Source: Candidatus Odinarchaeia archaeon
GTDB taxonomy: Archaea > Asgardarchaeota > Odinarchaeia > Odinarchaeales > Odinarchaeaceae
DNA length: 44,963 nt
Direction: 5' to 3'
Assembly: GCA_029856525.1 (NCBI GenBank)
Contig: JAHQXC010000001.1
Span: 1-44,963 of the forward strand
Below, piece by piece: positions 1-44,963 of this stretch. A program made the position numbers and the translations under genes. The notes under the pieces are model-generated. The model was not told where the DNA came from. It did no database searches and saw nothing but the letters and a program-made list of their open reading frames with translations. Positions within the stretch are counted from its first letter, which is position 1, and each line of letters opens with the position of its first letter.

Positions 1-835
1 CACCGGTGCTGTTAAATAATATGTTCACTCCCCCAGCTAAAGGAATCTGAGAGCCTACTAAAATCGGAATTCCGATTACTAGAGTATACGGTATTAGATA
101 AAACGTCTTATATTTTTTGAGAATTAGAAGAATTATATTAGAGAGTGGTATAAGATAAAAGAAGTAGATGTTAGCACCCCATGTGATAGTTAAATATGCG
201 AGCGCTAAACCTGCTAGTAAACCTGAAAATATTGATTCGTGTTTAATAGCTCTTATATAAAAATAAATTGTTAAAACCATTAAAAGTATACCGATAGTCT
301 CGTTGTCGAAGAATCCGGCGATTGTTCTTTGAAAGTAAGCCGGCATGACGGCTAGAAAGAAGGCGGCTAAAAGCCCTATTTTCCTCGAGCCGATCTCCTT
401 TCCGAGAAAATAAATTGCAACAGTTGTGAAAGCGCCCATAAACGCAGGCCAAGCCCAGCACATTTCTAAAAGATTAAGCGGTAAACCGAGACCTGTTAGA
501 AAAAGATAAACCGCCGCCGCTGCGAAAGGTAATCCAGGATAAGTGTTAGCCGGGATATCTCTACCCCACGGATACCAGGAGAATGGGTCATGCCAAGTAA
601 ACCAGGCGGAGAATCCGTTTTCAATTATATATTGAGTTTGCCGGTATTGAAAATAAGGGTCAAAACCTTTTAAGATAGCTTCATAAGCTGCAGGTGTTAA
701 ACGTATGAATAGCGCTAGTAAAAATAAGGAGATAATCGAGAAGTAAAGTAATAGATTCTTAAGCTTAAACTTCTCTTTTTTAAATGTTAATAAGCCTCTA
801 ATACTCTCGCTGAAGCTTGAAATACTCCAATCCAT
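1..835 (-). CDS. aglB: Oligosaccharyltransferase AglB/STT3, N-terminal part (CDS continues beyond window start)
   Basis: Absent from the ORF track because no stop lies in the window. Reverse-strand ATG at 835..833 opens MDWSISSF... The product is multi-TM with FDPYFQYRQTQYIIENG and WHDPFSWYPWGRD loop motifs typical of STT3/AglB. Confidence 0.75.
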   Translation of the reverse strand, partial: MDWSISSFSESIRGLLTFKKEKFKLKNLLLYFSIISLFLLALFIRLTPAAYEAILKGFDPYFQYRQTQYIIENGFSAWFTWHDPFSWYPWGRDIPANTYPGLPFAAAAVYLFLTGLGLPLNLLEMCWAWPAFMGAFTTVAIYFLGKEIGSRKIGLLAAFFLAVMPAYFQRTIAGFFDNETIGILLMVLTIYFYIRAIKHESIFSGLLAGLALAYLTITWGANIYFFYLIPLSNIILLILKKYKTFYLIPYTLVIGIPILVGSQIPLAGGVNILFNSTG

Positions 836-1006
836 ATTATTCTCCTACTATGATAATATAACAGATTATTAGAGTAGACTGGATTAAACTTAGTTTAATT
901 AAATTATTTAAAAGAGATATTTATAACTTGCTACACTAAACCTAAATAACTAGTAGAAAGTTTTCGAGAAACTGCATGTTAAATAAGTATTACCCTGTCA
1001 AGTAAA

Positions 1007-2956
1007 GTGGCTTATATGATTGAGTCAAGTGAGATATTCCCCTATGAAAGTATAAGAGAAGGTCAAAGGGAACTTATAGAAATAGCTAGGGAAGTATCTT
1101 TTAAAGGAGGACACGCGGTTATAGAAGGCTGCAATGGATTAGGTAAAACAGTTGGCTTACTTACAGGGGTTCTTTCAACCGTTTTAAAATCTGAGCGCCC
1201 TGTAGTATATCTTGCTAGAACACATAAGCAGATAGACCGGGTTATGAGCGAGCTTAAGCTTATATCAAAAAAGAGGGCTGTCAGAGGAGTTTCTTTAAGA
1301 GGCAGAGTTGAAATGTGCTTCAACCGGTTTGTGAGAAAATATTGTTCAGACCCTAATTCTGCAATGAACGTATGCAAAGAACTTCAAAAACTTGGAAGAT
1401 GCTCATATTATAATAATCTAGTCGAAAAACCCCGATTATTCGAGAATCTAGAGTCTATCGCATTAACTAATCCGTTAACCAACGAAGAGCTAACGAACAT
1501 ATGCAGAAGAGAAGAGTTATGTCCATATGAGTTTGTTAAAAAAATACTGCCGGAAGTAACTGTTATAGCCGCTAATTACATGTATTTATTCCACCCTGAT
1601 ATTAGAGAGCTTTTTTTAACTAATCTAAAAAGAAAACTTTCCGATATAATCATCATATTAGATGAAGCCCATAATATACCGGAGATAGCTTTAAACATAG
1701 CAAGCGACGCTTTATCTAAAAGCTCTATTAAATCAGCTATTAATGAAGCTGAAAAATACAGGTTAAACGATATAAAAGCGTTCTGTAAAAGATTTCTTAA
1801 AATATATGAAGAAATCGAGCCGTTAATAGGCGGGGAAGACGAGATACTCGTGCCAAAATATACGGTTGAAGAAGGATTACAGAAGGGAGGGGAATACGCT
1901 GATCTTATGGGGTTCCTAGAAGATATGCATGAAAAAGGGGAGATGATTCAGAGACTGATGATATCTGAGGGGAAGCTGCCTCACTCTTATATTCACCGAC
2001 TAGCAGAGTTCACAATATACTGGATGGATACTGTGGGGAAAAGAGAGTATACGCATGTGATTAGAAAATACTTCACCGGAGACGGTGGTAGCTATACGAG
2101 AATAGAGATCGTCGCCTTAGATCCTAGGAAGATCACTAGAATAATTTACAGTCAATGTTATGCGAGTATCTCTGTTTCAGGGACGATTCAACCTATACAA
2201 GCTTTTGTAGATATCACTGGTCTACCTTCTTCAACAGTTCAAGCTGTTTTAAAATCACCTTTTAACAGAAAAAACGTGTTAGCTTTAATTGTTGAAGGTG
2301 TTAGTACAGCGCTAACACAACGAGTTGAAAGCAACTATAATAAGATTATAGAGAAAATTTTAGAAGTGGTTGACGCGACGCCGGCTAATATAGGAGTCTT
2401 CGTTCCCTCTTATAATGTTCTTAACGACCTGCTAAAATATGGATTAGAGGAGAGATTAACTAAAAAATTGTTTGTTGAAAGATTCGACGCCACATCTAAA
2501 GAAAATGATAAAATGATTAAGAATTTTAAAAAACATAAGGATTTAGGCGGAGGGGTTTTACTTGGAGTTATGGGGGGGAGAAACTCTGAAGGAGAGGATT
2601 TCCCAGGCGATGAGATGAACAGCTCAGTTGTGGTAGGGGTCCCATATGCTAAACCGACACCTAGTGTTAAAGCATCTATAAGATATTTTGAAGAGCAGTT
2701 CCCAGGTAAAGGGCGTGAATACGGTTACGTGATACCGTCTATGAGGAGAGCTGTTCAAGCTGGTGGCCGTGTGATAAGACGTTTAAGCGACCGCGGTGCA
2801 ATAGTCTTTTTAGACTGGCGTTTTAAACAGGAGAATTGTTTAAAATATTTCCCAAACTGGCTGAAAGATAATATCGAAATCATACCTGATGAGAGAGGTG
2901 TTCTTAAATCTAGGATAAGCTGTTTCTTCAAAGGAGGTGTTGAAAGTTTAGAATAG
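1007..2956 (+). CDS. xpd: XPD/Rad3-family 5'-3' DNA helicase with Fe-S cluster domain
   Basis: 649 aa. Walker A is GCNGLGKT and the DEAH box is LDEAHNI. Four Cys (CFNRF, KYCSD, NVCKEL, GRCSYY) sit between motifs I and II as in the XPD Fe-S domain. Confidence 0.9.
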   Translation: MAYMIESSEIFPYESIREGQRELIEIAREVSFKGGHAVIEGCNGLGKTVGLLTGVLSTVLKSERPVVYLARTHKQIDRVMSELKLISKKRAVRGVSLRGRVEMCFNRFVRKYCSDPNSAMNVCKELQKLGRCSYYNNLVEKPRLFENLESIALTNPLTNEELTNICRREELCPYEFVKKILPEVTVIAANYMYLFHPDIRELFLTNLKRKLSDIIIILDEAHNIPEIALNIASDALSKSSIKSAINEAEKYRLNDIKAFCKRFLKIYEEIEPLIGGEDEILVPKYTVEEGLQKGGEYADLMGFLEDMHEKGEMIQRLMISEGKLPHSYIHRLAEFTIYWMDTVGKREYTHVIRKYFTGDGGSYTRIEIVALDPRKITRIIYSQCYASISVSGTIQPIQAFVDITGLPSSTVQAVLKSPFNRKNVLALIVEGVSTALTQRVESNYNKIIEKILEVVDATPANIGVFVPSYNVLNDLLKYGLEERLTKKLFVERFDATSKENDKMIKNFKKHKDLGGGVLLGVMGGRNSEGEDFPGDEMNSSVVVGVPYAKPTPSVKASIRYFEEQFPGKGREYGYVIPSMRRAVQAGGRVIRRLSDRGAIVFLDWRFKQENCLKYFPNWLKDNIEIIPDERGVLKSRISCFFKGGVESLE

Positions 2957-3636
2957 GAGTAATCTCTGATATTCATTCAAATTTTCACGCTTTAGTAAGC
3001 GTTGTCGAAGAATTAAAAAATAGTGTAGAAGAGGTTATATTCGCAGGAGACCTGGTAGGCTACGGTGCTTCACCTAACGAAGTGGTAAAAATCTTAAAAG
3101 ATTTGAATCCGTTGATATGCGTTCTAGGAAACCATGATTATGCCTGTTTAAAAAAAGATTTCAAATGGTTTAATAAAGTAGCCGTTGAATCTCTAATCTG
3201 GACTGTGAATAATATTGAAAAAGAAAACTTAGAGTATCTAAGTAAAATGCCCTTATATGAAACAGCTTTTTTAAAAAATTTTAAGATATATGTCACTCAC
3301 GGCAGCCCTTTTGAAAATTTATATGATTATGTTTATCAGGATGAGGCGCGGGATTGGATGAGCTTTTTTAAAGTTACTGAAAGTGATGTGATAATTTTAG
3401 GTCATACGCATATACCTATGCTTATGAAATTCGGGGAAAGATATATTCTCAACCCTGGGAGTGTAGGTCAACCTAGGGATGGAAACCCTAAAGCGAGTTA
3501 TTGTATTTTAGATATTAGCGGAGAGCTAAAATTTGAATTTAAAAGAGTTAAATATGATATTGATAAGAGCGCAGGGGAGATAATAGCTAAGAGTCTACCT
3601 AGTTTTCTAGCTGAACGGTTATATATGGGGTTGTAG
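2953..3636 (+). CDS. Calcineurin-like metallophosphoesterase (YfcE/MJ0936-type); 5' end uncertain
   Basis: Motifs GNHD, THGS and GHTH lie in the tracked ORF 3082..3636. Motifs I and II (GVISDIHSN, FAGDLVGYG) are encoded in-frame upstream, between the stop at 2941 and the first GTG at 3082. The start given here is a near-cognate ATA. Confidence 0.7.
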   Translation: MGVISDIHSNFHALVSVVEELKNSVEEVIFAGDLVGYGASPNEVVKILKDLNPLICVLGNHDYACLKKDFKWFNKVAVESLIWTVNNIEKENLEYLSKMPLYETAFLKNFKIYVTHGSPFENLYDYVYQDEARDWMSFFKVTESDVIILGHTHIPMLMKFGERYILNPGSVGQPRDGNPKASYCILDISGELKFEFKRVKYDIDKSAGEIIAKSLPSFLAERLYMGL

Positions 3637-3638
3637 CA

Positions 3639-4331
3639 TTGACAGGAAAATTAAATACACCTATACCTACAGGTTTACCTAGTTTAGATTCTTTTTTAAA
3701 TGGTGGTTTAACGCCGAGTAAACTCTATCATATCTATGGGGCTTCAGGCAGCGGGAAGACTACTCTAGCGCTTCAGATAGTTAAAAATAACTTATATAAT
3801 AGTGGCCGCGTCATCTGGGTTGAAACTGAAAGAAAGAATTTTTTAAACAGGCTTACTATGATGCTATCTGAAGAGTTTAGAAGTAAACTCTCCGATATCA
3901 TTGTTTTTACACCTAACGATTTTGAAGAGCAGAGAATACTCGTAAATAAACTATCTGATTTTATCGCGCCTAGAATAAATCTACTAGTATTCGACACTAT
4001 CACAAATCTTTACAGTGTTTCACTACAGGAAAAGAGGGAGAATATTAGATTAAACAAGGAGATTAACAGACAAATAGCCTTGGTTAAATCAATCTGTTTT
4101 TCAAAGAATATAACCGCTATAATAGTTAACAATATTAGAATGCGAATGATCGGAGACGAATTTAAAACAGAACCTGTAGCATATAAGATAGTAACATACT
4201 GGGCTGATTTCAACATAGAGTTATCTAATCTCAATTTTAAACGAAAAAAATTAAATATAGTTTCTAAAGAAGGGGATAGGAGACTTAGCTTAATTTACGA
4301 ATTAACAGATAGAGGCGTTGAGCAGATATAG
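3639..4331 (+). CDS. RadB/KaiC-like RecA-superfamily ATPase
   Basis: 230 aa. Walker A is YGASGSGKTTLALQ and Walker B-like is LLVFDTI. About 230 aa with no N-terminal HhH domain, as in RadB paralogues. TTG start 3 nt after the preceding stop. Confidence 0.65.
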   Translation: MTGKLNTPIPTGLPSLDSFLNGGLTPSKLYHIYGASGSGKTTLALQIVKNNLYNSGRVIWVETERKNFLNRLTMMLSEEFRSKLSDIIVFTPNDFEEQRILVNKLSDFIAPRINLLVFDTITNLYSVSLQEKRENIRLNKEINRQIALVKSICFSKNITAIIVNNIRMRMIGDEFKTEPVAYKIVTYWADFNIELSNLNFKRKKLNIVSKEGDRRLSLIYELTDRGVEQI

Positions 4332-4347
4332 GTTTAGGTGTATTATT

Positions 4348-4941
4348 ATGGCGGATGTTTTAAGCGAGTTCGCGGTAATGGTTCTTCTAGCAATTTATTA
4401 TATTATACCAGCTTATGTGGCTAACGGGCTGGCGGTGGTGACAGGTGGAGGGAAACCAATAGACTTAGGCAGATATTTCAGAGATGGGAGGAGAATATTC
4501 GGAGATGGGAAAACTATAAGAGGCTTCATAGGAGGAGTGCTCTGCGGTTTTCTAGCAGGGATAATACAAATGATTATCGCGCCTTATCTTAACGGTTTCA
4601 TCCAACAGTTAATCATCGTATACGATTTCAACAAGGTTATAAGTGTGCAATCCCAGTTGATTATTTACACCACACCTTTAAGAGCTTTCTTACTAGCTTT
4701 AGGTGGTTTAACAGGGGATCTTATAGGGTCGTTTATAAAAAGGAGACTTAACCTTGAGAGAGGGAGACCTGCACCTCTTATAGATCAATTAGATTTCATC
4801 TGCTTCGCTCTATTATTCGGCTATTTTATCACGCCGATAAGCGTAGAATATATTATAATACTAATAGTTTTAACCCCTGTTATACACTTAATAGCTAATA
4901 TAATAGCCTACTATTTGAAGCTTAAAAGTGTTCCATGGTAG
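4348..4941 (+). CDS. carS: CDP-archaeol synthase (DUF46 family)
   Basis: Polytopic membrane protein with PIDLGRYFRDGRRIFGDGKTIRGFIGG, resembling the CarS signature. An ATG at 4348 is preferred over the track start at 4318. Confidence 0.75.
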   Translation: MADVLSEFAVMVLLAIYYIIPAYVANGLAVVTGGGKPIDLGRYFRDGRRIFGDGKTIRGFIGGVLCGFLAGIIQMIIAPYLNGFIQQLIIVYDFNKVISVQSQLIIYTTPLRAFLLALGGLTGDLIGSFIKRRLNLERGRPAPLIDQLDFICFALLFGYFITPISVEYIIILIVLTPVIHLIANIIAYYLKLKSVPW

Positions 4942-4945
4942 AGGT

Positions 4946-5374
4946 TTAGCTTAACTTAAATATTGCTAAAGCTTGGAGGCCTGCAAACGCTATTATTATA
5001 AGCGCTAAACCTACTATGATCAGCGTGTAAGCGTAGCCTGGGTTATAAATGTTTTTAGCGCTTTCATACATTGACATGAACCCTATAAATCCGAGGAACA
5101 TTAATAGGGATGCAGCCAGCCCCTCCAAGATAAACTGTTCATCTATACCGCCGCCTAAAGACGCTGAAAATATTAAGATAGGTGTTCCTGAAGAGGATTG
5201 ACCTATTGTTATCGGCTGATGAACTATATCATAGATTCCACCGGCTAAAATAAAGTAGATTAAAAATAAGATTATGATAAACCAGAAAGTTTTAGAGGGA
5301 GCTTTAGGTAATTTTAACCTTATTCCAGAGAAGCGTTTTTTAAACTTCTCTAGAATTTTTAGTTGATGAGTCAT
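4946..5374 (-). CDS. Small three-TM membrane protein resembling eukaryotic OSTC/DC2 (OST3/OST6 superfamily)
   Basis: 142 aa. ILAGGIYDIVHQPITIG and QFILEGLAASLLMFLGFIGF align with human OSTC [18 protein letters not shown] and [20 protein letters not shown] as I remember them. Length and TM layout also match. Confidence 0.5.
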   Translation of the reverse strand: MTHQLKILEKFKKRFSGIRLKLPKAPSKTFWFIIILFLIYFILAGGIYDIVHQPITIGQSSSGTPILIFSASLGGGIDEQFILEGLAASLLMFLGFIGFMSMYESAKNIYNPGYAYTLIIVGLALIIIAFAGLQALAIFKLS

Positions 5375-5898
5375 GGAGGCACCATCAGTTTTTCGATTAC
5401 CGCTTAGAATTTTAAAAGCAGATTATTTTATGAACCCCTATAAGTATTTATATTTTTTGAAATATAAGTTTATGTAGTGTTAAAAGTATGAATAATCCGT
5501 TAAACGCTTATATTTGAATTCGGTTATGTAATTATAAAACTAAAATTCATTCAAGACATAACTGTTATTTAGTGTAATCGATAAGCTTGATGAGCGTGAC
5601 TCCAAAGCTGGCATAATCCTAATAACCGTATAAAGTTCGATGAGAAATCTTACCGTCACCTTTGAAAGAAGCCTATGAAGCTCTAAAACATGAAGGAAGC
5701 GCATATTAAATAAAATATTAATTTAGCCGGCAACGGTGATCTTAGATAAATATTCGTATGAAATAGGATCATGCTAATAATAAACAAGTTTAGGAGGGAA
5801 AATTAATTCCTAAAAAAACAGATTTAGAGGATGAAGAGTTCGAATTCGAGGATTCAGAGGATTTAGAAGAAGAAGAGGAAACACCTGAAACGCCTAGC

Positions 5899-6828
5899 GT
5901 GCTAACACAGCTTACAGGAGTTGGACCGTCGATAGCTAAACGGCTTGCAGAATCCGGTTATAATAGTATAGAGGCTATCGCTGTAACAACAGCGGATGAG
6001 CTGGCTGCTGCTGTAGATGTTGGTAAGAGTACAGCTCAGAAAATAATAGAATCAGCCAGAGAACTTTTAAAAATAGGTTTTGAAACAGCGGATAATATAT
6101 ATGAGAAGAGGAAGAATATCGGTCGCATTACAACCGGGTCTAAAAATTTGGATAGCCTTATCGGCGGTGGGATTGAAACACAATCTATAACTGAGGTTTT
6201 CGGCCCTTTTAGATCAGGTAAAACACAGTTAGCTCATCAACTAGCGGTTTACGTTCAGTTACCTGTAGAGAAAGGTGGGCTGAACGGGAAAGCGTTATAT
6301 ATTGATTGCGAGGGGACTTTCAGACCTGAGAGAATTGTTCAAATGGCTTCTGCTTTAGACTTAGACCCTAAGATAGCTCTTAAAAATATTTGGTGTGCTA
6401 GAGCTTATAACTCTGATCATCAGATGTTGCTCTGTCAACAGGCTAGTGAGCTGATTAAAAAAGAGAATCTTAAGCTTATCGTTATCGATAGTATAACAAG
6501 CCATTTCAGAGCTGAGTATATTGGCAGGGAGATGTTGGCTAGAAGACAACAGAAATTAAATAAACACCTGCATATGCTTGAGAGAATCGCTGACATAGAG
6601 AATGTCGCTGTTTTAATCACTAACCAGGTTATGGCTAAACCGGATACTTTCTTCGGTGATCCTACTGAACCTGTCGGCGGCCATATATTAGCGCATGTAC
6701 CTCAAACAAGACTCTATCTTAGGAGAAGTAAAGGGAATAGAAGGATTTGCAGACTGGTAGACTCTCCATGGATGCCTGAAGGTGAGGCGGTTTTCGTCAT
6801 CACAGCTGAGGGGATACGTGACCCTTAG
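5899..6828 (+). CDS. radA: DNA repair and recombination protein RadA
   Basis: N-terminal HhH ([17 protein letters not shown]), Walker [10 protein letters not shown], Walker B LIVIDSI. 309 aa counted from the first canonical start (GTG); the reading frame is open upstream to 5794. Confidence 0.93.
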
Positions 6829-7487
6829 AGCGTTAACTGGAAAACTAGGAAGTTAAGAGTCTCCCATATAAGTCTATTTTTCTTCTCGAAGACTAATTTA
6901 AATCCTTCATCTTCGAATATTTTTTTAATGAATTTTAACCCGCTTATCGAAGAGTAGAGTATTTGAATATATCCTTTCTCCACTAGATAGTGTCTGGATT
7001 CTGCTGCGAAATTTTTTATGAGAGTTTCAGGTGAGCGGTGAAGCCAGGCTTGTTGAATAATATTTTCAGGGTTTCCTCTAAGATAAGGGGGGTTGAATAT
7101 TATTGTATTAAATTTTTCAGATTTTTTTAAAGCAGAGAAGAGGTTGCTTCTGTAAACTTTAACTTTATTTTCTAACCTGTTAAGTTTAATATTAATTTTA
7201 CAGGAGCGGACAGCTATATCATTTATATCAATAGCTGTGACGCTTTTAACTTTATCAGCTATTCGAATCGCAATGTAACCTGAACCCGTCCCCATATCTA
7301 AAACAGTCCAATCCGGTTTAAGAAACAGATTTTCAACTATAAATTTAGAGGTGAAAGCGTATTTAGGGTTGAAAACCTCTCTTGTAATATAAAACTTTTT
7401 TCCATCGATGTTATATAAGCCGGGATTCACTATTTCATGTAATAGTTCCAGTATTTTAGCGGATATCCTAGCTCTTATAAAGGGCAA
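6825..7487 (-). CDS. HemK/Mtq2-type SAM-dependent methyltransferase (NPPY motif)
   Basis: Motif I is [12 protein letters not shown] and motif IV is IIFNPPY. This pattern is characteristic of N5-glutamine (release factor) and related methyltransferases. Confidence 0.7.
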
Positions 7488-7497
7488 ACCAACCGCC

Positions 7498-8760
7498 TTA
7501 TGAGAGTGTTACCTCAATTTCATCTTTGAATAATTCACTAAGGTTTTCAGATAGAGTTTTTAAATCCTTACTAATTTTACTGTTGAAATTCAAGATCTGT
7601 GTTTGTAATCTGTCCTCCTCTACTTTTTTATCTGCAAGCTGGTTTTTCAGCTCTTCGATTTTGAAGAGAAGCCCCTCTGATTTTTCATTAAAACCTTTTT
7701 CAGCGATGAACGCTTTTAATTTTTCTTTCGACTCTGTTAAAAATTTGGCTTTCTTATACAGTTCCTCTAAAAAATTATCTTGGAGGATTCTATTAATTTG
7801 CTTAATAGCCTTCTCGACTCTGTCTTTTTTTAAGTCTAATTCCTGGGATAACAGGCTCAACTGTAAGGTTTTCAGAATCTGCTTTAACATAGGCAGCTCC
7901 GCTGTTTCATCTAGGAATGTTAGAAAAGGCTCGGAGATGTAACGGTCTATTGCATTCCTCTGCTCCGTTGATAAGTCACCGAGTGCTTTAGATGAACTTT
8001 TGCTGAGCTTAGATAACGGTTTTAATATAGGATTTAATATTATGTTAAAACTTCTCCTCACATCATTTAAATCTTCATCTATTTGTGTATAATTTTTATA
8101 GACGCCTGTTGTCTTAAACTTTAAATAGTTTTCTTCAGCCTCCTTCAGCTGGTTTGCTAAATCCTCTAATTCAGCTTTTAATGATTCAAGTCTCTCTTGA
8201 AGTATTCTCTTCTCGTTTAGAGAATTATTTATAGCTTCAACAGCCTCTATTATCTTATCAACTCGTTCAATCTCTTTATACTCTTTTAGCAAAAACTGGT
8301 TTAATTTATCAGCTTGTTCCGCTAGTTTTCTTATATTGTAATCTAAATCTTTAAGCTCTGTTTTAAACCAGGGGCTTATTTTAGGTACTAGACGGCGGCC
8401 TAGCTCGTTAACGTTTTGAAAAAAAAGCTTTAACGATCCGGAGAGGTTCATTAAACTATTATAGCTGTATTCTTCTCCGATATTTATCTTACCGATGGAT
8501 TCTACTATCCCCTGGCTTAATTTCTCAGCGTTTTTAACAGCGACTTCATGATCTTTAAAATTATCTTCAACCGCTTTAAATGCATCTCTATCTTTACTAG
8601 TTAAAATTTTTTCGGCTGATGTTTTCACCTGGTTTAACAGTTCTGAGATTTTCTGATTTATCAGTCGCGCTTTAGCTTGAAGGGGATTATAGCGTTTTTC
8701 ATTTTTCCTATTAATATAGTCTTTAACCTCGTTTAATTTTAATGTAACCATAATTCTCAC
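7498..8760 (-). CDS. Coiled-coil protein of unknown function
   Basis: 420 aa, rich in K, E and L with long heptad-like stretches and no enzymatic motif. Its start overlaps the stop of the upstream gene by 4 nt. Confidence 0.6.
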   Translation of the reverse strand: MRIMVTLKLNEVKDYINRKNEKRYNPLQAKARLINQKISELLNQVKTSAEKILTSKDRDAFKAVEDNFKDHEVAVKNAEKLSQGIVESIGKINIGEEYSYNSLMNLSGSLKLFFQNVNELGRRLVPKISPWFKTELKDLDYNIRKLAEQADKLNQFLLKEYKEIERVDKIIEAVEAINNSLNEKRILQERLESLKAELEDLANQLKEAEENYLKFKTTGVYKNYTQIDEDLNDVRRSFNIILNPILKPLSKLSKSSSKALGDLSTEQRNAIDRYISEPFLTFLDETAELPMLKQILKTLQLSLLSQELDLKKDRVEKAIKQINRILQDNFLEELYKKAKFLTESKEKLKAFIAEKGFNEKSEGLLFKIEELKNQLADKKVEEDRLQTQILNFNSKISKDLKTLSENLSELFKDEIEVTLS

Positions 8761-9710
8761 GCTTGCCTTTTAGATAAACGTTCTTTAACAGCGCCTACGA
8801 TTATAGGCAGCACTATTGTAGCGTCAGCTATAAGATCAACCCAAGGCGCGTCGCCTTTAATCTTACCCCAAGACTGCGCTTCAGATAGTGAAGCGCCGCT
8901 TAACCCACCCGGCTCAGGGCGATCCGTCGTGATCTGAATAGCGTAGTCGAATCCTCTCCCGGTGATTAACATAGTCTGTAAAATATGATTTTTAGGTACA
9001 CCTCCGCCGACGGATATAACCGCTGCTCTTTTAGACTCGTAAGCTAGATCTATCATTTTTTGAATGTCTTTGAGTACATCTATCACTATTGGCTTACGCT
9101 GCCGAAAAAGCCAGAGTTGAAGTCCTAGTATTGAGTCTGTTATAGCTGGGCAGAAAACTGGGACTTTTTTTTCAAAAGCGTTTTTTATAATAGAATCGCC
9201 GTCTGTTATATTCTTACCGATTTCCCAGAGTAATTCGTATACGGCTATCCCTTTTTCTAGTTTAGCGCTGTCAATTTTCTCTAGTATGTTTTGAATATTT
9301 TTTTCGAATTTAACAAACTCCTTATTTTTCACGTATACATCGTATATTCTATTTATTCCAAGCTTGTTAAGTTGAAGGTCGCTATAAGATTTAGAGAGTT
9401 TTATGTGATGGCCGCCGAACGCTTCTATAAGATCGTGTGTTAGATTAGCTCCTGTTGAAACTATAACGTTGATGTATTCTTCTCTAATCATCTCGACTAT
9501 AACACGTCGCATGCCCGCCGGTACCATGGCGCCCGCTAAACCTAAGAATTTTAACGCTTCCTTATCTGAAGCGATTTGCTCGAATATTCTTGTAGCCTCA
9601 CTTAGCCGACCGGCTCCGAAGGCTCCTGAATTTTCGAATTGGAGAATAAGCTCGTTTAAGGACATTTCGCTTTTAACGCTTACAGGTTGAACTATTCTCT
9701 CCCTATCCAT
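8757..9710 (-). CDS. dys: Deoxyhypusine synthase
   Basis: 317 aa with the typical DHS layout, including AGMRRV, STGANLTHD and GGGVPKNH segments. Confidence 0.88.
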   Translation of the reverse strand: MDRERIVQPVSVKSEMSLNELILQFENSGAFGAGRLSEATRIFEQIASDKEALKFLGLAGAMVPAGMRRVIVEMIREEYINVIVSTGANLTHDLIEAFGGHHIKLSKSYSDLQLNKLGINRIYDVYVKNKEFVKFEKNIQNILEKIDSAKLEKGIAVYELLWEIGKNITDGDSIIKNAFEKKVPVFCPAITDSILGLQLWLFRQRKPIVIDVLKDIQKMIDLAYESKRAAVISVGGGVPKNHILQTMLITGRGFDYAIQITTDRPEPGGLSGASLSEAQSWGKIKGDAPWVDLIADATIVLPIIVGAVKERLSKRQA

Positions 9711-9852
9711 TTTACATCACTTAATTTTTAAATATAGGATTGATGTGATTTAAAGATGTTATTTAATTGGTTTTTAATTAATATTTTTAGGTTTTCAAAT
9801 CTTAGAGTTAAATTTATATAAGAATAGGATTTTATGAGTATTGATATAATAT

Positions 9853-10080
9853 AGCGGGGTGGGGTAGGCTGCTCTCAGTGGAGGCAGGCCTGATCAGGAG
9901 ACCTTTGGCTTGAAATCCCGCGGGGCTCATAAAGCGAGCCCTGGAGAAACCCCGAGGCAAGTATATGCAATATCTTGCGGGAAATCGATGGTTCAAATCC
10001 ATCCCCCGCACAGAATTATAGGATATGATTCTGGGGGAATACCAATGTCTCCTAGCTGGCTTATGCCAGCCCCGCTACCA
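9853..10080 (+). tRNA. Initiator tRNA-Met (CAU) interrupted by several intervening sequences
   Basis: Elements found:
- 5' AGCGGGGUGGGGUAG (9853..9867), as in archaeal tRNAi
- anticodon arm CGGGG-CUCAUAA ... CCCCG (9921..9955) with CAT at 9928..9930
- T arm GATGG-TTCAAAT-CCATC (9987..10003)
- 3' CCCCGCT-A-CCA (10070..10080), which gives the A1:U72 pair
The span is about 150 nt longer than a mature tRNA. Confidence 0.7.
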
Positions 10081-10111
10081 ATAATTTCAAAGCTTTTTTT
10101 AAGGAGAGATA

Positions 10112-10519
10112 TTAGAATACAGGTCTGAATTTGAAACCGTAGTGTATTACGCCGTTTTCACCGTCATCGTATAGGCGCCGTATAACAGCTTCTACAGGCA
10201 TGCCTATCTGAAGTTTATCTGGTTCGCAGTCGGTTATCTGAGATAAGACTTTAACACCGTTCTCTAATTTTACAACTGCTACTGCGTATGGAACGTATAA
10301 CTCATATTTAGAAGGGGCTTGTCTTATTATAGTGAATGTTTCAATAACGCCTTTTCTCGGTAGCAGGGTTTTCTCAAAATTTTTAGATTTACAATTATTG
10401 CACACTGTTTTAGGTGGAAAATATATCCGCCCGCATGTTAAACATTTAGATGCTTCTAATCGATAGTGCTGCGGGATCTCCCGCCATAGTTTCGGAACTC
10501 TCAGATCACTCATATTCAA
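10112..10519 (-). CDS. DUF35 Zn-ribbon/OB-fold protein (scaffold of the thiolase/HMG-CoA synthase complex)
   Basis: CxxC...CxxC ribbon (CLTCGRIYFPPKTVCNNC) followed by an OB-fold region. Its start overlaps the thiolase stop by 4 nt. Confidence 0.85.
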   Translation of the reverse strand: MNMSDLRVPKLWREIPQHYRLEASKCLTCGRIYFPPKTVCNNCKSKNFEKTLLPRKGVIETFTIIRQAPSKYELYVPYAVAVVKLENGVKVLSQITDCEPDKLQIGMPVEAVIRRLYDDGENGVIHYGFKFRPVF

Positions 10520-11670
10520 ACCCTCCTTAAAATTTGAACGGTTGAATTCACTCCAGCTCCGCTTAGTGTTTGAGCTAGACCGATCTCCGGGGTTGAGTCT
10601 AGTTTAAACTGAGCGTCTCCTCTTAACATTAAAGCTATCTCCGCACTCTGATAGACGCCTGTGGCTCCTATAGGATGCCCTCTAGCTTTCAACCCTCCGC
10701 TTATATTTACCGGTTTAACACCGTCCTTAGAGAAGTATCCGTTTTTTAGCATAGCGGCAGCTTCACCGCGGTTTGCTAAACCTAATTCCTCTAAAGCTAT
10801 TAAACCGTAGATTGTATAAGAGTCAAAGATTTCAGCTACTTGAATATCTTTAGCTTCTATACCAGCCATTTTATACGCTTTATCAGCCGCTAATCGAATC
10901 GCCTTGAAATCTAGAAGATCATCTCTTTGCGTTAAACCTAATGTATCTGAGGCTTGACCGACTCCGGCTATTTGAATAGGGTTATCAGTTATCTTTTTAG
11001 CCTTATCCATCGGGCAGAGGATTAGAGCAGCAGCTCCGTCTCCTAGAGGAGCGCAATGCATTAAGGTGATCGGATCAGCTAACGGTCTTGCTTTGATAAT
11101 CGATTCAACGGTTACTTCGAAGCGGAGCTGAGCGTAAGGATTGTTCACCGCGTTTTTATGGTCTAGTTGAGCTAGTAAAGCTATATCCTCTTCTTTAACA
11201 TTATATCTATGCATATAAAGCCTCATTACGAGAGCTGCGGCTCCTTCAGGTGAAAGCCCGTGAATCGTCTCATACTCATGGAACATTCCTAGCGACATTA
11301 TTGACTCTGCTTCTGAGGACACCACCTCTGACATTTTCTCCACGCCGCCGACTAAAACAAAGTCATGTAACCCTGAGGCGACATCGTTAAACCCGGCGAT
11401 TAAAGCGCTTCCCCCTGAGGATTCCCCTGTTTCTATTCTAGTAGACGGTATGTTATTTAAACCTGAGAAGTCTATTAAAAGCGAGGAGATATTCTTCTGA
11501 TTATTGAATTCATCTGCAGCCATATTACCGATATAAGCTGATTCAATATCCGGGTTGAAAGCGTCGTCTAACGCTTTACTAACAGCCTCTTTGAAAAGCT
11601 CTCTTATAGATTTATCGAAATGCATATCCACTTTTGTTAAACCGACACCTATAATCGCCACATCCCTCAT
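10516..11670 (-). CDS. Acetyl-CoA acetyltransferase (archaeal thiolase)
   Basis: 384 aa thiolase-fold protein. It sits in the conserved archaeal trio between HMG-CoA synthase and the DUF35 protein. Confidence 0.88.
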   Translation of the reverse strand: MRDVAIIGVGLTKVDMHFDKSIRELFKEAVSKALDDAFNPDIESAYIGNMAADEFNNQKNISSLLIDFSGLNNIPSTRIETGESSGGSALIAGFNDVASGLHDFVLVGGVEKMSEVVSSEAESIMSLGMFHEYETIHGLSPEGAAALVMRLYMHRYNVKEEDIALLAQLDHKNAVNNPYAQLRFEVTVESIIKARPLADPITLMHCAPLGDGAAALILCPMDKAKKITDNPIQIAGVGQASDTLGLTQRDDLLDFKAIRLAADKAYKMAGIEAKDIQVAEIFDSYTIYGLIALEELGLANRGEAAAMLKNGYFSKDGVKPVNISGGLKARGHPIGATGVYQSAEIALMLRGDAQFKLDSTPEIGLAQTLSGAGVNSTVQILRRV

Positions 11671-11683
11671 TTTAATAACCTCT

Positions 11684-12766
11684 TTATTTAGGCTGACCTA
11701 TTATATGACGCCTCCATTTAATATAACATTTATAACCGATTTGTTGCCGTCTAGTAAGATAATCTTTTATTTTTAAACAGAGGTCTCTTTTCTCCTCGAT
11801 CGCGTCCTTGACAACTATATAGAAGGCGTCGCTTCCAGCGCCTGAACCGTAAGATACCACTAAGATTTCGTCTCCAGGTGAAGCTATATCGAGGATAGCG
11901 GATAAGCCTAAAGGAACAGCTGCAGAGTATGTGTTACCTATATTGGGGACTAGTAGGCCTGGAGCGATCTGAGCGGTCGAGAATCCTAGTGTTTTAGCAA
12001 CTCTTATAGGGAATTTACCGTTAGGCTGATGAAATACAGCGTATTTGAAATCTGAGGGTTTCTTATCTAATTCAGCCATTAAATTTCTTGCAGCTGACTC
12101 TATATGATGGAAGTATGCGGGTTTACCGGTGAAAGCTTCACCGTGTTGCGGGAATGGTCTTTCAGCTCGACGCCAGAAGTCAGGGGTGTCTGTGACATAT
12201 GAGTATGAGGCTTCTATCGCAGCCACACAGTTTTCACTATCTCTAGAGAGTATGAAAGCCGCCCCACCGGAGGCTGCTGAAAACTCTAAGTCGTCTCCTG
12301 GAGCCCCCTGCGCTACATCAGCACCTATCGCTAAACCATATTTTATCATACCTGATGAAACTAAACCCATACAGCATTGTAAACCTTCTGTACCAGCTTT
12401 GCAGGCGAATTCTAAGTCCGCTGCTAAAATATTTGGGGTGGCTCCTATAGCCTCCGCGACTATTGTTCCAGTCGGCTTAACCGCGTATGGCTTCGATTCG
12501 CTTCCTACAAAAACGGCGCCTATTTCTTTAGGGTCTATTTGCGCTCTTTTAAGAGCGTTTTGAGCGGCTTCTATAGCGATAGTGGCTGTATCTTCGTCAG
12601 GTCCAGCCACCGCCTTCTCGTTGATCATTAAACCTTCTTTATATCTTTCAGCGTCTTTACCCCATATTCGTGATATATTTTCTACGGGTAAACGGTATTT
12701 TGGAATATAGCCTCCCCAACCTACTATCCCAACTTTATGATTAGGCTTCATAATCATGTGTTTCAC
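11684..12766 (-). CDS. Hydroxymethylglutaryl-CoA synthase
   Basis: About 350-360 aa condensing-enzyme fold with archaeal HMGCS-like segments ([23 protein letters not shown]). First gene of the mevalonate trio. Confidence 0.88.
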
Positions 12767-12948
12767 CTTTGACTATATCCTCTAGCTTTTATGTTAAAAT
12801 TGAAATTTTCAAATAGGTAGTATAGTTAAAAACCGATTTCGCAATATTTATATGCTCTTAACTAGAGGTGTGGAAAATATAATATAAATATTGCGCCGCC
12901 TTTAAGTAATATTTTTATAGTAGTGCTACAGAAATATATTAGGGGATT

Positions 12949-13428
12949 ATGATGGAGAAGCTTAGACAAGCAATAGAACAAGCGATAATCTTAGAGGGGT
13001 TACAAGAAGAGAAAACCAGTAGCGGAGAAGATTTAAGTCTTTTTATAGATAGCCTTTACATATTCGATGAAAACGGGTTACTGATTTACAGTAAAAAATT
13101 TGCTGAAAGCAAACTTGAACCTGAATTAGTATCAGGTTTCTTCTCAGCTATTCAAAGCTTCACTAATAATATGATAAGCGAGTCTGAGAAACTACAGGAG
13201 ATCACCCTTGAAGAGCGCAAGCTAATTTTCAAAAATTTAATCGATGAAAAAATAATCCTTATGCTCGTTACTAGAAAAAGCACTGAGTGGATGAGTAAAA
13301 AAATATTAGAGAGAATCAGCTCAGATATAAACTATGTTCTGAAAAATACTAGTTTAAATATTAGAATGCTACCCGGCTTCCTAGATAAGTATATAGAAGA
13401 AGTTTTACCTAGGCGAGTAAACATATAA
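12949..13428 (+). CDS. Small Roadblock/LC7- or longin-like regulatory domain protein (tentative)
   Basis: 159 aa. The pattern LYIFDENGLLIYSKKF ... ELVSGFFSAIQSF ... LQEITLEERKLIF ... IILMLV suggests an alpha-beta-beta-alpha-beta-beta fold. This rests on sequence pattern only. Confidence 0.4.
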   Translation: MMEKLRQAIEQAIILEGLQEEKTSSGEDLSLFIDSLYIFDENGLLIYSKKFAESKLEPELVSGFFSAIQSFTNNMISESEKLQEITLEERKLIFKNLIDEKIILMLVTRKSTEWMSKKILERISSDINYVLKNTSLNIRMLPGFLDKYIEEVLPRRVNI

Positions 13429-13492
13429 ATCTAAAAATCTAATGTTTAAATAAACTCTTCAACGATAAAAGTTAATACACTCCGATCTGTTT

Positions 13493-13774
13493 CTACTCAG
13501 TCTCACCTATTTTCACACCACAGTGAGGGCAGTAAGAGAACCCTTTAATTATACGGGCGCCGCAATTAGGACAGTATAATACCTGCGGAGGCTTCTCATC
13601 AACGATGAAATTAACCCGCTCAGATGCCGTTGACTCGTTTTTAAAATGGTATACGAGCGGAATCAAACCCACTAGTATAAAGAAGAAGATACCTGTAAGA
13701 AGAGTTACTGCTATGGAGACTATAACACTTAATAGAAGCGTTAAGATGAAAAATATTTTTCTAGCCATAACCAC
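13493..13774 (-). CDS. Membrane-anchored zinc-ribbon protein
   Basis: N-terminal TM segments followed by CPNCGARIIKGFSYCPHCG. Confidence 0.6.
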   Translation of the reverse strand: MVMARKIFFILTLLLSVIVSIAVTLLTGIFFFILVGLIPLVYHFKNESTASERVNFIVDEKPPQVLYCPNCGARIIKGFSYCPHCGVKIGETE

Positions 13775-13879
13775 GGCACCGGGTTTTGAAACATATATTA
13801 AAAGATAATATCAAATTACGAGTATATAGCGTTATTTTATATTTTTGTTTTTAATATAAGAAGTTGGCTTAACACACCG

Positions 13880-14425
13880 GTGTTAGAAATGAGTGAAATC
13901 AAATTATACGCTTTTCATACAGGTGAATGTGATCCTAAAAAATGTACTAGTCTTAAACTCGCTCGTTTTAAATTTGTAAAAATAGTAAGAAGGCTAACCA
14001 AGCTACCTGAAAACGTGTTACTGCTTAATCCGTTCGCTATTAAATCTGTTTCAAAAGAAGATAAAAATATAATTGAAGAAAACGGTTTAGCGGTATTAGA
14101 CTGCTCCTGGAATATTATTAACTGTGAAGTCTTCGAGAAAACTCCAGGAGAGCATAGAGCACTCCCCTTCCTTATAGCCGCGAATCCGGTTAACTACGGG
14201 AGACCTTGCAAGCTTAGTAGTGTAGAAGCGTTAGCAGCTGCTCTGCTGATAATAGGATATATTGAACTCGCTGATAAGCTTTTAAATATTTTTAAATGGG
14301 GTCCGAATTTTAAAAAGTTAAATGAAAAATATTTAGCTAGATATGCTAGCGCAGAGACTAGCCTACAGGTTGTAGCGGAACAGAATAAGATAATAGAAGA
14401 GATGAGAGCTAGGTCAGGAGAGTAG
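13880..14425 (+). CDS. tsr3: 16S rRNA aminocarboxypropyltransferase Tsr3 (DUF367)
   Basis: GECDPKKCTSLKLARF and LAVLDCSWN motifs are typical of Tsr3. About 180 aa. Confidence 0.8.
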   Translation: MLEMSEIKLYAFHTGECDPKKCTSLKLARFKFVKIVRRLTKLPENVLLLNPFAIKSVSKEDKNIIEENGLAVLDCSWNIINCEVFEKTPGEHRALPFLIAANPVNYGRPCKLSSVEALAAALLIIGYIELADKLLNIFKWGPNFKKLNEKYLARYASAETSLQVVAEQNKIIEEMRARSGE

Positions 14426-14774
14426 CCCCCCTTATGTTACGGTAGCCTTGTCGCCAAGACTACCCTAGCGGCATTAAACTAAGCGCCCCACCCGCTTTCT
14501 CAGCCAGGTTCCTCATCAAAAGCCTATTTGGGCTTGCTCCCTGGTGCGGGTCGTTTCAATATAACTCTTAAGGTCTTCAGCGGGAATACCGCCGTCGCCA
14601 GCGGTTAACTCGAGAATCTCTCAGCCGCATCATCACCATCTCAAAAGAGGTATGCCGTTTCTGTACCCGTACTATGAGTCTCCTCATGTGGCTTAAACCA
14701 CACCAGCACCTGGATGGAGGGGGGAACTTCCTCAGTGGAGTCCACCGGAAGCCGCTCTTCCTCTCCTAGCTCTC
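14404..14774 (-). ncRNA. rnpB: RNase P RNA
   Basis: GC-rich island. The reverse strand reads:
- GAGGAAGUUCCCCCCUCCAU (CR-I-like)
- CAGGUGCUGG
- GGGUACAGAAACGGCAUACC (CR-II-like)
- GGGAGCAAGCCCAAAUAGGC (CR-III-like)
- ACAUAAGGGGGGCUA, able to pair with the CR-I strand (P4)
Terminal helices are GAGAGCUA/UAGCUCUC and GGAGAG/CUCUCC. Confidence 0.8.
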
Positions 14775-14889
14775 GAATAAAATATTATACTCCATTTTAT
14801 TTATATTTAACTTTCAACGGTAAACCTCTAAGTGAAAAGTTTAATAAAATATTAAATACTTTATTGTGTCAACAACTTAACCCGGATAG

Positions 14890-16821
14890 TTGAAGCATAT
14901 GAGCTACGAAGCTTATACTATACTCAGAGATAATTTAACGGAGGAGCATTACAATAGACTTATGAAAATAAAGAACGAAAACGTTCACAGATTCATAGCC
15001 AAATATATAAAAATCTGTAAACCAGCCGAAGTGTATATTTGCGACGACAGTGAAGAGGATAGAAGAATAGTTAGAGAGTACGCGTTAACTAGCCGAGAGG
15101 AGGCTAAGCTTAAAATCGAAGGGCATACTGTTCACTTCGACAATTATTACGATCAGGCAAGGGATAAAAATCACACGAAGTTTTTAGTGACACCTGAAGA
15201 CGGGCTTGGAGAAGAATTTAATACAATACCTAGAGAGGAGGGGCTTGAAGAAATACATTTAATTCTGAATAATATTATGAAAGGTAAAAGAATGTGGGTT
15301 TTATTCTTAACTCTAGGCCCTTTAAACTCTATATTCACGATACCCTGTCTTCAAATAACTGATTCAGCTTATGTAGCTCACAGTGAACAGATCCTTTATC
15401 GCTCAGGGTATGGTGAATTTATTAGAAGAGGGGAGGAAAATAGATTCTTTAAATTTGTTCACTCTCAAGGTGAACTTGAAGAAGCTGGTCTAGGATTAAA
15501 AGTAAGCAAGAACATAGATCAGAGAAGAATATACATAGATTTAAAAGATGAAGTAATTTACAGCGCTAACACCCAGTATGGCGGTAATACGATAGGTTTG
15601 AAAAAGCTTGCAATGAGGTTAGCTATCAGGCGGGCTATAAAAGAAGGCTGGCTTACAGAGCATATGTTTATAATGGGTGTTAACGGCCCTAATGGAAGAG
15701 TCACATACTTCACTGGAGCTTTTCCTTCAATGTGCGGGAAGACAGCTACAGCCATGATACCTGAGGAGAGAGTGGTCGGTGATGATATCGCCTTCCTCCG
15801 TAGAATTAACGGGGAGATAAGAGCGGTTAACGTGGAAAAAGGTATGTTCGGGATAATAACAGGAATAAATTCAACTGATGACCCTATAATATGGAAGGCG
15901 CTAACCACCCCAAACGAGGTTATATTCTCTAATGTACTGGTAACTGATGATAGAGACGTTTACTGGATTGGAAAAAACGGAGAACCGCCTAAAAAAGGAG
16001 TTAACCACTCAGGTGAATGGTATCTAGGTAAAAAAGATAGCGACGGATCGGAGATACCGCCAGCGCATAAAAACGCGCGCTTCACTATTGAAATGAAGAT
16101 TTTAGATAACATCGACCCTAGAATAGATGACCCTGAAGGTGTGAAGGTTGAAGGAATTATCTACGGTGGACGTGACTCTGATACATGGGTTCCTGTTGAA
16201 GAAGCCTTTGACTGGGTTCACGGTATTATCACAAAAGGGGCTTCACTGGAATCAGAGACCACAGCTGCAATTCTTGGAAGAGAAGGAGTTAGAGAATTTA
16301 ATCCAATGGCGAATCTAGACTTTCTATCAGTTCCAATCGGTGAATATATTAGGAGGAACATAGAGTTTGGAAGAAATTTAAAAAATCCTCCGAAAATATT
16401 CGCAGTAAACTATTTCCTTAAAGGAATAGACGGAAAATATAAAACAGGTGTAAACGATAAAAAAGTATATTTAAAATGGATGGAGCTGCGCGTCCACAAC
16501 GAAGTCAACGCTATAAAAACACCTACAGGATATGTACCATTCTATGACGATCTTAAAAAACTATTCAAAACAGTTCTTGAAAAAGATTACACGATAGAAG
16601 ATTATGTTAGACAGTTCTCTACAAGAGTCACTGAACATCTTCAAAAAATAGATAGAATCATAGACATCTACAGCACTAGAGTACCCGACACTCCTCCAAT
16701 AGTTTTTAAAGTTTTAGAGGAACAGAAAAAACGACTTTTAAAAGCACAGGATAAATTTGGACCACATATACCACCGTTTATATTCTCAGCTTTAAGCAAA
16801 CACGGCCAGGAATTATTCTAA
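14890..16821 (+). CDS. pckG: Phosphoenolpyruvate carboxykinase (GTP)
   Basis: About 640 aa. FPSMCGKT kinase-1a motif and the overall GTP-PEPCK layout. Confidence 0.92.
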   Translation: MKHMSYEAYTILRDNLTEEHYNRLMKIKNENVHRFIAKYIKICKPAEVYICDDSEEDRRIVREYALTSREEAKLKIEGHTVHFDNYYDQARDKNHTKFLVTPEDGLGEEFNTIPREEGLEEIHLILNNIMKGKRMWVLFLTLGPLNSIFTIPCLQITDSAYVAHSEQILYRSGYGEFIRRGEENRFFKFVHSQGELEEAGLGLKVSKNIDQRRIYIDLKDEVIYSANTQYGGNTIGLKKLAMRLAIRRAIKEGWLTEHMFIMGVNGPNGRVTYFTGAFPSMCGKTATAMIPEERVVGDDIAFLRRINGEIRAVNVEKGMFGIITGINSTDDPIIWKALTTPNEVIFSNVLVTDDRDVYWIGKNGEPPKKGVNHSGEWYLGKKDSDGSEIPPAHKNARFTIEMKILDNIDPRIDDPEGVKVEGIIYGGRDSDTWVPVEEAFDWVHGIITKGASLESETTAAILGREGVREFNPMANLDFLSVPIGEYIRRNIEFGRNLKNPPKIFAVNYFLKGIDGKYKTGVNDKKVYLKWMELRVHNEVNAIKTPTGYVPFYDDLKKLFKTVLEKDYTIEDYVRQFSTRVTEHLQKIDRIIDIYSTRVPDTPPIVFKVLEEQKKRLLKAQDKFGPHIPPFIFSALSKHGQELF

Positions 16822-16895
16822 AATTATCCTCTTAAAAATTAGATGTAATATAAGTGAAGAGATGAAGGTGCATCCCTGAATTACGCCAGACGAGA

Positions 16896-21660
<4,765 letters not shown>

Positions 21661-21683
21661 TGGTTGACGGCCGCTATCTATTA

Positions 21684-21727
21684 CCGCTGGAATTGGCTGA
21701 TCTGTATAGCACCACATGTGTTGACCG
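21684..21727 (-). other. 5' leader half of the 16S processing stem
   Basis: The reverse complement shares a 14-nt and a 12-nt arm (CGGTCAACACATGT, ACAGATCAGCCA) with 20077..20115, separated by an unpaired centre. This is the layout of archaeal pre-rRNA bulge-helix-bulge stems. Confidence 0.7.
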
Positions 21728-21950
21728 TCATCAGGCTTGAATTCGCGATCCTTAAGGGACCGGTTTATTCAAGCCGTCATGATTTGAGCCCGCGTTCGGA
21801 TAAGCAACCTTTCATCCCATCGGTTTTTACCTTTGGTTTAGGTCGACGCCTTTGAACAACGGGCGTACACAGTAGATAATAGACGGTGAACGCCTTTATA
21901 CGGCTCCCGCCATACTTACTAATTGTTGAACGAATATTTAAATTAAACGC

Positions 21951-22034
21951 AACCGGTTTATTGTATTTAACCGGTTTCAACCATATCAAATTTTGATATG
22001 GTCCTATCAAAAGGATAGTACTACCGAAGTAGTA
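21951..22034. promoter_or_regulatory. Cluster of palindromes between the rRNA operon and tRNA-Ala
   Basis: Four elements:
- AACCGGTT twice, at 21951 and 21969
- CCATATCAAA-T-TTTGATATGG (21981..22001)
- CTATC-AAAAG-GATAG (22004..22018)
- TACTAC-CGAA-GTAGTA (22019..22034). Confidence 0.4.
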
Positions 22035-22147
22035 AAAAAATAAAGTCACAATCATATATTTAAATTTTTTGTGAGAGGCGGATAGTTGAGAAGAAGTGTT
22101 ACCGATAGGGTTAAAAATTTTTAGCTTTTTAATATATTTAACTTTTA

Positions 22148-22225
22148 GGGCGGGTAGTTCAGCCTGGAATGAACGCCTGACTTGCACTCAGGAGGCCGCG
22201 AGTTCAAATCTCGCCCCGTCCACCA
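22148..22225 (+). tRNA. tRNA-Ala (UGC), no intron, CCA encoded
   Basis: GGGCGGG/CCCGTCC acceptor stem with G3:U70, anticodon loop CTTGCAC, T arm GCGAG-TTCAAAT-CTCGC, followed by ACCA. Confidence 0.95.
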
Positions 22226-22388
22226 ATAGCATATTTTATTATTACAGTTTGTAGCGTAACACAGATGTTAACGCCCCTTAAATAAATTAAATAAGATATG
22301 TGAACAAGTATAGTTATTTTCGGTTAAACTACTCTTGAAAATAAGGATTAATAGATTTTAAAAAAATAAAAAAAGTTTAATTTTTAAT

Positions 22389-22571
22389 TTATTCTAGTGT
22401 GATAGCGCCTGTTGGACAGCTCGATTCGCAAGCGCCGCATTGAATGCATGCTTCAGGGTGGACGACTTTAGCTTTACCGCCTTCGATTTCAAAAACATTC
22501 GGGTCGGCTGGACAGACTTCCTGACATGTCCCTGAGCCGTCGCATAGGCTTATATTTATTTTCGGAGGCAT
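22389..22571 (-). CDS. 4Fe-4S ferredoxin
   Basis: 60 aa with two cluster motifs (CDGSGTCQEVCP and CIQCGACESSCP). Confidence 0.85.
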   Translation of the reverse strand: MPPKINISLCDGSGTCQEVCPADPNVFEIEGGKAKVVHPEACIQCGACESSCPTGAITLE

Positions 22572-22672
22572 ATTTAGATCACATGGTCGTTAATCTATTA
22601 TTTATGGTGTTTATTCTGCTTCACCTATATGTGAAGCACCTAGCTTCTACAAGGGTTTCCTGCTTCAATGAT

Positions 22673-22789
22673 GGAGCTTACCGGTATTTTCGACCGGTAG
22701 AGGCTCCGTCTCAGCAGGCGTCTTTATCCTTTTTGAAGATTGGAAACTATAAATACTTTTCGACTTTCACCCCCAGCTTTCGCAGGGGG
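22673..22789. ncRNA. Unclassified GC-rich structured element, copy A (paralogue of 33581..33729)
   Basis: Nested hairpin GGAGC..ACCGGT-loop-ACCGGT..GCTCC, then GTCTCAGCAG, a TATAAATA box (22748..22755) and the hairpin CCCCCAGCTTTCGCAGGGGG. All of these blocks recur in the same order at 33581..33729. Confidence 0.45.
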
Positions 22790-22998
22790 ACTTTCAGCCG
22801 GTAAAGTTAAAGTCCGATGACAAACATATTATAGTGGGACTTTCCACGAAGTTATGTGTAACTACTTTTTATAAGATTACCGATTTTAGTCGCCGGCATA
22901 TCTAAGGCTGCATTTAAACCGGTGAGTTTTGGAATACGAGTAATATATAATTTTTATGCGGTTATTCTTCTATGCTCTTTTAATAAAGCGCGTTTATT

Positions 22999-23451
22999 CT
23001 ATTTTTTCTTGAAAAAAAGCCAGTTTTTACTTGACTGCTCGCCACCTTTGAAACGAATTAAAACATACTCCCCTTTCATTCTCCGGCCGTCTAATTCAAA
23101 GTGAATTGAATCTGAACTGATTTTTTTAATAATTAATTTCCCCTTATCCCAAATATCAACAGTACCAGCCCCGTATTCACCTTCAGGTATCACTCCTGTG
23201 AAATCAGCGTAAGATAAAGGGTGATCTTCTGTTTGAACAGCTAGTCTTTTAACACCTAGCTCTAAAGGAGGGGGTTTAGGTAGAGCCCAGCTTTTTAATA
23301 CGCCGTCTATTTCCAGTCTTAAATCCCAGTGTAAATGTGTAGCGTGATGTTCTTGTATAACAAATATAGGAGTATCGGAGTGAGGGGTGTTATTCTCAGG
23401 CTCAGGTGTCTTTGTAAAATCTCTCTTCGATCTGTATTCTTCAAGCGCCAC
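22999..23451 (-). CDS. Stand-alone LigD-type 3'-phosphoesterase domain protein
   Basis: 150 aa. FVIQEHHATHLHWDLRLEIDGVLKSWALPK matches the LigD PE signature (FVVQKHxAxxLHYDFRLE..GvLkSWAvPKG). Confidence 0.8.
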   Translation of the reverse strand: MALEEYRSKRDFTKTPEPENNTPHSDTPIFVIQEHHATHLHWDLRLEIDGVLKSWALPKPPPLELGVKRLAVQTEDHPLSYADFTGVIPEGEYGAGTVDIWDKGKLIIKKISSDSIHFELDGRRMKGEYVLIRFKGGEQSSKNWLFFKKK

Positions 23452-23498
23452 ATTAAAAAGTATGTCTAAAAGGCTTTAAAATCTTTAAGTTGTAGTTA

Positions 23499-23631
23499 TG
23501 GGGCCGGGGACGGGAATTGAATTCACGGCCTTTTAATTCAGGCTCCCGTGCCAAAGGCTTTACAGAGTCTAAGTCTGCGCGCCTAAGTGGCGTCCACAGG
23601 CCTCTAGGACTACCACTACCCCACCCCGGCC
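23499..23631 (-). tRNA. tRNA-His (GUG) with encoded G-1, two intervening sequences, CCA encoded
   Basis: The reverse strand reads:
- G-GCCGGGG UG GGGU AGUGGUAG
- GAGGC-CUGUGGA, then an insert of about 34 nt, then GCCUU
- UGGC, ACGGG, then an insert of about 23 nt
- UUCAAUU-CCCGU-CCCCGGC-C-CCA
G-1:C73 is the His identity pair. Confidence 0.72.
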
Positions 23632-23920
23632 ATAATATCAGTAAGGATATAAACGACTTTTTATTTTTAAGCTTATTTCTAGACTGTTTGCTAAAGTAAT
23701 TAAATAGATTTAAAATAAATATTTATAGCGTCCACGGCATAATATTTAGAAGGTGGTGTCATGGGTAGATTTAACAAGCATTTCATAAATTCGATTACGC
23801 TTATTACAATATTCACCGTTAGTATAGGATTATTATGGGTGATTGATTCATTAGTAAATATTCTCAAAACGTATAGGCGTAATAAAAAATTAGCTCAGAA
23901 TACTACAGGAAGGGTTAAAA

Positions 23921-24847
23921 ATGGATTTCAAAAATAAGAGCATTATATCCATCAGAGACATGAAACGAGAGGAAATAGATTACATCATTAAATCCGCGGA
24001 GATTCTACACGAAAACTGGAGAAATTATACGAATTATTTAAGTGATAAGATTCTGGGAACACTTTTCTTTGAACCTAGTACAAGAACTAGAATATCTTTT
24101 GAAACCGCTATGAAGCGGCTAGGAGGAATGGTGGTTGGATTCTCAGCCCCTGAAGGAAGCTCACTAGCTAAAGGAGAGAATTTAATCGATACAGTGAGAG
24201 TTGTTGAAAATTACTGTGACGCTATTGTGTTAAGACATCCATTAGAGGGAGCGGCTAGACTCGCCGCAAAATATGTTAAAATACCCGTTATAAACGCGGG
24301 AACAGGTGCTGAGGAACACCCTACACAAGCACTGCTAGACTTATACACTATATTTAAAGAGAAAGGGACAATCGACGGGTTAAATATCGCGTTACTAGGG
24401 GATTTAAAATATGGGCGGACAATACACTCACTCACATATGCGCTTTCAAACTATAAAGTGAAACTTACACTTGTCTCACCGCCTTTAATGAAGATTAGAG
24501 AGGAAATTATGGAGGATCTAAGAAATAATAAAATAGAGGTTAAAGAAACCTCAAACTTAGATGACGTGATCAGTGAAATAGACGTATTATATGTTACGCG
24601 GATTCAACGTGAAAGATTCGCTGATCCGACTGAATATGAAAGAGTAAAGGGATCATATCGTATAGAACTTAAAACTTTAAAAAATGCTAAAAAAGATTTA
24701 ATAATAATGCACCCCCTACCAAGACTTGAAGAAATAAGCCAAGAAGTGGATTATACAAACCACGCCGTGTATTTTAAACAGGTTAAATACGGTTTAATCG
24801 TGAGAATGGCTATTCTACTGTTAATATTCGGTTTTGAAATAAAATGA
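23921..24847 (+). CDS. pyrB: Aspartate carbamoyltransferase catalytic subunit
   Basis: STRTR and HPTQ motifs. 308 aa. Followed by pyrI. Confidence 0.95.
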   Translation: MDFKNKSIISIRDMKREEIDYIIKSAEILHENWRNYTNYLSDKILGTLFFEPSTRTRISFETAMKRLGGMVVGFSAPEGSSLAKGENLIDTVRVVENYCDAIVLRHPLEGAARLAAKYVKIPVINAGTGAEEHPTQALLDLYTIFKEKGTIDGLNIALLGDLKYGRTIHSLTYALSNYKVKLTLVSPPLMKIREEIMEDLRNNKIEVKETSNLDDVISEIDVLYVTRIQRERFADPTEYERVKGSYRIELKTLKNAKKDLIIMHPLPRLEEISQEVDYTNHAVYFKQVKYGLIVRMAILLLIFGFEIK

Positions 24848-24856
24848 GGTTGGAAA

Positions 24857-25321
24857 ATGTCTGAGCAGGAGCTGAGAATTAGAAAGATTAGAAACGGCAC
24901 AGTTATAGATCATATAACCGCCGGAAACGCGTTGAATGTGATGAAAATACTAGGGTTAACAGGTAAAGAAGGATTAGTGATCAGCGTGGCGATAAATGTT
25001 CCAAGCAGCAAGTATGGTAGAAAAGATATATTAAAAATTGAGGAAAGAGAGTTAAAACAGGATGAAGTTAACAAAATAATTTTAATCGCCCCTAACGCCA
25101 CAATAAATATAATAAAAGATTATCAGGTGATCGATAAAAAAAGACTTAAACTACCCGCAGAGCTAAAAGGATTCCCTAAATGCGTGAACCCTAACTGTAT
25201 CACCAACAGCGGAGAGCCTGTTGAAACAGAATTTTATGTTATTCAAAACGAGCCGCTTAGATTAAGATGCAAGTACTGTCAGCGGGTAACAAGCCAGGAT
25301 GATATCTTCAAACAATTCTAA
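24857..25321 (+). CDS. pyrI: Aspartate carbamoyltransferase regulatory subunit
   Basis: 154 aa with a C-terminal Zn site (CVNPNC ... CKYC). Confidence 0.93.
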   Translation: MSEQELRIRKIRNGTVIDHITAGNALNVMKILGLTGKEGLVISVAINVPSSKYGRKDILKIEERELKQDEVNKIILIAPNATINIIKDYQVIDKKRLKLPAELKGFPKCVNPNCITNSGEPVETEFYVIQNEPLRLRCKYCQRVTSQDDIFKQF

Positions 25322-25539
25322 AATATACAGTTATTCTAGCCAGCGATACAGGTGAACTCCCCGGCTTTCTCAGCTATACAGAGTGGAGGCTTACTCTTCG
25401 CATACGGCTTAGAATTATCCAGTCCGCAGCCGGATATAAACTATCAGCACCCTCCCCTATTAGAATCCGCCCCACCGATATAGTTAAAAACAAGTGTTGT
25501 GAAATACAACAGCGGATTGGAAATTAAATGAAAACGTGA

Positions 25540-25866
25540 TTGAAAATGTCTATTGAAATTCTTAGAGAGATAAGAAGATTCGAAGAAGAGGCTCGTAAAA
25601 TAGTTGAAGACGCTGAGAGGCAAGCTGAAGAATTACTTAAAAAAATCGAAGCGGACAAGAGAAAGATAGAAGAGGATTTGAAGATAAAAGTAAACCAGCA
25701 GATAGCTAAAATAAAAGAGGAGGCTAGTGTAAAAGCAGAGGAGGAGAGTAAGAGAATAATCAGCGAAAACGAGAAAACATTAAAAGAGCTTGTTGAAAAA
25801 ACTGAGAGAAATTTGAATAAAGCAGCTGAAATAATCGTGAAAACTATAATAGGGGAGGGAGAATAA
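25540..25866 (+). CDS. atpH: A-type ATP synthase subunit H
   Basis: About 108 aa, charged coiled-coil protein at the head of the ATPase cluster. Confidence 0.65.
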   Translation: MKMSIEILREIRRFEEEARKIVEDAERQAEELLKKIEADKRKIEEDLKIKVNQQIAKIKEEASVKAEEESKRIISENEKTLKELVEKTERNLNKAAEIIVKTIIGEGE

Positions 25867-26495
25867 TGCTCACTCAAACTGATTCTCTACAATTTATTAG
25901 AAATAAAATTTTAAACGACGCTCAGTTAAAAGCCACAGCGATAATTAGCAAAGCTAAAGAGGATTATGAAAAGAAGTTAAAGGAGTTTGAAGATAATATA
26001 AAAAGAAAATATGAAGTCTTAGTGGAGAATGCTAAAAGTGAAGCTAAACAGATAATAGAGAGGAAGATAGCTGAGACAAGAGTATACGTAAACCGTATTA
26101 TATTAGATAAAAAAGAGGAGCTGATAGAGCGCGCGTTCTCCAAGGCGTTTGAAATATTAAAAACTATAATTAAAACAGATAAATATAAAAAATTCCTAGA
26201 AGACGCGGTATATTCCACTGCCAAGTATATGGGAGGCGGGGATTTAACGGTCTACGTGAACGATGAAACTGTGATTGAAAACCAGACGCTTGATAAAATA
26301 GCGCAGAAAGTTACTAGAGAGTTAGGTGTTAAAACCACTATCAGAATAGGAGAGAAACGTATAAAGGCTCTCGGCGGTATTATAATGAAAAATAAGGATG
26401 GAGATATAGAAGTAAATAACACTATTGAAACATTAATAGAGAAAGCTAAAAACACGATCAGATCTAAAGTAGCGAAAATATTATTTTCAACCTGA
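25866..26495 (+). CDS. atpE: A-type ATP synthase subunit E
   Basis: 209 aa. Charged helical N-terminus and a globular C-terminus with GGIIMKNKDGDIEVNNTIETLIE. Confidence 0.8.
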   Translation: MLTQTDSLQFIRNKILNDAQLKATAIISKAKEDYEKKLKEFEDNIKRKYEVLVENAKSEAKQIIERKIAETRVYVNRIILDKKEELIERAFSKAFEILKTIIKTDKYKKFLEDAVYSTAKYMGGGDLTVYVNDETVIENQTLDKIAQKVTRELGVKTTIRIGEKRIKALGGIIMKNKDGDIEVNNTIETLIEKAKNTIRSKVAKILFST

Positions 26496-26509
26496 AAAGG
26501 TTGTTGTAG

Positions 26510-26836
26510 ATGAAGATCACAGTAGTAGCAGACGAAGATACAGTGCTAGGATTAAAGCTAGCCGGTGTGAATGAAACGTATATAGTAAATTCGCCTGTCG
26601 AAGCTGAGAGCAGGATTAGAGAGCTTTCAACCCGTCAGGATATAGGACTTATAATAATCACAGAGCAAATAGGCTCAAAAATAAGAAAGCTCATTCAAGA
26701 TATAATTCGAAAAGGATTCCCTATAATCCTAGAAATACCTGATAAAACAGGTGAAGTAAAAGGAGCTGTAGATCCGATAAGGGAGCTTGTTAGAAAAGCT
26801 GTAGGCGTAGATATTAAAATAGGCAAACACAGGTGA
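26510..26836 (+). CDS. atpF: A-type ATP synthase subunit F
   Basis: 108 aa. [20 protein letters not shown] is typical of subunit F. Confidence 0.85.
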
Positions 26837-28629
26837 GGGAAATGGAGAGAGTTGGAGAGATAATTCGCATAGCCGGACCTTTAATAACAGCTAAAGGAAT
26901 ACCTGGAGTTAAAATGTATGAAGTTTGCAAAGTAGGGGAAAAAGAGTTAATCGGAGAAGTTAACAGAGTGGAAGGAGACATCTGTTATATTCAAGTTTAC
27001 GAGGAAACGGCTGGTATAAAACCAGGTGAAAAAGTTATTGGAACAGGGGAACCTTTATCCGTAGAATTAGGACCGGGGTTAATAGGGCAAATATTCGATG
27101 GAATACAAAGACCTTTACCGCTGATAAAAACAATCGCAGGAGACTTCATAACTAGAGGAATAACTGTTCCAGCGTTAGATAGAAATAAAAAATGGCATTT
27201 CACTCCAACAGTTAAAAAAGGTGAAAAAGTAATAGGTGGAGATCAGCTGGGAACAGTCCCTGAAACCACGTTAGTTAAACATATAATAATGGTTCCGCCT
27301 AATATTGAAGGAGAGATTGTCGAAATAGTCCCGGAAGGGGAATATAGAATAGAAGACACGATAGCTAAAATAAAAACAAAAGATGGAGGAATAACCCCTC
27401 TAAAAATGATGCAGAAATGGCCTGTCAGGAAACCGCGCCCTTATAAGACTAAACTGCCAGCGGAGGTCCCTCTTATAACAGGTCAAAGAATAATAGACAC
27501 ATTCTTCCCAGTTGCTAAAGGGGGAACCTCAGGGATACCCGGCGGGTTTGGCACAGGTAAAACGGTAACATTACATCAAGTAGCCTCCTGGGCTGACGCA
27601 CATATAATTATATATGTTGGTTGCGGGGAACGCGGTAACGAGATGACTGAAGTTCTCGAGAAATTCCCCACCTACAAGGATCCTAGAACAGGCGAGCCTC
27701 TCATGAATAGAACTGTTTTAGTAGCTAATACCTCGAATATGCCTGTTGCGGCTAGAGAAGCTAGCATTTACACAGCTATAACTATGGCGGAGTACTTCAG
27801 AGATATGGGTTACGATGTAGCTCTCCAAGCTGATTCAACTTCTAGATGGGCTGAGGCGCTTAGAGAATTATCCGGTAGACTCGAAGAAATGCCAGGCGAG
27901 GAAGGCTACCCAGCTTACCTTTCAAGTAGACTAGCAGAGTTCTATGAAAGAGCCGGCAGAGTTACCACTATAGGCTCTAAGCCTAGGATAGGCTCAGCTA
28001 CAATAACAGGAGCTGTAAGCCCTCCTGGAGGAGATTTCTCCGAACCTGTAACTCAAGCAACTCTTAGAATAATTAAGACTTTCTGGGCTTTAGATTCAAA
28101 TCTTTCAAGGCGGAGGCATTTCCCAGCTATTAACTGGCTTAACAGCTATTCTCTATATCTCGAAACACTTCAAAAATACTATGATGAAAACGTCAGCCCG
28201 GAGTGGAATACGCTGAGAGATAAAGCTATGGCTCTTCTAGAAGAAGAGGAAAAGCTAACAGAGATAGTTCAACTTATAGGTCCGGATGCTCTGCCTGAAT
28301 CGGAGAGAGCTGTTCTCGAAGCGGCGAGAATGATTAGAGAAGACTATCTACAGCAAAGCGCATTACACCCCATAGACACCTATAGTCCATTAGACAAAAT
28401 GTACAGGATGCTGAAAGCAATAATAACATTTTATGAAAAGATGAGGGATGCTGTGAATAAAGGTATCACGATCAGAGAAATCTTAGATCTCCCAGTGGTT
28501 GAAAAAATAGCGAGAATGAAGATTATCCCATATGAGGATAAAGCTAAAATGAATGCTGAATTCGATCAAATAGAGAAAGAAATTAATGAACAATTCCTTC
28601 ACTTAGAGTTACAAGTAAGCAAAGCATGA
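26833..28629 (+). CDS. atpA: A-type ATP synthase catalytic subunit A
   Basis: 598 aa. P-loop GGFGTGKT and the non-homologous region typical of A subunits. The length leaves no room for an intein. Confidence 0.95.
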
Positions 28630-28706
28630 GTTAACTCATAGGCTTCCGTTCATGCCACGGTTAACGGTTAGCTCAACTTATATAAAAAATAGTTGAAATA
28701 GAAAGA

Positions 28707-29189
28707 TCAACCCATCGGGGAACCGTGGAAGAGGGCATCCTTCCACATAATATCCCACCACTCCTCTTCAGTATATGTTTGCGCCTCAATAATCCACTTT
28801 TCAATGCGTTTAAGAAGCTGATGGTGTCTTTTCTCGTCCTCTATTAAATAGCTTAAAATAAGTTTCATCTCCCTTCTATCAACGCGATCAAGCAGCTTCG
28901 AGTACTCTTCTATAGCTTTACTTTCAAGCTTAATATGTTCGTTAATATCTTTACTTAGAGAGTCCCGCTCTTCAACGTCTATAAAAGGAGTTTTGCTTTC
29001 TAAGAGATCCTTTAAACTTTGAAGCATATTAGCATGCTTCTTAGAGTCTAAAGATATACCGAGAACCAGCTCCTTAATAAGCTGATTCTTAACATCTTTA
29101 ACAGTGTTTTCAGCTCTCTTCACAATATGTTCTTCAAGTTTTATGCCTTCATCTAAAAGCTTCTCTATAGCGGCTTTCTCCTCAACCAT
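28707..29189 (-). CDS. Ferritin-like / rubrerythrin-like four-helix-bundle protein (tentative)
   Basis: 160 aa, helical, with repeated E..H pairs (LEEHIV, SKKHANML, ESKAIEEY, EDEKRHHQLL). Confidence 0.45.
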   Translation of the reverse strand: MVEEKAAIEKLLDEGIKLEEHIVKRAENTVKDVKNQLIKELVLGISLDSKKHANMLQSLKDLLESKTPFIDVEERDSLSKDINEHIKLESKAIEEYSKLLDRVDRREMKLILSYLIEDEKRHHQLLKRIEKWIIEAQTYTEEEWWDIMWKDALFHGSPMG

Positions 29190-29412
29190 TTAATTCACCT
29201 TTAAAAGTTAACAACTCTCTTAAAACTTAAATGTTTCGGTATGCGAAAATACCGTCGCTTTCCAGAAGTCCCTATTTCATTGAAAATATATACCCTGAGA
29301 CCGCTACTTTACTATGAGTGTAGGAGCAGGAGACCAAGCTTCACATATATTTTAGACCGGTTAAACTATAATAACCAGTATTAGAAGTTAGAGTAAAATA
29401 ATAAATTTAAAA

Positions 29413-30210
29413 TTAAATAAACTCTGTGAGTCGACTCGTTCTATAACGTTTAACTATCTTCATACATTCACGGGGATTCAAAATCTTAAACTCTAAACCA
29501 AGCTTATTAAGTAAAATTTCAGCGCTTTTCGTTATACTAGGGGCCGCAAGAATCCCTCTCATTTTTCTCCCTACAACAGGATAAGAATATGAATCTAAAT
29601 ATTTTTTAAGTTGTATAACCGATTCTCTCGTAGCTGGGGTTCTCTTCAACTCCACGATAACAGGATTACCTTCCTCATCGAAACCGTATACGTCGATGAA
29701 TCCTGGTTTAACATGCTTCTCAGATGATACGGGCTTAAATCCTTTGAATAAAATTTCAGGTTTCCTGAGAACCGCCTCCTGCATCTGCTCTTCAGAGGCA
29801 TCCATAATGAATTCAGCGTTATCTTTAATGAGGAGGGAGATAACTGAAAAAATTTTATTAAACTCTATAATAAGGCTTTCGCGCGGTCTCCGTCTAACCG
29901 CTTTCAAAAAGATTCTATTATCTTTCAGAAAAACGTGTATTAAATTTCCAGGCGGCTGCCAGTTTATCGGGGAGACACCTTTCTCCTGATGAATTAAAAC
30001 AGATTTATCCTTTTTAATAATGAGAAGACGTTCACCTGATCCTATACTAGAAGACGCTCTACCTATGTATTCTACACTGAAATCCCCTATTATTAAAATA
30101 GTATGATTCTTTGATAAAAACTCCTCTAAATAAGGGTAATATTCTTCTAAATTAGTTTTATTAATAATCTTTATTTTATCGTTATTAGTAGAAGAGAAGT
30201 TAACAGTCAT
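29413..30210 (-). CDS. nucS: Endonuclease NucS/EndoMS
   Basis: 265 aa. C-terminal RecB-like core FIDVYGFDEEGNPVIVELKR and the N-terminal DNA-binding half typical of NucS. Confidence 0.85.
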   Translation of the reverse strand: MTVNFSSTNNDKIKIINKTNLEEYYPYLEEFLSKNHTILIIGDFSVEYIGRASSSIGSGERLLIIKKDKSVLIHQEKGVSPINWQPPGNLIHVFLKDNRIFLKAVRRRPRESLIIEFNKIFSVISLLIKDNAEFIMDASEEQMQEAVLRKPEILFKGFKPVSSEKHVKPGFIDVYGFDEEGNPVIVELKRTPATRESVIQLKKYLDSYSYPVVGRKMRGILAAPSITKSAEILLNKLGLEFKILNPRECMKIVKRYRTSRLTEFI

Positions 30211-30238
30211 AGAGACCCCTAAATAATTAGTGATTTAA

Positions 30239-30775
30239 ATGTGTAAAAAATTGTCTGTTAGAGAAGATTATGATAGAAGCGCTGTTTATTATGATAGAAG
30301 ATATGCTCGAATCCAATTTTTAAAATATAATATGCTCTCCCATTATTTAATTGGAAGAGACTTACTGTTCGATCTTGGATGCGGGACCGCTCTGATACTT
30401 AAACTGAAAAAATTAGGTAAACTAAGGTATATTGGTGTAGATATCTCCGTTATGATGGTTAAAATGGCTTTAAAACGTAGACATTTCTACAAGGATTTCA
30501 TAATAGGGGATGTAGAATTTTTACCTTTAAGGGGAGGTGTGGCGGAGCTCATATCAGCGTTTACTGTTCTACAAAATCTTGAAGAACCGGCTTATTTTAT
30601 AAACGAGATTAGAAGAATTTTAACAGGAGGAGGGTTACTGGTTCTATCTGTTCTGAAGAAGAATCTGAGTTTAAACCGCTTAAAAACTATTTTAGAAGAA
30701 AATAAGTTTATAATAAAGAGATTCATTGAGAAAAGTGACTCCGAAGACCTTGGTTTAATAATCTCTAGCATCTAA
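30239..30775 (+). CDS. Class I SAM-dependent methyltransferase
   Basis: Motif I is LFDLGCGTA. About 178 aa. Its 3' end overlaps the convergent thiC by 11 nt. Confidence 0.7.
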   Translation: MCKKLSVREDYDRSAVYYDRRYARIQFLKYNMLSHYLIGRDLLFDLGCGTALILKLKKLGKLRYIGVDISVMMVKMALKRRHFYKDFIIGDVEFLPLRGGVAELISAFTVLQNLEEPAYFINEIRRILTGGGLLVLSVLKKNLSLNRLKTILEENKFIIKRFIEKSDSEDLGLIISSI

Positions 30776-32084
30776 CTGTTTTATCAGAGTCTATTTTAAG
30801 ATATTTTGAAAGAAGTTTAACCGCGCAGTATTCACCGCACATAGTGCATGCTTCACTTTTAACTTTAACACGGTTATATACAGCTCTGGCCTTCTCCGGG
30901 TCTAATGCGAGTTTGAATTCCCTCTCCCAATCTAATTCCCTTCTAGCCTTAGCCATCTCTAAATCCTGTTTCAACGCTTTAAGATTTCCTTTAGCTATGT
31001 CGACAGCGTGAGCTGCAATCTTAGAGGCGATAACACCCTCCTTAACCTCTTCTTTACCCGGAATAGCTAAGTGCTCTGAGGGTGTCACGTAGCATAAAAA
31101 GTCAGCGCCGTAAAGGCCGGCTAAGGCCCCGCCTATAGCGCTAACAATATGATCGTAGCCGGGTGCGATATCTGTAACTAACGGTCCTAGGACATAGAAG
31201 GGGGCTCCTTTGCAGAGTATTTTCTGAAGGAGAATATTAGTCTGTATTTGGTTAAGAGGTATGTGGCCGGGGCCTTCAACCATAACTTGGACTCCGGCCG
31301 CCCAGGCTCTTTGAACTAGATCAGATATAGTCAGTAGTTCACGAAGTTGAGCCCAATCAGTGGCGTCTTCAATGCATCCTGGTCGTAAACCGTCGCCGAG
31401 GCTTAAAGTTATATCAAACTCTTTAGCTATTTCAAGGAGATAATCAAAGTTAGCGTATAAAGGATTCTCCTTATTATTATGAAGAATCCAAGAAGCGTGA
31501 AACACTCCGCCTCTGCTAACAATTCCAAGTGTTCTCGGATGAGCTTTTAAATGTTCAACAATATCTTTGGTCACACCTACGTGAACTGTTATAAAGTCAA
31601 CTCCATCCTTTAATTGCTTAATAATAGTGTTAAATATTATATCTTCAGTCATATCTACGATGGCGCCTTTCTTATTAACAGCCTCTACAGCCGCCTCATA
31701 TATTGGAACAGTCCCCAGAGGAAGGTTAACGGTTTTTATAAGCATTCTACGAATATAGGTTATATCACCTCCTGTACTAAGATCCATAATAGTGTCCGCG
31801 CCGTATTTTTGCGCTATTAACGCTTTTTCAACTTCTAGATTGTAATCTATAAAATCTGAGGAGGTGCCTATATTCGCGTTAACTTTAGTTCGTAAACCTT
31901 CACCTATACCTATAGGCTGAACATTGGAACGGGTTAGATTTCTAACTATTACAGCTCTCCCGGAGCCTATTAATCTTAAAAGCTTATCTGCTGCTATCCC
32001 TTCCTCAGCGGCTATTTTAGCCACTACTTCATTGCATAATCCAGATCTTGCTTCAAGCATTAAATTAGACATAGTGGATGCCAC
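30765..32084 (-). CDS. thiC: Phosphomethylpyrimidine synthase ThiC
   Basis: 439 aa with conserved ThiC core segments and the C-terminal cluster motif CTMCGEYCAVK. Confidence 0.95.
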   Translation of the reverse strand: MASTMSNLMLEARSGLCNEVVAKIAAEEGIAADKLLRLIGSGRAVIVRNLTRSNVQPIGIGEGLRTKVNANIGTSSDFIDYNLEVEKALIAQKYGADTIMDLSTGGDITYIRRMLIKTVNLPLGTVPIYEAAVEAVNKKGAIVDMTEDIIFNTIIKQLKDGVDFITVHVGVTKDIVEHLKAHPRTLGIVSRGGVFHASWILHNNKENPLYANFDYLLEIAKEFDITLSLGDGLRPGCIEDATDWAQLRELLTISDLVQRAWAAGVQVMVEGPGHIPLNQIQTNILLQKILCKGAPFYVLGPLVTDIAPGYDHIVSAIGGALAGLYGADFLCYVTPSEHLAIPGKEEVKEGVIASKIAAHAVDIAKGNLKALKQDLEMAKARRELDWEREFKLALDPEKARAVYNRVKVKSEACTMCGEYCAVKLLSKYLKIDSDKTVRC

Positions 32085-32142
32085 CGTCTTAAATAATTCC
32101 GAGTTTAAAATAGTTTAAAAATATATTTCTAAAAATGATTTT

Positions 32143-32409
32143 TCAAGTCTCGCTTTCAGTGTTATCCTCTCTACTATTCTTAGCGAATTCCTCTTGATTA
32201 AATTTTTTAACCCATTCTAGAAAGGCATTCGACCATATATTTGGGTCAAATAACGTGGGAGCTGTGAATGGAAGCGCTTTTTCAAACGACTCTATTAAAC
32301 CGGGGTTATCATCACCCTCCAATAATGGTTTACTAGAATCGATATTAGTAGCCTCTAAACTTTTCCCAGCGGATTCATCGCTCTTATTCTTCAAAAATTT
32401 ATTAGACAA
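32143..32409 (-). CDS. Small acidic hypothetical protein
   Basis: 88-aa ORF with no recognisable motif. Divergent from the Top6A-like gene. Confidence 0.35.
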   Translation of the reverse strand: MSNKFLKNKSDESAGKSLEATNIDSSKPLLEGDDNPGLIESFEKALPFTAPTLFDPNIWSNAFLEWVKKFNQEEFAKNSREDNTESET

Positions 32410-32541
32410 TAGAACTCCTCGTATATTAAATTATAGCGTTTATATATTATCAGACTTATTACTATTTAATACTTGCCGAAATAGTAGATATATTAGTATG
32501 CTATTTATATTGAAATAAGAGAGTAATCACCGCAGGAATAA

Positions 32542-33567
32542 GTGAAGAGATTAAAGATTCATTTAAATTTAAAAAAAGTATACCGATTTTATAAAGGTGG
32601 TATATTGCAGCTTTTCCCTGGAACAAAAGAAGCTTGGCTAACTGTAATTAAAGAAAAAGTAGTTGAGTTAATTGATAGAATTAATAGAGGTAGGGTTTAT
32701 CTACCAGACCAGTTAAAAAATATTGATAAAAGGAAAATAATATATGTATTAGAGTTTATACTCGAAATAATTCGCGTGAATAGAAACGCTGTAATAGAGG
32801 ATATATTATACTCTCCTAAAGCGCGTGGATTATATAAAATCAATGATCGCGAGGAACTAGAGCTTATTTTAAATTATATTGAGGGAGTCTTGCAAGCGCC
32901 TAGAGAAGACTTCATGTTGTTTGAAGATATTCCAACACCTATCTACGGCGATCTTAAAATCGAATATTACTCTCCTTTAACTTCACATGATAAAATAATT
33001 AAGCTTAATGATAAAAAGAATATTCAGTTTATAGATCCGTTATTATATAAAATGAATTTCATAGATTGTAAAGCGGATAAAGTTTTAGTAACAGGATTCG
33101 ACTTCGAAAATTTAATAGAACATAAAGTCCCAGAGCAGCTTAACTGTATTCTTATAGGTATGGGAGCACATATACCTAGGTCTACTAGACACTTATTGAG
33201 AAGGTTAAATCTTGAATTAAATCTCCCTGTTTATATTTTAACAGAAGCGTCCCCCTTCGGTTTACTGCAGTCTATAAATCTTATTAAAGGAGCCTCGGAG
33301 ACGACTCCGCCCTTCCTTCAAAAATTTATAGTCAGCCATGCAATGTGGGTAGGAGTCTCTATAGGAGATATTTTAGAAGACTATAGTACGATACCTTTAA
33401 ACGAGGAGGATATCAGAATTTTAGATAAGATTAAAGATACTAATTTAGCTAGAATTCAACCATATAAGCAAGAATTAGAATTATACATTGAAAAAAAGGT
33501 TAAATCAGAATACGAACAGCTTAAAGAATTAGATGTAGTCAAATATATTTCTGCTAAAATACCGTGA
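32542..33567 (+). CDS. Top6A/Spo11-like protein with degenerate TOPRIM active site
   Basis: Collinear with Top6A. VLVTGFDFENL stands in place of vLvVEKdavF. GAHIPRSTRHLLRRLNLELNLPVYILTEASPFG stands in place of GqPdraTRrflrrL..el.lPvyiLtDaDPyG. IEDILYS stands in place of iRDlYY. Confidence 0.8.
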   Translation: MKRLKIHLNLKKVYRFYKGGILQLFPGTKEAWLTVIKEKVVELIDRINRGRVYLPDQLKNIDKRKIIYVLEFILEIIRVNRNAVIEDILYSPKARGLYKINDREELELILNYIEGVLQAPREDFMLFEDIPTPIYGDLKIEYYSPLTSHDKIIKLNDKKNIQFIDPLLYKMNFIDCKADKVLVTGFDFENLIEHKVPEQLNCILIGMGAHIPRSTRHLLRRLNLELNLPVYILTEASPFGLLQSINLIKGASETTPPFLQKFIVSHAMWVGVSIGDILEDYSTIPLNEEDIRILDKIKDTNLARIQPYKQELELYIEKKVKSEYEQLKELDVVKYISAKIP

Positions 33568-33580
33568 ACTACCCCTATTG

Positions 33581-33729
33581 GAAAGTGTTTGCTGGTATTT
33601 CTACCAGCAGAGGCTTTGTCTCAGCAGCGCATAGGAGCGCCCAAGCCCGATAAGCCTCTCTTCAATATGTTTAGATTTCTTTGGAAATTATAAATACTTT
33701 TCAGCTTTCAACCCCCGGCTTTCGCAGGG
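33581..33729. ncRNA. Unclassified GC-rich structured element, copy B (paralogue of 22673..22789)
   Basis: Same block order as copy A: AAAGT..GCTGGTA-loop-TACCAGC..GCTTT, GTCTCAGCAG, an extra hairpin insert of about 29 nt, TATAAATA (33689..33696), then CCCCCGGCTTTCGCAGGG. Confidence 0.45.
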
Positions 33730-33801
33730 ACTACCCCGCCTATGAAGGGGGAAATGACTATTAGAATGAAAGGGAAGCTAAAGCCGTGCTTTAACAAGCA
33801 G

Positions 33802-34143
33802 CTAGATTACACATGAACCTGTCTCAAGATATCGTATATATTTAACCTCATCTCTTTCCATCAACTTGTAAATCTGTTTTTTATTAGCGTAAACTATCGC
33901 GGATACAAGCGGCTTACTCCAACTACCAGGCACGGGTTTAACACCGGTTTTTTCTAATGCGACTAGAAGATCCTCTAAAGAGTTTTTACCTACAACTCTG
34001 ACGCGGAAACACCTCTCTTCGTCGCTTAAATTAAGCATCTCCTCGAATTCAGGTGATATTTTACGTGAACGCTGGCTTTTAGAATATTCATCATATATTT
34101 TTCTAGCAGTATGAGAGTCTTTATCAATGATATGTTTAGGCAT
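33802..34143 (-). CDS. Hypothetical protein
   Basis: 113-aa ORF downstream of, and co-oriented with, the PLD-like gene. No confident motif. Confidence 0.45.
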   Translation of the reverse strand: MPKHIIDKDSHTARKIYDEYSKSQRSRKISPEFEEMLNLSDEERCFRVRVVGKNSLEDLLVALEKTGVKPVPGSWSKPLVSAIVYANKKQIYKLMERDEVKYIRYLETGSCVI

Positions 34144-34274
34144 TAAACCACCAACAGATAATATGCAATTAGAGTTAATAATTTTTAGATGTAAGTTCCA
34201 AGCTTATAAATTATGCGGAGTTTCAGCTAACACTCGTTTATGTATTTTAAATTTAACACTTTCATTTAGAGATT

Positions 34275-34730
34275 TTACGAGGTTGATGCGGTTTTCCTCT
34301 TCTTATCTATTATACGTATAAGCTTTTCCGCGTACTCTAGCGCCTTATTCACTAAAGCCTTATCATTAGAGTATATGCCTATATCAAAGAACCTGTCGTT
34401 AGCGGTCTTCGAGAGATCCGCGCTCGAAGTTAATAATTCATCTTGATCTCTGATTATCACATGTCCGTTAACTAGAGGATCGGTGAAAATTTTACAACCG
34501 ATTTTTTCAAAGAAAGCCAAGGCTTTTCTATGCGATGAGTCTTTATCCTCCGGCCTTGTAACTATATATACTTCCACACCGTTAATGCGAAGCTGATTTA
34601 TTTTCTCCAGTAGGTGTTCAATATTACTTAGATTAGGTTGAATTAAAACAAGTGTTTTTTTAGCAGCGATAATTAAATCCACGGAGGCATAAAACAGTTC
34701 ACTATCTGTGATAAACCGGTTTTTAGACAT
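34275..34730 (-). CDS. Small PLD/Nuc-fold protein with atypical HKD motif
   Basis: 151 aa. The layout AAKKTLVLIQPNLS ... NGVEVYIVTRPED ... NGHVIIRDQDELLTSSADLS follows single-domain PLD nucleases, but the HxK lysine position is Ile and GSxN reads SSAD. Confidence 0.6.
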   Translation of the reverse strand: MSKNRFITDSELFYASVDLIIAAKKTLVLIQPNLSNIEHLLEKINQLRINGVEVYIVTRPEDKDSSHRKALAFFEKIGCKIFTDPLVNGHVIIRDQDELLTSSADLSKTANDRFFDIGIYSNDKALVNKALEYAEKLIRIIDKKRKTASTS

Positions 34731-35073
34731 TTTAATACCTCTAAAGTTTAAATTAAATATTATTTTAATAGTCTTATACTTTACAATAGTTAATAGTTGT
34801 TTTATAAAGATGTCTGCTGAGAAAAATACGCTTAAGTTAAGATACCTTGATGTTTATCTTAAATATATTCTTGAAACATGATACTTTAAGCGAATACATG
34901 TGGATGAAATTATTAGCTTAAGATTTAGTTTCATTTAAATTTCATAACGGTTTTTAAAATTGATATGTTAAAATAATTTTCAGCGGTGATTACTATATAA
35001 TTAGATAAATTTATATTTTTAAATAGTATTCTATTCGATAAAATATAAAATTGTAACATTTAAGTGGATTAAT

Positions 35074-35349
35074 ATGGCTGAATTAAAGGTTAAAAGGGAG
35101 GATATAGCGAAGGTCTCTAAGGCGATAGGCTCAACTACACGATGGGAGATATTAAAAATATTAAAAGAACGTAAAATGGATGTGAGTAGAATAGCTGAAA
35201 TGTTAAAACAGACGGAGGCTAACATAAGCGCTCAGATAAAAATATTAGAGAGAGCCGGACTTGTGAGATCGACTTATGAGCCTGGCGAGCATGGTGTGAG
35301 AAAAGTCTGCGAGTTAACTGTGAATAGAATTATAATAGAGATTGAGTGA
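35074..35349 (+). CDS. ArsR-family winged-helix transcription regulator
   Basis: 91 aa. TTRWEILKILKERKMDVSRIAEMLKQTEANISAQIKILERAGLV is a typical ArsR HTH. Confidence 0.8.
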   Translation: MAELKVKREDIAKVSKAIGSTTRWEILKILKERKMDVSRIAEMLKQTEANISAQIKILERAGLVRSTYEPGEHGVRKVCELTVNRIIIEIE

Positions 35350-35353
35350 AAAA

Positions 35354-37024
35354 TTAGCCGAATGAGATTTGCGGCGGTTCAAACTCCCTTCTTTTTAAAG
35401 CCTGTCTTATAAATTCATAATATATTGGAGAAGGAGAGTTAGGCCTAGATTTAAACTCTGGATGAAACTGAACGCCGACCATCCAATTTTCACCTTCAAT
35501 CTCTATGCTGTTTATAACCGAGCCGCTCTCATCATAACTTGAAATAATTAAACCCTTGCTCTCAGCTCTCTTAGCGTATTCGTTAATTATATGAAAACGA
35601 TGTCTGAAACGTTCGACGACAACGTCGCGCTTATAAGCATCGTAGAGCCGTGTACCCTTCTTAATAAAAACTTTATGCCCGCCGAGCTTCATAGTCCCGC
35701 CTTTCTCCACTAATTGTTTCTGTTCAGGGAGAAGGTCGACTACAGGGTCAGGGGTATCAGGGTCCACTTCAGTTGAGTTAGCTTTAGGTAGATTAAGCGC
35801 TTTTCTACAAAACGCTATAAACATAAGCTGAGCTCCGAAGCAGATTCCTAGAAAGGGAATCTTATGTTCATATGCGAATTGGGCTGTTAAAATCATACCC
35901 TCCACGCCTCTAAAACCGAATCCGGGTGTTAAGAGAATTCCATCAAACTGTTTTAACATTTCAAGTGTCTGAGGATTCTGCTCGAATTGTAGAGTATCAA
36001 TCCATTTAATGTTCACTTTAACACCTAAATGGGCTCCAGCATGTTTTAAAGCCTCATTTATACTAATATAGCTGTCTATTATGGAACAATATTTACCGGG
36101 CATGGCGATATTAACGGTTTTTTTAGGCGATTTAAACAGTTGAATCATAGCCTCCCATTGAGCAGTATCAGGAGCCTTAATAGGGAGTTCTAGTATTTTA
36201 CATAGTGTGTCTCCTAAACCCTGAGATTCGAAATTAAGAGGCATCTCATATACGATATCAATGTAAGAGCTAGAGATGACAGCGTTCTCAGGAACATTAC
36301 AGTACATTGCTAATTTCGCTCTCACATCATCTGTTAAAGGTATATCAGCTCTACCTACAACAATATCAGGTTGCAACCCCATGCCTTGAAGTGTTTTAAC
36401 GCTGTGCTGAGCCGGCTTTGTTTTAAGCTGACCGACTTTAGTTAAAAAAGGAACATACGCTACGTGAACTATAGCTGAGTTCTTTTTCCCCTCCTCTAAA
36501 CATAATTGCCGGATCGCTTCAACAAAAGGCATGCTTTCAATATCACCTATCGTCCCACCTAACTCAGCTATAATAATATCCGCCTTACTTTTTTCAGCTA
36601 CTAAGCGAATCCTCTTTTTTATCTCATCAGTTATATGAGGGACTATTTGAACAGTGCGGCCTAAAAATTCTCCTCGACGCTCTTTAAGTAAAACTGTGAG
36701 GTATATCTGACCGCTGGTGATATTATTTCTCGGATGAATATTCTTATCTAGAAATCTTTCATATGTTCCAAAATCCTGATCAATCTCGGATATTTTAAAA
36801 ACAATGTTAGGCACAGGGGTGAAGTCCCAAACCTCCTCTGTAACGAAAACCTCCCCGTGCTCAACCGGATTTAACACACCCGGGTCAACGTTAAGATAGG
36901 GGTCTATTTTAATTATATCAACGGAGTAACCTCTAAACTGAAATAATTTACCGATGGAGGCGGCTGTGATCCCTTTACCTATACCAGACATTACGCCGCC
37001 TGTTACAAAAACATATTTCACCAT
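35354..37024 (-). CDS. pyrG: CTP synthase
   Basis: 556 aa. N-terminal synthetase domain (GGTIGDIES) and C-terminal glutamine amidotransferase domain (GICFGAQL). Confidence 0.95.
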   Translation of the reverse strand: MVKYVFVTGGVMSGIGKGITAASIGKLFQFRGYSVDIIKIDPYLNVDPGVLNPVEHGEVFVTEEVWDFTPVPNIVFKISEIDQDFGTYERFLDKNIHPRNNITSGQIYLTVLLKERRGEFLGRTVQIVPHITDEIKKRIRLVAEKSKADIIIAELGGTIGDIESMPFVEAIRQLCLEEGKKNSAIVHVAYVPFLTKVGQLKTKPAQHSVKTLQGMGLQPDIVVGRADIPLTDDVRAKLAMYCNVPENAVISSSYIDIVYEMPLNFESQGLGDTLCKILELPIKAPDTAQWEAMIQLFKSPKKTVNIAMPGKYCSIIDSYISINEALKHAGAHLGVKVNIKWIDTLQFEQNPQTLEMLKQFDGILLTPGFGFRGVEGMILTAQFAYEHKIPFLGICFGAQLMFIAFCRKALNLPKANSTEVDPDTPDPVVDLLPEQKQLVEKGGTMKLGGHKVFIKKGTRLYDAYKRDVVVERFRHRFHIINEYAKRAESKGLIISSYDESGSVINSIEIEGENWMVGVQFHPEFKSRPNSPSPIYYEFIRQALKRREFEPPQISFG

Positions 37025-37054
37025 TCAATCATCAACTCGAATAATTTAAGAATA

Positions 37055-37495
37055 TTATTTAATTTTAAGTCCTAAGCTTAAAATTTTTTGTATCAGCTTC
37101 TTTGTAGAAGCGGTGAGCTCGTAATTGTACACTTCTTTTAAATCAACCCATATAACGTCTTCTACGTCGCTTGAAGGCTGAGGCGCCCCCTCCACACTGT
37201 TAGCGAAAAAATCTATAATAATATAATGGAATCGAATACCTCCTCTTCCATCCCGTTCAATATAATCGAAAACTCCGGCAACGTCTCCTAAAGTTACTTT
37301 AAGATGGGTTTCCTCTTCTATCTCCCGGATAGCCGCAGATTCTAAACTCTCACCTACACGCACTACGCCACCGGGAATAGCCCATTTCCCTCTACCGGGT
37401 TCATTACGTCTCTTAACTAGGAGGATACGCCCATCCCTTATTATAACCACGCCGACTCCAACCACAGGCTGAGAGGGATAAACTCTACCGCTCAT
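37055..37495 (-). CDS. Nudix hydrolase
   Basis: Nudix box GGVVRVGESLESAAIREIEEETHL. Confidence 0.9.
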   Translation of the reverse strand: MSGRVYPSQPVVGVGVVIIRDGRILLVKRRNEPGRGKWAIPGGVVRVGESLESAAIREIEEETHLKVTLGDVAGVFDYIERDGRGGIRFHYIIIDFFANSVEGAPQPSSDVEDVIWVDLKEVYNYELTASTKKLIQKILSLGLKIK

Positions 37496-37618
37496 TTTAA
37501 TTTCAACCGTGCCGTCGAATAATTCTTAGCATAATAGGAATAACTAATAGAAGACGCCTACCTAAAAACTTTAATATTATTAGATTAAACGTAATAGGAA
37601 ATATCCCTTGGTAAAACG

Positions 37619-38014
37619 GTGTTCGAGATGAATGGCAGTCAACTAAAATTAGATGAAATAGCTAACCGCATTAGAGAAGTTTTAAGTAAACCTGTAGACG
37701 GGCGGACTGCCTTAACAGATCTATGGAAGCTGAGAGCGGAGATTGAGTATGCGACAGGTATTTTAAGCCTGGAGTTAGAGGAGCGCGCAGAATTAGAGAG
37801 AATAACTAAACCTCTTAGATTAAAGAAAAAAGATAAAGATACCATCGTTAATCAGATAAACGAGGTTTTACTAGAGTTACCTTCTAGTAAAGAGAATAAA
37901 ATTCTGCTTTTCGAAAAATTATGGAAATTAAGAGAGCTGGTGACCATGCTTTTAAAAGTAAGCGATAACGTTTATAAAAAAATAAAAATAGGGGAGGAGA
38001 GCTTTAATAAATGA
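37619..38014 (+). CDS. Hypothetical helical protein with internal duplication
   Basis: 131 aa. Two related units (IREVL...DLWKLRAEIEY and INEVL...KLWKLRELVTM). No known motif. Confidence 0.45.
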   Translation: MFEMNGSQLKLDEIANRIREVLSKPVDGRTALTDLWKLRAEIEYATGILSLELEERAELERITKPLRLKKKDKDTIVNQINEVLLELPSSKENKILLFEKLWKLRELVTMLLKVSDNVYKKIKIGEESFNK

Positions 38015-38158
38015 ATTAACTCTCGCTTTCATAAGGCTGCTTCCAGCTTCATGACCGCGTTTTAGATGAGTTTAGGGGTAGAATCCTCTCCGAACAGGTT
38101 TCTAAACTCTCCAAGTCTTGTTAATCTCTTATCCGAATTAAGCAGCCTGCCAGTGAAG

Positions 38159-39175
38159 TTAAAGTTTTTCGCATCGGAGATCTATTATTTCTTCAGCTGA
38201 TGGACCTAAGCCTAACAGTGTAACAGGAGCTCTAACATAGTCCTCAACTTTCTCCACGAATTCTTTAGCCTCCCTAGGTAGATCTTCATATTTTTTAACA
38301 CCCTTCGCCGCCGGGAACACTACATCTAATTTTGTGAGAGCCACTTGGGTAGCTCCGTTTAACATTACAGCTCTTTTAGCTAGTTCGAAATTGAATGGAG
38401 CCGCTCTTCTTTTACGGCCTGTAACAGTTCCAACCTCTAACCAGCCTCTCGCTCTAGCCTCTTCTTCACTTAACTCGTTTGGTAGAGGACCGCCGCCCAC
38501 CCTTGTAGTATAAGATTTGAAAACCACGTAAACATCGTCGACTCTAGTAGGACCTACACCTACATCAGAGCACGCTGCGGCCGCGCATACATCTTTACTG
38601 GTACAATAAGGCCAAGAATAAAAATGGTAAAGTGATATAAATGTACCCTGTGTTCCTTCAATTAACACGGTTTCACCCCGGTCTAACGCCTCGTTTACTT
38701 CTAAAGGCACATCTGTGATAAACTTAGCTAATTCAGGTAAATCCTGGGCTAGTTTTGACACCCGTTTAACCCGGTCCACGTTAGCTGGCCCGCAGCCGGT
38801 TCCAGTTGTACCAACCTTGCCGCTTAAATGAGCGTCCTGTTTATCTAATTCTATATGCTTAGGTTCAATTATAGCGCAATGGCCGTCTACACCTAGTCGA
38901 TTATAAATTTTGGTTACTTCAAGCTCTGAGAAAAGCACACTCGGATTCACTAACACACCCGGGCCGATAAGAATTCTAGCTTTTTCAGCTATAAAACCGC
39001 TTGGAAGCATTCTAAGCTTATATGAAACACCTTTATATTCAACAGTGTGACCGGCGTTAGGTCCAACACCGGATCTAGCTACAATTGAAGGATTATCGCT
39101 TAAAGCGAGGTAAGATATTATCTTACCTTTACCTTCATCCCCAAAGTGCCCGCCTACAACTACTGAACATGGCAA
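38159..39175 (-). CDS. purA: Adenylosuccinate synthetase (short archaeal type)
   Basis: 338 aa. GGHFGDEGKGKI P-loop and GTTGTGCGPA motif. Confidence 0.92.
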   Translation of the reverse strand: MPCSVVVGGHFGDEGKGKIISYLALSDNPSIVARSGVGPNAGHTVEYKGVSYKLRMLPSGFIAEKARILIGPGVLVNPSVLFSELEVTKIYNRLGVDGHCAIIEPKHIELDKQDAHLSGKVGTTGTGCGPANVDRVKRVSKLAQDLPELAKFITDVPLEVNEALDRGETVLIEGTQGTFISLYHFYSWPYCTSKDVCAAAACSDVGVGPTRVDDVYVVFKSYTTRVGGGPLPNELSEEEARARGWLEVGTVTGRKRRAAPFNFELAKRAVMLNGATQVALTKLDVVFPAAKGVKKYEDLPREAKEFVEKVEDYVRAPVTLLGLGPSAEEIIDLRCEKL

Positions 39176-39254
39176 GTTTAAACCTCCGTTTAAATTAACA
39201 TTATGAACGTTATATTTAAAATTAAAATTTAACTATTTCATTTATGAGCAGGAT

Positions 39255-39329
39255 AGTAGATTCGGTTGATGATATGAGGGTTAACTGAGAGTGATGAAGT
39301 TAAGGCATTTGTTTGAAACTGAATCTACT
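39255..39329 (+). ncRNA. C/D box sRNA
   Basis: Terminal stem AGTAGAT/ATCTACT. C box TGATGA at 39267..39272, a 12-nt guide, D' CTGA at 39285..39288, C' GTGATGA at 39291..39297, D CTGA at 39319..39322. The guide segment AAGGCATTTG equals plus-strand 17910..17919, so it is complementary to the 23S rRNA. Confidence 0.7.
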
Positions 39330-39344
39330 CTGAAAATCTAATAC

Positions 39345-39412
39345 TATATCAGATCGTTTCAAAGTTTCCTCATAGCGAGAGCTCAGGAGACCGTCGAATC
39401 ATCATCTACTCT
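39345..39412 (-). ncRNA. C/D box sRNA (second, convergent)
   Basis: The reverse strand reads ATGATGA, guide TTCGACGGTCTC, CTGA, then a 9-nt linker, ATGAGGA (C' variant), a 14-nt guide and CTGA. The guide segment CGACGGTCT is complementary to 23S rRNA (plus-strand 17261..17269) in the conserved GGGUUUAGACCGUCGUGAGAC region. Confidence 0.55.
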
Positions 39413-39478
39413 TTAAATAATTGTGTGGAGGGTATTATACTTTTCGTTTACTTATATTCGATGCAGTCTAACCTCATA

Positions 39479-40066
39479 TTATAGGTTTAACAGAGTTCTC
39501 GCATATTCTCTAGCTATCTCCACGCTGATAGAGGCGGCTTTAATAGGCTCGGCGCTGACTACTACGAAAAGCGGCTCCTTCCCCCATCCCGCCGTCTCAT
39601 AAAATATATCTGGTATAAACCCATATACCTCTTTAAGATATCTTATCTTCCAAGGCATTGATTTAATTAAACTCAGCCTTTCTTTTTCAGGTTCCTTTGA
39701 TCGGTCAATACCCCCTACTGAAAGATTTTTCAGCCGCGCGTATTCGACTATAATTTTCTTTAACCGCTCATCATACTTGAAATTGATTCCAGCTCTTATT
39801 TCAGGGCGATATTTTCTAATTTCTAGTATGGCTCTAGCCATATGATCTGAGGCTCCGAACTTAGGTAGACCGGCGGCTTTTGGATAACCGTTAACAACGG
39901 TTATCCGCCCGTCTATGCCAGCAACATCACCTGTACTTTCAGCGTTGGATAAAGCGTATACAATGTTGACTCTAACCTCTGGAACAAGTAGCGCGAACTC
40001 CTTGCATTCTTCGAGTATTTGAACAGATTTAACAAGCTCCCCTAATATTTGAGCATGCTCATCCAT
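39479..40066 (-). CDS. thiN: ThiN-type thiamine-phosphate synthase domain protein
   Basis: 195 aa. PEVRVNIVYA ... GIDGRITVV ... FGASDHMARAILE resembles the ThiN (COG1992) family as I remember it. Confidence 0.65.
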   Translation of the reverse strand: MDEHAQILGELVKSVQILEECKEFALLVPEVRVNIVYALSNAESTGDVAGIDGRITVVNGYPKAAGLPKFGASDHMARAILEIRKYRPEIRAGINFKYDERLKKIIVEYARLKNLSVGGIDRSKEPEKERLSLIKSMPWKIRYLKEVYGFIPDIFYETAGWGKEPLFVVVSAEPIKAASISVEIAREYARTLLNL

Positions 40067-40083
40067 TAAAAACTCCTTCCATT

Positions 40084-41163
40084 TTATTGCATAGATTTAA
40101 AATATGCCTCCCAGAATGGGTCGACTTTAACAGGCTTCAAAACCCGTTTAGAACCGTCTTTCCCGATGATAACCCGCTGATCTTTTATTATTTCACCTAT
40201 CTCCCAGGACTCTATGCCTTTTTTATTTAACGCCTCCTGTATGAGACCGACATTAGATGGAGGGCACGTTAAAATTAAAGTCCCCTCGCTTATAGATATA
40301 AGCGGGTCTATCTGAAAATAGTTGCAAACAGCGGAAATCTCCTCTGGAATTATAATTTTCTCCTCATATATTTTGCAGCCGACCTTTGAGGCTTCAGCTA
40401 TCTCATAGACAGCGTTTAAAACACCGCCCTCTGTAGCGTCATGCATAGCGTTAGCGAAGCTAGCGGAGGCTAGCGCGTCTTCTACAACAGTCATATTGAA
40501 AATATGTTTTTTCGCTTTTTCAACTATTTTATTTCCTAAAGCTTCCCGTAAAGCTTGCTCTGCTTGAACGGCTAAAACACCAGTAGCTTCTATAGCCGGG
40601 CCTTTAGTTAAAAGAATTTTATCGCCTATTTTAGCGTTACTCGGAGGTTTAATCTGATCTCTTTTTCCTATTCCGATAACTGTACACCCCCCGTTCAGAG
40701 GGTAGCCTATACCAGGATATACGCCTGTATGCCCGCCTATAATACTAATATTAAGTTTTTTGCATTCTTCGTGGACTTGACTCCATATTTTATCTAGTAG
40801 ACTGACATCTGTTCCAGGCGGTAAAAGCAGGCTGATAGTAAGATATGCAGGGGGGACACCTAAAACTGCAACGTCGCTAGCGCAGATATGCACAATCGCC
40901 CAGCCGAAGTAGTCTATTAAAGATGGAAGGCCGAAAGTAGGATCCTCTGCGATAACCATCACGTCTCCTTTCTCATCGTTTATAGATATAACAGCAGCGT
41001 CGACGCCGTGTTGAGGGCCTAGAATAACACGTTTATTAGCTGCTCCGAGTTTAGGGAAAATTATTTTATCGAAAACCTCCCTGTCTATTTTACCTATCGA
41101 CGGTAGCATTAACCTGCCTCCGTGACAACATTTTTTGAAATATGATTTTATACCACCGTGCAT
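40084..41163 (-). CDS. AIR synthase-related (PurM/ThiL/HypE superfamily) protein
   Basis: PurM-like N-terminal domain (GVDAAVISI ... IAEDPTF) and a C-terminal domain. Adjacent to thiN, so a ThiL-like role is possible but unproven. The true start may be the internal MLPSIGKID. Confidence 0.65.
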
Positions 41164-41209
41164 ATTTATTAAGATTATTTCAGAGTATTCTATAATTAAG
41201 TGATTTTAT

Positions 41210-41563
41210 ATGAGTGATAGAATTAGTAAAATGGCGGATATGCTTAGAGCTGGAGCCACCATGCTTTCAATTACATGCCCTCAGTGTAATACTCCGCTCT
41301 TCAAATATAAAGGTGAGATTTACTGCGCCAATTGCGATAAAGTTGTGAAAATAGTTAAAGGCGATGAAGCCGCGCAGGCTGAGGAGGCTCAGCGAGCCCC
41401 AATCGATTTAAGCGGATTAGAGGATACGATCTTGGAGAAAGTAAGGAATTTAAGCGTGGTTATGCAGCAAGAAAAAGATTTAGATAACCTTGAACATATA
41501 ATAAAAAACTTAATCTTACTAGTAGACTTATTGGAGAGAGTTAAAAGGGTTAGCAAAATTTAA
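41210..41563 (+). CDS. Zn-ribbon protein of the UPF0148 / autoantigen p27-like family
   Basis: 117 aa. CPQCNTPLFKYKGEIYCANC followed by a helical tail. Confidence 0.65.
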   Translation: MSDRISKMADMLRAGATMLSITCPQCNTPLFKYKGEIYCANCDKVVKIVKGDEAAQAEEAQRAPIDLSGLEDTILEKVRNLSVVMQQEKDLDNLEHIIKNLILLVDLLERVKRVSKI

Positions 41564-41564
41564 G

Positions 41565-43838
41565 CTATTCTTCATATTCCGTGTTTAAAACTTCTTTAAT
41601 CATCTTTACTTTCTTTTCACCGATTCCGCTAACCTTTTTCAAATCTTCTTCACTAGAATTAAAAATGTTTATAGGTTTTTTAAACAATTTAAGTAATCTT
41701 CTAGCTAACACTTGATTTATCTGCGGTAGACTTGAGATCAATCTCTCCTGGATTTCGCTTATAGTCACAGGAAGCTTACCTTTTTTTAACGAAAAAGAGG
41801 AGTCGCGAATTGATTGCCGGCGGCTGACTACCGCGTAGATAAGCTTAGCTGTATCATCAGCATCTCTAGACCATAAAATTGGGAGATTATAATCTACTAC
41901 TATACTAGCTAAAGCACCTCTTATAGCGTTTTGGTGAATATTCCTTAAACCGTATAGGCTTTCACCTTCTATTATTAGAATCGGATTCTCATAGACTTCT
42001 TTTAATTTTATAATCTGATCGAATAAACGTTTATCTATCAAAGATTGGAGAAAGTCGGATGCTGTTTTTCTCTCCACAGCCACATCTTCAGATATTACAT
42101 AGTCGCCTGCTGGAAGCTGCTCTGGGATTATACTAACACCCATCTCGGATAACAGTCTTGGTATAGGAGATGAGAGCTCCCTGTGATCGACTATTACTTT
42201 ATAACAGGGCTCATCTCGTTCATTCTCCAAGTATTGTTCAAGAGTAGGCTGAGCGCGCGTTGCATTCACACTTACAGGGGTGATATGTTTAATCAGATGT
42301 TTTAAACTCTTCTGCCTATTGGCTACCATCCAGTAATAGCTTTCATCCCTGGTGCCTTTAGTTAAAAGTATAAGAACATTCCCGGGGGAGCGGCGGCCTG
42401 TTCTACCCTTTCTTTGAATGTAACGGATTACACTAGGAGCGAAATCATAGAAAACAACGAGATCGCATTCACTGATATCTAAACCCTCCTCTGCAACGCT
42501 TGTAGCTACTAAAACATTGAGGGCGCCGGCTTTAAACTCTTCTAATATTTGTAATTGCTCCTTCTGGGATATCCCTTTATCACCCTCCCTGGTAGCCTGT
42601 CCGATAAATCTTTTAGCTTTAATATTAGAGCATCCGTTAAGGGTGTCAGCTAAAAGCATAGCTAGCTCCCTATACTGGCAGAATACTATTACACGTGAGT
42701 TTGGGTGTGTTGAAAGCCACTCAGATACTTTTTTAACAATATAATGAAATTTAGGATGGATTAAACCTTCAGCTAATAGTTTCTGAACATTTTCACGAAG
42801 TTTTCTAATAACAGGGTTTAATAACAAGTTTCTAATCGCACGTGAAGAACCGGATCTAGATCCTTCTTTCTCTAATTTATCGAAGTATTTTTTCAAAACC
42901 ACTAAGCCCTGAGTTTCAACAAGCTCAAGAGCGTGAGATAAGCGGATTGACTCAGCTAAAATAGAGGAGGCTGCTAATAAAATTTGGTCGCCGGGCTCAC
43001 GTTTATCGATCAACTCTCTTAGTTTAGCTTGCAGTTCCAGCATTGTTTTTTTACTTGTAAATTTTTTAAAATCTATTGAAATAAAATTGTTTTTAACTAG
43101 AAAGTCATAATTACCTTTTAGAATAGCCTCAAGCTCTTTTTTTATACTTGAAATTTCTTCAGGCAGTTCTAGTTTAATCCAAGATATATTTGTAGAGACT
43201 ATGTAAGGTTTCACATCAATTGAAGACTCATCACGAGCCTCTATGTTAGATATGTAAAGATTACGACAGACTTCGTTAATTTTCTCAGGTGAAGAACCGG
43301 GAGACGCTGTGAGGGCTAAAATCAGAGGGTGTTTCGAATTCTCCATGTATATTTTAGCTATATTCGGATAAGGGTAGTCTCCTACGCTTCTATGAGCTTC
43401 ATCGAATATTATTAAAGACACATCTGTTATCGTGGTTCTCTTAAATAAGAGATCGTTTTCTAATATTTGAGGCGTTGTGAAGAAAATAATCCCTTTTTTC
43501 CATAGTTCAGCTCTCTCAGACGGTTTTACCTCTCCGGTTAAAGCGATAAGCTTCTCCTCCGGTATATTCATAACTGATTTAAATGTGCTATAATGCTGCA
43601 TCACTAAAGGTTTAGTCGGAGCTAGAAAAATACATTTAGTGTCTGGGAGTTTACTAAGTCTATGAGCGGCGAGCAGAGCGGCGATAAGCGTCTTCCCTAA
43701 ACCAGTGGGCAATATGACTAAAGTATTCTTCTCAGAAGCCGAGGCTAGAATCGTCTCCTGGTAGAGTCTTCTCTCAATAGAATGCTTCTTAATTAGTGGG
43801 TGATCTAAATAGAGGTTGGAATTAGACATTAAGCTCAT
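41565..43838 (-). CDS. hef: Hef helicase-nuclease (FANCM/XPF family, full length)
   Basis: 757 aa. SF2 helicase with PTGLGKT and FDEAH motifs, ERCC4 nuclease with GDYVISEDVAVERKTASDF, and a C-terminal HhH2 (VSGIGEKKVKMI). Confidence 0.9.
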   Translation of the reverse strand: MSLMSNSNLYLDHPLIKKHSIERRLYQETILASASEKNTLVILPTGLGKTLIAALLAAHRLSKLPDTKCIFLAPTKPLVMQHYSTFKSVMNIPEEKLIALTGEVKPSERAELWKKGIIFFTTPQILENDLLFKRTTITDVSLIIFDEAHRSVGDYPYPNIAKIYMENSKHPLILALTASPGSSPEKINEVCRNLYISNIEARDESSIDVKPYIVSTNISWIKLELPEEISSIKKELEAILKGNYDFLVKNNFISIDFKKFTSKKTMLELQAKLRELIDKREPGDQILLAASSILAESIRLSHALELVETQGLVVLKKYFDKLEKEGSRSGSSRAIRNLLLNPVIRKLRENVQKLLAEGLIHPKFHYIVKKVSEWLSTHPNSRVIVFCQYRELAMLLADTLNGCSNIKAKRFIGQATREGDKGISQKEQLQILEEFKAGALNVLVATSVAEEGLDISECDLVVFYDFAPSVIRYIQRKGRTGRRSPGNVLILLTKGTRDESYYWMVANRQKSLKHLIKHITPVSVNATRAQPTLEQYLENERDEPCYKVIVDHRELSSPIPRLLSEMGVSIIPEQLPAGDYVISEDVAVERKTASDFLQSLIDKRLFDQIIKLKEVYENPILIIEGESLYGLRNIHQNAIRGALASIVVDYNLPILWSRDADDTAKLIYAVVSRRQSIRDSSFSLKKGKLPVTISEIQERLISSLPQINQVLARRLLKLFKKPINIFNSSEEDLKKVSGIGEKKVKMIKEVLNTEYEE

Positions 43839-44034
43839 ACCATAAAAATTATCTCATATATAAGTTTCTTTAAATTTATTTAATTAATTGACTTGTTTAG
43901 AATTTAACTTTTTAAATTGTAATCCGATAAAGTTAAATTAAATTAAACTACTATAAATATAGTTGTAATTTAATATTTTAGTCGGTTTATTTTAGTTTAA
44001 TAAACCGGTCTTAAGATTAATATGAGGGATTAGG

Positions 44035-44364
44035 TTGCAAACAGAGGATGCTAAAAAAATTTGCGCGGAATTATACGAGCTTAATATGCCCGGGCAGCTT
44101 ATAGGCAAAGAAGTCGTCGACTCCAAGGCTAGAAGAATAGGCGTAGTCAGAAATTTAAGAGTTTCAATGCCACCTATCAAAACAGAATTAATTATTAAAG
44201 GGTTAGATGTAGAGTTCCCGGTTAACATTGATAATATCGCAGCTGTAGGAACAGTTATACAATTAAATATAGCTGTTAAAGAAGCTGAAGAAATAGAGAT
44301 ACATGATATATTGAAGCTTAGAAAGGAAATCTGGGATGAAGTTAAAAACTGCTTTGAAGGTTAA
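44035..44364 (+). CDS. PRC-barrel domain protein
   Basis: 109 aa. The GKEVVDSKARRIGVVRNLRV pattern is typical of PRC barrels. Confidence 0.55.
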   Translation: MQTEDAKKICAELYELNMPGQLIGKEVVDSKARRIGVVRNLRVSMPPIKTELIIKGLDVEFPVNIDNIAAVGTVIQLNIAVKEAEEIEIHDILKLRKEIWDEVKNCFEG

Positions 44365-44403
44365 CATTTTATATTCTATTTTTAATTTTAAATGGGGAAT
44401 TAA

Positions 44404-44963
44404 ATGGGTAAATTCTTTCTAGGCCCCCTTATCTTAAAATGGTGTAGAATCTGTAATATACCGATTCTTTTAAAAGATAAATGCGGTAAATGCGGAGGAG
44501 ACACTATAAAAGTAGATATAACCCCTCCAGGGGATGTTAGACCGGCTTTCAACGGTGATATAAAAATTATACGGGAAACAGTTGACGCACAATACGGTGA
44601 GGGGGTTGGGGAAAAACTTCTCCCAGATGATAAAATAATACTCCTCAACAAGATAGGGTCAATGGAGAGAAGTGACGAAATAATCTTAGACGGTCAGGTT
44701 ATAGGTATCATAGAATACAGCCCTGTTACTTTAACCTGGCATTTCATACCTAGACTTGAAGCGGCTAGGCGACTTGCAGCTATAAGACTGAAAAAATATG
44801 TGGTTGTAGATGACGGTGCGGTGAAACATATAATAGAAGGAGCTAATGTACTCGCACCAGGTATCATCGAATACGATGAGGGGATTGCAAAAGAAGACTA
44901 TGTAACTATATTAAACCGTGATATGAAGGTTATAGGAGTCGGCATATCCAAGTTTAATGGAAC
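44404..44963 (+). CDS. Zn-ribbon plus PUA-domain RNA-binding protein (partial, runs off window end)
   Basis: Absent from the ORF track because no stop lies in the window. ATG at 44404. N-terminal CRICN...CGKCG ribbon, then a PUA-like segment DDGAVKHIIEGANVLAPGIIEYDEGIAKEDYVTILNRDMKVIGVGIS. Confidence 0.65.
   Translation, partial: MGKFFLGPLILKWCRICNIPILLKDKCGKCGGDTIKVDITPPGDVRPAFNGDIKIIRETVDAQYGEGVGEKLLPDDKIILLNKIGSMERSDEIILDGQVIGIIEYSPVTLTWHFIPRLEAARRLAAIRLKKYVVVDDGAVKHIIEGANVLAPGIIEYDEGIAKEDYVTILNRDMKVIGVGISKFNG

Follow-up and report, generated by a model that had tools for sequence, protein, structure and literature searches.

A Top6A/Spo11 paralogue of Odinarchaeia with a dismantled Toprim metal site, most likely a DNA-binding pseudoenzyme

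What does a member of the topoisomerase VI subunit A (Top6A)/Spo11 family do once its metal site is gone? The question is raised by an open reading frame at 32542-33567 on the + strand of contig JAHQXC010000001.1, from a Candidatus Odinarchaeia archaeon. The window analyzed here is the whole stretch of 44,963 nucleotides in which this frame lies. In a first-pass annotation made from the sequence alone, the frame had been described as an orphan Top6A/Spo11 paralogue of 341 aa with a dismantled Toprim site. The ORF and all three peptide strings quoted from it are present in the window, while the length of the product probably needs correction.

The 341-aa form is the translation of the longest ORF, which opens on an annotated GTG at 32542. 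The homologous TTG or GTG 21 codons downstream of this GTG is the start in all orthologues (MQFFPGT...), and stops within 30 codons close the upstream frame in most of them. A GGTGG/GGTGA box precedes the downstream start at the same place in eight of nine loci, the exception being L011, where the called start is a TTG further upstream. Read from the window itself, a Shine-Dalgarno-like GGTGGT (32596..32601, +) lies 3 nt 5′ of a TTG at 32605. Together, the orthologue starts, the upstream stops and the box suggest that the annotated GTG is probably wrong and that the TTG is the more likely start. The coding sequence of the Top6A-like pseudoenzyme most likely spans 32605..33567 (+, stop included) and encodes 320 rather than 341 aa. 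Residues are numbered below on the 320-aa form.

Fold and N-terminus of the protein

The protein is a clear Top6A/Spo11 homologue, made up of a winged-helix (5Y-CAP) domain and a Toprim domain and collinear with Top6A. Pfam recognizes the Toprim domain (PF21180, 1.6e-22) at residues 188-332 of the 341-aa form (33103..33537, +), and PDB entry 1D3Y is matched at 2.4e-16. When the family was compared by hhalign with 31 canonical Top6A sequences, 263 columns were aligned at a probability of 100%, with an E-value of 1.4e-44 and 35% identity to the profile. The AF2 model (pLDDT 88.9, pTM 0.86) matches M. mazei Top6A (9o0g_A) in Foldseek (E 2.8e-18, TMq 0.81), and only Top6A and Spo11 are found among the significant Foldseek chains. 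Profile and structure searches thus agree on a Top6A fold, and the collinearity seen in the first-pass annotation holds. With the NCBIfam Top6A model, the paralogues score 108-121 bits (121 for the window protein) against a cut-off of 424, but this equivalog cut-off is a weak and unreliable criterion of membership, because canonical Odinarchaeial Top6A proteins also miss it, at 385-390 bits.

The winged-helix/5Y-CAP region (32731..32934, +) is degenerate. It aligns to canonical winged-helix domains by hhalign, while PF04406 (TP6A_N) has no match in the window protein at E≤10 and none in the orthologues P0004 and P0008 at E≤0.01. Canonical Odinarchaeial Top6A proteins score 59-67 bits with the same profile. 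The N-terminal 42 residues (32605..32730, +) contain FPGTxEAW, a motif invariant in the family, and a long helix predicted at residues 8-27 (DSSP of the AF2 model). Residues 1-42 are unalignable to canonical N-termini, with hhalign beginning at residue 43 and phmmer and NCBIfam at about residue 44. By these alignments, the Top6B-docking N-terminal region of canonical Top6A has no detectable counterpart in the paralogue.

Canonical Odinarchaeial Top6A (P0171 and P0312) and M. mazei Top6A (2Q2E, 9O0G) share with the paralogue the winged-helix and Toprim fold as well as the motifs PREDF, IYGxLxIEY, CKADKV and PRSTRxLxRRLxxELxLPVYI. Whereas the canonical proteins are 357-448 aa long, the paralogue has 320 aa, is without both their N-terminal helix/strand region and their Asgard wHTH extension, and, unlike them, stands in no operon with top6B. 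Also missing are the active-site Arg, the Toprim Glu, the second Asp, the fixed clasp Glu and the KGQ loop.

Catalytic and DNA-channel residues

The roles of the lost catalytic residues are described in PMC13040014 and PMC7671362. We placed the catalytic positions with three independent alignments (phmmer, MAFFT and hhalign), which concur. The segment E65-D-I-L-Y69 (32797..32811, +) holds the counterparts of R102 and Y106 in M. mazei Top6A (PMC13040014). The active-site Arg, four residues before the Tyr, is Glu in all 14 family members (E65 here), just as the first-pass annotation had read it. That annotation also had the catalytic Tyr as kept, which is true of the window protein (Y69) and of 13/14 family sequences; the orthologue P0007 has Phe instead, and the Tyr is thus not invariant.

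The metal-binding Glu of the Toprim domain (E202 in M. mazei) has no acidic equivalent. It is expected at the end of Toprim strand 1, at V162-T163-G164 (33088..33096, +), where the strand reads KVLVTG, a two-residue deletion follows, and the family has G, S or T. A Glu-to-Gly replacement had been proposed here. The absence of an acid stands, while the exact residue depends on the aligner, the Glu position falling on V162, on G164 or in the gap, and never on an acid. At the DxD position (D254/D256 in M. mazei), all three alignments place E214-A-S216 (33244..33252, +), the ExS that had been suggested, and the family throughout has [D/E]-x-[S/T]. With the Toprim Glu and the second Asp both absent after a search by three alignments for acidic residues at this site, the metal site can be called dismantled.

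Two further motifs of the canonical enzyme survive as remnants. Motif III is represented by GMGAHIPRSTR (33157..33189, +), in which KGQP has become GAHI, matching the reported change of GQPD to AHIP. The sequence is variable where the KGQ minor-groove loop has been lost, while R192 and R195 persist, both of them invariant in paralogues and canonical proteins alike. The Glu of the T2BI box (E342 in M. mazei) is both the clasp residue and the fourth acid (PMC7671362, PMC13040014). The T2BI region of the window protein reads KSEYEQL, so the Glu is present here; in the remnant K300-S-E302 (33502..33510, +), the Lys is invariant in the family and the Glu position is E, G, T or S.

Across the family, none of the 14 members has the Arg, the Glu or the second Asp; essentially all full-length sequences among 280 other Top6A relatives have R-Y-E-D-D. 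Other apparently degenerate sequences in the same census include P0093, P0052, which is an intein/extein fragment, and the RYEDN sequences, which carry the DxN motif reported for SPO11-2.

The Arg and Lys residues retained in the DNA channel are R100, R192, R195, R200 and K300. A family-invariant D108-I109-P110 (32926..32934, +) aligns, by phmmer to 2q2e_A, with the minor-groove loop at 146-148 of M. mazei Top6A (PMC13040014). Equivalents of R65, R110, R169 and R272, basic residues universal in canonical Top6A, are lost. Most paralogues are mildly acidic, with a pI of 5.6-6.3 versus 8.7-9.3 in canonical Odinarchaeial Top6A.

Could the protein still be an enzyme, with another chemistry? Either a metal-independent Tyr nucleophile could work with conserved Arg, Lys or His residues, or a new acidic site could have formed (E107/D108, D158, E168). 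The retention of the Tyr in most members, strong purifying selection and the many charged residues that are invariant in the family (among them R60, K72, R100, R192, R195, R199, R200, H245 and K300) would suit such an enzyme. We nonetheless regard it as very unlikely, given the Phe at the Tyr position in one orthologue, the Glu in place of the Arg beside the Tyr, and the fact that no Toprim/5Y-CAP enzyme is known to work without the acidic cluster (PMC11302465, PMC7671362).

Distribution, selection and the canonical enzyme

A survey of related genomes for orthologues and conserved neighbors, a check proposed in the first-pass annotation, returned a family of 14 sequences found only in Odinarchaeia, in the same chromosomal context and among housekeeping genes in every genome that has the paralogue. 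A metagenome scan found no further family members, and the GTDB genome scan turned up only two Odinarchaeota genomes. The nine orthologous ORFs examined are all intact, and dN/dS is 0.09-0.19 in unsaturated pairs, indicating purifying selection. The evolutionary rate is about that of the neighboring NucS and NUDIX genes. In an NJ tree, the paralogues form a monophyletic clade (100/100) with a long stem, nested in Asgard/TACK-type Top6A, and their best profile score, 183 bits, is to an Odinarchaeial Top6A, versus at most 166 for any other. We claim this nested position and not a sister group, because the long stem of the clade is drawn towards other long branches in this tree.

Two genes are always adjacent to the paralogue. 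One is a divergent small acidic ORF (32143..32409, −; 58-88 aa in orthologues) with a conserved C-terminal DPNIWxDAFLEW[VI]KK, and the other, p113, encodes a convergent, highly conserved 113-aa protein that belongs to no family (33802..34143, −). We considered the neighborhood as a functional clue and rejected it as weak. Synteny extends over the entire 20 kb in Odinarchaeia, so the fact that the small ORF, p113 and the PLD-like gene lie next to the paralogue cannot be distinguished from plain synteny. Neither a Top6B nor a second Top6A is encoded in the 45-kb window, which has no GHKL or transducer gene either, and no top6B, GHKL or transducer gene occurs in eight orthologous loci (within flanks of at most 10 kb, less where the contig ends sooner). 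The missing Top6B neighbor noted earlier is thus a property of these loci as well as of the window.

A stand-alone protein of about 320 aa with no B subunit resembles Mini-A (PMC7671362), which raises the possibility of an A subunit derived from a mobile element or a defense system, Mini-A-like or JetD/MksG-like, or else of a decaying pseudogene. We find these origins barely credible. A pseudogene is excluded because the ORFs are intact and dN/dS is about 0.1-0.2. No mobile-element or defense signature was found at the loci, PHROG, PADLOC and BFVD all being without a match; the GC content of the gene is like that of its surroundings, its context is one of conserved housekeeping genes, and its nearest relatives are chromosomal Asgard Top6A proteins. 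Mini-A (Takahashi et al. 2020, PMC7671362) is similar to the paralogue in its size of about 300 aa, its 5Y-CAP and Toprim domains alone, the lack of a nearby B subunit and the lack of a canonical B-interacting N-terminus. In contrast to the paralogue, it keeps the Arg, the E, DxDxxG and the WELDAL T2BI box along with the Tyr, sits in viruses and proviruses, and forms a clade of its own. We rejected an identity with Mini-A on the absent Arg, Glu and second Asp, the T2BI sequence KSEYEQL, the chromosomal synteny and the lack of a PHROG or BFVD match.

Two other relatives were also set aside. In JetD/MksG nucleases the Toprim metal site is intact, and DNA is cut by hydrolysis with no catalytic Tyr. 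The paralogue shows the reverse, having the Tyr but not the metal site, and we rejected a JetD/MksG identity on the lost acidic site and the lack of a PADLOC match. The JetD/MksG proteins of Wadjet/MksBEFG are nonetheless Top6A-related proteins put to use outside a topoisomerase (PMC13040014), as the paralogue would be. Topo VIII has fused or split B and A parts, a Bergerat fold and an RVELNAM box and occurs on plasmids. This identity was rejected for a single, chromosomal, 320-aa A-like protein with no GHKL domain.

If the paralogue were the sole Top6A of its organism, it would have to be partnered by a Top6B encoded elsewhere. In keeping with this, no canonical Top6A was retrieved directly from the genome of the contig or from CP091871.1 (Ca. 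O. yellowstonii LCB_4). A canonical Top6A of LCB_4 is absent among the 120 best matches to P0171, and the assemblies with canonical P0171, P0312, P0204, P0205 and P0010 do not overlap with those of the paralogues P0001 and P0004-P0009. We still consider a sole Top6A highly improbable. The paralogue is without the Arg, the Glu, the second Asp and a detectable Top6B-docking region, a tandem arrangement of top6A and top6B is the norm in archaea (PMC7671362), and canonical top6B-top6A operons are present in Odinarchaeia MAGs. For Ca. Odinarchaeum yellowstonii, whose closed chromosome carries the degenerate paralogue P0004, the data set of Allen & Maxwell (2024, PMC11302465) includes a Top6B whose GHKL domain is complete and the 'corresponding topo VI-A', which is said to have all key residues. 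Because the MAGs hold canonical operons and Ca. O. yellowstonii has both a topo VI and the paralogue, the evidence supports an extra, non-cleaving copy, with the real topo VI of the cell encoded elsewhere, and agrees with the initial call of a paralogue. Co-occurrence is taken here from Ca. O. yellowstonii (PMC11302465 and P0004) and not from the genome of this contig.

Possible roles for a non-cleaving Top6A copy

Since nearly all of the cutting residues are lost while the fold is kept, the paralogue most likely binds DNA rather than cleaving it, as judged from its sequence. Our preferred reading is that of a lineage-specific, vertically inherited pseudoenzyme. It would derive from a Top6A of Asgard/TACK type, would have arisen no later than the base of the Odinarchaeia and would then have lost its cleavage chemistry. 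Needing no Top6B and making no cuts, the protein would bind duplex DNA, and perhaps bend it, as a Top6A-like homodimer. We hold this reading tentatively, at a probability of roughly 45% for the whole. The retained winged-helix and Toprim fold, the DNA-channel Arg and Lys residues and the family-invariant D-I-P minor-groove loop would provide the means. It is the retained basic residues that suggest DNA binding, while homodimerization is suggested by the change of Arg to Glu alongside the loss of acids from the protein's own pocket. Canonical Top6A subunits are clasped to each other through the winged-helix Arg of one and the Toprim Glu of its partner (PMC13040014). A Glu in place of this Arg, together with a Toprim pocket without acids, would fit self-association better than canonical pairing.

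Some features sit less easily with a DNA-binding homodimer. A simple DNA-binding reading is weakened by the mild acidity of the protein (pI 5.6-6.3 in most members), and several of the universal basic residues of canonical Top6A are lost. The Tyr in 13/14 sequences could also still matter, for instance by completing a composite site together with a canonical subunit. The corresponding alternative, which we consider somewhat unlikely, is that the dead paralogue heterodimerizes with canonical Top6A and forms an asymmetric gate with at most one competent cleavage center, serving as a nickase or as a dominant-negative brake on topo VI. Active relatives are often regulated by dead paralogues, and the lineage does have a canonical Top6A. 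Two subunits contribute to each Top6A active site (PMC13040014), one the Tyr and the other the Toprim domain, which is why the gate of a heterodimer would be asymmetric. A Tyr kept in 13/14 sequences with the protein's own metal site gone is the pattern expected if only the Tyr half is used, and the dissymmetric plant SPO11-1/SPO11-2 heterodimer, in which SPO11-2 has DxN, offers a precedent (PMC11302465).

In its most specific form, which we judge distinctly unlikely, the paralogue and the canonical Top6A of the same cell would form an asymmetric DNA gate in which the Tyr of the paralogue meets the intact metal site of its partner while its own dead Toprim domain disables the partner's Tyr. 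If true, a double-strand-cutting type IIB topoisomerase would become a single-strand nickase or would be throttled. Such a gate would be an archaeal equivalent of the dissymmetric dimer of SPO11-1 and SPO11-2, and the first type IIB DNA gate in nature to be 'half-dead'. Against a regulatory partnership stands the invariant Glu at the position of the Arg that accompanies the Tyr, which in a heterodimer would face the acidic tetrad of the partner, as does the change of Tyr to Phe in one orthologue. Moreover, the paralogue has no Top6B-docking N-terminus, so a heterodimer could recruit one B subunit only, and the paralogue gene is unlinked to top6A/B in any genome.

As a pseudoenzyme, the Odinarchaeial paralogue has partial parallels. 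Plant and protist SPO11-2 is likewise a Top6A-family copy whose metal motif is altered and which exists side by side with a canonical paralogue (PMC11302465). Only DxD to DxN is changed in SPO11-2, however, which keeps the Arg, the Tyr and the Glu and is catalytically required, whereas four or five catalytic or control residues are lost in the Odinarchaeial protein. Dead-paralogue pseudoenzymes such as the trypanosome AdoMetDC prozyme (PMC5201418) are also conserved, under selection and without catalytic residues, with the difference that a partner or regulatory effect is a proposal for the present protein. Published surveys of Top6A/Spo11, from archaeal topo VI to meiotic Spo11, have the Tyr, the Arg and the Mg2+ site (E, DxD) in essentially every member, the sole exception being the DxN of SPO11-2. 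The first-pass annotation knew of no described archaeal Top6A paralogue without a metal site, and we found no published description of one in the literature searched.

Automatic pipelines mislabel such proteins (the JGI annotation of P0007 is 'DNA topoisomerase VI subunit A'), and they should neither be counted as type II topoisomerases nor serve as phylogenetic markers. The paralogue comes from the Asgard archaea, a group in which recent work connects the multiplication of Top6A/B genes with the evolution of the replisome. Since only Odinarchaeia have it, however, the paralogue has little direct bearing on the origin of Spo11. A conserved and selected Top6A copy with neither the cleavage apparatus nor the Top6B-docking end suggests that this scaffold is reusable beyond DNA cutting. 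As a natural separation-of-function variant, it could help to dissect which parts of the fold serve DNA binding and bending, dimerization and control of the real enzyme.

Homology, gene boundaries and genomic context

The first-pass annotation described the 341-aa product of 32542-33567 as collinear with topoisomerase VI subunit A (Top6A) and Spo11. This ORF, on the forward strand with a GTG start, is real, but the true start probably lies further downstream. Every orthologue starts, with MQFFPGT, where its sequence lines up with the TTG at 32605. Ahead of this codon lies a conserved GGTGG box (32596-32601, forward strand), and for most of the orthologues stop codons shut the frame within 30 codons upstream. 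We therefore take the gene as 32605-33567, encoding 320 aa, and number residues on this basis. Orthologues are 320-321 aa long, except that two JGI gene calls give 325-326 aa.

The homology to Top6A is far beyond chance. The protein matches Pfam PF21180 (Top6A/Spo11 Toprim; 1.6e-22), NCBIfam Top6A models (68-121 bits) and PDB entries 1D3Y, 2ZBK and 2Q2E (2e-16 to 6e-12), and in hhalign a nine-member family profile aligned to 31 canonical Top6A proteins over 263 columns with 100% probability (E 1.4e-44). An AF2 model built from a 42-sequence alignment (pLDDT 88.9, pTM 0.86) matched only Top6A and Spo11 chains in the PDB, with M. mazei Top6A at the top (9O0G; E 2.8e-18, TMq 0.81). The claimed collinearity is thus borne out, and the protein is by homology a member of the Top6A/Spo11 superfamily.

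The window is archaeal and carries an rRNA operon, RNase P RNA, A-type ATPase, NucS, ThiC, CTP synthase, XPD, RadA and Hef. Its synteny with Ca. Odinarchaeum yellowstonii LCB_4 (closed chromosome, CP091871.1) is nearly complete, and neighboring proteins share 75-96% identity with those of LCB_4, which makes the source an Odinarchaeon, an Asgard archaeon. Gene order is the same at every locus: ThiC (-), a small acidic ORF (-), the Top6A-like gene (+), a 113-aa ORF (-) and a PLD-like gene (-). As first annotated, no top6B is adjacent, either in the window or at any orthologous locus examined. The divergent small acidic ORF (32143-32409, reverse strand) has a variable N-terminus and a C-terminal DPNIWxDAFLEW[VI]KK motif conserved across the compared loci (7/7); it may be a partner or simply syntenic. 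The convergent 113-aa gene (33802-34143, reverse strand) adjoins the paralogue at every locus, and its product shares 90% identity with its LCB_4 orthologue, a higher conservation than that of the Top6A-like protein, and has no match in Pfam, PDB, PHROG or PADLOC. The 151-aa PLD-like protein (PF13091; 34275-34730, reverse strand) has only weak DrmC-like PADLOC matches; its orthologues have H, R or K at the HKD histidine position without the Lys two residues later, and it too looks like an enzyme fold turned non-catalytic.

Elsewhere in the window, the 16S-23S rRNA operon (within 16906-22225, reverse strand) has 55-57% GC against about 35-40% for the genome, typical of thermophiles. No 5S rRNA is found near it, and the only tRNA, tRNA-Ala(TGC) at 22148-22225, is encoded on the forward strand, opposite to the operon, and not in the 16S-23S spacer. 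The window is also unusually well stocked with genes for repair and recombination (XPD, a KaiC/RadA-like ATPase, RadA, a LigD 3'-phosphoesterase domain, NucS and Hef; 1007-2956, 3639-4331, 5899-6828, 22999-23451, 29413-30210 and 41565-43838), which may be coincidental, the region being syntenic across genomes. A 420-aa ORF (7498-8760, reverse strand) had no Pfam match at E<=1e-4.

Replacement of the cleavage apparatus

For M. mazei topo VI, cryo-EM work from 2026 describes a cleavage apparatus comprising Y106, an R102/E342 ‘electrostatic clasp’, an acidic tetrad (E202/D254/D256/E342) and two minor-groove loops, 146-148 and 227-229 (PMC13040014). We mapped these residues onto the paralogue using phmmer, MAFFT and hhalign. 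R102 corresponds to E65, a Glu in all family members, in line with the Arg-to-Glu replacement first annotated. The catalytic Tyr is kept as Y69, as was claimed, but it is not invariant, since one orthologue (P0007) has Phe. E202 maps to the end of the strand KVLVTG, which is followed by a 2-residue deletion (G/S/T in the family). Depending on the aligner its equivalent falls on V162, on G164 or in a gap, and none of the three places an acid there; the metal-binding Glu is gone as reported, although the proposed substitution by Gly may instead be a deletion. D254 and D256 correspond to E214 and S216, so the reading of DxD as ExS stands, and the pattern is [D/E]-x-[S/T] family-wide. E342 is retained as E302 (E/G/T/S in the family), loop 227-229 (KGQ) is replaced by a variable G-A-H, and loop 146-148 by D108-I109-P110, invariant within the family.

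In a census of 280 Top6A relatives, R-Y-E-D-D was present in essentially every full-length protein; all 14 Odinarchaeial family sequences instead have E-[Y/F]-[G/S/T]-[D/E]-[S/T]. The other exceptions were truncated fragments, P0052 (an intein fragment), variants with DxN, as reported in SPO11-2, a few single-site variants (P0062, P0099, P0130) and one oddity (P0122). A further exception, the 396-aa P0093, shows L for Arg, H for Tyr and Q for Glu at the respective columns with D-P-D kept, and may be a second, unrelated inactive Top6A derivative. Several Asgard/TACK-type-related Top6A genes (P0019, P0022, P0052) carry a large intein within the Toprim domain, P0052 being a C-extein fragment (junction ...THN/CGGMF...). 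Loss of cleavage chemistry in the paralogue is well supported, and that it is an enzyme using a different chemistry seems improbable.

The N-terminal 42 residues, in which a predicted helix follows an invariant FPGTxEAW motif, align to no canonical Top6A N-terminus. Canonical Top6A has here a helix and strands for docking onto Top6B (PMC7671362; PMC13040014), and Asgard long-form Top6A has an additional wHTH extension there. PF04406 (TP6A_N) is undetectable in the paralogue, against 59-67 bits for canonical Odinarchaeial Top6A. Among basic residues universal in canonical Top6A, R100, R192, R195, R200 and K300 are kept and several are lost; the protein is mildly acidic (pI about 5.6-6.3, versus 8.7-9.3 for Odinarchaeial canonical Top6A). 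It lacks features that define a functional Top6A: the Arg, the Glu, the DxD, the B-docking region and the top6B operon.

JetD/MksG nucleases keep the metal site and have lost the Tyr, the opposite of what is seen here, and a JetD/MksG-like identity was rejected as there was no PADLOC match. Mini-A and Topo VIII retain the full set of catalytic residues, bear distinctive T2BI boxes and reside on viruses or plasmids (PMC7671362); we rejected these identities too. The paralogue has no PHROG match and no significant match among the predicted viral structures of BFVD. The catalytic Tyr, Mg2+ binding, T2BI box and B-interacting domain are tabulated as present in all TopoVIA/Spo11 groups (Brinkmeier et al. 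2022). The divergent extra Top6A copies mentioned in a 2025 Asgard replisome study occur as A/B pairs related to other archaea (PMC12680538). Our literature search found no paper on a Top6A paralogue whose metal site has been dismantled, in agreement with the first-pass annotation, though the clade may sit unremarked in one of the trees of that study.

A conserved, Odinarchaeia-specific and probably extra copy

Searches of 5.8 billion clustered proteins, with a full HMMER run over 1.84 billion representatives, confined the family to Odinarchaeia or probably mislabelled MAGs: 14 sequences (nine clusters at 90% identity), with 52-83% identity to the window protein. A GTDB genome scan added two Odinarchaeota genomes with a member, and a JGI metagenome scan yielded no extra members. 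The ORF is intact in 9/9 orthologous loci examined, dN/dS is 0.09-0.19 for pairs with unsaturated synonymous sites, and between-genome divergence is similar to that of NucS and NUDIX, so the gene is functional rather than a relic; an origin as a pseudogene, mobile element or defence gene is most improbable. An NJ tree recovers the family as monophyletic (100/100), on a long stem, within Asgard/TACK-type Top6A and away from PF20768-type proteins; it singles out no sister group. The family profile scores highest against the Odinarchaeial long-form Top6A P0171 (183 bits; all others <=166 bits). We infer that the gene duplicated within Odinarchaeia, or at their base, and then diverged rapidly. The paralogue is a real, conserved, Odinarchaeia-specific Top6A pseudoenzyme.

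Could it nonetheless be the organism's sole Top6A? The Odinarchaeial MAG GCA_054383415.1 has two canonical top6B-top6A operons, in which P0171 and P0312 are partnered by Top6B proteins of 525 and 496 aa, respectively, consistent with the ‘multiple Top6A/B gene pairs’ described in Asgard lineages (PMC12680538). The long-form top6A (locus L005/L006, 10001-11347) encodes 448 aa with an N-terminal wHTH extension; the short form (locus L016, 4001-5074) encodes 357 aa and adjoins eIF-1A/RIO1/KH genes. The Top6B beside a further canonical Top6A, P0204, was called as a 245-aa transducer-only fragment (locus L012, 3046-3783), probably a frameshift or assembly error in the MAG. Among the assemblies looked up, none held both a canonical pair and the paralogue. 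Ca. Odinarchaeum yellowstonii is among the organisms whose topo VI sequences were collected by Allen & Maxwell 2024; its Top6B has all ATP-binding boxes, each B-possessing organism in the set keeps its corresponding A subunit, and key WHD/Toprim residues occur in all members except for DxN in SPO11-2 (PMC11302465). The collected A subunit therefore cannot be the degenerate orthologue on the same chromosome (P0004). Odinarchaeota are reported to lack gyrase (PMC9348778), so topo VI is expected as the essential type II enzyme. Together, these lines make the paralogue very unlikely to be the sole Top6A.

Possible function

What the protein does we can only infer. We favor, at a probability of roughly 45%, a Top6B-independent, non-cleaving homodimer that would bind or bend DNA, on three observations. 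Retention of the fold, several channel arginines and the invariant D-I-P loop suggests that the DNA-channel architecture still matters. Replacement of the Top6B-docking end, in a gene never linked to top6B, suggests independence from the ATPase. Finally, the dimer interface of canonical Top6A is bridged by a clasp between the winged-helix Arg of one subunit and the Toprim Glu of its partner (PMC7671362; PMC13040014); in the paralogue this Arg is an invariant Glu and its own Toprim pocket is without three of four acids, such that the Glu would dock into a de-acidified pocket, an arrangement in keeping with a homodimer. The main rival, a regulatory heterodimer with canonical Top6A, would suit a bipartite active site and a mostly kept Tyr and has a precedent in the plant SPO11-1/SPO11-2 dimer (PMC11302465), but the Glu would then face the partner's acidic tetrad, and we consider it unlikely, if less so than the other alternatives.

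Though confined to one class, the paralogue is of moderate significance. It is a trap for automated annotation and marker-gene phylogenies, and it represents, in an Asgard lineage, a naturally occurring separation-of-function version of the Top6A/Spo11 scaffold.
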